A stretch of DNA of 45,635 bases from IMG/VR virus record IMGVR_UViG_2671180631_000012; one strand, written 5' to 3'. A program made the position numbers and the translations under genes. The stretch is from a virus. Lineage: Duplodnaviria; Heunggongvirae; Uroviricota; Caudoviricetes. The notes under the pieces were generated by a model. It was given only the letters and a program-made list of their open reading frames with translations. It did not search any database and was not told the DNA's origin. Below are positions 1 through 45,635 of this stretch, piece by piece. Within the stretch, counting starts at the first letter, position 1. Every line of letters starts with the position of its first letter.

Positions 1-264
1 ATGCCAGCGGGTATCGCTGTAACGGGTCAGCTGGCGATTCTTGTCTCCTGCATAGCTGAATGACGTCACCAGCCCCAGCGTATCCGTAAACTCATAACGG
101 TATTTCACGTTAATCCCGTTCAGATCATCACTGCCGGGAACGTTGGTCCGGGCATGAAGATACCCCGCGCTCAGCGTGGACTGATGTTCAGACGCCCATG
201 CAGGCGCACCGGATACGGCCAGACAAATGGCTGCGGACAAAATGGCGGCACAAACTTTACGCAT
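1..264 (-). CDS. lom: Lom-family outer membrane protein, N-terminal 88 codons only (gene runs off the window start)
   Basis: Own translation of the minus strand from ATG at 264: MRKVCAAILSAAICLAVSGAPAWASEHQSTLSAGYLH..., near-identical to recalled lambda Lom N-terminus with signal peptide. Absent from ORF track because no stop lies in the window. Confidence 0.75.
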   Translation of the reverse strand, partial: MRKVCAAILSAAICLAVSGAPAWASEHQSTLSAGYLHARTNVPGSDDLNGINVKYRYEFTDTLGLVTSFSYAGDKNRQLTRYSDTRWH

Positions 265-285
265 AATTACCTCTCGCTTTTCTGC

Positions 286-312
286 AATAAAAAAGGCGTC
301 ATTCCTGACGCC
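286..312 (-). terminator. Intrinsic terminator downstream of J
   Basis: 7-bp stem GGCGTCA/TGACGCC with 4-nt loop, followed on the minus strand by TTTTTTATT; sits between the J stop (335) and the lom start (264). Confidence 0.6.
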
Positions 313-334
313 ATTTATTGGGGTTATAAATATT

Positions 335-4994
<4,660 letters not shown>

Positions 4995-5054
4995 TCCTCA
5001 CGCTCCATAAACGACAAAACCGCCCGCAGGCGGTTTCTCATAAAACATTTTGCA

Positions 5055-5702
5055 TCAGCGACCAATCACCACAACCTGACCACCATCCCCTTCGTCTGCC
5101 GTGCTGATCTCCTGAGAAACCACACGTGACCCCACGCGCATTTCCCCGTACAGAACAGGCAGAACATTACCCTGGGCAACCATGTTATCCAGTGACGAGA
5201 AATACGTGTTCTGTTTGCCGTTATCTGTACTGGCTGCCGTGGGCGTCCTGGCTTTCGGTGCCAGCATCTGCGCCACACCACCCAGGATCATACTGGCCCC
5301 TGCTGCATACATACCCGATACAGCCGCGGCCCCCAGCCAGCCCACAGGGTTCCACCATGCCACCGCAATCAGCGCCGCACCCAGCACCGCCTGAAACACA
5401 CCGCCACTTTTGGCACCCGCCAGACGCGGAACGATGTGGATCACGGCACCATTTGCCAGCGGTTCATTAAGACGGGCAGATAATTCATTTTCGCCTGCAT
5501 CACGCCCGGCAATGCGCACCTGATACCAGCCGTCGCTCAGTTTCTGACGAAATGCCGGGAGCTGTGTGGCCAGTGCCCGGATGGCTTCGGCCCCCGTTTT
5601 CACACGAAGGTCGATGCGGCGGCCAAATCGCTGCAAATCCCCGTAAAGGCAGATGCGTGCCATGCCCGGTGACGCCAGAGGGAGTGTGTGCGTCGCTGCC
5701 AT
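5055..5702 (-). CDS. I: Tail assembly protein I
   Basis: 215-aa ORF beginning MAATHTLPLASPGMARICLYGDLQRFGRRIDLRVKTG, matching recalled lambda I; position between K and J. Confidence 0.85.
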   Translation of the reverse strand: MAATHTLPLASPGMARICLYGDLQRFGRRIDLRVKTGAEAIRALATQLPAFRQKLSDGWYQVRIAGRDAGENELSARLNEPLANGAVIHIVPRLAGAKSGGVFQAVLGAALIAVAWWNPVGWLGAAAVSGMYAAGASMILGGVAQMLAPKARTPTAASTDNGKQNTYFSSLDNMVAQGNVLPVLYGEMRVGSRVVSQEISTADEGDGGQVVVIGR

Positions 5703-6472
5703 TTGTCGGTATACCTCTCTCGTTTGCTCAGTTGTTCAGGAATATGGTGCAGCAGCTCGCCGTCACCACAGTAAATGGCGGCATGATTCGGCACCGATGA
5801 ACCAAAACAGCACAGCAGCACATCGCCCGGCTGCGCCGTTGACAACGGCACCTGATACAGCCCTGTAGCCTCCAGATTATCCAGATAGAGATTCTGACCA
5901 TTACGCCACCAGTCGTCCTCACGATGAAAATCTGGCATCTCAATTCCCGCCAGATGGTAAGCGTCCCGGAACAGCGTGTAACAGTCCGTCACCCCGTGCT
6001 CAAAGCGCCGCCCGGTGAGATGCGGCACACAGCGGAACTTGTGAATCGCCCCGCGGCAGACCAGCCACCACGACAAATCACTCTGCACCTGCAGCCGCCG
6101 GTCGGCCTCACTCAGCCAGGGCAGACCACCGGGGTGGCTGTGGACCAGCGCCACAATCTCACCCTGCATCTCTGCCTGCAGCCAGTCNNNNNNNNNNNNN
6201 NNNNNNNNNNNNNNNNNNNNNNNNNNNNNNNNNNNNNNNNNNNNNNNNNNNNNNNNNNNNNNNNNNNNNNNNNNNNNNNNNNNNNNNNNNNNNNNNNNNN
6301 NNNNNNNNNNNNNNNNNNNNNNNNNNNNNNNNNNNNNNNNNNNCGGCTCACCGGAAATATTCACGCAGGGAAAATATCTTTCCCCCTCCGGTGTTCTCAC
6401 CACGAAGCCGCACGACTCCGCTGGCGCACATCGCCGGGCGTGCGCCAGAATCGCTGATTCTGTCTGTGTCAT
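5600..6472 (-). CDS. K: Tail assembly protein K (JAB/MPN-like HSHP...SEAD motif plus NlpC/P60-like C-terminus); contains a scaffold gap
   Basis: ORF starts MTQTESAILAHARRCAPAESCGFVV as recalled for lambda K; HSHPGGLPWLSEAD motif present; 3' end overlaps the start of I. Confidence 0.8.
   Translation of the reverse strand: MTQTESAILAHARRCAPAESCGFVVRTPEGERYFPCVNISGEPXXXXXXXXXXXXXXXXXXXXXXXXXXXXXXXXXXXXXXXXXXXXXXXXXXXXDWLQAEMQGEIVALVHSHPGGLPWLSEADRRLQVQSDLSWWLVCRGAIHKFRCVPHLTGRRFEHGVTDCYTLFRDAYHLAGIEMPDFHREDDWWRNGQNLYLDNLEATGLYQVPLSTAQPGDVLLCCFGSSVPNHAAIYCGDGELLHHIPEQLSKRERYTDKWQRRTHSLWRHRAWHASAFTGICSDLAAASTFV
6188..6343. other. Assembly gap (156 N) inside K
   Basis: N run; translated as X residues in the K ORF. 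Confidence 0.9.
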
Positions 6473-6477
6473 GGGAT

Positions 6478-7176
6478 TTACTGCGAAAGTTTGTTAATGG
6501 AAAGGAAGCCGCCAAAGTTGCCGACGTTATTGCGAAACTTACAGCCGCTCAGGCATTTGCTGCATTTATCCTTCGTGATATCGGACGTTGGCTGGTCATA
6601 TTCATCCGCGACAGCCGGACCGTGATAACCGCACTCATCACCGCGATAGGTCCAGGTGCAGGTATTAGCAAGCATGATGCGCCCCGGAAAAACAGCGCCG
6701 TCCGTTTCCGTCGGCGTGGACAGTACAAAGGAGGCACTGACCGCGCTCAGTTCGCTGCACTGCTCAATACGCCAGCGGCTGATCACCTCCTGCTCCGGAT
6801 CGGCGTCACTGTTTCCGTTGACGAAGTTCACCGCATCCAGAAAACGGGCGTAAACCTTACGCCTGACCACCGTTCCGCCGACCAGACTCTGCAGGTCTTC
6901 CGCCATCCCGGTGACCATGCCGTGCAGATTAGAGACTTTCAGCGTTGGCCTTGCACTGGCACCTTTGCCGTTCATCTCAAATCCACTCCCCTGAATGGGA
7001 TAGGCCTGATACTGCCGACTCTGCCAGGTGACAGACTCTCCTTTCTCGTTCTGCTCATTGCAGAAAAAGTAGCGATCCCCGCCTACCTCGGTCAGGTCGA
7101 TTTCCCAGAGCACCACGCTGGCCGACTGCTCCGCACGAATGCATTCATTCAGCGTTTCCTGTTGTATGTCCTGCAT
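6478..7176 (-). CDS. L: Minor tail protein L
   Basis: 232-aa ORF with lambda-L-like length and sequence ([33 protein letters not shown]...); order H-M-L-K-I-J conserved. Confidence 0.85.
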   Translation of the reverse strand: MQDIQQETLNECIRAEQSASVVLWEIDLTEVGGDRYFFCNEQNEKGESVTWQSRQYQAYPIQGSGFEMNGKGASARPTLKVSNLHGMVTGMAEDLQSLVGGTVVRRKVYARFLDAVNFVNGNSDADPEQEVISRWRIEQCSELSAVSASFVLSTPTETDGAVFPGRIMLANTCTWTYRGDECGYHGPAVADEYDQPTSDITKDKCSKCLSGCKFRNNVGNFGGFLSINKLSQ

Positions 7177-7514
7177 CAGATCACCACTTCGTCAAACTGA
7201 CACGAAAAATCGGTATAGGTGATATGTTCTGTCGCTGACCACGTTCGACACACCACTCTGATTTTTCTGTTAATACCCGGCGGGCGCCAAAAAAAAGATT
7301 TATAGCCTTCATGCCGGGCTAAAAATTTTTCAAATGAATCACGTTCATTCGCCTCAACTTTGAAATCACAGGTGAAAACGCGCAGAGAATGATTAAGTCC
7401 ATTTGGACTTCGTTGCTCATAACCATCACCAAATCTTACAGTTTTTATCGATGGTTTATTTTCTGTTTTCATTCCATCCTCTGGTAACCAGTGAAATTCT
7501 TCCGTATTAGCCAC
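7176..7514 (-). CDS. Minor tail protein M-like (diverged)
   Basis: 112-aa ORF between tape measure and L; weak similarity to lambda M (VRFGDGY...SF.W.PP motifs); assigned mainly by position. Confidence 0.6.
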
Positions 7515-10500
7515 TTAACATTCCCCCATCACGTCGCATATTTAACAGATTGCCCTGCACCCGCTGATCAACCATCCCCATAAGTGCTTTTATTGCCTGA
7601 GGGCCAATCTCTCCATTCTGGCCGTCATTTTGAATAGTGATTTGGTATACAGGGGCATAGGTAATATCTCCGCCTCCATTACCACTTTTACTATTAATAG
7701 CTCTGACACCAAGAGAACCATCGGAAGTTCGTGTTAATGGCATAATGGCTTCCGGTCCAGCCTCACCAAAAACACCAGCCCCTTTTGCAAAAGCAAAAAA
7801 TTGCGGGGAATCATAAATACCGTTCGAATACGTGCTCAATGACGGAGACTCATAAACACCGCCCTTTGCATTCGGAATAAATTTACTAATAGCACTCCCG
7901 ATAGTTCCTAAAATCCCCCCAGAAGAACTGTTACTAATGCTGTCGAAAATCCCAGTAATTGAAGCCTTTAATGCTATTCGACTAAGATCCGAAATCACGG
8001 AAGTAGCGAAAGAACGAAAATTTGCCTTGCCTGTCGTGACAAAATCACCCAGCGCATCGGTCATCCCATCAAACATCTGAGTCGTGGTTGATTTTATCTG
8101 CTCACTGATATCCTTAGTGTCATCCAGCCAGTTATTGAATCCCTGGGAGGCACCACTAACCCAGTCTCCTGCCTGAATATCGAGCTGCTCGTTTTTCTGT
8201 CTGACAATTTCTTTTTCCCGTTCCAGAGCATCATTCAGAGCCTGCATTTTCTCTTGAAAAACATGATCTGACATTCCACGGGATTTATCTGCATAGTCAC
8301 GTTCAAGTTGCAGACGCTGATTGTTATATCCATGTTCAATCCGCAGTAATTCCTGCTGGCGTTGCTGATTTTTATCGCCAACCCCATAACCAGCAATCTG
8401 AATATCATACCCCTGCTGACGATTATCAATCGAAGCCTGCAATGAATCACGCCATGCTGTTATTTCGGCGGATTCCTTGATTAGCCTGTTATTTTTTTCA
8501 ATCGCAACATTTTTCTCCATCAACGTGGTTATTTCTTCCCGGTGTAAGAGAAGCGATTTCTGATCCTGGGTTAATTTCGATGATGGTCGTGACTCTAGGT
8601 CGGCAATCCGCTGACGCCACTTAACCAGTTCCTGTTCAGAGGAACTTAATTTAACGGTCAACTCAGCTTGTGAACTTAGTAACGCATTCTGTTGATTCAG
8701 ATGATCAATCATTCGTTGGGCTGCATCATCAGAATAACCTTTCGCCTTTGGTTGCTTTGGATCTTTATAACGCTCATTTATTTGAGCGATAAGATTATTA
8801 TATTCTTCCTTTGAATACTGATTCTTTAGCTTTTCCAGTTTTGCAAGTTCACTAGCTCTCTGCTGCTCCCGGGTCTGATATTGTTTTGAAAAGGCATCTG
8901 CTCTCTGTCTGAGTTCAATTCCTTCCTGTTGTCGCTTGTTGTAATCGTTTATTGATGAATTTAGTACGTCCTGAGCAATTTTTTCTGCTTGAAGTACGCC
9001 CAATTGCTGCTTTAATCGTGCCAGCCTTTTATTTTGAGCTCCGCCATCTCCAATGCCACCTAACCCGAAAACTCCGGGTCGGGTATTTTTTTCTATTTCA
9101 TCAATTTGACGGAGAACATCTGAGATTTTTTGATCAAGGGAGGCCTCACGGCCAATATCCAGCATGGAATCCCATGCCCATTTTGCGGAGTCTGCGACAG
9201 CTTTCCATGCAGTCTCAAGATAACCAAGATTTTCTTTAATCTGGTTGGTGCGCTGGATCATTGAGGATGAGTATTCTTCTGTCGCAATGCGGGCGGCCTC
9301 CTGCTGGTTCCCTTCATCCTGTAGCGCCTTAATCTGGTTATAAGTCGCAAGTGTCAGAAAATGGTACTGATCATTAAGTTTTGATATGGCACTGACAGGA
9401 TCCTTTGCAATTTCATTGAAGTCATTAACCAGTTGTTCGGTTGATATTCCTGTTACTTCGCTCGTTTTTACTATCGCTGTCGTCACTTGCTCCAGCGAAC
9501 TGCTCGCTACCTTTCCCGAACGCACAAGCTGATTTAATACTGCCGCCGCAGCACCAGTTGTCGAATCAGCCGCATTCCCGGCACGTTGAGCTATATCGCC
9601 CAATTGCCCGCTGGTTGTCCCCAACTGATTTCCGGTAAGAATAAGAGATTTATTAAATTCGTCCTGCTCCTGAGAGCCTTTATAGTAAGCCAGTCCTAAG
9701 ACCCCAACGGCTGCTGCGGCCAGGGTAAAAGGATTAATTAATCCCAGCACATAAGAACCTACACCTTTGATCGCCGGGCCAATCCCACCGAACATATCTT
9801 TTAGCTGGCCGCCCTGCTGCATTAACACCATAAATGGCGACTGACCAGTGGACAACCCAACAACAATATCCGTCATTTGTACAGGCAACATGCGCATAGC
9901 AAAAGCCGTTTGTTTTGCCGACATTCCGGTTTTGCTTAATTGTGATTGAGTAACCTCAAGCTCACTCCGCATAGCACGAAGTTTTCCAGAAAGCTCCTCA
10001 TACATTTCAGGAGAAAGCATCCCCTTAGCTTTTGCTTCATTGAGCTGTTTCTGTTGTTCTACCAGACGATTAAAAGCAGTTCCGACAGGATCAAGTTGAG
10101 CAATCAGACGTTGCAAAGCAACAACCTGTTCATCATGCGCTTTTGCTGCTTCTCGCTCTGCCTGAGCCTCTCCGGTAAGCTCTCGCCGTGTTTCCTGTAT
10201 TTTTCGGCTATAATTCTCAAACTGAGAACCATTTATTTTCCCGGATGCAAACGCAGCATTAAGTTCATCATGCTGTTGTTCAAGATTTCTTAGCGCCGCA
10301 GCCAGAGGGTCGATCTTGTCCAGCATTCTTTGAAAGGCCTGAGCCTGCGCTTCCTGCTGGGCGGCAGCAAGTTTTCCGGCCTTCTCGGCTTCTCTCTGCG
10401 CTTGCGCAACCCCGCTCAATTCCTCTGTGGTTTCATTAAGTTTACGGACAAGAAATTCATATTCTTCTTTATCAATAAGCCCTTTATCGAAAAATTTCTT

Positions 10501-10740
10501 TAATTCAGAATAGCGTCGACCGACAGTATCAATTGCGGCACCAACTGGATCAATAGCTGCTTTTAATTTTGCGAGCGCGTTCTTCTCATCTTCTGTTGCC
10601 TTAGTCACTTTCCCTGCGCTATTTGCAGCAGTTTCCCCAGCCTGCGTCATTTTGACTAATGAGGAGGTCAGATTGTCAGCATTATTTTTCGCTCCAGTGC
10701 TATCAATAATTATTGCGAGACGCGAGGTTTGCTCTGCCAT
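7507..10740 (-). CDS. Tail tape measure protein
   Basis: 1077-aa ORF with a coiled-coil-rich, internally repetitive N-terminus (repeated DPVG/DPLA...RL...Q segments), a hydrophobic central segment and a Gly-rich C-terminus; located between the G/GT chaperone and M. SD AGGAG 9 nt upstream of the ATG. Confidence 0.85.
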
Positions 10741-10754
10741 TTATTAAAACTCCT

Positions 10755-10790
10755 GACAACAAAAAACCCACCGCGAAGTGGGTTTCAGGC
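10755..10790 (-). terminator. Intrinsic terminator-like hairpin between the T frame and the tape measure gene
   Basis: Stem AAACCCAC/GTGGGTTT with CGCGAA loop, followed on the minus strand by TTTGTTGT, immediately upstream of the tape measure RBS. Confidence 0.5.
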
Positions 10791-10905
10791 GACATAATAG
10801 TAGATATAGCGATTACGAGGCCACGCAATGCTTTTCTCCAGGAGCATCATCGATTTAATTAAAGACACCATCACATCTCTGTAACAGAGTGTACGTAATT
10901 AACAA

Positions 10906-11226
10906 CTACACACACTGCTCCTGAAAATACTGGTCATCCAGTGCAAAGATCACTGCTTCAAATTCATCGCGCTCAATCAATACCGGATGAGTGGCTAAAT
11001 ATTCATTTATCTCTGTCAGAGATAAAGGCAAAGGCACCCCAGCCATTCCAGCATAACGTCGGGCACGGGATATTACCGAATAGGCGTACAACAACTCCTT
11101 AAGCACCGGGTCTATTTCTGGTTCCGGTATCGGTGGCAACCTGAGTTTTTCTCGCTTCCATCTTGCCTTTTCCCCCCTTTCTCCCCCGAACTCCGATAAC
11201 CACCGCTGGGCAGCTATGGCTTTTTT
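10906..11226 (-). CDS. T segment of tail assembly chaperone, expressed as a G-T fusion by -1 frameshift from G
   Basis: ORF 10906-11139 is open in the -1 frame relative to G, and that frame stays open upstream through the slippery site (own translation: KKAIAAQRWLSEFGGERGEKARWKREKLRLPPIPEPEIDPVLKELL...). Confidence 0.65.
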   Translation of the reverse strand, partial: KKAIAAQRWLSEFGGERGEKARWKREKLRLPPIPEPEIDPVLKELLYAYSVISRARRYAGMAGVPLPLSLTEINEYLATHPVLIERDEFEAVIFALDDQYFQEQCV

Positions 11227-11675
11227 ATCGTATCCTGCTTCTGCTGCTCTTTACCCTGGGCGATGCTGGCTGCTTCTGCAAGGATCTGCCAGTACAACTC
11301 TGGATTCTGCTTAAGCAGCGCGATCCCTCGTTCTGCCGTATATTCCAGTGCAACCTCAACACCATTAACCAGTTCACCAACCCCTTTCCAGTCTTTCAGC
11401 AGATAACGAGCGGCATTATCAATGAGTAAATCATCAACAGAATCCACCTCGGAAACCTTTGAAATATCAAACTCCTTCGTTCCGACGTGCAAACTGGCAT
11501 CCATTTTCTCAATGTGGCGACGGATTAATGCATTACGGGAGCGATACTGATCGTTATCGCTGCTTGCCACCAACAGTTTTAACCCGTCTACAGGTTTTAA
11601 GTCCTTCATTGGCGTAAACCAGCGTTCTCCACCAATGATAATTTTCTGATTAAGAATAAACATCCATAACCTCAT
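11214..11675 (-). CDS. Tail assembly chaperone G
   Basis: 153-aa ORF directly upstream of the tape measure region, ending ...QQKQDTIKKP-stop with the slippery heptamer in its last codons. Confidence 0.7.
   Translation of the reverse strand: MRLWMFILNQKIIIGGERWFTPMKDLKPVDGLKLLVASSDNDQYRSRNALIRRHIEKMDASLHVGTKEFDISKVSEVDSVDDLLIDNAARYLLKDWKGVGELVNGVEVALEYTAERGIALLKQNPELYWQILAEAASIAQGKEQQKQDTIKKP
11220..11226 (-). promoter_or_regulatory. Programmed -1 ribosomal frameshift site A_AAA_AAG
   Basis: Minus-strand codons read acg ata aaa aag cca tag; the heptamer A-AAA-AAG is in the G zero frame three codons before the stop; a G-rich tract follows downstream. Confidence 0.65.
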
Positions 11676-11723
11676 TCAATGCGTCCCCCTGTAGGGCAGT
11701 ACCACAGGAGGAATAACGGAAAA

Positions 11724-12686
11724 TCAACTAATCGCCTCAGCACTGGCTTTTGCGATCACGGCAGCCGGGGAATTTTTTTTTCTGGTTATCGTAGGTGCTT
11801 CATCTGCTGCGGTAATGCTCAATTGAACCTGGATAATGTCGCTATTACCCCCATCAGGCCATTCACCTGACACCTGAACCTTCGGGAAACTGAAAGTGTA
11901 TGCCCCCTCTCCATTCGAAAGCGTGAAGCTGAACGGAACTGTTTCTCCAGTCAGTGTTTTACTCCAGATTTCCCACGCGGCTTTAGACCATGAAAGCGTC
12001 ACCGTACCGGACGGTGTAAAAGTAGTCGGAATATTTGCTCCTGCATAAGGCGAGCCAGTCCCGATACAACGCTGTGTCTGGAGTTTGTTATCGAACTGAA
12101 TATCAAAACTGTCGATACAAAAACCGTTACCTCCGGCAACACCATTCAGGCTTACTGCTGAAACCTCCTTAAACGAATAACGTAGCTTTCCTGCACTATC
12201 CACAGGTTCGCCTTTGATAAAATTCGTATCATCGGCCTTTGATTCCCAGTCCAGTCCGGCAAAGGTTACGGTCGCTGTAATATCGCCGTCGTTAGGGATC
12301 TGCATTTTCCATGAGCCAACCTGCGCTCCTCTGACGACAGAGGCAATTCCGACATCGGACGCATAGGTCGCCAGAGAAAATGTTATTCGCTCATTCCCCA
12401 TTGTCAGAGAATCGCCTGACCATTCCGCGCCGAAACAGGATGCAAGAAAATCATCATGTTGACCCCAGCGAAATTTGGTACCAACATCACCGCCGACATC
12501 CACAGTGCCAGGCGTCGCCCCCTGAGCCATCCGGGAGCCACCAATCTCATTATTTTCGCCTTTATTCTGGGTGGGTTTTACTCCCCAGCTTGTGCGTTTT
12601 AATAAACTCCAGTCACCACTTGCTGGCGTAGTGCCTGCAACCGTCTCCCGGATAAATGCCGAGATAACCTTTGCACCTGAACTCAC
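11724..12686 (-). CDS. Major tail (tube) protein
   Basis: 320-aa ORF immediately upstream of the G/GT chaperone genes in the conserved siphovirus order; assignment by position and size. Confidence 0.6.
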   Translation of the reverse strand: MSSGAKVISAFIRETVAGTTPASGDWSLLKRTSWGVKPTQNKGENNEIGGSRMAQGATPGTVDVGGDVGTKFRWGQHDDFLASCFGAEWSGDSLTMGNERITFSLATYASDVGIASVVRGAQVGSWKMQIPNDGDITATVTFAGLDWESKADDTNFIKGEPVDSAGKLRYSFKEVSAVSLNGVAGGNGFCIDSFDIQFDNKLQTQRCIGTGSPYAGANIPTTFTPSGTVTLSWSKAAWEIWSKTLTGETVPFSFTLSNGEGAYTFSFPKVQVSGEWPDGGNSDIIQVQLSITAADEAPTITRKKNSPAAVIAKASAEAIS

Positions 12687-12712
12687 AGGAGCCTCCTATG
12701 TCATTAATTGCG

Positions 12713-13105
12713 CTAGAGCGCGCGATATGGAATTTGAAGATTAAGCTGGAACCAGCCATTCTTTTCGCCAACGGCTATTGAGGAAACAGCCTGGTAACTG
12801 AGACGATCGTCATCCTGAAACTCAAACAGTTCCCGCAATTTATCGGCTGTCTCAGTAATGAGTTTTGAACCAGAACCTGCGGGGACAAATAACTGAATAA
12901 TGATTATCCCCGTGCGATAAACAACCGGCCCCGCGCCAATTTCATTAACTCCAGCCTGCCCGGGAATATTACTTAACCGCGCCCAGATTAACTTACCGGA
13001 AGGATCGAACGTTGGCCCGTTCGGATACAATACGTCTTTTCCATCAATAATCGTCTGTGCCGTCATTCTGGAAATAACCGTATTTCTGATTTCAGTAAAC
13101 TTCAT
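12713..13105 (-). CDS. Putative tail terminator / neck protein
   Basis: 130-aa ORF between the head-tail joining genes and the major tail protein; assignment by position only. Confidence 0.4.
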   Translation of the reverse strand: MKFTEIRNTVISRMTAQTIIDGKDVLYPNGPTFDPSGKLIWARLSNIPGQAGVNEIGAGPVVYRTGIIIIQLFVPAGSGSKLITETADKLRELFEFQDDDRLSYQAVSSIAVGEKNGWFQLNLQIPYRAL

Positions 13106-13482
13106 TTGTAAGCCTGTAAAACACCATGAAAAGCGTTGGCATACACGCCAGTTGGCGCTTGTTGTGAATGACCGTTTTCAAGAGCCTCTGCATAAGGAAG
13201 GTTATTCTGGATATAAATAACCCCGTAATTTGCAGCTTTCGAAATAACCCCGATCCCACGCTGAACAGCAATCGTACCGTTCGGATCCACGTTATCAGAT
13301 ATACCAAAATCGGGATGCTGTAACGACACCAGGTTGTTATTTCTGAAACGTCCGGTATCAACCGGAGCAGCAATATCAATAGCAGTAAGAATCTGCATAG
13401 CGATGTAGCGAATCTTCAGCCCTACATCTTCCTCAATCATCCCGGCAAATATTGACGGTTCTATATCCCATGCCTTTGCCAT
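13102..13482 (-). CDS. HK97 gp10-like tail component protein
   Basis: 126-aa ORF with a P-V-D-T-G-R-F-R motif resembling the HK97 gp10 family signature (recalled); neck-module position. Confidence 0.5.
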   Translation of the reverse strand: MAKAWDIEPSIFAGMIEEDVGLKIRYIAMQILTAIDIAAPVDTGRFRNNNLVSLQHPDFGISDNVDPNGTIAVQRGIGVISKAANYGVIYIQNNLPYAEALENGHSQQAPTGVYANAFHGVLQAYK

Positions 13483-13866
13483 TTACGCTCTCCTTAACTG
13501 GATAGAGTAAACTGATGCGGAAGGATCTACACTTGCTGTAATTACCTCGTATCGTTGTAACTGCCTTGATACAGGATCATAAATCTCAATAATATGGTCG
13601 ACAGCTGGTTTATCCGTAACCTCGCATACCAGAGCGGTTAATTTAAGGTCACCATGCAAAATATTAATCCCATCAATTCTGCCCAGCTTATAACGTGTCA
13701 ACACGCCTCGCCCGGTATAGATTGCGGTTGATTCGCCGCCAGTTTCCGTCACAGGATCCCAGTGCCGGTGCGTAACGTAAGAACCAGAAAAATCACTCAC
13801 GGCGTCCGCTAAATCCTCATCAAAAGCAGCGGCAACCTCTGACTGAATCTCTTCACGAAGCCCCAT
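13483..13866 (-). CDS. Putative head closure / head-tail connector protein
   Basis: 127-aa ORF in the head-tail joining block; position only. Confidence 0.4.
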   Translation of the reverse strand: MGLREEIQSEVAAAFDEDLADAVSDFSGSYVTHRHWDPVTETGGESTAIYTGRGVLTRYKLGRIDGINILHGDLKLTALVCEVTDKPAVDHIIEIYDPVSRQLQRYEVITASVDPSASVYSIQLRRA

Positions 13867-14261
13867 TATCCCCCCCTCACAACCCTGACTTGTGAGCGAC
13901 TAAGTCCGTACGGTTTCAGCAGTGCTATCGCAAGCTGTAAATCGGGTTCAAGCAATGCAGTGCTGTTTGCTGGCAACTCAGAAAATGATTTCGATACACT
14001 GACCCCGTCAGCCGACACGGCTTTACTGATAACAACGCCAGAATCATTTTTCTGCTGAAACAACTTACCGAATGAGGCAATTCTGGCTGCATATGCTCCC
14101 GCAAGTTTTACCTCTTCCGGAATACGGGATGGGTTAATTTTCAGGTTGAAGCCATTAAGCCAGGCATTAGCCATTAAAACAGCTTTATTTTTAGCGTTCT
14201 CACTCGTCCAGGCGTTCCCAAACGCATTATCAACGTCATCACAGGTCACGTAAGTGATCAT
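13866..14261 (-). CDS. Putative head-tail adaptor protein
   Basis: 131-aa ORF downstream of the capsid gene; SD GGAG before the ATG; position only. Confidence 0.4.
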   Translation of the reverse strand: MITYVTCDDVDNAFGNAWTSENAKNKAVLMANAWLNGFNLKINPSRIPEEVKLAGAYAARIASFGKLFQQKNDSGVVISKAVSADGVSVSKSFSELPANSTALLEPDLQLAIALLKPYGLSRSQVRVVRGG

Positions 14262-14264
14262 GTG

Positions 14265-14441
14265 TTACTCCTGAGTTTTCCAGCCCATAGCCTTCCAGTT
14301 GTCAACTTCATCAGGATGAACATTAGCGATAGTTGGTGCGCCGGGAAACATCTGATAATCGGTCACCATAACCACTAACTCAATTTGCGTTTTTTGTGCG
14401 GCTTCACGCTGTGCTCTTTGCTCTTTAGTTAATCCGGCCAT
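14265..14441 (-). CDS. Small hypothetical phage protein (58 aa), translationally coupled to the downstream gene
   Basis: Own translation MAGLTKEQRAQREAAQKTQIELVVMVTDYQMFPGAPTIANVHPDEVDNWKAMGWKTQE; not in ORF track (under 60 aa); G-rich SD upstream; its stop lies 3 nt from the next ATG. Confidence 0.35.
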   Translation of the reverse strand: MAGLTKEQRAQREAAQKTQIELVVMVTDYQMFPGAPTIANVHPDEVDNWKAMGWKTQE

Positions 14442-14459
14442 ATGCCCCCCATTAAAAAT

Positions 14460-14480
14460 GGGGCCGAAGCCCCGTTTGAA
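14460..14480 (-). terminator. Intrinsic terminator-like hairpin just after the major capsid gene
   Basis: Minus strand reads GGGGC-UUCG-GCCCC followed by AUUUUUAAU immediately after the capsid stop codon. Confidence 0.5.
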
Positions 14481-14483
14481 TGT

Positions 14484-15623
14484 TTAACCAAGAATCAGAC
14501 AACCATGTGCCGGCTTCACTGATGAAACACCCCATGCCAGTCCAACTTCATAGCGCACCTGGCGATACTGACGATACAGTGCAATCTGGAACGTAATCCC
14601 TGAAATCGGGTCCGTAACATTCATTACATCATCAGCATTATCGCCACCTTCCGGCATTGCCGGAGTACGGGATGCCAGCAGAAACGCGTTGCGATCAAAC
14701 GCCATATTTGCAGTAAAGGCCCCAACAACTGTGATGGCAGTATCATCGGCCAGATCCTGACGCAGTCCGGGCGCTGCAAGAGTAATCAGATTGCTGGTCG
14801 CTGCTGCCACAACATACTGATTCGGATCACCAGCGAACGTAACAATCTGACCTGCAGAAATACTCCCCGAACCAGTATCAATGGAAATAAGAACATCGCC
14901 TTCTTTTTTCTCTCCATTCACGAGATAACCAGTTGCAGCAACCTTTGGCGCTCGTTTCACACCTGCCGAACTGTGAATATTGAATCCCTCCAGACGCCCC
15001 AACACGCCCTCACGCAGTAGCTGTTCAGTGCCGGATTCATTCACTTTAAACAATACAGACTGTTTTCCGCGCAAATTAGCAATGGCAGTGGAGCCAAGCA
15101 CCATCTGCAGATCGGTTGTCGGTGCGCCGTTATCCTCCAGAACCTGACGAGCCAGAGCAGCATCAGAAAGATCATCTTTAACACCAAACGGCGTTGTCCC
15201 TGCGGTTCCCACGGCGCGGGAAGCACCGAAATACAACGCACCAAGATCAGCCTCAACCTCGTTTGCAAGGGCGCGAAAAGCCTGCTTGAACTGATCAGCC
15301 AGAATGGTGTTGTAAGTCCCTGAAGGGCCAAGAGCCAGTTGTTCTTCACCATTCCATTTAACCGGTGCCATTTTGGATTTAGTAATTTTTACATCAACAG
15401 TGCCAATATTTTGATCACCGGTATTCGGAGCTGACGGCCCCGGTACGATATCTTCGGTTTTCGCCTCAGGCGCAACTGGCGCGGTTACCGTCTGATCTTT
15501 TGCTGCGGCGTCAGCTTTTGCGTTTTTTGCTACCGCAGGGATAAAACCTACCTGCTCACGGGATACAACATCCAGGGCGGTATAAATAGTCGGGATCAAC
15601 CCGGTCAGGGTATTTCCAGCCAT
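14484..15623 (-). CDS. Major capsid protein
   Basis: ORF 14484-15716; likely start is the internal Met (MAGNTLTGLIPTIYTALDVV...) preceded by AAGGAAT; about 380 aa, follows the scaffold gene. Confidence 0.65.
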   Translation of the reverse strand: MAGNTLTGLIPTIYTALDVVSREQVGFIPAVAKNAKADAAAKDQTVTAPVAPEAKTEDIVPGPSAPNTGDQNIGTVDVKITKSKMAPVKWNGEEQLALGPSGTYNTILADQFKQAFRALANEVEADLGALYFGASRAVGTAGTTPFGVKDDLSDAALARQVLEDNGAPTTDLQMVLGSTAIANLRGKQSVLFKVNESGTEQLLREGVLGRLEGFNIHSSAGVKRAPKVAATGYLVNGEKKEGDVLISIDTGSGSISAGQIVTFAGDPNQYVVAAATSNLITLAAPGLRQDLADDTAITVVGAFTANMAFDRNAFLLASRTPAMPEGGDNADDVMNVTDPISGITFQIALYRQYRQVRYEVGLAWGVSSVKPAHGCLILG

Positions 15624-15721
15624 AATTAAATATTCCTTAAAAATTTGCGTAATTGTGAATAGATGGAGTAATGAGCTATCCAGCCCTGACACCAGCTCCC
15701 ATCCGGAAGCTGACAAATGTG

Positions 15722-16486
15722 TTAATCAACGATTGTGATACCGTCTTTCAATGCGTTTTGCTTACCTGCAACATCCAGTGCATCAAAAGCAGAGCGTTTC
15801 ATCGTTTTCTGACCAATATCATGCTGTGTCGGACGGGAGCCGCCGCCATTGTTGCCACTGGCTTTCAGGATGTAGTCTTTCTGAGGGTAATTTTCGACAA
15901 GGAACTCCAGCGCCTCATCAAACTGCGCCAGTTCGCCAGGCTTCGCGCGGGAATAAATTTTGTTGCCGGAAGCGTCATAAGCAACGATCCTCCCTTCTTC
16001 CACTTTGAATGCCTGCCCGAAGCGGGCTTGTAATAAATCTGCCGGGATCGCAATTTTATCGGCAATATATTTTGAACCCGCAAAACTACCGCCAATCATA
16101 GAATCGTAAAGCTGCTTCTCCAGCATCTGAGAGCGTTGCTTTTCTTCATCTAATTGCTGCTGAAAATTTTTCGTAATTTCTGCCTTAACCTGGTCAACCT
16201 GTCCCGCATCGAGCAGCTTTTTCTGGTCGATTTTTGACAGCATTTCCAGTGCCTCGATCGCCTTCTTCGGGTCTTCGATAGCGGCAAACTTAGCCAGTTT
16301 TTCCTCTGCAGCTTCTTTAGCCAGGCGATGATTTTTTGCCTCGCCATTAAGCTCTGTAATTTTTTTTGTCGCCAGCGGTGCATCGAAGCCAATTTCTTTA
16401 CCATCGTCGTGCACATAAACTGGCAGGCCAGCAGTATCAATTTCTGCGTATTGTTTTCCGTTAATCTCGACCGTTTTCAGTTTCAT
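15722..16486 (-). CDS. Scaffolding protein
   Basis: Acidic, coiled-coil-rich ORF between head morphogenesis and capsid genes; probable start MKLKTVEINGKQYAEID. Confidence 0.6.
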   Translation of the reverse strand: MKLKTVEINGKQYAEIDTAGLPVYVHDDGKEIGFDAPLATKKITELNGEAKNHRLAKEAAEEKLAKFAAIEDPKKAIEALEMLSKIDQKKLLDAGQVDQVKAEITKNFQQQLDEEKQRSQMLEKQLYDSMIGGSFAGSKYIADKIAIPADLLQARFGQAFKVEEGRIVAYDASGNKIYSRAKPGELAQFDEALEFLVENYPQKDYILKASGNNGGGSRPTQHDIGQKTMKRSAFDALDVAGKQNALKDGITIVD

Positions 16487-16540
16487 ATTAGTACCTGGTT
16501 TAAGTCTTCCGACAGTTACGCTGCTCACCATCCGGATCGC

Positions 16541-16570
16541 AGCAATAAAAAAGGCCACCCGAAGGTAGCC
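16541..16570 (-). terminator. Intrinsic terminator between head morphogenesis and scaffold genes
   Basis: Minus strand GGCUACC-UUCG-GGUGGCC (7-bp stem, one G-U pair, UUCG loop) followed by UUUUUUAUU. Confidence 0.6.
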
Positions 16571-16590
16571 TGTTGTAATAAATGATTTAT

Positions 16591-17706
16591 TTAAATCCCT
16601 GCTTTTCTGAATACCTGTGCATCACGCTCACGGAGCTGCTTCAGCGTCAGCCATTCGCCTTTATCGGTGTAAAATTCATCTGGCGACATACCACCATCCC
16701 GAATCAGCTTTGCTCGGCTTTCCCCCACAATCTGTTTTTGTCTGGTGTAAGGCTGACGCAAAAACCATTCCCTGTAGGTTGTATCTCCGGCCACCACGCC
16801 ATCCATGCTGGCCCGCTCAGCCGGGGAAATATCGCGAACATCAATACCCAGTTCCTTCGCTGATTTCAGAATGAACGTTTCCGTTGAGCGGCAGCAGAAA
16901 TGAATTTTTCCCGGCCCCTGCAAATAAGGCACGCTGTGACCTACAGGTTTATTATTCAGCGTATATTTGAGGCGATCCCTGATTCGACATTGTGGCGTAG
17001 TACGATTATCAAGCGTTGATAACCATTGCTTACCCTTAATCAAATCATTATTCGCGCTGGCAAAACTCTCACGGGCAGTAGCAGCAAGATGTCCAACCGC
17101 TGTTTTTGCAATGCTGGCCGCATTAGCCCGGCTCATCTGCAATGCACCATCCTGAAATCCCTTACTGACATGTCCCCGAATTTTTCTTGCGATCTGCTCA
17201 TTGGTATCCCCCAGCAAAAAACCCTGACGCACTGTATTTGTTATGCGTCTGAGCCGATCCGCCTCAAGATCTGAGGCCCACTCACTGAGCAGTCGTCCCT
17301 GGAATGGTCGCGCCATTGCAGCGGCATAAAGTGCATCAGGAGAGATACCAACCAGAGGGTGAACATCAGCAACAAAATCAGGTAGCATAGAATCAAACAG
17401 ACTTAACTGATAACCAGCCTCATAAATTGCCAGCTCGTTCAGCTCTCCGGAGAGACTGGTAAACATGCTGTTAATAGCAGTGCGGTTAACCTCTCTGACG
17501 CTCGCCAGAAGTGACTCCAGGCGCTTAACGGTAAAACTACCTGGATCGAGGCTGTCCAGTGCTATCAGCAGGCGAGCAGTAAGTTCCGCATCGCTGTCAT
17601 TCAGTATTTTCACCATTCTGGCAGCCACGCCAGTGCTATAGCGGGATATCCAGACTGCATGAGCAATTGATTCATCACGCAGCCGTTCATTCACGGTTTG
17701 CATCAT
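16591..17706 (-). CDS. Head morphogenesis protein (Mu F / SPP1 gp7-like minor head protein)
   Basis: 371-aa ORF directly downstream of the portal gene; family assigned from recalled sequence features and position. Confidence 0.6.
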   Translation of the reverse strand: MMQTVNERLRDESIAHAVWISRYSTGVAARMVKILNDSDAELTARLLIALDSLDPGSFTVKRLESLLASVREVNRTAINSMFTSLSGELNELAIYEAGYQLSLFDSMLPDFVADVHPLVGISPDALYAAAMARPFQGRLLSEWASDLEADRLRRITNTVRQGFLLGDTNEQIARKIRGHVSKGFQDGALQMSRANAASIAKTAVGHLAATARESFASANNDLIKGKQWLSTLDNRTTPQCRIRDRLKYTLNNKPVGHSVPYLQGPGKIHFCCRSTETFILKSAKELGIDVRDISPAERASMDGVVAGDTTYREWFLRQPYTRQKQIVGESRAKLIRDGGMSPDEFYTDKGEWLTLKQLRERDAQVFRKAGI

Positions 17707-19093
17707 TGATTTCCATCAGCATTACACTCTGATTTTTTAATTCATCGATCACTTCCTCTGGACGGGAATCCTGATCGATAAATTTCAACGCCTGCAACAC
17801 CCGAACCGCATCAATCTGACGTATATCACCGCCCTGACGCAATGACTGAACAGCCAGCGCGGAGGATGAGTCAAACACCTGGGCAGATACATCCAGTTCA
17901 GTGCGCACATCCACATTGCCACCGCAACTCTCTCCGATCCATTCCGCCATTATCTGGAGAATATTATCGAGGGCATCTTCGAGGGAGTTCGCCATTGTAT
18001 AAAGCGGCGAGTTTTCCTGCATTCGCTCTTCATTAGTCTGATCAACAGATTTGGTGGATGTATTTTCAGCACGCAGAAGTTTAGCGCCGGCATGACGCAT
18101 CTGATTTTCCAGCTTCTCAAGTGATGTTTCGCCAGATTCTATCGCTGCGCCACTATGTTCAACATATTCGAGGCCATTTTTTGTTCTGTCCTCAAAAATC
18201 GTAGCGGTGGATGCACCAACCGTCAGTTCTTCATTCCTGTCCAGCCCGTAGGCCACCAGCAATGGAACGCGGGCAACATGAAGAATATTGTCCTGCTCGC
18301 TCTGGCTTTGCCAGTGCTTGATATTCAGCAAGCCAAGATTAAGCAATGGCGGTGTACCACGCATAAATCCTGTTTTCTTCGTGTACAGTGTTACCAGAGG
18401 AATATCATCACGGCTGGTATTCCATGACTCATGAAGCGTCCAGACAGATTCGCCATTAGTGCCTTCGCTACGTCGATAAATTTCAACTCGACGGGGCATA
18501 ATATGGCGGATCTGCTCCACCTTCTTCTGCCCGAAATCATCACCATCAATAATGATGACCTCTTTTATACGCAAATCAGTGAGAACAACTTTCCCTTTTT
18601 CAACTTTCGATTTCCATCCAATAACCTGGCGTGGATTCAGCATCGTAACGTACGGACGACCACCGGTCGCGTTTTCATCGGCTTTTGTCCGAATCTCTTT
18701 CATATCCGTTCGTGGATAGTCCACCAGCGCATGTGCCACACCATACTGAAATGCGAGGCTGAAAAATTGCTGCGCCCACACATCCAGTCGGCTCCCCTCC
18801 ATGTCGATATTTTCTGCATATTCCCTGATTTTTGCCGGCGTTTCCTCACTCAATACTGTCGGCTCTGCAAATATGCGCCCAATATTTTGCTTGATGCTTT
18901 CTTCATACACAGGAAGTAGCGTAGCCACAGACAGGCGTTTTTTATAAGCGTCTTCATCTTCGTTAGGCCATTTTGGGAGATAATTTTCCCCCTGCCTGCG
19001 CATTTCAAGCGTACCGCCCATCAGTGCGTCGTTAATATCCCACGCCTCCAGCATATCGTTATAGTCGAGGTTGGGTGTTGATATATCAGCCAT
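17687..19093 (-). CDS. Portal protein
   Basis: 468-aa ORF immediately downstream of the large terminase; size and position typical. Confidence 0.7.
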   Translation of the reverse strand: MADISTPNLDYNDMLEAWDINDALMGGTLEMRRQGENYLPKWPNEDEDAYKKRLSVATLLPVYEESIKQNIGRIFAEPTVLSEETPAKIREYAENIDMEGSRLDVWAQQFFSLAFQYGVAHALVDYPRTDMKEIRTKADENATGGRPYVTMLNPRQVIGWKSKVEKGKVVLTDLRIKEVIIIDGDDFGQKKVEQIRHIMPRRVEIYRRSEGTNGESVWTLHESWNTSRDDIPLVTLYTKKTGFMRGTPPLLNLGLLNIKHWQSQSEQDNILHVARVPLLVAYGLDRNEELTVGASTATIFEDRTKNGLEYVEHSGAAIESGETSLEKLENQMRHAGAKLLRAENTSTKSVDQTNEERMQENSPLYTMANSLEDALDNILQIMAEWIGESCGGNVDVRTELDVSAQVFDSSSALAVQSLRQGGDIRQIDAVRVLQALKFIDQDSRPEEVIDELKNQSVMLMEINDANRE

Positions 19094-19095
19094 AA

Positions 19096-20406
19096 TTAAA
19101 TCCGAAGTGATGTGACTCTTCCGGTCGGTTTGACAATAGGGAATTGCTTAACGATGAAATAACCTCCGGCATCATTCGGGTGATCATTGCCAGATTTTTT
19201 ATCAGGCTCCCCCTTCTCATCCCAGACCTGTTGCTCCAGAGATTCGGCATATAACGGGCAACGCTTCACATTAACTTTATAGCGACGCTCACCATTGGCA
19301 TTGCAGAACATTGCATTCATTGAGTTAACGCGATCTTTTACTGGCGGGTTCGAGCTGTTCACCACAACGTTAAAACCAGCCTGCTTAAGCTGGGCTATAT
19401 CCGTCGTACTTGCGTTACTTGATTTTCTGGAATCCCCGGAAGCATCTGGATAAATATAAATTTCCCTCACTTTCCGGTAATCATTCCCATCATACAGCCA
19501 GAAGCGTTCTTTAATGATGCGGATCATATCCGGCGTATCGTAGGCATTGATGATTTCAGTTACCGCACATGGAAGCCCCAAACGCAGCACATGGACGATT
19601 CCCGCCATCTTTCCAACGTTAAAATCCATCCCAATATAAATCGGCTCCCCTGGCTGCTCCACTTCTTCGCAATTATTCAGTTTCCGGTCAAACTGATGGT
19701 AAACAGTACCACTTGTCAGGTTAGTAAACTGTCCTCGAAGATAGGCTTTAATCAGCTCTGGAGGGTATGATTCAAGAAGCGAAGGAATGTAATCTGCTGG
19801 CAGGTTCTTTTCATTATCGAAAGTAGATGCCTGCACCAGACCATACAGTGAGGCCAGCTCTGTTTTTTCACGCACGGCTTTAACAAACTGCTCGTAGACA
19901 AATTTGAATCCTTCCGGCGTGGTTGTAACGTCAATACCGTTGCGAAGTCCATCAATCTTATAACGCATACGTGCAATTATCTTGCGCCACGCCGTTCTGG
20001 CTTTTTCCTTCGGCAAAATGTCCAGTTCATCCACCAACGCATTACCAATTTTGAAACCGACGATCGTTTGTGGCTTCTCCATCGATCTGCAGATAGTGGT
20101 TCCCCGATACTGGCGTCCGTAATAAAAGTGAACCTCTTTATTTCCCTCATTAATTTTTACGTTCAATCCCCAGTCAGCAGCAACTTCTTCCACTGTAGGG
20201 TAAAAAATATCGCGAATTTGGGGATACGTTGGCGCAAAATATCCCTGATTTATACCTGGATGCTCCCAAATCCCCTTGCATATGCCGCCACACCCAACCC
20301 ATGTTTTGCCCGAGCCAAAACCAGCAATATAGGCTTTAAATTTATGGGGCATTGAAAGAAATCGCGCCTGAGGCACATTAAGCGTCGGAGAGATCATCTT
20401 CATCAC
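19096..20406 (-). CDS. Terminase large subunit
   Basis: 436-aa ORF with Walker A-like GFGSGKT near the N-terminus; follows the small terminase. Confidence 0.8.
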   Translation of the reverse strand: MMKMISPTLNVPQARFLSMPHKFKAYIAGFGSGKTWVGCGGICKGIWEHPGINQGYFAPTYPQIRDIFYPTVEEVAADWGLNVKINEGNKEVHFYYGRQYRGTTICRSMEKPQTIVGFKIGNALVDELDILPKEKARTAWRKIIARMRYKIDGLRNGIDVTTTPEGFKFVYEQFVKAVREKTELASLYGLVQASTFDNEKNLPADYIPSLLESYPPELIKAYLRGQFTNLTSGTVYHQFDRKLNNCEEVEQPGEPIYIGMDFNVGKMAGIVHVLRLGLPCAVTEIINAYDTPDMIRIIKERFWLYDGNDYRKVREIYIYPDASGDSRKSSNASTTDIAQLKQAGFNVVVNSSNPPVKDRVNSMNAMFCNANGERRYKVNVKRCPLYAESLEQQVWDEKGEPDKKSGNDHPNDAGGYFIVKQFPIVKPTGRVTSLRI

Positions 20407-21472
20407 TCCTTACTCTGGCATCAACCACATTAATATTGATCGCCACAGGCTGGGGATGTTCATTATCTTCCACCGTTTCGATCTCTTTGCGCAGCTTCTG
20501 GTTTTCCATTCTGCGCCGTTCAATTTCCAGTTCCCGTAGCCGCTTATCTGCACATAAAGCCCCGCCAGCAGAAAACAAACGCAACAATTCACGCCGGGCG
20601 GCAGCCTTATCCTCCAGCAGGATCTCAACGCCGAATTTTCCGAATTTTGCCCCTGCATATAATTGCCGCGCATCCCCATCAAGCAGAGTGGTATCAGCCA
20701 TATAAAGCTGTCCCGTTCCCTCACCGCAGCACTTCGGGCAGTCCGGATTGGGTATGGCGTTATCAACAAAGCCGAGGCCTCCATATTCCGGTTCGGGTTT
20801 GCCATCTCTGGAAGCCTGCGCCGCTGCCTTGTCGAATTCTGCTATATCGCGCCACTGGTAGAGATGATTCTCGCCCCAGCAATAACGGCAGTTAACACGG
20901 CGAAATTGTGCAAGCTGATTGGGGTCGGCCAGGACAATAGCCATCAACTGACTCACTAGTAAATCCAGGTCTGCGGTATAGCGTTTCTGGTACTGATTGC
21001 GGAAGTAGCTGATAGCGCGAAAAACCCTGGCATTTCTAAGCATACGACTGGCGTTGCTGTTAGCTGTCGCACCTTGCCCCTCATAACCGGCTAGTCGGTA
21101 CGCCTCTGTCGGCTTTTTACCCTGAGCAACAAGCATCGCAAACTTAGCCTGCTGGTCAGAAATGCCGAATTCATCGGGACAGAACGAAAATTCCTCCGCG
21201 TCGCCCTCATTCAGGCCCGCATCGAATACTGGCTTTTTTTCCTGAGATTTTTCGTTCCGCTTTTGTGCAGTCTGCGCAGATTTTTTCTGCGCACTTTTTT
21301 GCGCAGTTTTGCACATTTCTGTCTGCGCATTTTTCGGAGTTTTTTTGATGTAACGACGGGCTGTTGCGTAATTCAGTCCCCTTGCTTCACACCATGCCAC
21401 CGGAGATATACCGGAGCGGGTGTATTCAGCAATATACTCCTGCTGCAACGCCCCCCAGTCCGGTCTGCTCAT
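20378..21472 (-). CDS. Terminase small subunit
   Basis: 364-aa ORF with an N-terminal HTH-like region and basic/acidic C-terminus; immediately upstream of the large terminase. Confidence 0.65.
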   Translation of the reverse strand: MSRPDWGALQQEYIAEYTRSGISPVAWCEARGLNYATARRYIKKTPKNAQTEMCKTAQKSAQKKSAQTAQKRNEKSQEKKPVFDAGLNEGDAEEFSFCPDEFGISDQQAKFAMLVAQGKKPTEAYRLAGYEGQGATANSNASRMLRNARVFRAISYFRNQYQKRYTADLDLLVSQLMAIVLADPNQLAQFRRVNCRYCWGENHLYQWRDIAEFDKAAAQASRDGKPEPEYGGLGFVDNAIPNPDCPKCCGEGTGQLYMADTTLLDGDARQLYAGAKFGKFGVEILLEDKAAARRELLRLFSAGGALCADKRLRELEIERRRMENQKLRKEIETVEDNEHPQPVAININVVDARVRSDEDDLSDA

Positions 21473-21475
21473 CAG

Positions 21476-21685
21476 TTAGTCCTGATTTTTATCCACCCTG
21501 AGTAGTTCGCGCAGAGCAAAGGCATCCCCTTTTCTGGCAAGCTTAAACAATGCCGCTCGTAACTCGGCTTCACCTTTCGCTCTGCCCTTACGGATGGCCG
21601 CATAAAAATCTGTCATTGCTTCCCGATTTTCTTTCAGTCGGTTCAGATCAACATCCAGAACGTCAGCGATTTGTTGTGCAGTCAT
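21476..21685 (-). CDS. Small hypothetical phage protein
   Basis: ORF 21476-21727; start moved to the internal Met (MTAQQIADVLDV...) to avoid overlap with the upstream gene. Confidence 0.4.
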   Translation of the reverse strand: MTAQQIADVLDVDLNRLKENREAMTDFYAAIRKGRAKGEAELRAALFKLARKGDAFALRELLRVDKNQD

Positions 21686-22613
21686 CCGGCACGCTGCCAG
21701 AGACTCGACTTTCGAATACGGAATCATTTGTCACCCCCATTGATATGCAGGGTGTCTTCTTCCTGTATTTTTCGTGAAGGATTTTTACTGCAGCGTTGTT
21801 CCAGGTGACCTGATGGTGAATGCGTTTATGACTGGCACCCATAAGTGAGATTTTTACGCACGACGGCGCATACATGACGGAGTAAAAACTTTTAACGTAG
21901 GTTCCGGAATCCAGATACAGCTCGGTCATTCCGCCGCTGTTTTTCTGCGTCTGTTTCTGCCCTAACTGGACAGCACCGATCGTCATAAACAATTCACCAC
22001 AGCGACCGAGATTCGTGTACGTATTCACATCCTCGTTAATGCGCCCCATGAATGAGAACGGTCGATCAACCGAACAGATAAAGCTGTTCATTGCCTTGCG
22101 TTTCACCCACGAAGCATGGCCGCCATTGTCACCAAGAAAATCCCCGCCCTGCGACATAGCGATGGAAAGAGCAGGTATTGATTCGTAGTACGCAAGCATT
22201 TCAGAAAGGATCTCATCCAGTTTCCTTATCGGGAAATAGGCCTGGTCATAGTTGCGATCCACCCGAAACTGGAACTCGTGATAATCATCATCGAGCTGAA
22301 TGAAGTATTTACACCCGACCAGTTTTGCCTGGTCGAAACAGGCATTACGGGCGTAAAAAATTGAGCGGCGGTCACTAAAATTATCGGCTTCGTCAAAACG
22401 ACTAGCAATATCGGCTTTGGAAAATACCAGCACCTGTTCACCAAATTCAGCCATGTACTGATGCCGTGTCTTATCTTCATCATCAACAACGATAAAAATT
22501 TTCCCGGTATAGCCAGCACGACGCAACGTCCGGTAAGTCAGAACTTTGTCCGGTCGCCCGTGAGTCAGAATAAAGGCGCAAAAATCATCACGCATATTCC
22601 TCCTCCCCGCCAT
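21663..22613 (-). CDS. Uncharacterised protein with possible GT-A glycosyltransferase-like motifs
   Basis: 316 aa; N-terminus FILTHGRPDKVL...IFIVVDDED resembles the GT-A Rossmann start; a later IQLDDDY resembles a DxD motif. Overlaps the ParB-like gene by 26 nt. Confidence 0.4.
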   Translation of the reverse strand: MAGRRNMRDDFCAFILTHGRPDKVLTYRTLRRAGYTGKIFIVVDDEDKTRHQYMAEFGEQVLVFSKADIASRFDEADNFSDRRSIFYARNACFDQAKLVGCKYFIQLDDDYHEFQFRVDRNYDQAYFPIRKLDEILSEMLAYYESIPALSIAMSQGGDFLGDNGGHASWVKRKAMNSFICSVDRPFSFMGRINEDVNTYTNLGRCGELFMTIGAVQLGQKQTQKNSGGMTELYLDSGTYVKSFYSVMYAPSCVKISLMGASHKRIHHQVTWNNAAVKILHEKYRKKTPCISMGVTNDSVFESRVSGSVPDDCTTNR

Positions 22614-23376
22614 GCATGATCTCCACCATGCGCTGCGTCATTCGGACAAATCCATTTTCAATAGCCTGCTGATAATCAATGATCACCAGCGCCGACTCCT
22701 CGAAAAGGCACTGAATTTCAGCGGGGGCATGAGCGTAATAGTCCGCAATTCTGCTGAAATTAAACACCGTGTGACGTTCTGCTGCACACAGGAGGAATTT
22801 CTCAATATCAGGATCAAGGGACGCCGAACGTATCCGGCTGATCAGCTCCTGAGTTTTCGTATCGTCGTACAGTTCACTGATATCCGGTTTACCGCCTGAC
22901 GGCTCATAAACAGGCGTATCAATTTTCGTCGTATACGGCTCCTCCTCATTTCCTGTACCGGGCAAAACATCCGTCAACAGTTCATCAATTTCTGCCGGGA
23001 TGAAGCCTGTCAGGGAGACATCAAAATCAGCATTGATTAGGTCCGACAGCTCCATCCGCAACAGATCTTCATCCCAGCCAGCATTCATCGGCAGGCGATT
23101 ATCTGCCAGGCGGTACGCCTTTTTCTGCTCATCCGTCAGGCCAGACAGAACAATGACCGGAACAGAATCCATTTTGAGCATTTCAGCCGCCATAACACGA
23201 CCGTGACCCGCAATAATTTCGCCCTTTTCGTCAATCAGCACCGGATTAGTCCAGCCGAATTGCTTAATACTTTCTACCAGTTGTGCCACCTGCTCAGTAC
23301 TGTGCGTCCTGGCGTTGTGCGCATACGGTGACAATTCTTGTAATGGGCGATAGACTATCTTTAATTTCTCGCTCAT
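22588..23376 (-). CDS. ParB-like nuclease domain protein
   Basis: 262 aa; N-terminal ParB/Srx-like signature (KIVYRPLQELSPYAHNARTH...NPVLIDEKGEIIAGHGRVMAA). Confidence 0.7.
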   Translation of the reverse strand: MSEKLKIVYRPLQELSPYAHNARTHSTEQVAQLVESIKQFGWTNPVLIDEKGEIIAGHGRVMAAEMLKMDSVPVIVLSGLTDEQKKAYRLADNRLPMNAGWDEDLLRMELSDLINADFDVSLTGFIPAEIDELLTDVLPGTGNEEEPYTTKIDTPVYEPSGGKPDISELYDDTKTQELISRIRSASLDPDIEKFLLCAAERHTVFNFSRIADYYAHAPAEIQCLFEESALVIIDYQQAIENGFVRMTQRMVEIMHGGEEEYA

Positions 23377-23513
23377 ACAGCCTTGCTTTATGAATAAAAC
23401 GCACCCCAGCAGCCAGTGCTACTGGGGGCGGAGGTGTTGCTGGTAAAGTTAGGTATTGGATCAATGAGTGAGTCAACATAATATTAAACTCACAATTATA
23501 AATCAGCCATATA

Positions 23514-24971
23514 TTAGGAGCGCCAAAAAAAACCTGAAAACAATATAATAACAGGATAAATTTCAAGGCGACCAAGAATCATAGCTATGCACATTAAATA
23601 TTTTGCAATGTCATTAAGCACTCCGAATGACGATGCAGTAGCCCCAAAACCTAATCCCATATTATTAATACATGCAGCCACTGTTGCAAATGATGTAAGA
23701 AAATCATATCCCATACCATTTAACACCAGTATAAAAAACACCGTGAAGAGAGTATAAAGAAAAAAGAAACTCCATACAGACCTCATTACACGATCTGTAA
23801 CTATCTTCCCTCCTACATTTACACTCAACAACGCTCTGGGATGAGAAAGCTGATTTATCTCGTGTTTGCTTTGTTTGAAAAGTATAAGAAATCGAAGTGA
23901 CTTAATTCCACCACAGGTTGAACCTATACATCCCCCAAAGAAACTTGACAACAGCAAAAACACTATCGTGTGCGTGGGCCAGTTTGCATAATCCTGCGTA
24001 GCTAAACCATTATCAGTGAGCATGGAGCTGGCAAGAAAAAACGAATGAATAAAACTTCCATGCAAGTCATACATACCTATATGCCAGACCTGGAAAGAGG
24101 TAACAATGATCACCCCTAAGGCTATTAACAGAAAGAAACGAAGTTCAATATCTCTGATTAAAGGTTTTATCGTTTTTCTGCTAATAACAATATACCAAAG
24201 AGTGAAGTTGAAAGCCGATAGCAGGGAAAAAGAACCAGCCACCAGCTCAACCAAATAGTTATTAAAATATCCGATACTCTCGCTATGAGTTGAGAAACCA
24301 CCAAGCGAAACTGTGGAAATCCCGTGACAAATAGCATCAAACAAAGGCATTCCTGCAAGTCTATAACAGACAATACAAGCAATACCTAATAAAGAATAAG
24401 TTATCCACAGTGTCCGTGACGTATCGGCCAGGCGGGGAGTGAGTTTGTCATCCTTAAATGGCCCCGGCATTTCTGACTGATAAAGCTTTGCACCACCAAT
24501 ACCCAATAATGGCAATACTGCAACCGCCAGAACAATAACTCCTAAACCACCTATAAAATTTAACTGTGACCGATAGTACAAATATGCCCGAGGTAATGAA
24601 CTAACATCATCAATTACAGTTGCTCCTGTTGTTGTTATTCCAGAAACCCCTTCAAACAGAGCATCAATGAACGTTAAATTAAGTTCTGAGTCAATCCATA
24701 AAGGGAATGCACTAATAACAGAAAACAAAATCCAAAACATTACAATTATAATAAACCCATCACGGGTACGTAATTGAATGCCAGATTTCTTAGTTGTATA
24801 CCACGCTCCGCCACCAATGCAAAAAAATATAACGAAAGTTATAAAGAAAACGAACAGGCTTTTTTCTTTATAAAACAATGCTACAACCATTGGTGGCAAC
24901 ATTGAAAGACTATAGAGCCAAACCAGGAACCCACACATATGAGTAACAACTCTTACATGAGATGTATTCAT
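23514..24971 (-). CDS. trkG: Trk-system potassium uptake protein TrkG (TrkH family)
   Basis: Polytopic membrane ORF; from the internal start MNTSHVRVVTHMCGFLVWLYS it is 485 aa, matching the recalled Rac-prophage trkG; AT-rich codon usage. Confidence 0.85.
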   Translation of the reverse strand: MNTSHVRVVTHMCGFLVWLYSLSMLPPMVVALFYKEKSLFVFFITFVIFFCIGGGAWYTTKKSGIQLRTRDGFIIIVMFWILFSVISAFPLWIDSELNLTFIDALFEGVSGITTTGATVIDDVSSLPRAYLYYRSQLNFIGGLGVIVLAVAVLPLLGIGGAKLYQSEMPGPFKDDKLTPRLADTSRTLWITYSLLGIACIVCYRLAGMPLFDAICHGISTVSLGGFSTHSESIGYFNNYLVELVAGSFSLLSAFNFTLWYIVISRKTIKPLIRDIELRFFLLIALGVIIVTSFQVWHIGMYDLHGSFIHSFFLASSMLTDNGLATQDYANWPTHTIVFLLLSSFFGGCIGSTCGGIKSLRFLILFKQSKHEINQLSHPRALLSVNVGGKIVTDRVMRSVWSFFFLYTLFTVFFILVLNGMGYDFLTSFATVAACINNMGLGFGATASSFGVLNDIAKYLMCIAMILGRLEIYPVIILFSGFFWRS

Positions 24972-25108
24972 ATCTAAATATTCTTTCAATTATAACCACC
25001 TTGCTGCAATATTATGATTATACTGTATAAAATTTAACTCCTCTTAGATCTTACTTCACTGTTCCTTATGAAACAATCATCAAAATGAATCATATTGTAG
25101 TTAAGATT

Positions 25109-25585
25109 TTACTTTAAACACTGCTCGGTTATGTATTGCTGAGCACCTTCAAGTTGGGCCTGCATCATTACCAGTCGTTCCCGGAGGGTGAAATAATCCC
25201 GTTCAGCGGTGTCTGCCAGTCGGGGGGAGGCTGCATTATCCACGCCGGAGGCGGTGGTGGCTTCACGCACTGACTGACAGACTGCTTTGATGTGCAACCG
25301 ACGACGACCAGCGGCAACATCATCACGCAGAGCATCATTTTCAGCTTTCGCATCAGCTAACTCCTTCGTGTATTTTGCATCGAGCGCAGCAACATCACGC
25401 TGACGCATCTGCATGTCAGTAATTGCCGCGTTCGCCAGCTTCAGTTCTCTGGCATTTTTGTCGCGCTGGGCTTTGTAGGTAATGGCGTTATCACGGTAAT
25501 GATTAACAGCCCATGACAGGCAGACGATGATGCAGATAACCAGAGCGGAGATAATCGCGGTTACTCTGTTCATTGCTGACCCCAC
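25109..25585 (-). CDS. rzpR: i-spanin Rz
   Basis: 158 aa; N-terminal TM helix then coiled-coil periplasmic domain; directly after the endolysin gene. Confidence 0.8.
25168..25353 (-). CDS. rzoR: o-spanin Rz1 (lipoprotein), embedded in Rz in another frame
   Basis: 61 aa; signal peptide with lipobox VVGC; proline-rich (PPPPPAW...PPPDW); entirely within Rz. Confidence 0.75.
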
Positions 25586-26067
25586 AAACAGATTTCACGC
25601 TCAATCTCACGACGAGTCATGAGACCTTTCCATTGCTTACCGCCAGCATATGTCCAGCGACGTAGCTGATCACATGCGCCTTTGATATCGCCCTGGTTTA
25701 TTTTGCGAAGAAGCGTCGATGTTCTGAAATTGCCAGCACCCACGTTGTAAACGAATGAGTAAAGAGCGCCGCGCGTTGTTTCCGGTATATCGACTTTGAT
25801 GTACGGGTTAATTTGTCTGGCGACAGTGGCAAGGTCTTTATTCAAGAGTGTTTTGCATTCTGCTTTGGTATACGTTTTACCGAGCATGATGTCTTTTCCT
25901 GTATGCCCGTGACATACAGTCCATACACCAACAATATCTTTGTATGGTATGTAGCTGACACCTTCCAGACCATCGTTACCACTTGGGCCAGTGATTAACA
26001 CTGATGCTATAGCAATTGCTCCGCCACCAATAGCAGCAGCAACGACTTTTCGTAATGATGGAGGCAT
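25570..26067 (-). CDS. SAR endolysin (T4-lysozyme-like)
   Basis: 165 aa; N-terminal Gly/Ala-rich weakly hydrophobic SAR segment ([18 protein letters not shown]); E...D/C...T catalytic-triad spacing (GLEGVSY...CHGHT). Confidence 0.8.
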
Positions 26068-26282
26068 TATTCACCTCTCGCAGCCTTGCGCTTATCTTCT
26101 TTAATCTTGAAATAAAGGTTTGTCAGGTACGTCAGCAGGCCAAATACCAGACTACCCAGCACACCGATTGCAGCCCACTGTGACGGAGTTACTCTATCGA
26201 GCAACTGTAAAAACCAGTAGCCAGCACTGCCTGCGGAGGTGCCGTAGGCAATGCCTGTTGAAATTTTGTCCATGGATTTCAT
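26067..26282 (-). CDS. Class II holin, phage-21 S-type pinholin with dual start (MKSM)
   Basis: From the internal start the product is [71 protein letters not shown] (71 aa), matching recalled S21; stop overlaps the endolysin start. Confidence 0.8.
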
Positions 26283-26381
26283 AGCCTCACCTCCGCACGG
26301 AACGGATGGCATAGTTATTATGTGTAGGCTTTCAGACACATCAATCAGAGCCTTAATTGATATATATGCTGGAGACGATGC

Positions 26382-26407
26382 AATATAAAAAGCTCGCCGT
26401 AGCGAGC
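26382..26407 (-). terminator. Intrinsic terminator downstream of the first TolA-like lipoprotein gene
   Basis: Stem AGCTCGC/GCGAGCT with 4-nt loop, followed on the minus strand by TTTTATATT. Confidence 0.55.
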
Positions 26408-26533
26408 TAATAAAATGTATTTCTCTGATATTATGTTTATTTGTATTAGCTCAGACTTGACATCACAGGTTTCGTATATAGAACATCATCAAATCTGTCA
26501 GTTTGCTATGAATGAGATATAGTAATTGAAGAG

Positions 26534-26929
26534 CTAACCTCGCATGTCAAAGCCAGATTTCTGAAAATCTCTGTAGACTTCCGGATTGTTGAAGGCCGGA
26601 AATTTGGCTTTATGAGCTGCGGACTTTATCGCTTCGCAATAGGCTTTATCACCGTTACTGGTAGATATTTTTAACGCCGTGCCATCCTGAGAGAATTCCA
26701 TATGCAACCTGCATTTTTTCCCTTTCCAGTTATGCGGCTCATCAAGTTTGGCATTAATTGCAGCTCTGATTCCCCGCGCTTGCGCCCCCCATTCATCCTG
26801 ATCATCCCAGCGTCCTGAACTGCAACTACCTGTAGCAGTAGTTTTGTGGCAATCTGAAGGGTGTAAAGGTGTGCATCCCGCAACAAAACCGACCCAAAAA
26901 GTCAACATAACGATTTTCTTTAATCCCAC
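26534..26929 (-). CDS. Lipoprotein with TolA C-terminal domain (domain III)-like region, paralog 1
   Basis: 131 aa; signal peptide with lipobox VAGC; C-terminal region shares the K.C.L......G.L......GD...C.A...A.....P....PEVY..F pattern with recalled E. coli TolA domain III; GTG start with GAGGAG SD. Confidence 0.6.
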   Translation of the reverse strand: MGLKKIVMLTFWVGFVAGCTPLHPSDCHKTTATGSCSSGRWDDQDEWGAQARGIRAAINAKLDEPHNWKGKKCRLHMEFSQDGTALKISTSNGDKAYCEAIKSAAHKAKFPAFNNPEVYRDFQKSGFDMRG

Positions 26930-27079
26930 TTCTTGCTCCTCAATCCATTAAAATCTCAGCAATAGTAGTTGTTACGTCCGCCACTGGCTCAGAGCTGACT
27001 ATCCGCTAAATTTAGCTCAGTGCCGTAGCTGTGTCAGAACAAACCTAAGCCGAAACCGTTTATTACAAAACAATAAATA

Positions 27080-27508
27080 TCAGGGTTTAAAATCCAGCAC
27101 CCCATTTTGAAATACTTTATATACTTCCGGCGAAGGGGGGGCAGGTATATCAGCATTCTTTATCGCATTCATCGCTTCACGACATAAATCGAGGTCTCCA
27201 CTTTCTCTTTTAACCTCCAGTAGAAGGCCATTCGGGGCCATATGCATTCTCAGTGTACACTCTTTTCCTGAATACTTACTCGCATCCCCGAACTGTTTTT
27301 CGATGGCGCTCTTGATTTGATGGGCATACAGACGGATATCCTCACTAACATCAGAAGTACGTTCAGATGAACTCACATACTGTGTCTCTATTGCTTTATC
27401 GGAGTAATATGATGTACGGTCATGATAATTTGTCGATACAGCATCAGTGCACCCGATAATAATCCCACTAATAATCAACGTAAGAATTGATGCGCTACGA
27501 AAACCCAT
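27080..27508 (-). CDS. Lipoprotein with TolA C-terminal domain (domain III)-like region, paralog 2
   Basis: 142 aa; lipobox IIGC; C-terminus YAHQIKSAIEKQFGDASKYSGKECTLRMHMAPNGLLLEVKRESGDLDLCREAMNAIKNADIPAPPSPEVYKVFQNGVLDFKP aligns closely with the recalled TolA C-terminus (YAGQIKSAIESKFYDASSYAGKTCTLRIKLAPDGMLLDIKPEGGDPALCQAALAAAKLAKIPKPPSQAVYEVFKNAPLDFKP). Confidence 0.7.
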   Translation of the reverse strand: MGFRSASILTLIISGIIIGCTDAVSTNYHDRTSYYSDKAIETQYVSSSERTSDVSEDIRLYAHQIKSAIEKQFGDASKYSGKECTLRMHMAPNGLLLEVKRESGDLDLCREAMNAIKNADIPAPPSPEVYKVFQNGVLDFKP

Positions 27509-27537
27509 TTTTCCTCACATATGTCATATAGTAAAGG

Positions 27538-27567
27538 ATTATATATACCGTTGTTTTGGACGCTCAA
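27538..27567 (-). promoter_or_regulatory. Candidate sigma-70 promoter for TolA-like lipoprotein paralog 2
   Basis: Minus strand TTGAGC, about 18 bp, TATAAT, roughly 35 nt upstream of the GAGG SD and ATG. Confidence 0.5.
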
Positions 27568-28097
27568 ACAGCGAATCAGATCAAATAAAACGCACATTTG
27601 TTAACATTTACACAAAGTCTGCGTGGGATATTCTGAAAGAATATCCATAATGTGGAGAGAATCTATTGAAGTGCATGGTGCCGGGTGCCTCCCGGTGAAC
27701 AAAATGTTCGTGATACCTGTCGGCGACAGAAAAGGTTAATGGTATCACCCCACCGCACAGGGGGATTCACCATGCAGGAGTTTTCTTAGCAAACTCACTG
27801 CGCGCCCGGCAACTCCCAACCACATAAAATGCGGAGTTTGTGGCATTTATGCATATAACTCGCAGGAATTATCTTAAAAAACTGATGTCGATCCGGATTA
27901 AAAAGAAGCAGGTCATCATCAGATGACTGGAAAAAAGGAAAACAAAAAATACTCATCATACAGTTTTGATTGCAGGGATGAGCCTGCTATGCACAATATG
28001 CAGAATATAAGCAAGATAAAAATATGCAGGCATATTATTTCGGATCTTGTTATTAACACAACCTTTTTAATAATCATTTGGCATACAATAAACCAGC

Positions 28098-28125
28098 CCA
28101 AAAAGAACCGCCTAAACAGGCGGTT
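28098..28125 (-). terminator. Intrinsic terminator-like hairpin in the Q-to-lysis leader
   Basis: Stem AACCGCCT/AGGCGGTT with AAAC loop, followed on the minus strand by CTTTTT. Confidence 0.45.
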
Positions 28126-28443
28126 GGTCAATACAAAGGATGCTTCGTCTTTATTATAGTAATCTGAGGCGTCGGGTGTCTTGTATCAGACAACATATTG
28201 TCCCGCTAAACAGCGAATTACAAACCACCCTGCAATGATCTCTCATCTCATTTTATATGAGTTGACGACATCAGGATAACGCATCATCAGCCCCTGCCAA
28301 GAAATATCAAAACTCCCGCCAGCAATGTGTTATCACAATATTGTAAAAAAAACACAGCACCGAAACTATAACTGGTCTCTGTTATAATTTGGAGCAGAAA
28401 GACCAGTTGCCCAACTAGCAGCATTCTCCCCTGCTTTCCTGAC

Positions 28444-28473
28444 GTAAAAAAACCGCATTAAGCGGTTTTTTTA
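28444..28473. terminator. Bidirectional terminator-like hairpin just downstream of Q (candidate tR')
   Basis: A7-AACCGC-ATTAA-GCGGTT-T7: hairpin flanked by A and T runs, about 80 nt after the Q stop. Confidence 0.5.
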
Positions 28474-28552
28474 CGATGTCCATGTCTGCAATCCGCCTCG
28501 CGATACAGCTTTGCGAAGCATAGCAAAATTGAAGCAGTTTATACGTAAGAAA

Positions 28553-29095
28553 TCAAGCCATTTTCTCAGCAAATGATTCACGCATGGGAATATATAGGGC
28601 ATACTCAGCAACAGCTAACCAATTAGCAATCCGTTTTTCGCATGTGCTAAAACACCACTCTGGGTGTGCATCATTTAGCAATTCAGCCATTTTGCGCTTA
28701 GTCATCCCCCGCCCTTCATAGCGTTGCCGGAGAATGCAAATCAATCCTGGATGCTCTGCCAGCACCTCACTTATGACTCGATCAATACATAACGCCTCTG
28801 CATCAGTACAATGCGCCAGCCAGCTCTTTTGCTTGCCGTTGATCATCTCTCGCAAAAACGCTTCCAGCTCAGCTTTCTCTATTCCCGCTTTTTTCATTCT
28901 GCGCAGGGCTTCATTAATGGCTGTTTTCGTCAGTTTTTTGGATGCCAACAACTGATTGAACATATTCCCTGACCTGCCACCGCCAATATACGACCAGCGC
29001 CCCCACATACGTAGTTTTCCCTGAATCCAGACACTTTCCAGCGTGGTGAGGCGAAGGTGTTCTCCGCTTTTTCCTGTATTCGTTGGGTAAATCAT
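28553..29095 (-). CDS. Late-gene antiterminator Q-like protein
   Basis: 180-aa ORF immediately upstream of the lysis cassette leader and downstream of nin-like genes; C-terminal region has a sigma-region-4-like HTH pattern. Assignment mainly positional. Confidence 0.55.
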   Translation of the reverse strand: MIYPTNTGKSGEHLRLTTLESVWIQGKLRMWGRWSYIGGGRSGNMFNQLLASKKLTKTAINEALRRMKKAGIEKAELEAFLREMINGKQKSWLAHCTDAEALCIDRVISEVLAEHPGLICILRQRYEGRGMTKRKMAELLNDAHPEWCFSTCEKRIANWLAVAEYALYIPMRESFAEKMA

Positions 29096-29382
29096 AAATG
29101 ACCTTTCTTTCTCCAGATTTCTTGTGTGCGAAAAACCCCTTCAGCATGCATCAGGCGCAATTCTTCTTTGGTGTAATCGCTGGTTTTTACCCGCCCGTCG
29201 ATTAGATCGTGGCATGAGCTACAGGCTATCGCCGCCTGCATATCATGTGGTTTTGTCGCTGTTCCGCACGTCCCCGCCAGCCTGTAATGCGCCAGCACAG
29301 AGGTTTCGGGATTGTGATTGCAGTAGCCAGGGATTCTGATCTGGCACATCTGGCCTTTAGCCGCTTTACGTAAATTCACCAT
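29092..29382 (-). CDS. Cys-rich zinc-binding nin-region protein (DUF1364-like, recalled)
   Basis: 96 aa with Cys clusters (C-x7-C ... C-x2-C); typical position upstream of Q. Confidence 0.45.
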   Translation of the reverse strand: MVNLRKAAKGQMCQIRIPGYCNHNPETSVLAHYRLAGTCGTATKPHDMQAAIACSSCHDLIDGRVKTSDYTKEELRLMHAEGVFRTQEIWRKKGHL

Positions 29383-29981
29383 TACGCAAACTCCAGTAGT
29401 TGTGCGGCCACATTTTCAACTTCCTCCTGAGAGGAGAATTTACGGAACAGAATCCAGTTCCACAGCACATTCAGTACAGATTTATAAACCTGCTGAAACT
29501 CGACTTCGTCCATATTCGCAAAAGCGATGGATTTTGCCCGACGCCCACGGCTACCGTCCGGATAAATATGCTCGGTGTAAAATCCGGCCTGAATGGTTAC
29601 CCACTCGCGGAAAGCCTCAAACGACTTTAGCAACGCCGTATCCCGGGTTCTACGAGTCGCAACGGTGTTAAGGTATTGCTCTGCGGCATCACTCAGGGCT
29701 GGCGTGTGTTCCCGACCAACTGATTCGCACAGGTAATCAACGAAACCAGACAGCAGTTCTCGTTCGCGAGGCGTGATCGCCCCACCGACCGGAGTCCAGT
29801 AATCGAATCCCAGTTGCAGGAGTTTGAAAAAACGCTTGTGGAATGCGTAGTTACGCACACGCTTAAAGTCTGCGTGTATCCACTCACCTATTTTGATTTG
29901 ATGCAGAAAATCGCAACTCTCCGGCGTCGCCGGGAGAAGTAAACCAGAAGAGGTTTGTTTGACCAGTTGTATATGCGCCAT
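29382..29981 (-). CDS. nin-region phage protein (DUF1367-like, recalled)
   Basis: 199 aa; stop overlaps the start of the downstream gene; position in the nin region. Confidence 0.45.
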   Translation of the reverse strand: MAHIQLVKQTSSGLLLPATPESCDFLHQIKIGEWIHADFKRVRNYAFHKRFFKLLQLGFDYWTPVGGAITPRERELLSGFVDYLCESVGREHTPALSDAAEQYLNTVATRRTRDTALLKSFEAFREWVTIQAGFYTEHIYPDGSRGRRAKSIAFANMDEVEFQQVYKSVLNVLWNWILFRKFSSQEEVENVAAQLLEFA

Positions 29982-30261
29982 TTCTCAATCTCTCGATGGC
30001 GCAGCGCAGCAGATGCCAGTTGTTCAGGCTGACGAATAAAGTATAAATAAACTGGCTATGGTGTAAAGCCCCACATAGCATGAACAAACACTACATATCA
30101 AATAGCTGGTACAAGGATAGAAATACGACACTTATTATTAAAAACGATTAGATAAATTACATTTTAATGTTATGCAAAAGTTCTTTTTTATCATAACATT
30201 TCAATAAAAGCATTACAGATGCAATCATCCCGTCATCATCAATTATTTAAGGTGGTTAAAC

Positions 30262-30348
30262 ATGGAAAATAACAAGTTCGCACATCTCGCTCCTTTTTTA
30301 TCCGTAATCCTTTTCGCTTGTTGTTTTATATGGGCATTATTTTTATAA
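30262..30348 (+). CDS. Candidate small hydrophobic protein (28 aa)
   Basis: Own translation MENNKFAHLAPFLSVILFACCFIWALFL; strong SD AAGGTGG 6 nt upstream of the ATG; in the AT-rich intergenic region; below the ORF-track size cutoff. Confidence 0.35.
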   Translation: MENNKFAHLAPFLSVILFACCFIWALFL

Positions 30349-30756
30349 AGTAGCCACATGATAAGTTGCTGGAATCATATTTCCCACTCAAGTCATTAAC
30401 ATTTGATAAGATATATCTAAAAGGACGCCTTTACATTATTTATGCGTATATAATTTATTTATATACACAGTAAAGGTATCCTGGGAAAATATTTATCGTT
30501 AAAAAATACATCATAAATAATTAAGCTGAAATTTCAGAACACAACTAATACACACAATAAGGTTCAGTAACAGTAATCTATGTGGACTACATCGAGATTT
30601 TTTGATTAAACTTTAATAACTTATTCCTAACACACAGAATGCATAAACTAAAAGTAAAACAAATAGTTATACGAAAAACAACCATATTTATTCTATCTTC
30701 TCCTCTAATCAACATATCAATTATGTGTTTCATAACAGCTTGACATAACCCTCCAA

Positions 30757-30779
30757 AAGATGCATTTTTAATGCATGTT
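30757..30779 (+). promoter_or_regulatory. NsrR-box-like inverted repeat overlapping the promoter of the YeaR-like gene
   Basis: AAGATGCATTT-T-TAATGCATGTT, an 11-1-11 inverted repeat close to the recalled NsrR consensus; TTGACA -35-like hexamer at 30740-30745. Confidence 0.45.
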
Positions 30780-30794
30780 TTGGAGGAGGTGGTT

Positions 30795-31133
30795 ATGACA
30801 CACAAGAGAATTCCTAAAGATTGGGTAATCAAACGCTCAACTCCGTTCTTCACAAAAGAGAACGTACCTTCAGCGTTATTAACACATCATAATACAGCAG
30901 CAGGTGTTTTTGGGCAGTTGTGCGTAATGGAAGGCACTGTAACATATTATGGTTTTACTGATGAGAATGCTACTGAACCGGAGATAAAAGTAGTCATTAA
31001 TGCTGGCGCTTTTGCAACAAGCCCACCACAATACTGGCACCGTGTTGAACTAAGCGATGATGCTCAGTTTAATATTAACTTTTGGGTCGCTCCAGACTTT
31101 TCGGGCGAAAAAGTCTATAGCACCAAAAAATAG
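30795..31133 (+). CDS. YeaR-like DUF1971 (cupin-like) protein
   Basis: ORF 30771-31133; preferred start ATG at 30795 preceded by GGAGGAGG; about 112 aa with RSTPFF...FNINFWVAP pattern recalled for the YeaR/TehB-N family; opposite strand to neighbours. Confidence 0.5.
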   Translation: MTHKRIPKDWVIKRSTPFFTKENVPSALLTHHNTAAGVFGQLCVMEGTVTYYGFTDENATEPEIKVVINAGAFATSPPQYWHRVELSDDAQFNINFWVAPDFSGEKVYSTKK

Positions 31134-31163
31134 ATGATCATATTAAAAATGCTTTAACAGTCA

Positions 31164-31199
31164 GACCCGGCAGGGCTATCCCCGACGGGTCTCATTTTT
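31164..31199 (+). terminator. Terminator-like hairpin after the YeaR-like gene
   Basis: Imperfect stem AGACCCG...CGGGTCT followed by CATTTTT, 30 nt after the stop. Confidence 0.45.
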
Positions 31200-31753
31200 G
31201 TAAATATATTGGTTCTACATTGACAGGAGACTTCAACCATAAGAAGTAATCTGAATACTTGAGCAATAAATTTACTTAAGATTAATGAGCGCACCTTGCC
31301 GGACAAAGATAAACCAAGGTAACACCTTTTTTCTAGCCAGTATGTAATCAATCAGAAAGCCGCTCCATAAGAACAACAGCAAGACAATAAATTGCCATTA
31401 CAGCCGCAATAGCCAGCGCACATTTGAGAACCAGCACGACAACCCCCTGTATTAGACGCACACCAGTCCTGATAAATATGAGGCTGTCTCGTCAGTGATT
31501 CAATACAACTATTGGGTATAGTTTCTGTGATTTTATTCTGTAGAAATGGAACACAACAACCAGTCACCACCAGCACTTCCTTAAATGCTCTAAGTCAGAA
31601 ACAAGCCAACATTTTAGTCCGCTTTGAGCGATCTGCAGACATTGCTAGCAGCCTTCTGTGTGAATTCTCAGGGAGCAGGTCGGCATAGCATCACGTTGAG
31701 GCTCTTACCCTACTTGTTCACACCAACCCTAACTCCACAGACTGATTCATAAA

Positions 31754-32755
31754 TTAGTAATCTGCGTGTTTCGCACTTTTCAGAAATGCTTTCATATTTT
31801 CATTAGGTCGCTCAATTTCGAAGTTACTTCCATATAACTCTTGTAATTTTGGCCATAACTTACTTAATAACCCTCTCCTGCGATAAAATGGATGTATCCA
31901 AACGGTAGATAGGTACGGAGAATTTGCATTTGAATTGTTTATTGTGACCAGCCCAACTAAACATTGTCGATAACCACTATTATCCATTGATTGTATTTCT
32001 TCGACGAATGGATACGCGATTACATCAGTCCAACCATGATCGGTTGTATCCCATTGCATTCCGTCATGACATTCCTTCGACTGATAGCGGCGTAAAGCTA
32101 CACACGCGAGCTTTTGCCAATCTGGAGAATTAATTGTGATCTCTTCATCGTATGACGCGCCTATTGGAGCGGGTATTGGTCTGATTAATCCAGCATGGCA
32201 TTCATCATAGAACTTCATGTTTCCCTCAGAAACGTTGTGTACGTTGGGTTGCTCCATGTGTGCGCCATTCAAAAATAGCTCTGATAGTAGTGTATCTACA
32301 CTGTAATCTTTATTGATTATTGTCGGCTTAGAGTTTTTCTTATTAAGGCCGCGAGTAACGATTTTTTGATCAATGTTAACAACATGGAATAATCCGTCGG
32401 GGAGGCTAGCGAACCACGATGGGGCATCGGACCAGAATAGCATGCCTTTTGTACTTCTTAAGAGTTTAATTAAGTTAATACAAGCTTCTTCACTAGTCTT
32501 GCCGTTGATGCGAAGTATGTTAGGACTAAAGTAATATTCATCCATATCAGGGAATGCAGCTTCGCAAAACTCCTGTACATAATTTAGCACCTGGATTCTA
32601 CAGAGATCATCATAGCTGGTAATAACTAAGGGGGTATCTTCATTACTATTATGATTATCAATAATGCAATCTATAGCGAGACTTACTGCTTTGCGTATCA
32701 CTTCAGTTGAATCTAACGACTCTAAAAATTTTGTCTTTCGTGTGCGAATATCCAT
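31754..32755 (-). CDS. Hypothetical protein with GNAT-like C-terminal motif (cargo gene B)
   Basis: 333 aa; AT-rich; C-terminal VWIHPFYRRRGLLSKLW resembles the GNAT acetyl-CoA-binding motif; start 15 nt after the gene A stop. Confidence 0.5.
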   Translation of the reverse strand: MDIRTRKTKFLESLDSTEVIRKAVSLAIDCIIDNHNSNEDTPLVITSYDDLCRIQVLNYVQEFCEAAFPDMDEYYFSPNILRINGKTSEEACINLIKLLRSTKGMLFWSDAPSWFASLPDGLFHVVNIDQKIVTRGLNKKNSKPTIINKDYSVDTLLSELFLNGAHMEQPNVHNVSEGNMKFYDECHAGLIRPIPAPIGASYDEEITINSPDWQKLACVALRRYQSKECHDGMQWDTTDHGWTDVIAYPFVEEIQSMDNSGYRQCLVGLVTINNSNANSPYLSTVWIHPFYRRRGLLSKLWPKLQELYGSNFEIERPNENMKAFLKSAKHADY

Positions 32756-32770
32756 GTATGACCTGCGCTA

Positions 32771-33793
32771 TTAAAATTCATGAATGAACGGTTTGTCATC
32801 TGGTTGCAAAATGGTGGTTTTATTCGTTGCTACATTTAAACTGTTGTAGAGCATAATTGCCAGGTTCGATGCATTTTCAATCAGCGTTTCAAGATCCTGG
32901 TCTGTAATCACTACGAGGTTCCCTTCTTTATCCTTTCCACCACGATGCACTAAGTGATTTCGATTGAGGGTTGCCAATTCAATAGCTTCTATCGGACAGT
33001 CTTTTTGTACTTTTATATCGAATGTAGCTTCATAGCGGTCGATTACCTTTTTAGTGCTATGCCAGCTTGCACTGATCAAGTGTTCCTTGATTGACCTGAT
33101 TAGCTCTCCCCTAATTTTCTCGATGGGTTCACCCTTGAAAGGCAACGCAGCAATATCTTTGCTTACTTTAAATTCAGTCTTACCTTTTTCTATACAATTG
33201 GCTATGTAGACATCATCTTTCTCTATAGAATTAATGAATAGCTCAACATAAAGCGTTTCCAAAGCTGTAATAACATTCGTGTAGAGCAAACTAAGCAAGT
33301 GGTTTTTTTGCTGTTGTTCAGTTTTATCTTTTGCAAGTTTTTTTATTTTATCGATATTATCAATGAATTTTAAATACGGATTACCGGAAGACGTTACAGC
33401 GTCGTAGATATCATCATCGTACCAATCATCTATATTATTTGAGTTTCCAGACCAGTCAAAACATTGTGTTTGTAATTCATCTACTAATTCCTCAATATAC
33501 TCAGATTTAACATATTGACCGAAGATGGATTGTAGTTCTTCGCTCGCATCATACGGCCCGCCATATATGTAAGCATAGCCACCTTCTCTACTTTCATACG
33601 GACAAGCATTTGCCGGATCTTCAAAGTTTTCAAAGAACCAGTTTTTCATTACTTCGAGTTGATCTTTTTTGCTTATGTATTTTAAAGATTTTAGTGGAAC
33701 TTTCTTTCCATTAACCTCGAAAACAATTTTCACGATGTAACGCTCCCTTGTATCAATTGCGCAACTATTATACCACAGCGAAATACAGGGCAT
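32771..33793 (-). CDS. Hypothetical protein with C-terminal HEPN-like Rx4H motif (cargo gene A)
   Basis: ORF 32771-33862; preferred start MPCISLWYN at 33793 with perfect SD GGAGG 7 nt upstream; AT-rich; motif LNRNHLVHRGG encoded at 32945-32962. Confidence 0.5.
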   Translation of the reverse strand: MPCISLWYNSCAIDTRERYIVKIVFEVNGKKVPLKSLKYISKKDQLEVMKNWFFENFEDPANACPYESREGGYAYIYGGPYDASEELQSIFGQYVKSEYIEELVDELQTQCFDWSGNSNNIDDWYDDDIYDAVTSSGNPYLKFIDNIDKIKKLAKDKTEQQQKNHLLSLLYTNVITALETLYVELFINSIEKDDVYIANCIEKGKTEFKVSKDIAALPFKGEPIEKIRGELIRSIKEHLISASWHSTKKVIDRYEATFDIKVQKDCPIEAIELATLNRNHLVHRGGKDKEGNLVVITDQDLETLIENASNLAIMLYNSLNVATNKTTILQPDDKPFIHEF

Positions 33794-33931
33794 AACCTGC
33801 CTCCTTAAACTAACATACCATGAGCCAGCAATGTCCGCTATTGGCACAAAGCGGACAACCACGCTAGCTCTCCCCTGTGCCAGAAAAATGTCAATTTACA
33901 TATGAACTAATGCTCTTTGATCTAGTAACGT

Positions 33932-34348
33932 CTATAAATACCGAAGATTTCCTTGATAAAATGCCAGTACACGTTTCATAACTTCACTCTTCCGGCACTC
34001 GCGACAGATTATGTTCTGACGCCTGTCATAGCGGCGTATTTCTCCGTCTGGTAATGACCAGATAAGGTCAGGATCAACCACAACCGTTTTTTTCACCTTT
34101 GCCCTGGATAGTTTTTTGCGGGCGTTTTTCCAATCCTTACGAGCCTGTTCAGACGGGAATAACCCATAGCCAGAGTTGTATACATCGCCACTGGCAACCA
34201 ACTCTCTGGCAAGAATGCTCATCAGATATCTTGTCGCACCTGTCTTGGCCTCCAGTTGCCTTAACGTCTCGCGCCCACTCTGGCGTACCAACTCAACAAC
34301 CTGCTCCTTAATTTTTTCACGCTCTTCCTGTGTAAAAACTTTTGCCAT
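33932..34348 (-). CDS. Hypothetical phage early protein
   Basis: ORF 33932-34363; preferred start MAKVFTQEEREK at 34348 with GGAGG SD. Confidence 0.45.
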   Translation of the reverse strand: MAKVFTQEEREKIKEQVVELVRQSGRETLRQLEAKTGATRYLMSILARELVASGDVYNSGYGLFPSEQARKDWKNARKKLSRAKVKKTVVVDPDLIWSLPDGEIRRYDRRQNIICRECRKSEVMKRVLAFYQGNLRYL

Positions 34349-34363
34349 AAGCGCCTCCGGCAA

Positions 34364-35125
34364 TCACTTTTCCGACACAATACGACTGGAGGAATCGACA
34401 ATCTGTCGGACAATATCCCGGTGCTTGTTCAGCTCCCGCAGCGCGGCGCAGACTCGCTCCCACTTCTGGACATGATTTTTCGCCCGACGCAGTTCGCGGT
34501 TTGCCATATGCAGCGATGGTAAAACTAGGTCATCCGCTTGCGTTTCAGTAAACGATGGCAGCGACTGCACAATGTCCGCCACAGTTTCTGTTTTAATATC
34601 TTCCTGTGTTGCCGCTTCCTGTACTGGTAACGCAACACCGGCTGGCTGAGGAAAGGCTTTACCATCAGTTTCCGCTACCGATGCAGCTTTCGGCTCTGCT
34701 GGTAAATTATCGCCCGGCATGCAGTAACGAAATTTACTGTTCTGGTTTACGCGAATCAGGCGTCCTTTGCTGATTGCCATTGCCAGCGTTGAAGCAACTT
34801 TGCGGGATGTTGTACCGAACAGCGTAGCCAGTTCATCCGCCGTTTGTGGTCCGCGTTGTTCAATCGTCGCGGTTAAATCGCACTCTGAGATTTTCACTAC
34901 AGTTGCCGTGGTGGTTTCTTCCGGCAGTTCTGCCTGCATTGGCTGTTCCTGCTGAACGTTGTTATCAGCCACACGCCAGGTGTACGCGCTTTTATCAACG
35001 AAACCAGCTTTTTTCAGTTCCCATAGTTCGTTCAGCACTTCTTCACGACTGATATCAAGTCGCGCAGCAAGTTCTATGGATGTGGCTTTTCCCATTGCTT
35101 TCAGTGCGTCAAAAACAGTCTCCAT
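34364..35125 (-). CDS. Hypothetical phage protein with N-terminal winged-helix-like region
   Basis: ORF 34364-35176; preferred start [13 protein letters not shown] at 35125 with GGAGG SD; [30 protein letters not shown] resembles a winged HTH. Confidence 0.45.
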
Positions 35126-35147
35126 AAAAATTTCCTCCCGGTAAAAA

Positions 35148-35840
35148 TTACTTCTCAATTCCTGGCTGGACGACATTCGGACGCCAGCTCTCCCAGTTAA
35201 AATTCACCCATCGCCCGCCGTTCATGGNNNNNNNNNNNNNNNNNNNNNNNNNNNNNNNNNNNNNNNNNNNNNNNNNNNNNNNNNNNNNNNNNNNNNNNNN
35301 NNNNNNNNNNNNNNNNNNNNNNNNNNNNNNNNNNNNNNNNNNNNNNNNNNNNNNNNNNNNNNNNNNNNNNNNNNNNNNNNNNNNNNNNNNNNNNNNNNNN
35401 NNNNNNNNNNNNNNNNNNNNNNNNNNNNNNNNNNNNNNNNNNNNNNNNNNNNNNNNNNNNNNNNNNNNNNNNNNNNNGATAGCTGCCGCTAAGTGGTTCT
35501 TCCCGGTACCAGGTTTTCCGCTGAACGCAAAATTTGTACACCCGGTCATCAGTTCATCAGCGATGGATTTCGCCTGACTCAACGCGTATCGCTGCGCTTC
35601 GTTCTGCACCTGGTAATTCGAAAACGAGCATTTGCGGTGCAATGGCTGGATGCCAGAGCGATTCAGAATTTTTTCCACCCGCAACTGACGATTCTGACGG
35701 TTGATCTCCTCACAACGTTTCTGGCCTTCGGAAAGTTGCCACTCGCGCCACTCCGCTACCGTCTTGAATGGCGCGGTTACATGTGACGGGGCCAGTCTGC
35801 GGATACGTTCAAGAACGTCGCCTGTCGCAATATTTTTCAT
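35148..35840 (-). CDS. ydaV: DnaC/IstB-like replication ATPase (helicase loader); contains a scaffold gap
   Basis: Walker [15 protein letters not shown]; follows the YdaU-like gene; N run at 35228-35477 translated as X. Confidence 0.7.
35228..35477. other. Assembly gap (250 N) inside the DnaC-like gene
   Basis: N run. Confidence 0.9.
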
Positions 35841-35846
35841 GGTCAG

Positions 35847-36704
35847 TTACCCCCTGAAGCCTGGCGGGATCGCACTATCCGGTAACGAGACGGTGTTAAC
35901 CTGTCGGAGTAACGTCTCAGGTCGAACACCTTTCGGCGCGAACAAGCCCTGGTATTCATTGGCGATGCTGTGTCGAATCACCTGCTCAGGTGAAAAACCC
36001 TGCTGGCGGAATTTTTCCAGCTCCCGTATCGCCCCGTTAGCGCCCTGCTCCGTTCGAATCGGTTTTCGCAATGCCTGGCGAAATTCAACCCACTCACGCC
36101 AAAGCGAGACAGAAATCCAGTTCGGCAAAGCAATATCCAGAGGGTCAAACTTTTTGACACCTCGATTCCCCCGGGGGGGATTTAGGGGGGGATCTGTTTT
36201 TAGATCTTTATCTGTATCTTTATTAGTTGCCTTTGTGTTGACATCATGTTCAAACACCACTTCAACATCTGTTTGAACACCTGTTAAATTTCTCTCTTGT
36301 TTTGTTTGAACATCTGCTTCCTTTCTGCTTCTTCTGGCCTGAACAGATGCTTTTCCTGCGGCTGATTTTTTGGTTAATTTTTCCCTGACTGATGCCAGAT
36401 CTTCCTCAATCCGAAGATGCACCCATTCCTCGCCGTTATCGCAAAAAAACTCCTGCAAGGATGGTTCAACATCAGCCCATCGCTCGTTAGTCAGACGGGC
36501 AATTTTTGCCAGCCTGTTTTTAGGTATTGGCTTTCCTGTTTGCCAGTAATTGAACATCAGCAACAAATACGCACCATGCTCCTCTGCTGACAAATGCATG
36601 GTGTCAGCCAGGTAATCAGCTATGTACAGTTGCATGTATGGTAATGCGGCCATAATTGCCCCGTATGATGCTGCCCGGTGGCTTAGAATAAGCACAAACA
36701 GCAT
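35847..36704 (-). CDS. ydaU: YdaU-like replication-region protein (DUF1376, recalled)
   Basis: 285-aa ORF (true start may be the internal MAALPYMQLYIADYL); between the ydaT-like and DnaC-like genes as in Rac. Confidence 0.6.
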   Translation of the reverse strand: MLFVLILSHRAASYGAIMAALPYMQLYIADYLADTMHLSAEEHGAYLLLMFNYWQTGKPIPKNRLAKIARLTNERWADVEPSLQEFFCDNGEEWVHLRIEEDLASVREKLTKKSAAGKASVQARRSRKEADVQTKQERNLTGVQTDVEVVFEHDVNTKATNKDTDKDLKTDPPLNPPRGNRGVKKFDPLDIALPNWISVSLWREWVEFRQALRKPIRTEQGANGAIRELEKFRQQGFSPEQVIRHSIANEYQGLFAPKGVRPETLLRQVNTVSLPDSAIPPGFRG

Positions 36705-36716
36705 GGAAACTTTTGC

Positions 36717-37139
36717 TTAATGAACAATGACAGAATCGTCGGAAGACCCGCCGCCGCTGAAATGCGCTTTCCGGTAAACGGCTTGGACTGCATCATCATG
36801 CGCATCAATTGCCGTACTTAACGCTTCCTGCGCCGCCAGTAATGCACGGCGTTCCAGGGTATCGAAGATGCAGAGTCGGTGACGCAGCTCGCGCGGAAGG
36901 ATTGCCAGAATTGCTGGGATCAGCTTCTGAATTTTTTCTCTTTGCGTTTTCGTTTCACCTTTCAACCAACGGTGATAGATATTCTGCTGATTATTCCAGT
37001 CCTTGCCTGGTACCAGGGGCAATTCGCCGCCCCCCTGGCGCAGATATTCTTCAGTAATGGCATTGGCTACCCATGCCTGCCCTTTTTCGGCTGCCAGGGC
37101 TAACAACACTGACTCGATGTGCTCATGCTTGATTTTCAT
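36717..37139 (-). CDS. ydaT: YdaT-like protein
   Basis: 140-aa ORF immediately downstream of the Cro-like ydaS gene; length and position match recalled Rac ydaT. Confidence 0.65.
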   Translation of the reverse strand: MKIKHEHIESVLLALAAEKGQAWVANAITEEYLRQGGGELPLVPGKDWNNQQNIYHRWLKGETKTQREKIQKLIPAILAILPRELRHRLCIFDTLERRALLAAQEALSTAIDAHDDAVQAVYRKAHFSGGGSSDDSVIVH

Positions 37140-37390
37140 GAATCAACTCCCATCAGCTTTTTCGTAGTAGTTTTATTTCTGCCAATAGTTAAAATTACAT
37201 CAGCAGAAAATAATCCGTTTGATGCATGAGCGATTTTTTCAGCGTAATTTGTTTCGCCGGTATATTCTGTGCGAGGCAATTTTCCGTTATCCATCCATTT
37301 GTAGATTGCTCTTTGGCTGACACCACAAACGTCGGCCACAACAGAAACGCGAACAGTTTTGATTACATCTTCAAGTGTTTTCTGGTTCAT
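37136..37390 (-). CDS. ydaS: Cro-like HTH regulator (YdaS family)
   Basis: ORF 37136-37462; preferred start MNQKTLEDVIKTV at 37390 with SD GAGGG; HTH segment VCGVSQRAIYKWMDNGKLP; divergent from racR. Confidence 0.7.
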   Translation of the reverse strand: MNQKTLEDVIKTVRVSVVADVCGVSQRAIYKWMDNGKLPRTEYTGETNYAEKIAHASNGLFSADVILTIGRNKTTTKKLMGVDS

Positions 37391-37405
37391 ATCACCCTCA
37401 CAATG

Positions 37406-37477
37406 TGAACTTTGAGTACATGCTATAACAGAACTGACAGTACATTCAAGAGTGAATATCATTGAACTTATGGTTCA
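37406..37477. promoter_or_regulatory. Operator cluster in the racR-ydaS divergent region (three 15-bp TGAAC-N5-GTWCA-type sites)
   Basis: TGAACtttgaGTACA (37406-37420), aGAACtgacaGTACA (37430-37444), TGAACttatgGTTCA (37463-37477, overlapping the racR start). Confidence 0.55.
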
Positions 37478-37889
37478 TGAAGATAAAGCGCGTAAAGAGT
37501 TCGCCAGTAGGCTTGCGCTAGCCTGTGAAAACGCTGGTTATGAACAACATGGAAGGCAGGCAGAAATTGCCCGTCGAATGAAATTAACACCAAAAGCGGT
37601 TAGCAAATGGTTTAATGGCGAAACAATTCCTCGCCGAGAGAAATTAAGGGAATTAGCAACACTCATTGGAACAACACCAACCTATCTTTTGGGAGAGGAT
37701 ACAGAAGAAAGTGGACAGGTACGTTTCTATCAGGAGTTAAATCCAAGACAAAAAATCATCATTGACCTTCTGGACGAGCTCCCTGACAGTGAGACAGATG
37801 AACTTTTAAAAACTCTTGAGGAGAAAAAACAGAAGTACAATGCAATTTACGAAGAGCTAGCACGAAAGAAAAAACAAAAAGCCTCTTAA
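37452..37889 (+). CDS. racR: Prophage repressor (XRE-family HTH, CI analogue)
   Basis: 145-aa ORF with HTH (GRQAEIARRMKLTPKAVSKWFNGETIP), divergent from the cro-like gene; GTG or downstream ATG start. Confidence 0.7.
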   Translation: MNIIELMVHEDKARKEFASRLALACENAGYEQHGRQAEIARRMKLTPKAVSKWFNGETIPRREKLRELATLIGTTPTYLLGEDTEESGQVRFYQELNPRQKIIIDLLDELPDSETDELLKTLEEKKQKYNAIYEELARKKKQKAS

Positions 37890-37966
37890 ACCAGCATAAA
37901 TCCGGTAGCGTCCCCCTCCGGGTTTGTGCTTCACTTTATCCCATCTCATTTTTTTACACACAAAAT

Positions 37967-38004
37967 GTACTTATAGTACTTTACATCAATGAACACAAAG
38001 TACA
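37967..38004. promoter_or_regulatory. Second operator region downstream of racR (candidate leftward early promoter/operator)
   Basis: Perfect palindrome GTACTtatAGTAC (37967-37979) and a fourth TGAACacaaaGTACA site (37990-38004), overlapping a TTTACA -35-like hexamer. Confidence 0.5.
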
Positions 38005-38179
38005 TTATATACCTACCAACCCACCCCGCCCCACAGAACGCAGGGCAATACTTCGAGTTACCAGGCAGTGGTCAGGGGTTAAGTAGCCAGCCCGAGGCGT
38101 ATGAACATGACGGCAGGGTTCAGATTTTGCAGTGCAGCAGGTTTCAGTTCCGCCACCCGGCGTTAAGGGGAGAGATAAG

Positions 38180-38314
38180 ATGGTGCATTACGAAGTAGTT
38201 CAGTATTTGATGGATTGTTGCGGTATCACTTACAACCAGGCTGTGCAGGCTTTACGCAGCAACGACTGGGATCTCTGGCAGGCAGAAGTCGCTATACACA
38301 GCAACAAGATGTGA
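38180..38314 (+). CDS. ydaG: Small protein YdaG-like (44 aa)
   Basis: MVHYEVVQYLMDCCGITYNQAVQALRSNDWDLWQAEVAIHSNKM; sits between racR and sieB as in Rac. Confidence 0.55.
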   Translation: MVHYEVVQYLMDCCGITYNQAVQALRSNDWDLWQAEVAIHSNKM

Positions 38315-38324
38315 GATTCGCAAA

Positions 38325-38480
38325 ATGCAAAAAATCGACCTCGGCAACAACGAATCCCTGGTGTGCGGCGTGTTCCCCAACCAGGATGGAACGTTCACTG
38401 CCATGACGTATACCAAAAGCAAAACATTTAAAACCGAAACTGGTGCGCGCCGATGGTTGGAGAAGCACACAGTAAGCTAA
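38325..38480 (+). CDS. ydaF: Small protein YdaF-like (51 aa)
   Basis: Own translation MQKIDLGNNESLVCGVFPNQDGTFTAMTYTKSKTFKTETGARRWLEKHTVS; not in ORF track (under 60 aa). Confidence 0.55.
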   Translation: MQKIDLGNNESLVCGVFPNQDGTFTAMTYTKSKTFKTETGARRWLEKHTVS

Positions 38481-38965
38481 CGATTAAAACGTCTACTCCT
38501 GCTGTTCCAGAATAACTTCATAAAATGGGAGTATTTTTCGGTGACGAGATAATAAGAACAGTTTGCGCTATCACTCTGATGTTGAATGATGCCCTTCCGT
38601 TCTAATTTTTTCATAACCGGGTTACGGCAAGGAGAAGTGATAATAAGATTTCCTGTTTTAAGGAAATCTTTAAATACAGCGATTTCTTTCTCAGATAAAC
38701 GAAGCAATACTCGTTGCTCTGGTAGTAATGAATAATGCTTTTGAATATGTGCTCGCAATCTTGAGAAGGAAATGGCGACCACGAAAGAAAAGGCAAAAAC
38801 GATAATCTGAAAGAGCCAAGGTATTTCAGTATAAGCATTGAATGCGACAGTAAACTCTTTCGGTATCAGCCAGAGAGTGAGACCAAAAATGATAATCGTA
38901 TACATAAGTATTTCGAGTGGCTCGTTAGCAAAAAGTTTCAACAATGGAGTAAATACATCCAACAT
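38477..38965 (-). CDS. sieB: Superinfection exclusion protein B
   Basis: ORF 38477-39088; from the internal start MLDVFTPLLKLFANEPLEILMYTIIIFGLTLWLIP the product is 162 aa with TM helices, matching recalled SieB. Confidence 0.7.
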   Translation of the reverse strand: MLDVFTPLLKLFANEPLEILMYTIIIFGLTLWLIPKEFTVAFNAYTEIPWLFQIIVFAFSFVVAISFSRLRAHIQKHYSLLPEQRVLLRLSEKEIAVFKDFLKTGNLIITSPCRNPVMKKLERKGIIQHQSDSANCSYYLVTEKYSHFMKLFWNSRSRRFNR

Positions 38966-39183
38966 ATCAATAACTCTCAACTGTAAGGGTATTGAAATGT
39001 TAACACAAGCTCTCGCTGTAGGGGTATAGCCGAGACCACCGAAGCCCGGAGGTGGTGAAATAAAACCGGGCACAACACGAAGGCGCATTTCCGATATCCA
39101 TAAAGAGTCGGTCTTGTCTGTTAAATTTAAATGGTGGGAGTGCGCCTCCGGTTGTAAATAACGACATTGCTGTGTGTAGTCCT

Positions 39184-39231
39184 GGCGGCATCAGTTTTTT
39201 TCTTGAAGTTCGGCTGATGTCCGCCCTTTTT
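39184..39231 (+). terminator. Plus-strand terminator-like hairpin between sieB and kilR
   Basis: GGCGGCATCAG ... CTGATG(T)CCGCC (11-bp stem, 1-nt bulge, 19-nt loop) followed by CTTTTT. Confidence 0.4.
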
Positions 39232-39406
39232 AAAGTGAATTTTGTGATGCGGTGAATGCGGCTAAGCGCACGTGGCACAGTTAAAAGTCATGTTAGTCCT
39301 TATTGGTTTGGGTGGGAAAGCCGACTGTAATTGTTAACTGGTTGCAGTCACCTGGAGGCACCAGGCACCGCATCAACAAAGTTCATTTGTAAAAATGGAG
39401 ATAATT

Positions 39407-39628
39407 ATGATTGCACATCACTTCGGAACTGATGAAATACCACGTCAGTGTGTGACTCCTGGCGATTATGTTCTTCATGAAGGCCGGACATATATTGCCT
39501 CGGCAAACAATATTAAAAAGCGAAAACTATATATTCGTAACCTGACCACAAAAACATGCATTACTGACCGCATGATTAAAGTCTTCCTCGGTCGTGATGG
39601 TTTACCTGTAAAGGCGGAGTCATGGTGA
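39407..39628 (+). CDS. kilR: Cell-division inhibitor KilR
   Basis: From [46 protein letters not shown] the product is 73 aa, matching recalled Rac KilR. Confidence 0.85.
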
Positions 39629-39798
39629 TGACTAAGAAAATAAAATGTGCTTACCACCTTTGCAAAAAAGACGTTGAAGAAAGCAAAGCTATTGAAAGAA
39701 TGCTTCACTTCATGCACGGGATTTTATCAAAAGACGAACCGAGAAAATATTGCAGTGAAGCTTGTGCCGAAAAAGACCAGATGGCACATGAACTTTAA
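39628..39798 (+). CDS. ydaE: YdaE (56 aa, Cys-containing small protein)
   Basis: Own translation [56 protein letters not shown]; ATGA start-stop overlap with kilR; under 60 aa. Confidence 0.65.
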   Translation: MTKKIKCAYHLCKKDVEESKAIERMLHFMHGILSKDEPRKYCSEACAEKDQMAHEL

Positions 39799-39872
39799 TT
39801 AATTGACTATTCGAAACTGAATTTATGCCAGAAATGGCAGGTATTCGCTCAACCTTAATTAAGGAGAAAAAC

Positions 39873-40148
39873 ATGATTACCAATTATGAAGCCACTGTTG
39901 TAACTACCGATGACATTGTTCACGAGGTGAATCTGGAAGGAAAGCGCATTGGCTACGTAATTAAAACAGAAAATAAAGAAACCCCATTCACTGTGGTTGA
40001 TATCGATGGTCCATCAGGCAACGTAAAAACACTTGATGAAGGTGTCAAAAAAATGTGCCTGGTGCATATCGGAAAGAATCTGCCCGCAGAAAAAAAAGCC
40101 GAATTTCTGGCAACTCTAATTGCAATGAAATTAAAAGGTGAAATCTGA
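39873..40148 (+). CDS. racC: RacC
   Basis: ORF 39825-40148; from MITNYEATVVTTDDIVHEVNLEGKR the product is 91 aa, matching recalled RacC. Confidence 0.8.
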   Translation: MITNYEATVVTTDDIVHEVNLEGKRIGYVIKTENKETPFTVVDIDGPSGNVKTLDEGVKKMCLVHIGKNLPAEKKAEFLATLIAMKLKGEI

Positions 40149-40249
40149 AAGAAATAGCCTGCGTATGGCGCAGGCTATGAACAGTGTGTATCCGGCAAGA
40201 TCATTCACTGAACAAAACGAATTTTAATCTGAGTTGAGGTTAAAAAACA

Positions 40250-42850
40250 ATGAGCACAAAACCACTCTTCCTGTTACGGAAAGCGAAAAAATCATCCGGT
40301 GAACCTGACGTCGTCCTGTGGGCAAGCAACGATTTTGAATCGACCTGTGCCACTCTGGACTACCTGATCGTTAAGTCAGGTAAAAAACTGAGCAGCTATT
40401 TTAAAGCTGTTGCCACGAATTTTCCTGTCGTTAATGACCTGCCCGCTGAAGGTGAGATCGATTTTACCTGGAGTGAACGCTATCAACTCAGCAAAGACTC
40501 CATGACATGGGAACTAAAACCGGGAGCAGCACCAGACAACGCTCACTATCAAGGCAATACCAACGTCAACGGCGAAGACATGACTGAGATTGAGGAGAAT
40601 ATGCTACTCCCAATTTCTGGCCAGGAACTGCCCATTCGTTGGCTTGCTCAACACGGCAGCGAAAAACCGGTAACGCACGTTTCACGCGACGGACTCCAGG
40701 CATTACACATTGCTCGGGCTGAAGAACTACCGGCTGTTACTGCCCTGGCTGTTTCCCACAAAACCAGCCTGCTCGACCCGCTGGAAATTCGCGAACTCCA
40801 CAAACTGGTTCGTGACACTGACAAAGTTTTCCCTAATCCTGGTAATTCAAACCTGGGACTGATAACTGCTTTTTTCGAAGCATACCTGAACGCTGACTAC
40901 ACCGATCGAGGACTGCTGACAAAAGAGTGGATGAAGGGTAATCGTGTTTCACACATCACTCGCACGGCTTCCGGTGCTAATGCTGGCGGCGGAAACCTCA
41001 CCGATCGCGGCGAAGGTTTCGTACACGATCTGACGTCACTGGCGCGGGACGTAGCCACTGGCGTACTGGCCCGTTCAATGGATCTGGACATCTATAACCT
41101 TCATCCGGCACACGCTAAACGCATTGAGGAAATTATCGCTGAAAATAAACCGCCCTTTTCTGTTTTCCGCGACAAATTCATCACCATGCCTGGCGGGCTG
41201 GATTATTCCCGCGCCATCGTGGTTGCGTCCGTAAAAGAAGCACCAATTGGGATCGAGGTCATCCCCGCGCACGTCACTGAATATCTGAACAAAGTACTGA
41301 CTGAAACCGATCATGCCAACCCTGATCCGGAAATCGTGGATATTGCCTGCGGTCGCTCCTCTGCCCCGATGCCGCAGCGAGTAACAGAAGAAGGAAAACA
41401 GGATGATGAAGAAAAACCGCAACCATCTGGAACAACGGCAGTTGAACAGGGAGAGGCTGAAACAATGGAACCGGACGCAACTGAACATCATCAGGACACG
41501 CAGCCGCTGGATGCTCAGTCACAGGTAAATTCTGTTGATGCGAAATATCAGGAACTGCGGGCAGAACTCCATGAAGCCCGGAAAAACATTCCATCAAAAA
41601 ATCCTGTCGATGCCGATAAATTGCTTGCTGCATCACGTGGTGAATTTGTTGACGGAATTAGCGACCCGAACGATCCGAAATGGGTAAAGGGGATCCAGAC
41701 TCGCGATTGTGTGTACCAGAACCAGCCAGAAACGGAAAAAACCAGCCCGGATATGAATCAACCTGAGCCAGTAGTGCAACAGGAACCGGAAATAGCCTGC
41801 AATGCCTGCGGCCAGACTGGCGGGGATAACTGCCCTGACTGTGGTGCGGTGATGGGCGACGCAACATACCAGGAAACATTCGATGAAGAGAGTCAGGTTG
41901 AAGCTAAGGAAAATGATCCGGAGGAAATGGAAGGCGCTGAACATCCGCACAATGAGAATGCTGGCAGCGATCCGCATCGCGATTGCAGTGATGAAACTGG
42001 CGAAGTCGCAGATCCCGTAATCGTAGAAGACATAGAGCCAGGTATTTATTACGGAATTTCGAATGAGAATTACCACGCGGGTCCCGGTGTCAGTAAGTCT
42101 CAGCTCGATGACATTGCTGATACTCCGGCACTGTATTTGTGGCGTAAAAATGCCCCCGTGGACACCACAAAGACAAAAACGCTCGATTTAGGAACCGCTT
42201 TCCACTGCCGGGTACTTGAGCCGGAAGAATTCAGTAACCGCTTTATCGTAGCACCTGAATTTAACCGCCGGACAAACTCCGGAAAAGAAGAAGAGAAAGC
42301 GTTTCTGAGGGAATGCGCAAGCACAGGAAAAACGGTTATCACTGCCGAAGAAGGCCGGAAAATTGAACTCATGTATCAGAGCGTTATGGCTTTGCCGCTG
42401 GGGCAATGGCTTGTTGAAAGCGCCGGACACGCTGAATCATCAATTTACTGGGAAGATCCTGAAACAGCAATTTTGTGTCGGTGCCGTCCGGACAAAATTA
42501 TCCCTGAATTTCACTGGATCATGGACGTGAAAACTACGGCGGATATTCAACGATTCAAAACCGCTTATTACGACTACCGCTATCACGTTCAGGATGCATT
42601 CTACAGTGACGGTTATGAAGCACAGTTTGGAGTGCAGCCAACTTTCGTTTTTCTGGTTGCCAGCACAACTATTGAATGCGGACGTTATCCGGTTGAAATT
42701 TTCATGATGGGCGAAGAAGCAAAACTGGCAGGTCAGCTGGAATATCACCGCAATCTGCGAACCCTGGCTGACTGCCTCAATACCGATGAATGGCCAGCTA
42801 TTAAGACGTTATCACTGCCCCGCTGGGCTAAGGAATATGCAAATGACTAA
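40250..42850 (+). CDS. recE: Exodeoxyribonuclease VIII (RecE)
   Basis: 866-aa ORF; length and sequence (C-terminal nuclease region ...[24 protein letters not shown]...) match recalled RecE. Confidence 0.9.
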
Positions 42851-43652
42851 GCAACCACCAATCGCAAAAGCCGATCTGCAAAAAACTCAGGGAAACCGTG
42901 CACCAGCAGCAATTAAAAATAACGACGTGATTAGTTTTATTAACCAGCCATCAATGAAAGAGCAACTGGCAGCAGCTCTTCCACGCCATATGACGGCTGA
43001 ACGTATGATCCGTATCGCCACCACAGAAATTCGTAAAGTTCCGGCGTTAGGAAACTGTGACACTATGAGTTTTGTCAGTGCAATCGTACAGTGTTCACAG
43101 CTCGGACTTGAGCCCGGTAGCGCCCTCGGTCATGCATATTTACTGCCTTTTGGTAATAAAAACGAAAAGAGCGGTAAAAAAAACGTTCAGCTAATCATTG
43201 GCTATCGCGGCATGATTGATCTGGCTCGCCGTTCAGGTCAAATCGCCAGCCTGTCAGCCCGTGTTGTCCGTGAAGGTGACGAGTTTAATTTCGAATTTGG
43301 CCTTGATGAAAAGTTAATACACCGCCCAGGAGAAAACGAAGATGCCCCTGTTACCCACGTCTATGCTGTCGCAAGACTGAAAGACGGAGGTACTCAGTTT
43401 GAAGTTATGACGCGCAAACAGATTGAGCTGGTGCGCAGCCAGAGTAAAGCTGGTAATAACGGGCCGTGGGTAACTCACTGGGAAGAAATGGCAAAGAAAA
43501 CGGCTATTCGTCGCCTGTTCAAATATCTGCCCGTATCAATTGAGATCCAGCGTGCAGTATCAATGGATGAAAAGGAACCACTGACAATCGATCCTGCAGA
43601 TTCCTCTGTATTAACCGGGGAATACAGTGTAATCGATAATTCAGAGGAATAA
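42843..43652 (+). CDS. recT: Recombinase RecT (single-strand annealing protein)
   Basis: ORF 42786-43652; start [16 protein letters not shown] at 42843 overlapping the recE stop; 269 aa. Confidence 0.9.
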
Positions 43653-43707
43653 TTCAGCCTGGCGGTGTAATGCACCGCCAACTTGAAATATTTTTATGAG
43701 AAAAATT

Positions 43708-43902
43708 ATGAGATATGACAATGTTAAACCATGTCCATTTTGTGGTTGTCCATCAGTAACGGTGAAAGCCATTTCAGGATATTACCGAGCGAAGTGTAAC
43801 GGATGCGAATCCCGAACCGGTTATGGTGGAAGTGAAAAAGAAGCACTCGAACGATGAAATAAACGAACCACTGGAAATAATAATGGAGGTGTTCATGTAT
43901 AA
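43708..43902 (+). CDS. ralR: Restriction alleviation protein RalR (Lar)
   Basis: Own translation MRYDNVKPCPFCGCPSVTVKAISGYYRAKCNGCESRTGYGGSEKEALERWNKRTTGNNNGGVHV (64 aa); position after recT. Confidence 0.75.
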
Positions 43903-44083
43903 AATTACCGCCACTATTGAAAAGGAAGGTGGCACTCCTACTAACTGGACAAGATATTCAAAATCTAAACTAACGAAATCAGAATGCGAAAAAATGCTCT
44001 CAGGTAAAAAAGAAGCAGGCGTTTCCAGAGAGCAGAAAGTAAAACTGATAAATTTTAATTGCGAGAAACTTCAGTCCTCGTGA
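43883..44083 (+). CDS. ydaC: YdaC-like small protein
   Basis: ORF 43823-44083; start chosen at MEVFMYKITATIEKEGG; overlaps the ralR 3' end. Confidence 0.5.
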   Translation: MEVFMYKITATIEKEGGTPTNWTRYSKSKLTKSECEKMLSGKKEAGVSREQKVKLINFNCEKLQSS

Positions 44084-44182
44084 ATTGCATTGTATTCAAA
44101 TTAAAACTTCATAGCTGATTATTAATAATCAACATCGGGCGTCAATTTAAGTCTAACATTGGCGCCTGCCAGAGGTGATGCG

Positions 44183-44398
44183 ATGGCACAAGTAATCTTT
44201 AATGAAGAGTGGATGGTTGAATACGGCCTGATGCTTCGCACTGGTCTGGGGGCCAGACAAATTGAAGCATACCGCCAGAACTGTTGGGTGGAAGGCTTCC
44301 ACTTCAAACGAGTATCTCCTTTAGGGAAGCCAGACAGTAAGCGAGGGATTATCTGGTATAACTATCCAAAGATAAATCAGTTTATCAAAGACTCATGA
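44183..44398 (+). CDS. xisR: Excisionase-like protein (XisR/YdaQ)
   Basis: ORF 44159-44398; from [21 protein letters not shown] the product is 71 aa; immediately upstream of int. Confidence 0.7.
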
Positions 44399-44399
44399 T

Positions 44400-45635
44400 A
44401 TGTCTAAATTACCAACAGGTGTCGAGATTCGAGGTAAATACATTCGCATCTGGTTCATGTTTCGAGGAAAACGATGTCGGGAAACATTGAAAGGCTGGGA
44501 GGTTACTAACAGTAACATTAAAAAAGCCGGGAATTTAAGAGCGTTGATAGTTCATGAAATCAATTCCGGTGAGTTTGAGTATTTAAGACGTTTTCCCCAG
44601 TCCAGCACTGGGGCAAAAATGGTGACAACGAGGGTCATAAAAACGTTCGGGGAGCTTTGTGATATCTGGACAAAAATTAAAGAAACAGAGTTAACAACAA
44701 ACACAATGAAGAAAACGAAATCACAATTAAAAACACTCAGGATAATAATTTGTGAGAGTACTCCGATATCGCATATTCGTTATAGCGATATCTTAAACTA
44801 CCGGAATGAACTGCTGCATGGAGAAACGCTTTACCTGGATAATCCAAGATCCAACAAAAAAGGAAGAACCGTGCGCACAGTTGATAACTATATCGCCCTG
44901 CTCTGTTCGTTGTTACGTTTTGCGTATCAGTCGGGATTTATATCAACCAAACCATTTGAAGGAGTAAAGAAATTACAGAGAAACAGAATAAAGCCTGACC
45001 CGTTATCTAAAACAGAATTCAATGCATTAATGGAAAGTGAAAAAGGACAGAGCCAGAACTTGTGGAAATTTGCCGTATACTCCGGGCTTCGTCACGGGGA
45101 ACTGGCTGCTCTGGCGTGGGAGGATGTGGATTTCGAGAAGGGAGTTGTGAATGTCAGAAGAAACCTGACGATACTGGATATGTTCGGTCCCCCAAAAACA
45201 AATGCGGGGATCCGGACGGTAACACTACTGCAGCCTGCTCTTGAAGCACTGAAGGAGCAATACAAACTGACCGGGCATCATCGCAAAAGCGAAATCACTT
45301 TTTATCATCGGGAGTACGGCAGAACCGAAAAGCAAAAACTGCATTTTGTTTTCATGCCCAGAGTGTGTAACGGAAAACAGAAACCTTATTACTCGGTAAG
45401 CAGTTTGGGTGCGAGATGGAATGCAGCAGTAAAACGTGCTGGTATTCGCCGCCGTAATCCGTACCATACGCGGCATACTTTTGCCTGCTGGCTGTTGACG
45501 GCAGGAGCGAACCCGGCGTTTATAGCCAGCCAGATGGGGCATGAAACTGCGCAGATGGTGTATGAAATTTACGGTATGTGGATTGATGACATGAACGACG
45601 AACAGGTAGCCATGTTGAATGCGCGGTTATCGTAG
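44400..45635 (+). CDS. intR: Tyrosine-type integrase
   Basis: 411-aa ORF with C-terminal catalytic-region residues (...HTRHTFACWLL...GHETAQMVYEIYG); stop codon is the last 3 nt of the window. Confidence 0.9.
   Translation: MSKLPTGVEIRGKYIRIWFMFRGKRCRETLKGWEVTNSNIKKAGNLRALIVHEINSGEFEYLRRFPQSSTGAKMVTTRVIKTFGELCDIWTKIKETELTTNTMKKTKSQLKTLRIIICESTPISHIRYSDILNYRNELLHGETLYLDNPRSNKKGRTVRTVDNYIALLCSLLRFAYQSGFISTKPFEGVKKLQRNRIKPDPLSKTEFNALMESEKGQSQNLWKFAVYSGLRHGELAALAWEDVDFEKGVVNVRRNLTILDMFGPPKTNAGIRTVTLLQPALEALKEQYKLTGHHRKSEITFYHREYGRTEKQKLHFVFMPRVCNGKQKPYYSVSSLGARWNAAVKRAGIRRRNPYHTRHTFACWLLTAGANPAFIASQMGHETAQMVYEIYGMWIDDMNDEQVAMLNARLS

Follow-up and report, generated by a model that had tools for sequence, protein, structure and literature searches.

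The tip domain of TolA (domain III, or TolAIII) is what colicins and filamentous phages must grab in order to enter the cell. Wild-type cells in which TolAIII is directed to the periplasm are said to tolerate colicins, to leak and to be infected only poorly by f1, as was reportedly observed by Levengood-Freyermuth et al. in 1993 and by Click and Webster in 1997. TolAIII binds g3p-N1 and colicin N (ColN) with an affinity of about 1 µM (PMC4339652) and ColA with an affinity of 1.3 µM (PMC3365938), whereas its Kd for TolB is 40–200 µM (PMC7391070). Introduction of proline at TolA D418/K420, which removes backbone amide hydrogen-bond donors, abolishes the binding of ColN, g3p-N1 and TolB (PMC4339652). 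Sequestration of TolA by periplasmic g3p-N1 leads to colicin A resistance and to a 4-log decrease in phage uptake (PMC10424213), and E. coli carrying a signal sequence-TolAIII fusion (the Wan and Baneyx 1998 construct) releases periplasmic protein (PMC6195910).

The locus described here belongs to a Rac-like E. coli prophage and contains two small genes, geneA and geneB, both confirmed to code for a TolA C-terminal domain placed behind a signal peptide, a lipobox and a flexible linker.

The cassette between Q and the lysis genes

Within the window (the whole stretch of viral DNA analysed, 45,635 nucleotides), the two ORFs reported in the original prediction are both present on the minus strand, and their assignment to the interval between Q and S, which in Stx phages is occupied by stx, proved right. 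Indeed, a late-gene activator of the DUF1133 Q-like type lies upstream, and the lysis genes (P21-type holin, lysozyme and Rz/Rz1) follow downstream. The two genes are separated by a spacer of 150 bp and, on comparison with the K-12 tol operon, sit outside ybgC-tolQRAB-pal-cpoB.

28553..29095, minus strand: Q-like late antiterminator (DUF1133), upstream boundary of the slot; match to Phage_antitermQ marginal
27080..27508, minus strand: geneA, ORF for a 142 aa predicted lipoprotein with a TolAIII domain
26534..26929, minus strand: geneB, ORF for a 131 aa predicted lipoprotein with a TolAIII domain
26067..26339, minus strand: P21-type holin S (Pfam PF04971), downstream boundary of the slot

The following signals, all on the minus strand, were read from the sequence, matched to consensus or folded.

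28182..28153, minus strand: candidate late promoter pR', AAGACA-18-TATAAT, downstream of the Q-like gene (consensus match)
28125..28106, minus strand: tR'-like hairpin, downstream of the Q-like gene (consensus match)
27619..27805, minus strand: prophage sRNA element of the STnc100 family (Rfam RF02076), at the upstream edge of a shared module (see below)
27538..27567, minus strand: candidate sigma-70-like promoter of geneA, TTGAGC-18-TATAAT (consensus match only, 10/12)
27513..27518, minus strand: Shine-Dalgarno sequence of geneA, GTGAGG (GAGG at 27513-27516), followed by AAAA and the ATG
27009..27037, minus strand: weaker promoter-like site in the geneA-geneB spacer, CTGACA-17-TAAATT (consensus match only, 9/12)
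26936..26941, minus strand: Shine-Dalgarno sequence of geneB, GAGGAG, with a GTG start 6 nt further on
26381..26408, minus strand: intrinsic terminator in the gap between geneB and the holin gene, AGCUCGC-UACG-GCGAGCU followed by UUUUUAUAUU (fold)

The GTG start of geneB is supported by the plasmid homologues, in which the same codon is ATG. As to transcription, the original prediction assigned to geneA a sigma-70-like promoter of its own; a site matching the consensus at 10 of 12 positions does exist, with 30 nt between the end of its -10 element and the ATG, and it is not accompanied by any enrichment of such sites, the region containing 11 promoter-like matches compared with 7.3 ± 2.9 in shuffled sequences. 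Since this density does not exceed that of the shuffles, the geneA promoter candidate is to be taken as plausible, on the basis of its consensus match. The hairpin past geneB (-13 kcal/mol, z -2.3 vs shuffles) is a convincing, clean candidate for an intrinsic terminator, and the STnc100 element, at 86.6 bits, exceeds its gathering score (47). The position of the pR' and tR' candidates fits the layout of a lambdoid late operon.

Domain structure of the two proteins

Both proteins start with a positively charged N-terminus followed by a hydrophobic stretch and a lipobox, IIGC in geneA (signal peptide and lipobox, residues 1-20) and VAGC in geneB (residues 1-19), as had been proposed. All 17 family members compared have the lipobox Cys, and a lipobox (pattern [LVI][ASTVI][GAS]C) is present in about 60 of 95 short representatives. 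In both proteins the +2 residue is Thr and not Asp, thus Lol export to the outer membrane is predicted by the +2 rule; acylation and outer-membrane sorting are likewise predictions.

The similarity of both C-terminal regions to TolAIII is, at the sequence level, far above chance. In geneA the domain spans residues ~49-142 (nt 27083-27364), ends in VLDFKP and is preceded by a poorly conserved linker of about 30–35 residues. It matches Pfam PF06519 with an E value of 2.4e-23 (82.6 bits; gathering score, 25 bits) and the PDB TolA chains with E ~5e-28 by phmmer, across TolA residues 334-421, to which it is 59% identical at the amino acid level. The alignment to TolA and the closeness of the IIGC protein, both part of the original prediction, were thus borne out. 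In particular, 11 of 16 positions of alpha2 and 7 of 10 of beta3 are identical to those of TolA, and the protein ends in the same five residues as TolA, LDFKP, D418 and K420 included; in the ColA box identity is limited to 3 of 6 positions, with His in place of K368. Identity to TolA is not significantly enriched at the g3p/TolB binding site of geneA (18/26 vs 34/62 elsewhere). The single-sequence AF2 model of geneA is poor (pLDDT 56), and its fold is assigned on the basis of the 59% identity to the solved TolA.

The geneB domain (residues ~44-131, nt 26537-26800) is more diverged, with an E value of 1.3e-14 for PF06519 (54.6 bits; gathering score, 25 bits). Nevertheless, the AF2 model built with an alignment reaches a pLDDT of ~90 across residues 46-131 and can be overlaid on the E. 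coli TolAIII structure 3QDP with an rmsd of 1.1 Å over 86 columns (TM 0.92, Foldseek), so that structure prediction agrees with the assumed TolAIII likeness. At the known ligand sites the identity to TolA is 4/16 (alpha2), 2/10 (beta3) and 2/6 (ColA box); because side chains at both known ligand sites have diverged, the ligand of geneB may be something else than those of TolA. The geneB linker contains a conserved Cys-x9-Cys motif (PLHPSDCHKTTATGSCSSGRWDDQDEWG) that is absent from TolA. The two cysteines corresponding to the TolA disulfide (C363/C388) are both invariant in the alignments.

Neither protein is TolA proper. A cleavable lipoprotein signal peptide takes the place of the N-terminal transmembrane anchor for TolQ-TolR, and a linker of about 25–35 residues that of the long domain II (~260 residues in E. 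coli TolA). Indeed, matches to PRK09510/TIGR02794 are confined to the C-terminal end of the models (positions 265-387). PRK09510 scores (107.8 bits for geneA and 53.7 bits for geneB) fall below the cut-off of 213, while geneA exceeds the TIGR02794 cut-off (75.6 vs 59.45) through its C-terminal domain alone, which accounts for the misleading "TolA" names found in databases. Beyond TolA and TonB_2, the only family match was PHROG 5772, of unknown function; neither gene matched the PADLOC-DB defence models and nothing significant was retrieved by the BFVD viral fold search. A TonB-box decoy was also considered and dropped, the Pfam TonB_2 match being weak in geneA (E 5.6e-5) and missing in geneB.

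Distribution, mobility and selection

The geneA-geneB cassette was found at ≥99% identity in 773 of 5426 complete E. coli genomes. In other E. coli prophages geneA-type genes are solitary in the same slot, including a prophage with the same Q as the window that has geneA and not geneB. Alleles of geneA with 66% and 91% amino acid identity keep both frame and lipobox. Downstream of divergent geneA alleles come a nanS-p-like SASA esterase gene, DUF1378 and DUF826, the genes that follow stx. Genes of the geneB type occur on about 600 plasmids, among which pO157, where the gene adjoins toxB, and IncK2/Z plasmids, where it lies next to the relaxase gene; they are also found as solitary chromosomal genes at differing loci in Enterobacter, Serratia (adjoining GmrSD and HEPN genes), Citrobacter and Klebsiella. 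A third lipoprotein-TolAIII lineage, carried by about 310 plasmids mainly of Klebsiella and Enterobacter, is paired in Klebsiella with a thioredoxin-fold gene, and dozens of further short lipoprotein-TolAIII lineages were detected. As single-gene relatives are found on prophages, plasmids and chromosomes, no partner gene is required. No association with bacteriocin operons was seen in the six chromosomal and plasmid contexts inspected.

A mosaic module comprising the cassette and the holin gene (26066-27796) is common to the window and to phage mEp460_ev081, which differs in its Q and lysozyme genes; the shared edge is at 27796. The cassette flanks fall into several classes in IMG/VR contigs. 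The cassette therefore displays the presence/absence polymorphism and the mosaic boundaries of morons. In INPHARED a single phage has these genes. Their sole mention in the literature searched is one line of a table, which reads "TolA protein, hypothetical protein, 1,355 bp, prophage" (PMC6854850), and no functional study of these proteins was retrieved.

Both families are under purifying selection. In geneA dN/dS is 0.09–0.34 in the domain and 0.4–0.8 in the linker, and in geneB it is 0.06–0.15; purifying selection on the TolAIII domain together with a relaxed tether is the pattern expected of a tethered binding module. The view of the two genes as tandem paralogues did not hold in the sense of a recent event: geneA and geneB are 29% identical, have separate distributions, and geneA is solitary elsewhere, which rules out a tandem duplication. 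They represent two separately mobile lineages joined here.

In RefSeq, PGAP annotates geneA of E. coli HS30-1 as an incomplete tolA pseudogene missing its N-terminus, as would be the case for a non-functional piece of the host gene that illegitimate recombination had brought in. This origin is scarcely credible. GeneA is an intact ORF with Shine-Dalgarno sequence, signal peptide and lipobox, it is 59% identical to K-12 tolA in nucleotides and its synonymous sites are saturated (dS ~2.5), which rules out a recent host fragment, and the preservation of frame and lipobox in the 66% and 91% alleles, the low dN/dS of the domain and the frequency of the nearly identical cassette among complete E. 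coli genomes all contradict a relic, which the selection and integrity data effectively refute. The pseudogene label of geneA, as well as the "TolA" names given to many relatives, is a mislabelling that hides the family.

Functional readings and comparison with known systems

We consider the chances about even that the two proteins act as outer-membrane-tethered, motor-less TolAIII decoys against group A colicins and filamentous-phage g3p. After Sec export, lipidation of the lipobox Cys and Lol sorting, each protein would reside on the inner leaflet of the outer membrane, held by a disordered tether of ~25–35 residues at the site where TolA-binding epitopes (the translocation domains of group A colicins and g3p-N1) would first appear in the periplasm. 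The decoy would bind these epitopes by beta-strand augmentation and, lacking TolQ-TolR coupling, would form a dead-end complex that blocks entry. Because TolB is bound weakly and the parasites at ~1 µM, a modest dose could sequester the invaders while largely sparing Tol-Pal. Lysogens would transcribe the cassette from its own promoter as far as its own terminator, in a moron-like manner, and in the lytic cycle it would be traversed by Q-modified polymerase. This reasoning would also cover the relatives that occur as single genes on conjugative plasmids, since the pili of such plasmids attract filamentous phages that depend on TolA.

Such a decoy or Tol-Pal-perturbing function is consistent with the LDFKP end, the disulfide, the selection pattern, the solitary genes and the precedent of exported TolAIII. 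Against the decoy stand the divergence of the geneB ligand sites, the partial ColA box of geneA with its K368-to-His change, the lack of PADLOC matches and of promoter enrichment in the region, the non-significant difference in TolA identity between the binding site of geneA and the remainder, and the many geneB-type genes in ordinary chromosomal neighbourhoods, which a housekeeping envelope role would fit as well. A fitness cost is also to be expected, since overproduced TolAIII is harmful and makes cells leaky.

The geneB data bear on a further reading, fairly improbable in our judgement, in which the outer-membrane-anchored TolAIII would be a generic beta-augmentation module for a different ligand, perhaps some other protein of the periplasm or outer membrane, and, by analogy with lambda Bor and Lom, may alter permeability, stress tolerance, serum resistance or colonisation. 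The strong conservation of the geneB family, Cys-x9-Cys linker included, its diverged ligand sites, its solitary chromosomal copies in several genera, the position next to toxB on pO157 and the pairing of the Klebsiella plasmid lineage with a thioredoxin-fold gene would all agree with it; however, no candidate ligand emerged, geneA closely mimics the binding surface of E. coli TolA and thus points to TolA's own partners, and the bias towards mobile elements suits conflict functions more than housekeeping. The precedent of exported TolAIII, with its leakage of periplasmic contents (PMC6195910), could also be read as sabotage of Tol-Pal: tethered TolAIII made in large amounts from the late operon would bind the TolB N-terminus, block Pal mobilisation and weaken the outer membrane, with blebbing and leakiness, and it would benefit the phage by aiding spanin-mediated lysis and virion release or by raising vesicle output. 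To this would correspond the location of the cassette directly upstream of the holin gene in the Q-dependent late transcript, the travelling of cassette and holin as one module, the TolB-binding beta3 strand retained by geneA and the hypervesiculation of tolA mutants (PMC7973035). Yet the sabotage and the benefit ascribed to it both appear unlikely, given that TolB-TolAIII binding is weak, that spanins (Rz/Rz1) are already provided by the lysis cassette, and that a promoter-like site of its own and a terminator separating it from the holin gene suggest an expression of the geneA-geneB cassette uncoupled from lysis. Moreover, relatives on plasmids and chromosomes have no lysis genes nearby, which argues against a lysis-specific accessory as the sole role.

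Should the decoy reading be correct, it could be extended, more tentatively and with rather less confidence, to short lipoprotein-TolAIII proteins at large, as a widespread and unrecognised class of natural co-receptor decoys of mobile elements, dominant-negative copies of the periplasmic hub on which every group A colicin and every TolA-dependent filamentous phage relies, providing broad colicin and filamentous-phage resistance. One small gene would then confer colicin tolerance independent of immunity proteins, prophages would "sell" protection to their lysogens, conjugative plasmids (IncK2/Z, Klebsiella F-like, pO157 ancestors) would cancel the phage liability of their own pili, and the tandem pair in the window would widen the spectrum of ligands. 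On the decoy reading itself, about 14% of complete E. coli genomes would have the full pair and about a quarter at least one copy, plasmid copies including pO157 counted, and these genes would be overlooked factors in tolerance to colicins and resistance to filamentous phages. This would bear on gut colicin ecology, on the design of colicin- and phage-based antimicrobials, on how pilus-specific phages are used to combat resistance plasmids and on the choice of phage-display hosts, and would represent the first natural defence by periplasmic co-receptor mimicry as well as a natural probe of Tol-Pal.

The closest known systems include TolA domain III itself (residues 334-421; PDB 3QDP, 1TOL, 2X9A, 1S62), which shares family, fold and disulfide with both proteins and whose beta3 strand, the one for TolB, g3p-N1 and colicin N, matches that of geneA. 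TolA has a TolQ-TolR anchor and a helical domain II and is encoded in the tol-pal operon, whereas geneA and geneB have a lipoprotein signal peptide with a short tether and are carried by mobile elements; lacking anchor and domain II, their products cannot transduce force. The topology is also inverted, TolA being anchored in the inner membrane and the two proteins, as predicted, in the outer one. The periplasmic TolAIII engineered in Webster's and Baneyx's laboratories is likewise exported and motor-less and is reported to cause leakage, but it is artificial, soluble and overproduced, whereas geneA and geneB are natural, diverged, selected, spread by phages and plasmids and predicted to be lipid-anchored.

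A functional analogy only links them to Cor (phi80/N15/HK022), Llp (T5), TraT (F) and Ltp (TP-J34), which are also small lipoproteins of mobile elements, often morons, and shield the cell that carries them against incoming phage or DNA at the envelope. Sequence and fold are unrelated, and no Pfam, PHROG or PADLOC link was found. Cor and Llp, and probably TraT, bind and mask an outer-membrane protein, and Ltp keeps phage DNA from being injected into its Gram-positive host; to our knowledge, the periplasmic co-receptor mimicry of the proposed decoy is undescribed for any of the four. In Ff g3p immunity the same g3p-TolA step is blocked, with colicin cross-tolerance (PMC10424213), in what would be a mirror image: with g3p, it is the receptor that is titrated, by a ligand of the phage, and tol phenotypes result, whereas the proposed decoy would titrate the ligands and spare TolA. 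Finally, the cassette resembles the Q-S morons of lambdoid phages (stx; bor and lom lie elsewhere in lambda), as its cargo sits between Q/pR' and the holin gene and is present or absent among related phages, and it may, like theirs, have a promoter and terminator of its own; the cargo is a toxin in the case of stx and a predicted envelope lipoprotein here.

Two lipoproteins with a TolA C-terminal domain

The original prediction described two tandem lipoproteins resembling TolA's C-terminal domain (domain III, TolAIII), and two such genes were indeed found in the window:

27080-27508, minus strand: geneA, 142 aa, N-terminus MGFRSASILTLIISGIIIGC followed by TD..., lipobox IIGC
26534-26929, minus strand: geneB, 131 aa, N-terminus (GTG)GLKKIVMLTFWVGFVAGC followed by TP..., lipobox VAGC

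Both have good Shine-Dalgarno sequences, and the GTG start codon of geneB is ATG at the corresponding position in plasmid homologues. Both proteins match the Pfam TolA C-terminal family PF06519 (E 2.4e-23 for geneA and 1.3e-14 for geneB), while the NCBIfam full-length TolA models are matched at the C-terminal end only. geneA aligned without gaps to the solved E. coli TolA region 334-421 (59% identity, E ~5e-28). The AF2 model of geneB, obtained from an input alignment of 17 sequences, showed pLDDT ~90 at residues 46-131, with the first 39 residues disordered, and superposed on E. coli TolAIII (3QDP) at 1.1 Å over 86 columns (TM 0.92); TolA chains from g3p complexes, those of IF1 and M13, were the next structural matches. 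Across the families, neither the lipobox Cys nor either of the two TolA disulfide cysteines varies. The predicted feature is real, and its assignment to this domain is secure.

The linker of the geneB family, PLHPS-x-CHKTTATGSCSSGRWDDQDEWG, with two extra cysteines (window 26800-26870, geneB residues ~20-43), is near-invariant from the E. coli prophage to Serratia despite the AF2 disorder prediction, while the geneA linker varies freely. It may form a loop closed by a disulfide, or serve as a further epitope for binding.

In RefSeq, PGAP calls geneA a pseudogene, 'tolA, incomplete, missing N-terminus' (20681-20941 of the E. coli HS30-1 locus L001, NZ_CP029492.1, equal to window 27080-27340), and starts geneB of the same strain at an internal ATG, so that the KK n-region is lost. 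Both calls are annotation errors hiding an intact lipoprotein pair. When compared with K-12 tolA, geneA has 59% nucleotide identity and a dS of ~2.5 (synonymous sites saturated), and within its family the TolAIII domain has a dN/dS of 0.09-0.34, compared with 0.4-0.8 in signal peptide and tether. In the geneB family dN/dS is 0.06-0.15 overall, and E. coli prophage, plasmids, Enterobacter and Serratia share exactly the same C-terminal 37 residues. These divergence and selection data contradict the pseudogene label of geneA, and geneA and geneB are, on this evidence, functional genes and not debris. A dead tolA fragment was considered and rejected by ORF integrity and the selection data.

The late-region slot and the surrounding prophage

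A lambdoid prophage of Rac type, essentially complete, makes up the window and contains the RalA sRNA, trkG and ORFs of recE and integrase size; ttcA adjoins identical cassettes in other strains, and no tRNAs were found in the window. Upstream of the cassette lies a gene for a DUF1133 protein (28553-29095) with a marginal Phage_antitermQ match, and downstream are a P21-type holin, lysozyme and Rz/Rz1. This Q-like gene on one side and the lysis genes on the other place the pair in the Q-to-S interval, between late antiterminator and holin, where it had been predicted. The order on the minus strand is Q-like gene, pR'-like promoter, tR'-like hairpin, STnc100 element, sigma-70-like site, geneA, spacer, geneB, terminator hairpin and holin, with the following elements:

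28182..28153, minus strand: pR'-like promoter, 3' of the Q-like gene
28125..28106, minus strand: tR'-like hairpin, after the pR'-like promoter
27805..27619, minus strand: STnc100-family sRNA element, Rfam match of 86.6 bits (gathering score 47)
27567..27538, minus strand: sigma-70-like site TTGAGC-18-TATAAT, 5' of geneA, consensus match only
150 bp, minus strand: geneA-geneB spacer, holding a weaker promoter-like site
26408..26381, minus strand: hairpin AGCUCGC-UACG-GCGAGCU with U-run in the geneB-holin gap, -13 kcal/mol, z -2.3

Judged from its sequence, this is a classical moron layout, with the putative promoter as a consensus match only. The sigma-70-like promoter originally proposed stands as a motif, and such matches are not enriched in the region (11 observed versus 7.3 ± 2.9 expected). 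The ~1 kb that separates the Q-like gene from geneA is non-coding and holds the STnc100 match, a copy without a U-run after its 3' hairpin. According to a 2026 preprint (10.64898/2026.05.13.724894), STnc100 is an sRNA encoded by prophages; it is related to PasD and is common near the late regions of Stx phages.

Further genes lie beyond the lysis cassette:

23514-24989, minus strand: trkG (host-type K+ transporter), with the lysis cassette on one side and the ParB/TAGT and terminase genes on the other
21663-22613 and 22588-23376, both minus strand: overlapping TAGT and ParB_N genes, between trkG and the terminase genes

The trkG gene is known Rac cargo and here looks to be carried by an intact prophage, as opposed to the K-12 remnant. 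The TET-associated glycosyltransferase (TAGT; PF20691, E 4e-34), 'hypothetical' in RefSeq, has as overlapping partner a ynaK-like ParB_N protein, and the two may constitute a phage DNA-modification or anti-restriction pair.

Separate lineages and their distribution

With 29% identity and different distributions, geneA and geneB are separate lineages. The geneA type occurs in Escherichia and Shigella only (65-100% identity). In other prophages the same slot holds alleles at 91% and 66% identity, solitary and lacking geneB; those prophages have either the same DUF1133 Q or one of PF03589 type, and the 3' order geneA, SASA/nanS-p-like, DUF1378, DUF826 and then holin. In Stx phages these three intervening genes are the ones following stx. 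In one E. coli locus (L177 5001-8743, GCA_032682565.1), the 66%-identical allele is preceded by a PF03589-type Q, then a TfpB-like gene and an AraC-type regulator, with a nanS-p-like SASA esterase, DUF1378, DUF826 and holin directly 3', which is the position of stx on Stx phage maps.

The geneB type (368 clusters) is present in Citrobacter, Enterobacter, Serratia, Klebsiella and Raoultella, and on ~600 plasmids. On pO157 it adjoins toxB and is close to hok and psiAB, in what remains of the F leading region, and on IncK2/Z conjugative plasmids immediately 3' of the relaxase. Chromosomal copies are solitary, at a locus differing by genus; that of Serratia marcescens (L009 8001-10736) is between nrdDG and a GmrSD_N and HEPN pair, on the margin of a spot resembling a defence island.

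A third lineage, a 144-aa lipoprotein (LLITAC followed by S; lipobox ITAC), was found on ~310 plasmids, mainly of Klebsiella and Enterobacter. In the single plasmid inspected, the conjugative IncFIB/IncFII pMR0617ctx of K. pneumoniae (L013 4217-5246, NZ_CP024040.1), a signal-peptide thioredoxin-fold (DsbC/G-like) gene lies immediately 5' and may encode a dedicated TolAIII disulfide helper. When 1.84 billion representatives were searched with a profile, 229 clusters had E ≤ 1e-10; 95 of the best 150 are ≤175 aa, ~60 of these 95 starting with signal peptide and lipobox, and the short relatives go by no other names than 'TolA C-terminal domain-containing protein' and 'colicin import membrane protein'.

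Of 5426 complete E. coli genomes, 773 have the full pair at ≥99% identity and 1340 have some match, and ~125 IMG/VR contigs hold both genes. The only carrier in the INPHARED phage collection, mEp460_ev081, shares with the window just 26066-27796, a module of holin, terminator, geneB and geneA with the STnc100 match at its edge, flanked in that phage by another Q and another lysozyme; the IMG/VR contig flanks are of the same classes.

Proposed decoy model and comparison with known systems

TolAIII is a hub for several partners: TolB binds beta3 by beta-augmentation, colicin N and the g3p-N1 of Ff and IF1 take this same site plus alpha2, and the opposite edge (L375-P380, with K368, K379 and K396) is where colicin A binds, affinities being weak for TolB (40-200 µM) and ~1 µM for g3p-N1, ColN and ColA (PMC4339652, PMC3365938, PMC7391070). 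Identity of geneA to these sites is 11/16 in alpha2, 7/10 in beta3 and 3/6 in the ColA box, and its C-terminal LDFKP is identical to TolA, D418 and K420 included. The corresponding values for geneB are 4/16, 2/10 and 2/6; since beta-augmentation involves largely backbone contacts, this divergence alone does not exclude binding. A rival and less likely reading, a different envelope ligand, is more plausible for geneB than for geneA, as geneB has its own conserved Cys-x9-Cys linker and diverged ligand sites. Another rival is a lysis or vesicle helper acting via TolB titration; the location beside the holin speaks for it, but relatives on plasmids and chromosomes, the terminator preceding the holin and the spanins already present argue against this as the main role.

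The best-supported model, to which we assign a roughly even chance, is the predicted decoy, intercepting group A colicins and filamentous-phage g3p. By the established +2 rule for lipoprotein sorting, Thr at +2 indicates that both lipoproteins should reach the outer membrane, where a tethered, motor-less TolAIII would be the first to meet incoming colicin T-domains and g3p and would trap them unproductively. In Webster's work, periplasmic TolAIII reportedly led to colicin tolerance and less f1 infection. Pilus-specific filamentous phages require TolA, and the solitary relatives on pilus-making conjugative plasmids fit protection against them. As further precedent, E. coli becomes leaky when TolAIII is exported (PMC6195910), and periplasmic g3p-N1 that sequesters TolA prevents uptake of phage and of colicin A (PMC10424213).

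No functional study of these proteins was found in the literature searched, the sole trace being a table entry (PMC6854850), and no BFVD neighbour was found. They differ from TolA itself in each defining feature examined: membrane anchor, domain II, operon context and equivalog score. With the exclusion lipoproteins Cor, Llp, TraT and Ltp, to which no sequence, fold or PADLOC link was found, they are alike in lifestyle only.

What the first reader, a model, noticed from the sequence alone, without database searches (positions are those of the whole stretch)
30740..31199. Opposite-strand YeaR-like moron with an NsrR-box-like inverted repeat over its promoter
A plus-strand gene (strong GGAGGAGG SD, own terminator-like hairpin) sits in a minus-strand early region. 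Its product resembles the DUF1971/YeaR cupin-like family as I recall it. Overlapping the promoter is AAGATGCATTT-T-TAATGCATGTT, close to the 11-1-11 NsrR operator consensus; chromosomal yeaR is NsrR- and nitrate-regulated. This suggests a nitrosative-stress-responsive lysogenic conversion gene.
Basis: partly seen in the sequence, partly recalled or inferred. Interest (0 to 1): 0.55.

Follow-up and report, generated by a model that had tools for sequence, protein, structure and literature searches.

The report
NsrR-controlled DUF1971 moron in Rac-like prophage
A temperate E. coli phage carries a small stress gene, an orthologue of Salmonella STM1808, whose promoter is covered by a near-perfect binding site for NsrR, the host's nitric-oxide sensor, so lysogens probably gain a nitric-oxide-inducible protein that E. 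coli K-12 lacks at the corresponding chromosomal site.

Summary
Window 30795-31133 (+) encodes a 112-aa DUF1971 protein (Pfam E=2.3e-26). It has a consensus -35, a GGAGGAGG ribosome-binding site and its own terminator hairpin, and it lies antisense inside the early/nin region of a Rac-like lambdoid prophage.

The repeat AAGATGCATTT-T-TAATGCATGTT (30757-30779) scores 27.6 bits on an NsrR matrix built from 26 published CFT073 sites. Only ytfE scores higher. The next best site in the window scores 12.7 bits, and the best of 100 shuffles scores 20.3.

The protein is not the YeaR orthologue (41% identity). It belongs to the STM1808 / Vibrio fischeri 3DL3 group (75-82% identity). In all 51 Enterobacteriaceae species orthologues with readable upstream sequence, a box of at least 20 bits lies 38-50 bp before the start codon. 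It overlaps a -10 placed 17 bp from a conserved -35-like hexamer.

K-12 has no gene at the syntenic dsbB site. The prophage module occurs in 467 of 5426 complete E. coli genomes.

NsrR binding, nitric-oxide induction and the protein's biochemistry are inferred, not shown. Nitrate/NarL control as in yeaR is unsupported. This is a new member of a known kind and is moderately interesting.

The parts
30740..30745 (+). -35 hexamer TTGACA (consensus)
   Evidence: Read directly. A TTGACA/TTTACA/TTGACG-type hexamer sits in the same place, 11 nt before the NsrR box, in the phage, Kluyvera/Leclercia and Klebsiella/Raoultella groups.
30757..30779 (.). NsrR-type operator, 11-1-11 inverted repeat AAGATGCATTT-T-TAATGCATGTT
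   Evidence: 27.6 bits on the NsrR matrix, next best in the window 12.7, highest of 100 shuffles 20.3. A box is conserved upstream of the orthologues in 52 of 80 species loci and in all 35 E. coli-type viral loci with upstream sequence.
30763..30768 (+). Most likely -10 hexamer, CATTTT, 17 bp after the -35 and inside the operator (box positions 7-12)
   Evidence: Inference from spacing. The same register reads TATTTT, TATATT or CATATT in the orthologous promoters. The promoter scan did not call it, because only 3 of 6 positions match. An alternative register, TTTAAT at 30767-30772, also lies inside the box.
30750..30786 (.). Extended palindrome: 17-nt arms 30750-30766 and 30770-30786 with one mismatch. 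The left arm holds CCTCC and the right arm the GGAGG of the ribosome-binding site.
   Evidence: Read directly and tabulated. Two-sided changes between alleles occur at 3 pairs, which is not significant. Meaning unknown.
30782..30789 (+). Shine-Dalgarno sequence GGAGGAGG, 5 nt before the ATG
   Evidence: Read directly.
30795..31133 (+). DUF1971 gene, 112 aa plus stop; orthologue of the Salmonella gene downstream of dsbB (STM1808) and of V. fischeri PDB 3DL3
   Evidence: Pfam PF09313 E = 2.3e-26. PDB 3dl3 E = 3.5e-59 and YeaR 3bb6 E = 1.6e-24. 75-82% identity to chromosomal orthologues. dN/dS about 0.08-0.2 between phage alleles.
31163..31199 (+). Intrinsic-terminator-like hairpin (AGACCCG...CGGGTCT, 31163-31192) followed by CA TTTTT (31195-31199)
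   Evidence: Fold of the 72-nt stretch: -19.4 kcal/mol, z = -2.4. Missed by the simple scan because of the long loop.

Best explanation
This is a phage moron: a self-contained cassette of promoter, operator, gene and terminator. It is carried antisense between the replication/cargo region and the nin/Q region of a Rac-like lambdoid prophage of E. coli and Shigella. The cassette encodes the E. coli version of the STM1808-type DUF1971 cupin-like protein.

Its sigma-70 promoter has a consensus -35, a 17-bp spacer and a weak -10 (CATTTT). A near-consensus 11-1-11 operator for NsrR, the host's [4Fe-4S] nitric-oxide sensor, covers the -10 and the predicted start site.

Proposed mechanism:
1. In unstressed lysogens, holo-NsrR occupies the operator and blocks RNA polymerase.
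2. Nitric oxide nitrosylates the NsrR cluster, NsrR leaves the DNA, and a short-leadered mRNA (about 15-20 nt with a strong ribosome-binding site) is made.
3. The mRNA ends at the cassette's own terminator.
4. The protein adds to nitrosative-stress tolerance, as reported for STM1808 in Salmonella.

Shown here: the sequence elements, the family and orthology assignment, the operator's matrix score, its conservation in register with the promoter across Enterobacteriaceae, and the module's distribution. Inferred: NsrR binding, nitric-oxide derepression, the start site, and any fitness effect. The biochemical activity of the protein is unknown.
For: - Anatomy read directly; terminator fold.
- Family: DUF1971 at 92 bits. 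A solved orthologue, 3DL3, matches at E = 3.5e-59.
- Operator score: 27.6 bits, second only to ytfE among known sites, more than twice the next best site in the window, and above all 100 shuffles.
- Phylogenetic footprint: 52 of 80 species loci have a box of at least 20 bits starting 38-66 bp before the ATG (38-50 bp in the enterobacterial ones). These include all 51 Enterobacteriaceae loci with readable upstream sequence (Kluyvera, Leclercia, Citrobacter, Klebsiella, Raoultella, Salmonella and others). One Leclercia locus scored only 12 bits in the ungapped scan although it contains an evident box. Nothing else in those 8-kb enterobacterial loci exceeds 14.2 bits. Synonymous sites between the phage gene and these orthologues are saturated.
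- Promoter register: a -35-like hexamer lies exactly 11 nt before the box in three lineages.
- Viral collection: a degenerate NsrR-box pattern hit 22 stretches among 2.9 million viral contigs, and 16 of them are upstream of this gene.
- Orthology: the Salmonella orthologue lies directly after fadR-nhaB-dsbB. K-12 has no gene at that site.
- Literature: STM1808 is listed as an NsrR-regulon gene with a virulence role (PMC7527575, PMC7082413). A 'tehB homolog' was predicted as an NsrR target in all enterobacteria and in Photobacterium (PMC1274295).
- Moron status and selection: the module is in 467 genomes against 1329 for the neighbouring nin block; hokD occupies the slot elsewhere; the ORF is intact in all viral loci and dN/dS is about 0.1-0.2.
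- Viable phages: the module is present in three sequenced phages, vB_EcoS-666R9, -673R7 and -613R10.
Against: - There is no experimental evidence for this locus. Nothing on it was found in the held literature.
- The matrix comes from sites that were partly selected computationally (PatSer on ChIP-seq peaks).
- The -10 is weak, and the promoter scan did not call a plus-strand promoter here.
- The commonest phage allele, AACACGCATTTATAATGCATGTT (18 of 35 viral loci), has a damaged left half-site. It scores only 20 bits, comparable to ygbA and yeaR but equal to the top shuffle. Tight repression is therefore not universal.
- Most Vibrionaceae orthologues have no box upstream, so the gene-operator link is lineage-specific.
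- The Karlinsey 2012 paper could not be read. Details about STM1808, such as zinc binding and His32/His82, rest on my memory.
Confidence: 0.8

Rival explanations
1. The palindrome acts mainly as a nucleic-acid structure, or as the site of another protein, and not as an NsrR operator. One version: a hairpin in read-through RNA hides the ribosome-binding site. Another: it is a processing or pause signal in the minus-strand phage early transcript.
For: - The complementarity runs beyond the 23-bp box to 17-nt arms and includes GGAGG paired with an upstream CCTCC.
- A few alleles change both arms together, for example CCTCC/GGAGG against CCTCA/TGAGG, and CCATC/GATGA.
- Citrobacter orthologues have arms of about 20 bp.
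- Rfam's only match in the region is a chance-level microRNA-hairpin hit on this palindrome.
Against: - The core is conserved as sequence, not merely as pairing. Eight of 17 pairs never vary, and the ATGYAT...ATRCAT core persists across genera with saturated synonymous sites.
- The covariation is not significant: 3 pairs, reached by 127 of 500 shuffles.
- With the conserved -35, transcription starts inside the right arm, so the left arm is not in the mRNA. No upstream plus-strand promoter was predicted.
- The arm extensions differ in sequence between lineages and do not include the ribosome-binding site in Citrobacter. Template-switch 'correction' of quasi-palindromes could produce them neutrally (my inference).
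Confidence: 0.08
2. The gene is a prophage copy of yeaR and, like chromosomal yeaR-yoaG, is controlled mainly by nitrate through NarL, with NsrR only modulating.
For: - Same Pfam family, and the same type of operator over the promoter as in yeaR.
- yeaR is among the genes most induced by nitrate in CFT073.
Against: - Only 41% identical to YeaR, against 75-82% to the STM1808/3DL3 group.
- No yoaG follows; a terminator does.
- The consensus TTGACA -35 argues against dependence on an activator.
- No perfect NarL heptamer and no 7-2-7 site with fewer than 4 mismatches. That scan also missed the real yeaR site, so this last point is weak.
Confidence: 0.07
3. The cassette is a neutral passenger that no longer does anything useful in E. 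coli, and the box is an inherited relic.
For: - The commonest allele has a degraded left half-site.
- E. coli already has yeaR.
- The biochemical function of DUF1971 is unknown.
Against: - The ORF is intact in all 37 viral loci, and 347 complete genomes hold at least 80% of the 901-bp module.
- dN/dS is about 0.08-0.2.
- The -35, the right half-site, the ribosome-binding site and the ATG are kept in every allele.
- The module stays linked to the nin block while the neighbouring cargo slot turns over.
Confidence: 0.05

Closest known systems
Salmonella Typhimurium STM1808 (NsrR-regulon DUF1971 protein; Karlinsey et al. 2012, Mol Microbiol 85:1179, as cited in PMC7527575 and PMC7082413)
   Same: - Same orthologous group: about 79% identity over the full length, 112 against 113 aa.
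- Invariant H31, H32 and H82.
- An NsrR box overlaps the promoter (20.8 bits in the S. enterica subsp. diarizonae locus).
   Different: - STM1808 is a chromosomal gene directly after dsbB and its terminator. Here the gene rides on a lambdoid prophage, antisense to the early operon.
- The spacing differs: the box starts 38 bp before the ATG here and 50 bp in Salmonella.
- The upstream DNA is unrelated, AT-rich and 813 bp long, and the cassette has its own terminator.
- Identifying the Salmonella orthologue as STM1808 rests on LT2 gene order recalled from memory.
E. coli yeaR-yoaG operon (NsrR- and NarL-regulated; Lin et al. 2007, as cited in PMC5320621)
   Same: DUF1971 protein whose promoter carries an 11-1-11 NsrR site (AAATGGTATTTAAAATGCAAATT).
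   Different: - A paralogue, not an orthologue: 41% identity.
- No yoaG partner.
- Consensus -35 here, against an activator-dependent promoter in yeaR.
- Stronger operator here: 27.6 against 22 bits.
Vibrio fischeri 'tellurite resistance protein B', PDB 3DL3 (structural-genomics entry)
   Same: Orthologue; phmmer E = 3.5e-59 over residues 1-111. It gives the fold of this protein.
   Different: Chromosomal. The A. fischeri loci show no NsrR box upstream (best 6.9 bits). No function was attached to the entry.
Classical lambdoid morons and lysogenic-conversion genes (for example lambda bor and lom, Gifsy-2 sodCI) - from general knowledge
   Same: An extra gene with its own promoter and terminator, lying between conserved phage modules. 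It can be expressed from the repressed prophage and is present or absent among relatives.
   Different: Here the promoter appears to be wired to a specific host stress sensor (NsrR) through an operator inherited with the gene.

Membership tests
Pfam DUF1971 (PF09313) | Profile match above the curated gathering score over the whole domain | tested here: met
   92 bits against a cut-off of 23.1, E = 2.3e-26, profile positions 1-80 of 80.
STM1808 / 3DL3 orthologous group of DUF1971 proteins | High full-length identity to the single-domain protein of about 112 aa encoded after dsbB in Salmonella, Citrobacter and Klebsiella, with conserved histidines at positions 31, 32 and 82 | tested here: met
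   - 73-82% identity to 19 diverse members, with H31, H32 and H82 invariant.
- The Salmonella locus has fadR-nhaB-dsbB immediately upstream.
- 3DL3 matches at E = 3.5e-59.
- The name STM1808 and the role of the histidines come from memory, not from a tool.
YeaR orthologue (yeaR-yoaG operon) | Close identity to YeaR, with yoaG immediately downstream | tested here: not met
   41% identity to K-12 YeaR. A terminator follows the stop codon and there is no yoaG-like ORF.
NsrR regulon promoter | 11-1-11 inverted repeat matching the NsrR matrix at the level of proven sites | tested here: met
   27.6 bits. Proven sites in leave-one-out scoring: ytfE 30.9, hcp 24.8, yeaR 22.0, ygbA 20.7, hmp 16.1.
NsrR regulon promoter | Operator overlaps the core promoter, so that binding represses | tested here: met
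   The box covers the position 17 bp after a consensus -35. The same register is conserved in three lineages. The start site itself is inferred.
NsrR regulon promoter | NsrR binds in vitro or in vivo, and expression is derepressed by NO or in an nsrR mutant | not testable with these tools
   Needs EMSA, ChIP and reporter assays. No data set for a strain carrying this prophage was found.
Phage moron | Own promoter and terminator, transcribed independently of the flanking phage operon | tested here: met
   Consensus -35, a strong ribosome-binding site and a terminator hairpin, on the opposite strand to all neighbours. Sequence-level evidence only.
Phage moron | Present in some and absent from other closely related phages, at a module boundary | tested here: met
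   - The DUF1367/DUF1364 block is in 1329 genomes and the DUF1971 module in 467.
- hokD occupies the slot in two prophages without the module.
- The adjacent cargo slot is variable.
NarL/nitrate-activated promoter (as in yeaR) | NarL 7-2-7 heptamer pair upstream of the promoter | tested here: inconclusive
   The best match has 4 mismatches and there is no perfect heptamer. The same scan also gave only 4-mismatch matches on the real yeaR promoter, so it lacks sensitivity.

The most novel reading that the evidence does not exclude
The cassette may be more than a stress gene. Its promoter is gated by NsrR and fires head-on into the prophage's early transcript, between the replication genes and the Q antiterminator. 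De-repression by nitric oxide could therefore interfere with transcription reaching Q, coupling the prophage's lytic development to the host's NO status. The extended palindrome pairs an upstream CCTCC with the ribosome-binding site. It could additionally ensure that only transcripts started at the NsrR-controlled site are translated.
Probability: 0.07. Interest if true: 0.7.

Novelty: new member of a known kind. Interest (0 to 1): 0.4.

Why it matters
If the inference holds, a family of temperate phages found in about 9% of complete E. coli genomes, and also in Shigella, delivers a ready-wired member of the nitric-oxide stress regulon. E. coli K-12 lacks this gene at the corresponding chromosomal site. 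Its Salmonella orthologue has been linked to NO resistance and virulence.

That would be a clear example of a prophage gene plugged into a host sensor through an operator that travels with the gene. It would also give a natural gain-of-function system for studying the unknown biochemistry of DUF1971 proteins. The allelic series of operators (28, 27 and 20 bits) found in natural phages is a ready-made experiment on repression strength.

Tried and rejected
- Other regulator sites. Consensus scans of 30560-30800 for NarL 7-2-7, FNR and Fur sites found nothing within 3, 2 and 7 mismatches respectively. The NarL scan is uninformative because it also fails on yeaR.
- Rfam. A search of 29900-31800 at E <= 1 gave only a chance-level microRNA-hairpin hit on the palindrome.
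- Covariation in the extended palindrome. Three pairs change on both sides, which is not significant, so I do not claim a structure.
- NsrR boxes in other phages. A degenerate box pattern scanned across 2.9 million viral contigs gave 22 hits. Sixteen were this gene. The other 6, on 5 distinct sequences, lie in AT-rich or coding DNA with no related gene downstream and look like chance.
- Karlinsey et al. 2012. It could not be read by PMC id or by PubMed id. Searches for NsrR with DUF1971, for DUF1971 alone and for STM1808 gave nothing on a prophage copy.
- Candidate transcriptome and in-vivo-expression papers. Neither paper mentions this gene.
- Recent transfer from a sampled species. This is rejected. 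The best chromosomal relatives are 82% identical and synonymous sites are saturated.

Full report
**What is in the sequence**

Window 30740-31199 holds a compact plus-strand cassette:
- TTGACA at 30740-30745.
- A 23-bp inverted repeat, AAGATGCATTT-T-TAATGCATGTT, at 30757-30779.
- GGAGGAGG at 30782-30789.
- An ATG at 30795, opening a 112-codon frame that ends at 31133.
- A hairpin, AGACCCG...CGGGTCT, at 31163-31192, followed by TTTTT at 31195-31199.

The 72-nt stretch around the hairpin folds at -19.4 kcal/mol, z = -2.4 against shuffles. The simple terminator scan missed it because of its long loop. That scan also called no plus-strand promoter, since the best -10 matches only 3 of 6 positions.

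Every neighbouring gene is on the minus strand. These are DUF1367, YbcO/DUF1364 and a DUF1133/Q-like antiterminator at lower coordinates (28553-29981). At higher coordinates come two hypothetical genes, a DUF977 gene and the replication genes. The identical region in E. coli LD39-1 lies in a prophage with recE, racC, kilR, sieB and trkG, that is, a Rac-like lambdoid prophage. The cassette is also present in three sequenced phages, vB_EcoS-666R9, -673R7 and -613R10.

**The protein**

It matches Pfam DUF1971 over the whole domain (92 bits, cut-off 23.1, E = 2.3e-26). Its only NCBIfam match is the N-terminal part of the long TehB model, far below that model's cut-off.

It is only 41% identical to E. 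coli K-12 YeaR, and no yoaG follows it. It is 73-82% identical over its full length to single-domain proteins of Kluyvera, Leclercia, Citrobacter, Klebsiella, Raoultella, Salmonella, Vibrio, Aliivibrio, Photobacterium and Shewanella. It matches the solved V. fischeri structure 3DL3 at E = 3.5e-59. H31, H32, C43, H82 and E85 are invariant in the 20-sequence alignment. H32 and H82 also align with histidines of YeaR.

The Salmonella orthologue sits immediately after fadR-nhaB-dsbB. By LT2 gene order, which I recall and did not look up here, that gene is STM1808. Papers I could read list STM1808 as an NsrR-regulon gene with a role in virulence, citing Karlinsey et al. 2012. That paper itself is not held. 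In E. coli K-12, dsbB is followed directly by umuC, so the chromosomal orthologue is missing at the syntenic site.

**The operator**

I built a palindromic weight matrix from the 26 distinct 11-1-11 NsrR sites tabulated for E. coli CFT073 (PMC5320621, Table 4). Results:

| Sequence scored | Bits |
|---|---|
| Window site 30757-30779 | 27.6 |
| Same site, matrix restricted to ChIP-positive plus proven sites | 26.5 |
| Next best site in the 45.6-kb window | 12.7 |
| Maximum per shuffle, 100 dinucleotide shuffles | mean 13.5, sd 2.5, highest 20.3 |
| ytfE (leave-one-out) | 30.9 |
| hcp (leave-one-out) | 24.8 |
| yeaR (leave-one-out) | 22.0 |
| ygbA (leave-one-out) | 20.7 |
| hmp (leave-one-out) | 16.1 |

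Only ytfE among the known sites scores higher.

**Comparative evidence**

This is the strongest argument. In 80 species loci holding an orthologue, 52 have a box of at least 20 bits upstream of the ATG. It starts 38-50 bp upstream in the enterobacterial loci and 66 bp upstream in one Photobacterium locus. The 52 include all 51 Enterobacteriaceae loci with readable upstream sequence. One Leclercia locus scored only 12 bits in the ungapped scan although it contains an evident box. Nothing else in the 8-kb enterobacterial loci exceeds 14.2 bits.

Synonymous sites between the phage gene and these orthologues are saturated, and dN is about 0.11-0.13. Conservation of the box is therefore not simply recent common descent. 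Most Vibrionaceae orthologues lack a box, while two Photobacterium loci have one (28.8 and 18.4 bits). This agrees with the 2005 prediction of a 'tehB homolog' in the NsrR regulon of enterobacteria and Photobacterium profundum (PMC1274295).

Anchoring the promoters on the box shows a -35-like hexamer exactly 11 nt upstream in the phage, Kluyvera/Leclercia and Klebsiella/Raoultella groups: TTGACA 14, TTTACA 14 and TTGACG 9 of the 65 distinct alleles. This puts a -10 at box positions 7-12 with a 17-bp spacer, reading TATTTT, TATATT or CATATT in the orthologues and CATTTT in the window. The operator therefore covers the -10 and the predicted start site, which is the usual arrangement for repression. 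An alternative -10 register, box positions 11-16, also lies inside the box.

**Distribution and moron status**

- The 901-bp module is found in 467 of 5426 complete E. coli genomes, where the gene is annotated 'DUF1971 domain-containing protein' or 'TehB family protein'.
- The adjoining DUF1367/DUF1364 block is in 1329 genomes. In two prophages without the module, the slot holds the hokD toxin gene.
- In all 35 E. coli-type viral contigs, the block Q - DUF1364 - DUF1367 - 813-bp AT-rich spacer - DUF1971 is kept, and most also keep about 500 bp beyond the gene. The DNA further on is a variable cargo slot.
- The ORF is intact in all of them. dN/dS between phage alleles is about 0.08-0.2, based on few substitutions.
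- G+C content is 41% for the gene, 31% for the upstream spacer and 47% for the window.
- A degenerate NsrR-box pattern hit 22 stretches among 2.9 million viral contigs. Sixteen are this cassette and the other six look like chance.

**Allelic variation of the operator**

Among the 35 E. coli-type viral loci:

| Operator allele | Loci | Bits |
|---|---|---|
| Window type, AAGATGCATTTTTAATGCAT(G/C)TT | 6 | 28-29 |
| AAGGTGCATTTATAAT(G/A)CAT(G/T)TT | 10 | 26-27 |
| AACACGCATTTATAAT(G/A)CATGTT | 18 | 19-20 |
| AAGGAGCATTCATAATGCATGTT | 1 | 17.6 |

The -35, the right half-site, the ribosome-binding site and the ATG are constant. The commonest allele weakens the left half-site and creates a TATAAT at box positions 11-16. 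Repression strength probably differs between natural phages.

**Mechanism proposed**

Holo-NsrR of the host binds the operator and blocks the cassette's sigma-70 promoter in unstressed lysogens. Nitric oxide inactivates NsrR and a short-leadered mRNA is made and efficiently translated. Transcription stops at the cassette's terminator before entering the neighbouring cargo genes. The protein contributes to nitrosative-stress tolerance as reported for STM1808.

The sequence elements, the orthology and the conserved operator-promoter geometry are shown. Binding, induction, the start site and the phenotype are inferred. The protein's biochemical role is unknown. My recollection that STM1808 is a zinc protein needing His32 and His82 could not be checked.

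**Rivals**

- Structure instead of operator. The palindrome extends to 17-nt arms (30750-30766 and 30770-30786), pairing an upstream CCTCC with the GGAGG of the ribosome-binding site. A few alleles change both arms together. However, covariation is not significant (3 pairs, reached by 127 of 500 shuffles). The core is conserved as sequence, and the left arm lies upstream of the predicted start site.
- A yeaR-like, NarL-driven promoter. This is not supported: 41% identity, no yoaG, a consensus -35 and no NarL site. The NarL scan is insensitive.
- A decaying passenger. This is unlikely given the intact ORFs and purifying selection.

**Verdict**

NsrR-regulated DUF1971 genes and phage morons are both known kinds. 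A prophage-borne, NsrR-wired copy that supplies E. coli with the orthologue it lacks at the syntenic chromosomal site was not found in any paper I could search. It is best called a new member of a known kind. It is of moderate interest and easy to test.

Noticed in passing
window 30263-30349 (+): A small ORF of 28 aa, MENNKFAHLAPFLSVILFACCFIWALFL, very hydrophobic, with the ribosome-binding site AAGGTGG 6 nt upstream. It lies in the conserved 813-bp AT-rich spacer. It is intact in all 38 related loci, with three peptide variants, and is not annotated in RefSeq. Related prophages without this module carry the hokD type I toxin in the same slot, so it may be a small membrane or toxin-like peptide.
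   Followed up: partly
window 30750-30786: The NsrR-box palindrome extends to 17-nt arms. The left arm holds CCTCC and the right arm the GGAGG of the ribosome-binding site. Some natural alleles change both arms together, but not significantly. Citrobacter orthologues have arms of about 20 bp (GGCATCTAT...ATAGATGCC) with similar symmetric variants. Cause unknown: selection, extra NsrR half-sites, or template-switch correction of a quasi-palindrome.
   Followed up: partly
L004-L025 (Kluyvera, Leclercia, Pseudescherichia and related loci), about 20-45 nt upstream of the NsrR box: A conserved Fur-box-like sequence, GATAATGAGATTTATTATC, lies just upstream of the -35 of the chromosomal orthologues. 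Similar sequences occur in two Photobacterium loci. This suggests joint Fur and NsrR control there. The phage promoter has no such site.
   Followed up: no
window 31754-33862 (-): Two adjacent hypothetical genes of 333 aa and 363 aa. The first has a weak GNAT acetyltransferase match (E = 9e-4) and the second a weak HEPN/RES N-terminal domain match (E = 2e-4). They occupy a variable cargo slot and occur in only 6 of the related viral loci. They may be a defence or toxin-antitoxin pair.
   Followed up: no
window 1761-1918, 3644-3950, 6188-6343, 35228-35477: Four runs of N (871 bases in all) mask parts of the window. None is near the finding.
   Followed up: no
viral loci L084-L105, promoter of the same gene: The commonest natural allele, AACACGCATTTATAATGCATGTT, weakens the left NsrR half-site and at the same time creates a perfect TATAAT at box positions 11-16. 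That hexamer lies 21 bp from the TTGACA. Whether this allele is expressed constitutively or uses a different promoter geometry is open.
   Followed up: partly

Follow-up and report, generated by a model that had tools for sequence, protein, structure and literature searches.

The closest described relative of the locus examined here is the anti-phage system DS-33 (working id 'GNAT'; genes DS-33A and DS-33B), which was predicted, cloned and shown to be defensive by DeWeirdt, Mahoney and Laub (Science 2026, 'DefensePredictor'; PMC13092281). The plaque data and mutants are confined to the supplementary tables of that paper, no mechanism is proposed, and for the tests the genes were placed, with no more than 200 bp of their native upstream DNA, in a low-copy vector lacking a promoter. 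More distant comparisons are provided by MAE_18760 and other RiboL-PSP-HEPN proteins with a HEPN/RES-NTD1 domain, which have the same two-domain architecture and Rx4H motif as the first gene described below, but lie in operons with ParA/Soj and not with a GNAT gene, the description being bioinformatic only (PMC3710099). PD-T4-2 (DUF262/GmrSD_N plus RiboL-PSP-HEPN; Vassallo et al. 2022) has a HEPN domain of the same Pfam family, and HepS (Gifsy-1; PDB 9oik) and Tha (S. aureus prophages; PMC11087260) are prophage-borne, stand-alone HEPN defences with other HEPN families and other sensor parts; the latter two are triggered by phage tail proteins (PMC11087260), and the best targets of DS-33 include T7 and T3. 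In the type VII toxin-antitoxin system HepT/MntA the partner is a nucleotidyltransferase, whereas here it is a GNAT protein that is neither essential nor conserved across the family.

The window, a 45,635-nucleotide stretch of viral DNA (IMG/VR record IMGVR_UViG_2671180631_000012), contains two minus-strand genes, gene A (32771..33733) and gene B (31754..32755), which by their sequences are DS-33 and therefore not a new discovery. The gene A product is identical to DS-33A at 320 of 320 residues and that of gene B to DS-33B at 332 of 333, and the gene order, the 15-nt gap and the E. coli origin are those of the published system (6922-7884 and 7900-8901). The match came solely from the supplementary tables (PMC13092281); a full-text literature search for the accessions and for 'DS-33' returned nothing. 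Little is thus added as discovery, and what is added here is the finding of solitary relatives of both genes, of a P289L change in the tested allele, and of a palindrome-flanked, exchangeable slot in Rac-type prophages.

Published protection values, which are log10 figures from two replicates (Table S7; PMC13092281), bear on the roles of the two genes. DS-33 reduces plaquing of T7, T3, Bas67 and Bas26 by about 2 to 6 logs (wild type: T7 3.8/2.6, T3 3.3/2.4, Bas67 4.0/2.0, Bas26 5.0/5.9). With the HEPN gene deleted protection is about 0 for all phages, and the R258A substitution leaves at most 0.8, abolishing defence; with the GNAT gene deleted the values are T7 4.8/4.3, T3 3.3/3.3, Bas67 4.0/3.3 and Bas26 5.0/4.9 (PMC13092281). 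Gene A (DS-33A) has thus been shown to be the defence effector, needing R258 and working without gene B, and gene B, tested as its L289 allele, is unneeded for the defence measured so far. The original prediction had proposed, from the sequence, that the pair is defence cargo, and that it be cloned with its native upstream region and tried against a phage panel alongside a mutant of the HEPN arginine; the pair is indeed an experimentally validated system, and the experiment had already been published for a clone that differs in its L289 gene B, with loss of defence in R258A (PMC13092281). We put at about 0.8 the probability of the reading that follows from these data, that this is the DS-33 two-gene anti-phage cassette, carried as exchangeable Rac cargo, in which gene A is the effector and gene B lies outside the killing path measured so far.

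Gene A most likely starts at the GTG at 33733, yielding a protein of 320 aa (WP_014639476.1), rather than at the ATG at 33793. An open reading frame from ATG 33793 to 32771 on the minus strand does exist (340 aa), with TAAGGAGG upstream at 33800-33807, as had been noted when this longer gene was proposed; it is the choice of start that gives way. RefSeq calls the protein from GTG 33733, and close homologs of 310-320 aa begin MK(I/V)VF. Serratia and Aeromonas share, at the DNA level, the 60 nt separating the ATG from the GTG, a stretch that contains TGGTATAAT and AAGGGAG; a 1-nt indel in the Serratia version would break the frame from ATG 33793, and Aeromonas is without an ATG at this position. 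These three observations speak against the upstream start, which was rejected. AAGGGAG (33743..33749, minus strand) reads as a Shine-Dalgarno sequence 9 nt upstream of the GTG and is largely conserved in the three species. The residues suggested for mutation, R301 and H306, fit the numbering of the longest open reading frame (363 aa, from GTG 33862) and not that of the gene starting at 33793, and correspond to R258 and H263 in the 320-residue protein.

Two domains can be recognized in the gene A product. The N-terminal HEPN/RES-NTD1 domain (about residues 1-100; 33434..33733, minus strand) has the conserved motif MRxWFxxNFEDPAxxCPYESREGGYxYIYGGPYDA and is presumed to be a sensor or regulatory module. 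The domain was described, also as a fusion to RES, by Anantharaman et al. 2013 (PMC3710099), and elsewhere we find it fused to HEPN, PIN_8, GmrSD_N and KAP NTPase domains. The Pfam profile PF18870 (HEPN_RES_NTD1) scores 21.8-22.2 bits against the gene A protein (E about 2e-4), below its cutoff of 27.4, and matches 83 of 108 related proteins with a best E value of 8e-13. The second domain, a HEPN helical bundle (about residues 120-308; 32810..33376, minus strand), is a four-helix up-down bundle in the predicted structure, with HepS, AbiV, LsoA and Csm6 among its structural neighbours. PF18735 (HEPN_RiboL-PSP; threshold 28.4 bits) gives no match to the window protein at E values up to 1, but matches 47 of the 108 NTD1-bearing relatives and is passed by the homologs P0099 (35.1 bits), P0103 (39.1) and P0060 (28.5). 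Assignment of gene A to these families, both of whose Pfam cutoffs it falls below, is thus suggested by its homologs and by the predicted structure.

The string LNRNHLVHRGG, on which the HEPN proposal had been founded, is present in the translation, and includes the Rx4H motif R258-N-H-L-V-H263-R264 (cga aat cac tta gtg cat cgt; 32942..32962, minus strand). R258, H263 and R264 are invariant in an alignment of 107 gene A homologs, and K267, four residues past H263, is shared by at least 90% of them. Together with the predicted fold and the published R258A phenotype, the invariant motif upholds the HEPN call. Neither the gene A nor the gene B protein had a meaningful match in PADLOC v2 or NCBIfam, PHROGs matched only two functionally uncharacterised families of which these proteins are themselves members, and profile searches against PDB sequences found nothing. 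PADLOC likewise returned no PD-T4-2 match to gene A at E values up to 1, and there is no neighbouring DUF262/GmrSD_N gene, so that membership of PD-T4-2, which has a DUF262 partner, was rejected. The DS-33 authors' own HHblits search placed PD-T4-2 at 96.1% probability over 55% of gene A (PMC13092281), and NTD1 is not reported for PD-T4-2B.

Gene B begins with an ATG and encodes 333 aa (WP_000354966.1; open reading frame and RefSeq call agree), for which an AlphaFold2 model has a pLDDT of 90.2. Its N-terminal alpha/beta domain (about residues 1-150; 32306..32755, minus strand) is confidently modelled, yet is covered by no family in Pfam, NCBIfam or PADLOC and has no clear PDB fold match separable from the GNAT matches. 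The C-terminal part (about residues 205-333; 31757..32143, minus strand) adopts the alpha/beta fold of the GNAT (acyl-CoA N-acyltransferase) proteins, in agreement with what had been proposed from VWIHPFYRRRGLLSKLW; this sequence is present, at residues 285-301 of 333, and so lies near the C-terminus rather than at the end of the protein, as had been stated. Pfam Acetyltransf_1 scores 19.9 bits against gene B (threshold 20.7) and matches 47 of 59 family members, with P0164 (27.0) and P0166 (26.2) passing the threshold. In motif A, the residues H288, P289 and R292 show little or no variation; set against the Q/R-x-x-G-x-G/A pattern, the next glycine is variable and the final G/A position is occupied by L, M or K.

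The single difference between the window's gene B protein and the tested one (WP_000354965.1) falls within this motif, at the P289 codon (cca; 31889..31891, minus strand; ..VWIH-P-FYRRRG..), which is leucine in the published allele. Position 289 is proline in 58 of 58 aligned homologs, and the Pro allele, found on at least 1000 contigs against 31 for Leu, is the common one and that carried by the window. Because the tested DS-33B has P289L at an invariant motif-A residue, the apparent dispensability of the GNAT may reflect a weakened allele. The sole functional test of the GNAT used a rare allele altered at an invariant residue, and the window's allele would suit a cheap retest.

The two genes are seldom found together. 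Gene B lies downstream of gene A relatives at 2 of 80 genomic loci, most HEPN relatives being solitary, and clustering of the immediate neighbours of the 80 relatives revealed no recurrent partner family. Several gene B relatives are likewise solitary, lying in an ICE, a Mu-like prophage, a plasmid-like contig and chromosomal islands; those at 75% identity or less are unpaired, pairing being limited to close relatives, and some adjoin an Abi_2 gene, ParE/PaaA2 or ddrB-ParB, positions that resemble defence islands or mobile-element cargo. An obligate two-component system was rejected, given this low pairing and the defence that persists after deletion of the GNAT gene. Where the pair is intact it is conserved: an Aeromonas mobilisable element carries it beside a SIR2 gene with an identical 15-nt gap, and linkage, spacer and promoter are kept although the E. 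coli and Aeromonas proteins have diverged by about 14-21%, which argues, from sequence comparison, for some functional tie between the genes. The pair is present in 205 of 5426 complete E. coli genomes, in one strain (EC2) gene B is frameshifted and gene A intact, and the phage collection searched held no copy. The N-terminal HEPN/RES-NTD1 domain occurs in more than 1400 cluster representatives, and DS-33A offers a convenient E. coli model for its very widespread, mostly solitary family.

How gene A might act can be sketched by analogy with other HEPN defence proteins. The cassette would be transcribed from its own promoter just upstream, and a metal-independent RNase site is probably built from two paired HEPN domains, likely inactive until the HEPN/RES-NTD1 domain of about 100 residues senses a product of infection by T7-like and some other phages. 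The activated site would then cut RNA (tRNA, rRNA or mRNA), translation would halt and phage multiplication fail, probably at the expense of the host cell. We infer RNA cleavage, dimerisation, sensing by NTD1 and abortive infection on these grounds. As for gene B, our preferred interpretation is a semi-autonomous mobile-element enzyme, with a putative substrate of its own, that has joined the gene A operon in a single young lineage.

An alternative is that gene B is a brake, its GNAT acetylating DS-33A or the RNA or protein target of DS-33A and so lowering HEPN activity, in parallel with the MNT antitoxins that AMPylate HepT HEPN toxins next to Rx4-6H; the well-conserved K267 would be a speculative site. 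Deletion of the GNAT gene gives equal or higher protection against T7 (+1.0, +1.7 log), T3 (0, +0.9), Bas67 (0, +1.3) and T5 (+1.0, +0.5) (PMC13092281), the two genes form a single operon whose 15-nt gap and promoter are conserved in E. coli, Serratia and Aeromonas, and P289L may weaken the tested allele and mask a larger effect. However, there are only two replicates, Bas26 goes in the opposite direction (0, -1.0), and a deletion can alter how the gene upstream is expressed. A GNAT partner is moreover missing beside most gene A relatives, gene B relatives are found with no HEPN gene next to them, and cells tolerate gene A alone, both in the viable GNAT-deletion strain and in the natural frameshift of EC2. 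We regard a brake as unlikely.

Quite improbable, too, is that gene B defends in its own right, or is needed by gene A, outside the published phages and conditions or with the P289 allele only. The tested DS-33B has leucine within the acetyl-CoA-binding motif A where homologs have the far commoner proline, and relatives of gene B occupy the cargo positions noted above, but with HEPN deleted gene B by itself protected against none of the five phages tested, its DefensePredictor log-odds are low (1.08, against 9.45 for gene A; PMC13092281) and it matches no PADLOC family. We would give similarly long odds to the related idea that the common P289 GNAT has acetyltransferase activity with which it gates or tunes the HEPN RNase, as an acetylation counterpart of the HepT/MntA AMPylation switch, and that its importance was missed through use of the L289 clone. 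A classical toxin-antitoxin or addiction module (type II or VII), in which either protein is the toxin and the other its essential antidote, can be dismissed as highly improbable: HEPN and GNAT proteins are both toxins in known systems (HepT/MntA; TacT/AtaT) and the cassette lies on mobile elements, but each gene can be deleted without loss of the strain, lawns forming with either gene alone (PMC13092281), EC2 keeps gene A intact beside a frameshifted gene B, most members of either family are unpaired, the cassette lacks a small DNA-binding antitoxin gene, and gene B encodes a two-domain protein of 333 aa against about 170 aa for GNAT toxins, leaving the 'toxin module' alternative of the original prediction unsupported.

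Composition and context were examined as well. The two closely spaced minus-strand genes and the gap between them (32756-32770, 15 nt) are as first described, and the pair is AT-rich relative to the backbone, as had been claimed: the windowed calculation gives 37.9% GC for the pair against 46.9% for the whole window (N runs removed) and about 50% for the flanks. Only 1.7% of 2178-nt windows have a GC content as low, the pair lies within the lowest-GC part of the window, and the low-GC island exceeds the pair, extending over about 30001-33931 (37.6% GC). The element TGGTATAAT (33767..33775, minus strand, read from 33775 to 33767) may be an extended -10 promoter element for the pair, a candidate rather than a mapped transcription start; it is conserved in E. 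coli, Serratia grimesii and Aeromonas caviae, the latter two having TACAAT, and the published clone is active from its short native upstream stretch in a vector that supplies no promoter. A scan for consensus two-hexamer promoters and terminators gave no excess over shuffled sequences and did not pick up this element, and Rfam identified no RNA family within the region. The TGGTATAAT element is located within the 20 extra codons initially assigned to gene A.

The same position in the Rac backbone is filled by other cassettes in other genomes, bearing out the proposed accessory slot, and the pair is exchangeable cargo between the DUF977 and DUF1971 genes of Rac-type prophages. Further cargo, other defence-like cassettes among it, could be sought in this palindrome-flanked slot. 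The window contains just two 24-bp palindromes of the GTCCGC type, one per junction. That on the backbone side, beside the DUF977 gene (GTCCGC-N12-GCGGAC; 33833..33856), is where homology with Rac variants carrying other cassettes begins, and has an RNA fold of -26.8 kcal/mol (z -4.0). The other (GTCCGC-N12-GCAGAC; 31617..31640), 114 nt past the gene B stop codon, is where homology with MS15047 and GIMC1405 ends; its fold alone is unexceptional (z -1.0), and in the GIMC1405 version the stem is preserved despite changes on both arms.

The cassette of two genes, which the original prediction had rightly read as HEPN and GNAT defence cargo, is an already known system, DS-33, published in 2026 (DeWeirdt, Mahoney and Laub, Science 2026, PMC13092281). 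The supplementary tables there list it as WP_014639476.1 (DS-33A, our gene A) plus WP_000354965.1 (DS-33B, gene B but for one residue), with the working name 'GNAT' and the entry 'defensive TRUE', and the main text merely counts it as one of four HEPN-containing systems; an HHblits analysis by the authors names PD-T4-2B as the nearest relative known (PMC13092281). None of the PADLOC models match either the gene A or the gene B protein.

The cloning, phage panel and HEPN arginine mutation that the prediction had proposed can be found in Table S7 of that study, which gives log10 protection in two replicates (PMC13092281). The clone, in a promoterless pSC101 vector in MG1655, included no more than 200 bp of native DNA upstream of the genes, showing that expression is driven by the native upstream region of 198 nt. 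Wild type DS-33 gave values of 3.8/2.6 against T7, 3.3/2.4 against T3, 4.0/2.0 against Bas67, 5.0/5.9 against Bas26 and 0.8/0.1 against T5. Deletion of the HEPN gene reduced protection to ∼0 against each of T7, T3 and Bas67 (Bas26 0.5/0.3; T5 0.5/0.1), and the R258A substitution had a similar effect (T7 0.8/0.5; T3 ≤0.3; Bas67 0.5/0; Bas26 0.7/0.4; T5 0.4/0.3), showing that defence depends on the HEPN gene and, within it, on the catalytic arginine (PMC13092281). Deletion of the GNAT gene left protection in place (T7 4.8/4.3; T3 3.3/3.3; Bas67 4.0/3.3; Bas26 5.0/4.9; T5 1.7/0.5), so that gene A suffices without the tested L289 allele of gene B, and the small rise on deletion leaves room for a damping role (PMC13092281).

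The allele of gene B is nonetheless of interest. The window's gene B differs from the tested DS-33B by a single change, P289L, and position 289 is proline in all 58 aligned homologs; the proline allele is present in at least 1000 contigs and the leucine allele in 31. The consensus of GNAT motif A is V-x-P-x-x-R-G-x-G-I-G, and from inspection we take P289 to be the proline conserved in this motif, located in the acetyl-CoA-binding strand-helix junction. Because the tested DS-33B has L289 and the homologs all have proline, the finding that the GNAT gene is dispensable holds only for a rare, possibly weakened allele, and part of the remaining value of the locus lies in the common P289 allele, which is distinct from that in the published tests. 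The Acetyltransf_1 profile scores 19.9 bits on the window's gene B (cutoff 20.7) and matches 47 of 59 family members, two of which pass the threshold.

Gene A has likewise a sub-threshold match (21.8 bits, cutoff 27.4) to the HEPN/RES N-terminal domain NTD1 (PF18870), and homologs with 32–59% identity pass the HEPN_RiboL-PSP threshold and nearly reach that of NTD1. R258, H263 and R264 (R-x4-H-R) are invariant across 107 aligned homologs, as are several residues of an N-terminal motif, MRxWFxxNFEDPAxxCPYESREGGYxYIYGGPYDA. A search with the N-terminal 100 residues alone recovers 1406 cluster representatives, and in a sample of 108 of these NTD1 is matched in 83 and the RiboL-PSP HEPN in 47, with PIN_8, GmrSD_N and KAP NTPase each occurring as one-off fusions. 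The fusion of the MAE_18760 family to HEPN/RES-NTD1 was described bioinformatically in 2013 (PMC3710099). By analogy with the HEPN family, two HEPN domains would form a composite RNase site that NTD1 would hold off until infection is sensed, and RNA cleavage would then lead to translation arrest.

The gene A ORF ends at 32771 on the minus strand and has possible starts at GTG 33862, ATG 33793 and GTG 33733. The ATG, the start originally proposed, is rejected, GTG 33733 being the more likely start: the RefSeq call is GTG 33733 (320 aa), close homologs are 310–320 aa long with the same first residues MK(I/V)VF, a 1-nt indel in Serratia would disrupt the frame from the ATG, and Aeromonas has no ATG at that position. 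The 60 nt between ATG and GTG are conserved at the DNA level across E. coli, Serratia grimesii and Aeromonas caviae, and contain a candidate extended -10 element, TGGTATAAT (33775-33767, minus strand), and AAGGGAG 9 nt 5′ of the GTG. The 'perfect GGAGG' once assigned to gene A therefore sits upstream of the likely promoter, and the residues numbered R301 and H306 are R258 and H263 in the real protein.

The window spans most of an E. coli prophage of the Rac type; comparison with annotated genomes placed genes for tail and head, trkG, the lysis genes, a nin/Q-like block, ydaS-V, sieB, kilR, recET, ralR and intR. The ORFs and GC profile bear out two AT-rich minus-strand genes separated by 15 nt, gene B occupying 31754-32755 (333 aa), and both motifs quoted originally are found in the proteins. 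Windowed GC is 37.9% for the pair versus 46.9% for the window and ∼50% for the flanks, and only 1.7% of equal-sized stretches are as low; the low-GC island (∼30001-33931) is broader than the two genes predicted. AT-rich stretches at 29982-30794 and 31134-31616 (∼32–40% GC), without annotated genes in matching RefSeq genomes, flank a plus-strand DUF1971 gene annotated at 30795-31133, and this segment is common to 354 genomes, more than the 205 with DS-33. Another low-GC, strongly AT-skewed stretch (23514-24971) is explained by trkG, a known Rac cargo gene, and apparent dips in the profile arise from four masked runs of N (1761-1918, 3644-3950, 6188-6343 and 35228-35477), the last of which breaks the ydaV/DnaC-like gene. 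Rfam matches on the minus strand that pass the threshold are RalA (43901-44079, 225 bits), the sRNA that acts as antitoxin to RalR, and the sRNA STnc100 (27619-27805, 86.6 bits), which falls between the Q-like block and the tolA-like genes.

Gene B lies downstream of a gene A relative at only two of 80 loci from many phyla, these being the two closest (a 'Collinsella' contig and Serratia grimesii), and no other neighbour family recurs among the 80. Gene B relatives of ≤75% identity are solitary. They occur in Marinomonas, Shewanella and Aeromonas salmonicida as well as on a Serratia ICE, a Motilimonas Mu-like prophage and a plasmid-like contig that carries ddrB-ParB. As the relatives are mostly unpaired, genes A and B look like independent cargo genes that were fused once, fairly recently, with the pair later moving between mobile elements, and these neighbourhoods agree with the published deletion data. 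The locus also has value in DS-33A itself, as a model of a HEPN family that is large and mostly solitary. In Aeromonas caviae the whole pair, with the same 15-nt gap (86% and 79% protein identity to E. coli for genes A and B), is on a relaxase-bearing mobilisable element and directly adjoins SIR2 and cREC_REC genes, a second, non-prophage vehicle with defence-island-like company. The 'Collinsella' contig (JAIHTM010000277.1, 3.3 kb, labelled as a Collinsella sp. MAG) matches the E. coli pair at 100% identity and is probably a binning contaminant in an actinobacterial metagenome bin.

The pair is present in 205 of 5426 complete E. coli genomes. Strain EC2 has an intact gene A and a frameshifted gene B, O78 strain 3 has an IS2 separating gene A from the DUF977 gene, and MB56 has an ISSen4 copy upstream of gene A and another between the genes; these insertions may silence or uncouple the cassette. 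The slot between DUF977 and DUF1971 is filled differently in Rac variants sharing the same flanking genes, as expected of the accessory position first proposed: MS15047 (locus L100, 6915-9988) has a SIR2-family deacylase, a non-canonical purine NTP pyrophosphatase, an adenosine deaminase and a divergent TetR regulator, which looks like another defence-type cassette; GIMC1405 and TUM14697 have QueH; KBN10P04869 has hypothetical genes; and 0H26 (locus L089, 1228-4924) has BCCT transporter and DUF2254 genes adjoining DUF977.

Both DS-33 cassette junctions carry a 24-bp palindrome, GTCYGC-N12-GCRGAC (31617-31640 and 33833-33856), at which homology to the variants with other cassettes ends. These are the only two copies in the window, although the pattern was derived from the window and the count is no independent test. 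It recurs at cassette junctions in other Rac variants (L100 6636-6659; L101 6616-6639; L092 3685/3727/4901; L089 1228/4901; L003 5878/8141), and one variant has changes on both arms that retain the stem; the palindromes may be terminators or recombination boundary sequences. Two copies flank the 0H26 BCCT and DUF2254 genes, which may be slot cargo and not a truncated prophage edge.

Follow-up and report, generated by a model that had tools for sequence, protein, structure and literature searches.

Gene content of the immunity region

The window, i.e. the whole stretch of 45,635 nucleotides of viral DNA that was analysed (IMG/VR record IMGVR_UViG_2671180631_000012), holds an apparently complete prophage of the Rac type, which extends from the integrase to the tail fibres and has the gene order of K-12 Rac. 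Between ydaT and ydaG/ydaF lies its immunity region with the genes for a repressor and, transcribed divergently from it, a Cro-like protein, both with intact open reading frames, and with five 15-bp palindromes and predicted promoters arranged around them:

37136-37390, minus strand: Cro-like gene, 84 aa; complement of a GAGGG Shine-Dalgarno sequence at 37393-37399
37146-38013, no strand assigned: swapped immunity cassette of 868 bp with cro, OR, the repressor gene and OL/PL, delimited by blastn against K-12 Rac
37406-37420, no strand assigned: candidate OR1-equivalent operator TGAACTTTGAGTACA, exact motif match, offset -64 from the repressor ATG
37420-37449, minus strand: predicted PR, placed by homology with the annotated -35 and -10 of HK022 pR
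37430-37444, no strand assigned: candidate OR2-equivalent operator AGAACTGACAGTACA, one-mismatch match, offset -40
37434-37462, plus strand: predicted PRM-like maintenance promoter, CTGACA, 17 bp, TATCAT (10/12 matches to sigma-70)
37463-37477, no strand assigned: candidate OR3-equivalent operator TGAACTTATGGTTCA, exact match on both strands, offset -7
37470-37889, plus strand: repressor gene, 139 aa; Pfam HTH_3, N-terminal, HK022-CI type; RefSeq WP_000233320
37966-37980, no strand assigned: candidate OL2-equivalent operator TGTACTTATAGTACT, one-mismatch match, adjoining the PL -35
37980-38008, plus strand: predicted PL, TTTACA, 17 bp, CATTAT (9/12 in the promoter scan)
37990-38004, no strand assigned: candidate OL1-equivalent operator TGAACACAAAGTACA, exact match, within the PL spacer

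Up to position 37145 and again from 38014, the flanking DNA matches K-12 Rac at 99.3-99.4% identity, whereas the cassette in between cannot be aligned to it by blastn. In a blastn comparison with HK022 DNA, positions 37220-37630 are 70% identical and positions 37949-38009 82% identical. Judged from these alignments, the 868-bp cassette replaces the K-12 racR-ydaS immunity region in an otherwise Rac-like prophage. It is present in 1038 of 5426 complete E. coli genomes (~19%) and, with promoter hexamers identical to those of the window and intact half-sites, in the deposited phage genomes Tritos and vB_EcoS-666R9/673R7/613R10.

The ATG at 37470 is regarded as the real start of the repressor gene because the N-terminus MV(H/Q)E is conserved in homologues and because RefSeq annotates the same start. 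The DNA-binding domain shows 58% identity to HK022 CI (tblastn) and 51% to 933W CI, and its recognition region TPKAVSKWFNGE, which reads VTPKAISKWFNGE in HK022 CI itself, is invariant among the aligned relatives. Conserved in the 139-aa protein are also K42 and K46, residues implicated in DNA recognition by mutagenesis and modelling of the 933W repressor (PMC3317979). Most other members of the repressor family have 220-250 aa, many with an S24 GDSM motif; no Pfam match to the S24 peptidase domain was found in the 139-aa repressor, the C-terminal tail of which is short, helical and DicA-like (alignment to DicA, E 1e-7). The NCBIfam DicA model matches with E 2e-15 at 56.8 bits, which lies under its curated cutoff of 101 bits, and a search of solved structures returned only a marginal match, the N-terminal domain of P22 C2 (E 0.006).

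The Cro-like protein and HK022 Cro share 62% identity (E 2e-34), and a Cro homologue accompanies the operators in most related loci. Orthology with the K-12 Rac proteins was considered and rejected for both gene products: BLASTP aligns the repressor with RacR only over a 33-residue helix-turn-helix stretch (12/33 identical, E 1e-4), and the Cro-like protein shows no significant similarity to YdaS (BLASTP E 0.028).

Five copies of a symmetric 15-bp motif

The motif TGAAC-N5-GTWCA, a rotationally symmetric site of 15 bp, occurs exactly at 37406, 37463 and 37990 and with one mismatch at 37430 and 37966, and the core GWAC...GTWC is present in five of five sites. Rechecked on the window sequence, the coordinates and sequences given for the palindromes in the initial annotation are all correct, and the site at 37463-37477, described there as overlapping the repressor start, is indeed centred on the ATG at 37470; it is perfectly symmetric and overlaps the predicted start point of PRM as well. 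What had been taken for a separate perfect palindrome, GTACTtatAGTAC at 37967-37979, is actually the fifth copy of the motif, with one mismatch, when read as 37966-37980. As this copy precedes the one at 37990 by 24 bp in the same register and is the counterpart of HK022 oL2 (TGTACTATTGGTACT), it is best read as a second OL operator. Of the sites upstream of the repressor gene, OR1 is positioned between the PR -10 and the Shine-Dalgarno sequence and ATG of cro, while OR2 sits within the PR spacer and holds the PRM -35-like CTGACA at its centre. No HK022-type OFR site was found at up to one mismatch in 37000-37400, and at the place of HK022 oL3 only a degenerate remnant with one half-site is left.

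The clustering of these sites is pronounced. Exact TGAACN5GTWCA is found at three places (four strand-matches) in the 45.6-kb window against 0.19 expected; TGWACN5GTWCA with up to one mismatch gives 12 matches against 3.9 expected, with 5/12 within 599 bp; and the core GWAC-N5-GTWC has seven occurrences where 1.5 are expected, five of the seven lying in the immunity region. With the seven one-mismatch matches scattered elsewhere in the window as background, a stretch of 599 bp would hold five or more copies with a Poisson probability of 5.4e-8. The search of the whole prophage that had been proposed as a check reveals no further exact copy beyond the immunity region, and the motif does not occur here at background frequency, the concern attached to the original proposal, as five copies share 599 bp and the seven scattered matches stay at chance level. 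The latter, the core motif at 962 and 27697 and five further one-mismatch matches, were set aside as further operators on account of their chance frequency and of disfavoured bases at position 6.

Predicted promoters overlapping the sites

A consensus scan of 1.3 kb (37100-38400) detected only two sigma-70-like sites, both overlapping operators as in HK022 and 933W. The best match is PRM, which is placed like the annotated putative pM of 933W and the -35-like and -10-like elements of which are conserved across related loci. Only 7 nt separate the end of its -10 from the A of the start codon (37470), so that the repressor transcript from PRM is probably leaderless. OR2 overlaps the PRM -35, so that repressor bound there could activate or repress this promoter; the central spacer of OR2 is unusually conserved (1.38 bits vs 0.8 bits for the OR1 spacer), which fits an embedded promoter element such as the PRM -35-like sequence. 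The other match, PL, is homologous to the annotated HK022 pL (TTTACA-17-CATCAT), is conserved in 21 loci and is predicted to serve a ydaG-like gene, ydaF, kilR, racC, recET, xis and int. No terminator was found in the scan between the repressor gene and OL.

On the minus strand, PR stayed below the threshold of the scan. Its -35 is TTGAAT (37449->37444), and its -10 is either TATAGC (37427->37422, 16-bp spacer) or TAGCAT (37425->37420, 18-bp spacer), with hexamers matching the consensus at 8/12 positions, which suggests a promoter weaker than HK022 pR. The CTTG...ATA pattern of PR is conserved in the locus alignment; its predicted target genes are cro-ydaT-ydaU-ydaV.

Conservation in related loci

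For comparison, 35 loci were retrieved on the basis of homology to the repressor. The OR triad is found at exactly -64/-40/-7 from the ATG in 19 of them, with Enterobacterales, Vibrio, Photobacterium, Pseudomonas and Salinicola represented, and an OL-type pair with a spacing of 24-25 bp lies at a variable distance of 0.5-2.6 kb downstream (OL being conserved in 21 loci). Information content amounts to 1.50 bits in the half-sites, compared with 0.80 bits for the DNA between sites and 0.8 bits for the OR1 spacer. Among the window, Tritos and a Shigella locus, the substitutions inside the five sites are all confined to the N5 spacers, with every half-site intact. TGWACY-N3-RGTWCA at fixed offsets could serve as a model for annotating members of this immunity family across gammaproteobacterial genomes.

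The TGWAC motif also accompanies CI and Cro genes in Salmonella loci. One Salmonella homologue, P0015, has an N-terminally extended open reading frame with a promoter between two AUGs, as described for Gifsy-3 GfhR (PMC3121763); the identity of P0015 with GfhR was considered and is not established, as the gene neighbourhoods do not decide on membership in a Gifsy prophage.

Relation to characterized immunity systems

The closest match is phage HK022 (and HK75), the sites of which are annotated in GenBank X16093 and NC_016160. The 15-bp operator is the same, with HK022 oR3 and oR1 identical to OR3 of the window; the OR sites lie at -64/-40/-7 from the repressor ATG as in the window, with oR2 GGAACTGATAGTACA at -40 as the counterpart of OR2; the OL pair, oL1 TGAACTTTAAGTACA and oL2, is likewise spaced by 24 bp; and the promoters PR, PL and PRM, the last of them inferred, occupy equivalent positions. 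The layout of operators that the initial annotation had compared to OR1-3 and OL of lambdoid phages, three in the divergent region and further ones downstream, is thus borne out by the HK022 annotation as well as by the 19/35 loci. The two systems differ in that HK022 CI has 235 aa with an S24 self-cleavage and oligomerisation domain, whereas the window repressor, at 139 aa, ends in the DicA-like tail. HK022 furthermore possesses OFR and oL3, has the stronger PR and is neighboured by CII and Nun, while the window encodes YdaT and Rac genes next to the cassette. Cooperative binding of HK022 CI to adjacent operators and OL-OR looping are ascribed to Carlson & Little 1993 as cited in PMC8053113, and looping is shown directly in the latter study.

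Phage 933W resembles the window as well. Its repressor shares K42/K46 besides the 51% identity of the DNA-binding domain, and oR1/oR2/oR3 lie at -63/-39/-7 from the cI ATG compared with -64/-40/-7 here. The operator is again a symmetric 15-bp sequence, and G-W-A-C occupies half-site positions 2-5, which were found to be critical in 933W, where position 1 is unimportant (PMC3317979). The 933W half-sites are CGTAC-like and differ at position 1, and the C-terminal domain of the 933W repressor is of the H-19B type and its binding non-cooperative (PMC3202840). Since the 933W repressor, related in its DNA-binding domain and different in its C-terminal one, thus binds non-cooperatively, cooperativity of the window repressor cannot be assumed.

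K-12 Rac shares the prophage context, the flanking genes and the principle of divergent promoters with repeated operators, but its repressor, Cro analogue and operator sequence are unrelated and its immunity specificity is different: a search of K-12 Rac with up to one mismatch allowed gave no TGWAC-N5-GTWCA match, and another palindrome, of the TTAGGC...GCCTAA type, is found at the corresponding positions. In the PaaR2/YdaS system of the Rac-like cryptic prophage CP-933P of E. coli O157:H7, the lambdoid OR/OL layout recurs, YdaT is the counterpart of CII, a leaderless gene encodes the repressor, and repressor and Cro analogue together control PR, PRM and PL; the operators, however, are 18-bp repeats of the GTTTAGTAA type and the repressor operon contains a toxin-antitoxin pair (PMC8630535). 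With Qin DicA/DicC and the Gifsy prophages the window has in common a short repressor (~135-140 aa) without a cleavage domain, and its tail aligns to that of DicA; the DNA-binding domain is different, with only 23% overall identity to DicA, and Qin operators have another sequence. In Qin, the motif has only scattered two-mismatch matches, and neither the interval between dicC and dicA nor the DNA immediately downstream of dicA contains one. Antirepressors inactivate the short repressors of the Gifsy type, with which DicA and RacR have been grouped; for DicA, inactivation occurs via Rem (PMC3121763; bioRxiv 2023.04.14.536235).

A HK022-type switch as the probable function, and its alternatives

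Taken together, the sequence comparisons indicate, with a probability of roughly 0.88, that the five palindromes are the operators of a HK022-type lambdoid bistable immunity switch carried on the 868-bp cassette that replaces racR-ydaS. A dimer of the 139-aa repressor would occupy each site, its HK022-CI-type helix-turn-helix reading the half-site positions 2-5 (G-W-A-C). Repressor at OR1 and OR2, with centres 24 bp apart, would occlude PR and silence cro-ydaT-ydaU-ydaV, and repressor at OL2 and OL1, which have the same 24-bp spacing, would occlude PL and silence the kilR-recET-xis-int operon. The location of OR3 over the start of the repressor transcript would allow negative autoregulation and, conversely, shut-off of repressor synthesis by Cro. 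OR and OL, ~0.55 kb apart, could be bridged by a repressor-mediated loop according to the precedent of HK022 CI. Occupancy order, cooperativity and looping are extrapolated here from HK022, the C-terminal oligomerisation domain of which the window repressor lacks.

The initial annotation had proposed the sites as candidate operators of RacR and YdaS. The operator part of this proposal agrees with HK022, but the assignment to RacR and YdaS does not stand, as the encoded proteins are not orthologous. In the strict sense, a role of the sites as operators of the K-12 Rac regulators is hardly credible: the cassette does occupy the exact racR-ydaS position between flanks 99% identical to K-12 Rac, and K-12 Rac does have an analogous array of repeated palindromes, some between racR and ydaS and others downstream of racR, with four RacR operators reported (PMC11879457), yet the resident proteins are of the HK022 type, with a match to RacR over only 33 residues and no significant one to YdaS, and the K-12 palindrome is a different one. 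Binding by the CII analogue YdaT or a host factor, rather than by repressor and Cro, is likewise very unlikely. The ydaT gene adjoins the cassette, and YdaT of K-12 Rac binds DNA between racR and ydaS in addition to its own box (PMC11879457); its recognition sequence, TTGATT-N6-AATCAA (PMC9986795, PMC11879457), differs from the motif, however, and is present in the window as a separate copy at 37129-37146, apart from the five sites, while the TGWAC motif follows the CI and Cro genes in HK022 and 933W, which have CII and no YdaT, and in the Salmonella loci.

The probability that the palindromes arose by chance or from the base composition of a promoter region and have no specific protein partner is practically negligible, for although the region is AT-rich and the seven one-mismatch matches elsewhere are about as many as expected by chance, five copies in 599 bp (P ~5e-8), half-sites and offsets retained in loci of several gammaproteobacterial orders despite divergence of the DNA between the sites, and the match to operators annotated in the HK022 record all speak against it. 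Some weight, small as it is, can be given to the view that the operators are genuine in origin while the switch is an inactive relic of a cryptic prophage in which only repression at OR1/OR2 and OL still matters. K-12 Rac is cryptic and its RacR mainly silences the toxic ydaS/ydaT (PMC5700373), the predicted PR of the window is weak and the LexA-box search of the window did not disclose an induction pathway; this view is unlikely nonetheless, as the prophage appears complete with repressor and cro intact, and as the phage records of Tritos and vB_EcoS-666R9/673R7/613R10 contain this cassette too, its promoter hexamers identical and its half-sites intact.

Implications of a HK022-type cassette in Rac-like prophages

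The HK022-type assignment corrects a mis-annotation that is easily made: Rac-like prophages have several immunity types, and the common one seen here, carried by ~19% of the complete E. coli genomes, is governed by proteins and sites of the HK022 type and not by RacR/YdaS. The essentiality of K-12 RacR, the cross-talk of C-proteins with RacR and the RacR operator sequences are consequently not transferable to strains with the HK022-type cassette. With an HK022-CI-type, DicA-tailed repressor and an HK022-type Cro as the cognate proteins, purified K-12 RacR and YdaS would be the wrong choice for binding tests.

The operator family itself is already known from phage HK022, and the mildly new part is the domain swap suggested for the repressor. 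Tentatively, and at somewhat less than even odds, this repressor can be viewed as a natural swap in which the HK022-type DNA-binding domain, with its operator and promoter set, is joined to a DicA/Gifsy-type tail and antirepressor control replaces RecA-stimulated self-cleavage. The DicA-like tail in place of S24 makes induction via an antirepressor more likely than via RecA-stimulated cleavage. No exact LexA box (CTGT-N8-ACAG) occurs in the window and three-mismatch matches to the 20-mer look random; nor was an antirepressor gene found in the window, where small open reading frames were covered unsystematically. An antirepressor could also act in trans from another prophage (PMC3121763).

If functional, the domain swap would mean that a switch of HK022 specificity has been rewired to an antirepressor, possibly supplied in trans by another prophage, that the carriers (1038/5426 E. 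coli) would be immune to HK022-type phages via the repressor while DNA damage would provide no direct release, and that the conserved 24-bp spacing of the operators is compatible with an oligomerisation domain of an entirely different kind. The HK022-type reading as a whole predicts that carriers are cross-immune with phages of the HK022 type, that the repressor transcript lacks a leader and that induction is of the antirepressor type.

As a separate observation, the KilA-N gene of strain 1428 is located in a region where the open reading frame layout of the window looks different.

Probable operator sites and predicted promoters

Around a gene for a 139-aa repressor, five copies of a 15-bp operator-like palindrome (TGAAC-N5-GTWCA; degenerate form TGWAC-N5-GTWCA) are arranged as three sites in the divergent region and a pair downstream. 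All five elements listed in the initial annotation are present on re-reading of the sequence, while the one it had regarded as a separate palindrome becomes, when read as 37966-37980, a one-mismatch copy of the same motif, in register with the site at 37990 and 24 bp upstream of it.

Features of the immunity region, with the annotated HK022 counterparts of the sites
37406-37420, OR1-equivalent: TGAACTTTGAGTACA; HK022 oR1 TGAACTTATGGTTCA
37430-37444, OR2-equivalent: AGAACTGACAGTACA; HK022 oR2 GGAACTGATAGTACA
37463-37477, OR3-equivalent: TGAACTTATGGTTCA; HK022 oR3 TGAACTTATGGTTCA, identical
37966-37980, OL2-equivalent: TGTACTTATAGTACT, including the palindrome GTACTtatAGTAC at 37967-37979; HK022 oL2 TGTACTATTGGTACT
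37990-38004, OL1-equivalent: TGAACACAAAGTACA; HK022 oL1 TGAACTTTAAGTACA
37470-37889, + strand: repressor gene, 139-aa HTH_3 protein
37390-37136, - strand: Cro-like gene, 84-aa HTH protein, GAGGG Shine-Dalgarno ahead
37434-37462, predicted PRM-like promoter (scan): CTGACA-17-TATCAT, 10/12 positions
37980-38008, predicted PL-like promoter (scan): TTTACA-17-CATTAT, 9/12 positions
37449->37444 (-35 TTGAAT) and 37427->37422 (-10 TATAGC) or 37425->37420 (-10 TAGCAT), predicted PR (homology with annotated HK022 pR)

The exact pattern occurs at three places in the window versus 0.19 expected, the degenerate pattern with at most one mismatch 12 times versus 3.9 (five of them inside 599 bp), and the core GWAC-N5-GTWC seven times versus 1.5, with five copies in the operator region. 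With a background rate taken from the scattered matches, the Poisson probability of at least five sites in 599 bp is 5e-8, and these statistics support that the clustering is real. Neighbouring site centres are 24 and 33 bp apart in the divergent region; in the downstream pair, 24 bp separate the two centres.

A consensus promoter scan of 37100-38400 returned two sites only, each overlapping operators. The PRM-like promoter, at the position of an annotated putative pM in 933W, has its -35 inside OR2 and its -10 ending 7 nt upstream of the A of the ATG; therefore, a leaderless repressor mRNA is predicted, which would parallel lambda cI and CP-933P paaR2 (PMC8630535). The PL-like promoter, whose homologue is the annotated pL of HK022 and which is conserved in 21 loci, holds OL1 in its spacer, while OL2 abuts its -35. 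PR was not detected by the scan; as predicted from HK022, and with the same hexamers in phage Tritos, it has OR2 in its spacer and OR1 between the -10 and the cro ribosome-binding site.

Identity of the regulators and the swapped immunity cassette

The Cro-like gene is followed by ydaT, ydaU and ydaV, and the repressor gene by a ydaG-like ORF, ydaF, sieB, kilR, racC, recET, xisR and intR, so that the context is a full-length Rac-type prophage. The names racR and ydaS given to the two regulators in the initial annotation were not borne out. BLASTP of the repressor against K-12 RacR gave 12/33 identities only, in the HTH, which rules out RacR, and YdaS is ruled out for the Cro-like protein by the lack of a significant BLASTP match. 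At equivalent positions K-12 Rac carries other repeated palindromes of the TTAGGC/GCCTAA type, and no copy of the present motif was found there; the window sites belong to the RacR/YdaS system by position only. The start of the repressor at ATG 37470 agrees with RefSeq and with the N-terminus MVHE.../MVQE... kept in homologues.

On the K-12 Rac locus (L001 2100-2200 and 2740-2870), the repeats are ATTAGGC-N-GCCTAA-like, with three in the racR-ydaS gap and at least two downstream of racR, the latter overlapping a promoter-like TTGACA...TATAGT stretch; the OR/OL logic is shared with the window, but the sequence is different. OR/OL architecture in general is already known experimentally for K-12 Rac and CP-933P, while literature searches found no description of this particular cassette.

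In blastn, the window matches K-12 Rac at 99.3-99.4% identity on both flanks, with the match ending at 37145 and resuming at 38014, while nothing in 37146-38013 is alignable. This 868-bp segment is a swapped immunity cassette, whose content is precisely cro, OR, the repressor gene and OL/PL. A cassette query of 1251 bp was at least 80% covered in about 1038 of 5426 complete E. coli genomes, and the cassette also occurs in the phage records Tritos and vB_EcoS-666R9/673R7/613R10.

The cassette boundaries are sharp and of recombination type. On the right, identity is back at 38014, six bases past the predicted PL -10, in the C-rich CCCACCCCGCCCCACAGAACGC. The left edge directly follows a perfect YdaT box, TTGATTttcatgAATCAA at 37129-37146, which overlaps the ydaT start codon (cat, 37137-37139, + strand), matches the YdaT recognition sequence of CP-933P, TTGATT-N6-AATCAA, exactly and lies just outside the cassette in DNA common to K-12 Rac. 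The search for the box gave one exact match, versus 0.4 expected at up to one mismatch. Four masked runs of N are present in the window (1761-1918, 3644-3950, 6188-6343 and 35228-35477), the last breaking a ydaV-like ORF with a block of X in its translation.

Relationship to HK022, HK75 and 933W

In tblastn against phage genomes, the N-terminal 77 residues of the repressor are 58% identical to HK022 CI, 57% to HK75 CI and 51% to 933W CI, and for the Cro-like protein, identity to HK022 Cro is 62% (E 2e-34). The repressor sites of HK022 (X16093) and HK75 are those of the GenBank annotation, the HK022 assignments resting on annotation and a secondary citation. In both phages the offsets of oR1, oR2 and oR3 relative to the cI ATG are -64, -40 and -7, and oL2 is spaced 24 bp from oL1, as in the window. 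DNA identity to HK022 is 70% over 37220-37630 and 82% over 37949-38009. The functional reading of the initial annotation as OR1-3/OL-type operators is strongly supported by these annotated sites at identical offsets; the window sites are predicted operators, of the HK022/933W family by sequence and probably like that family in working, with the S24 C-terminal domain of the repressor as the sole defining feature absent.

The 933W repressor recognizes a rotationally symmetric 15-bp site with critical bases at positions 2-5, an unimportant position 1, either A or T at position 3 and a preference for T or C at position 6; modelling pointed to DNA contacts by S41, K42 and K46, and the mutants S41A and K46A were tested (PMC3317979). 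The window sites follow this pattern, as position 1 is T or A, G-W-A-C is invariant and position 6 is T or C in 9/10 half-sites, and K42 and K46 are conserved in the window repressor. The recognition region of 933W differs (SSKGVSKWFNAE) and its half-sites differ correspondingly (CGTAC), which illustrates protein-site co-variation on a small scale.

The core GAAC-N5-GTTC also stands in isolation at 27697-27709 (within 27696-27710, TGAACAAAATGTTCG, in a late-region intergenic stretch) and at 962-974. These two copies have disfavoured bases at position 6 and equal the chance expectation of 1.5 in count; they are probably not operators. At 37944-37958 (TCTCATTTTTTTACA), 22 bp upstream of OL2 where HK022 and HK75 have oL3, motif likeness is limited to the right half-site (TTACA), and a recognisable third OL site is kept at this position in several other loci.

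Repressor tail, cooperativity and induction

Most family members, including HK022 and 933W CI, have 220-250 aa, many with the S24 GDSM motif, and a full-length C-terminal domain is likewise the rule among the relatives fetched from other genera. The 139-aa window repressor aligns from about residue 85 with the DicA tail (E 1e-7), and the NCBIfam DicA model matches nearly its full length at E 2e-15, below the curated cutoff. By sequence, it appears to be a chimera of an HK022-CI-type DNA-binding domain (58% identity) and a DicA-like tail. Close relatives with the same tail, and the same operators, are found in E. coli, Shigella and Salmonella.

Cooperative binding and OL-OR looping have been shown for HK022 CI (PMC8053113) and depend on the C-terminal domain that the window repressor is without, while the 933W repressor has yet another C-terminal domain and is non-cooperative. 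The conserved 24-bp spacing suggests pairwise repressor interaction. Gifsy-type short repressors, with which DicA and RacR have been grouped, are not cleaved on induction but taken off the DNA by small antirepressors (PMC3121763), and an antirepressor also relieves repression by DicA (bioRxiv 2023.04.14.536235). By analogy, antirepressor-type induction may apply to the window switch; this is the weakest step, because a search of the window found neither an exact LexA box nor an antirepressor.

Conservation across related loci

Repressor homologues were collected and aligned and 35 genomic loci fetched. In 19 of these, from Escherichia/Shigella, Kluyvera, Klebsiella, Enterobacter, Brenneria, Providencia, Photobacterium, Vibrio, Pseudomonas, Salinicola and others, the OR triad keeps exactly the distances from the repressor ATG that it has in the window, and a second site pair with 24-25-bp spacing follows 0.5-2.6 kb downstream in 21 sequences (window and phage records counted). 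Pasteurellaceae loci have a variant arrangement, in which 57 bp separate two OR sites, and the site cluster was not found in the loci of the two most distant homologues (Bacilli and Oscillospiraceae; 31-34% identity).

Half-sites average 1.50 bits of information, compared with 0.80 bits for the DNA between sites and 0.8 bits for the OR1 spacer; the OR2 and OR3 spacers (1.38 and 1.42 bits) owe their conservation to the embedded -35-like element and the ATG, respectively. Among the window, Tritos and a Shigella locus, substitutions inside the five sites all fall in N5 spacers, leaving 10/10 half-sites intact. Most loci encode an HK022-type Cro along with the operators, and the motif tracks the CI/Cro pair across differing neighbours, namely CII (HK022, 933W), YdaT (window) and a HigB/HigA-like insert (Salmonella).

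Enterobacterial-type copies of the module with a full OR triad on a 1-kb Streptomyces sp. contig (L014) and in a Pseudooceanicola MAG (L033) most likely reflect contamination or mis-binning, not true host range. Compared with L043, a near-identical prophage in E. coli strain 1428, the ORF layout of about 30700-34400, from the Q-like region to the replication genes, appears different; L043 has genes there for KilA-N and DUF1971 proteins and for a Hok/Gef toxin, and it carries two tRNA genes, neither of which ARAGORN finds in the window.

Two Salmonella enterica prophages (L044 9960-10070 and L046 9915-10025) have short-tail repressor homologues (62-65% identity) with the same OR triad, and the HigB/HigA-like pair lies between repressor gene and OL. 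The ORF of 151 aa called in L044 uses an in-frame ATG further upstream and continues across OR2 (MTELIVH...), resembling the published description of Gifsy-3 GfhR/GfhR* with its promoter between two AUGs (PMC3121763).
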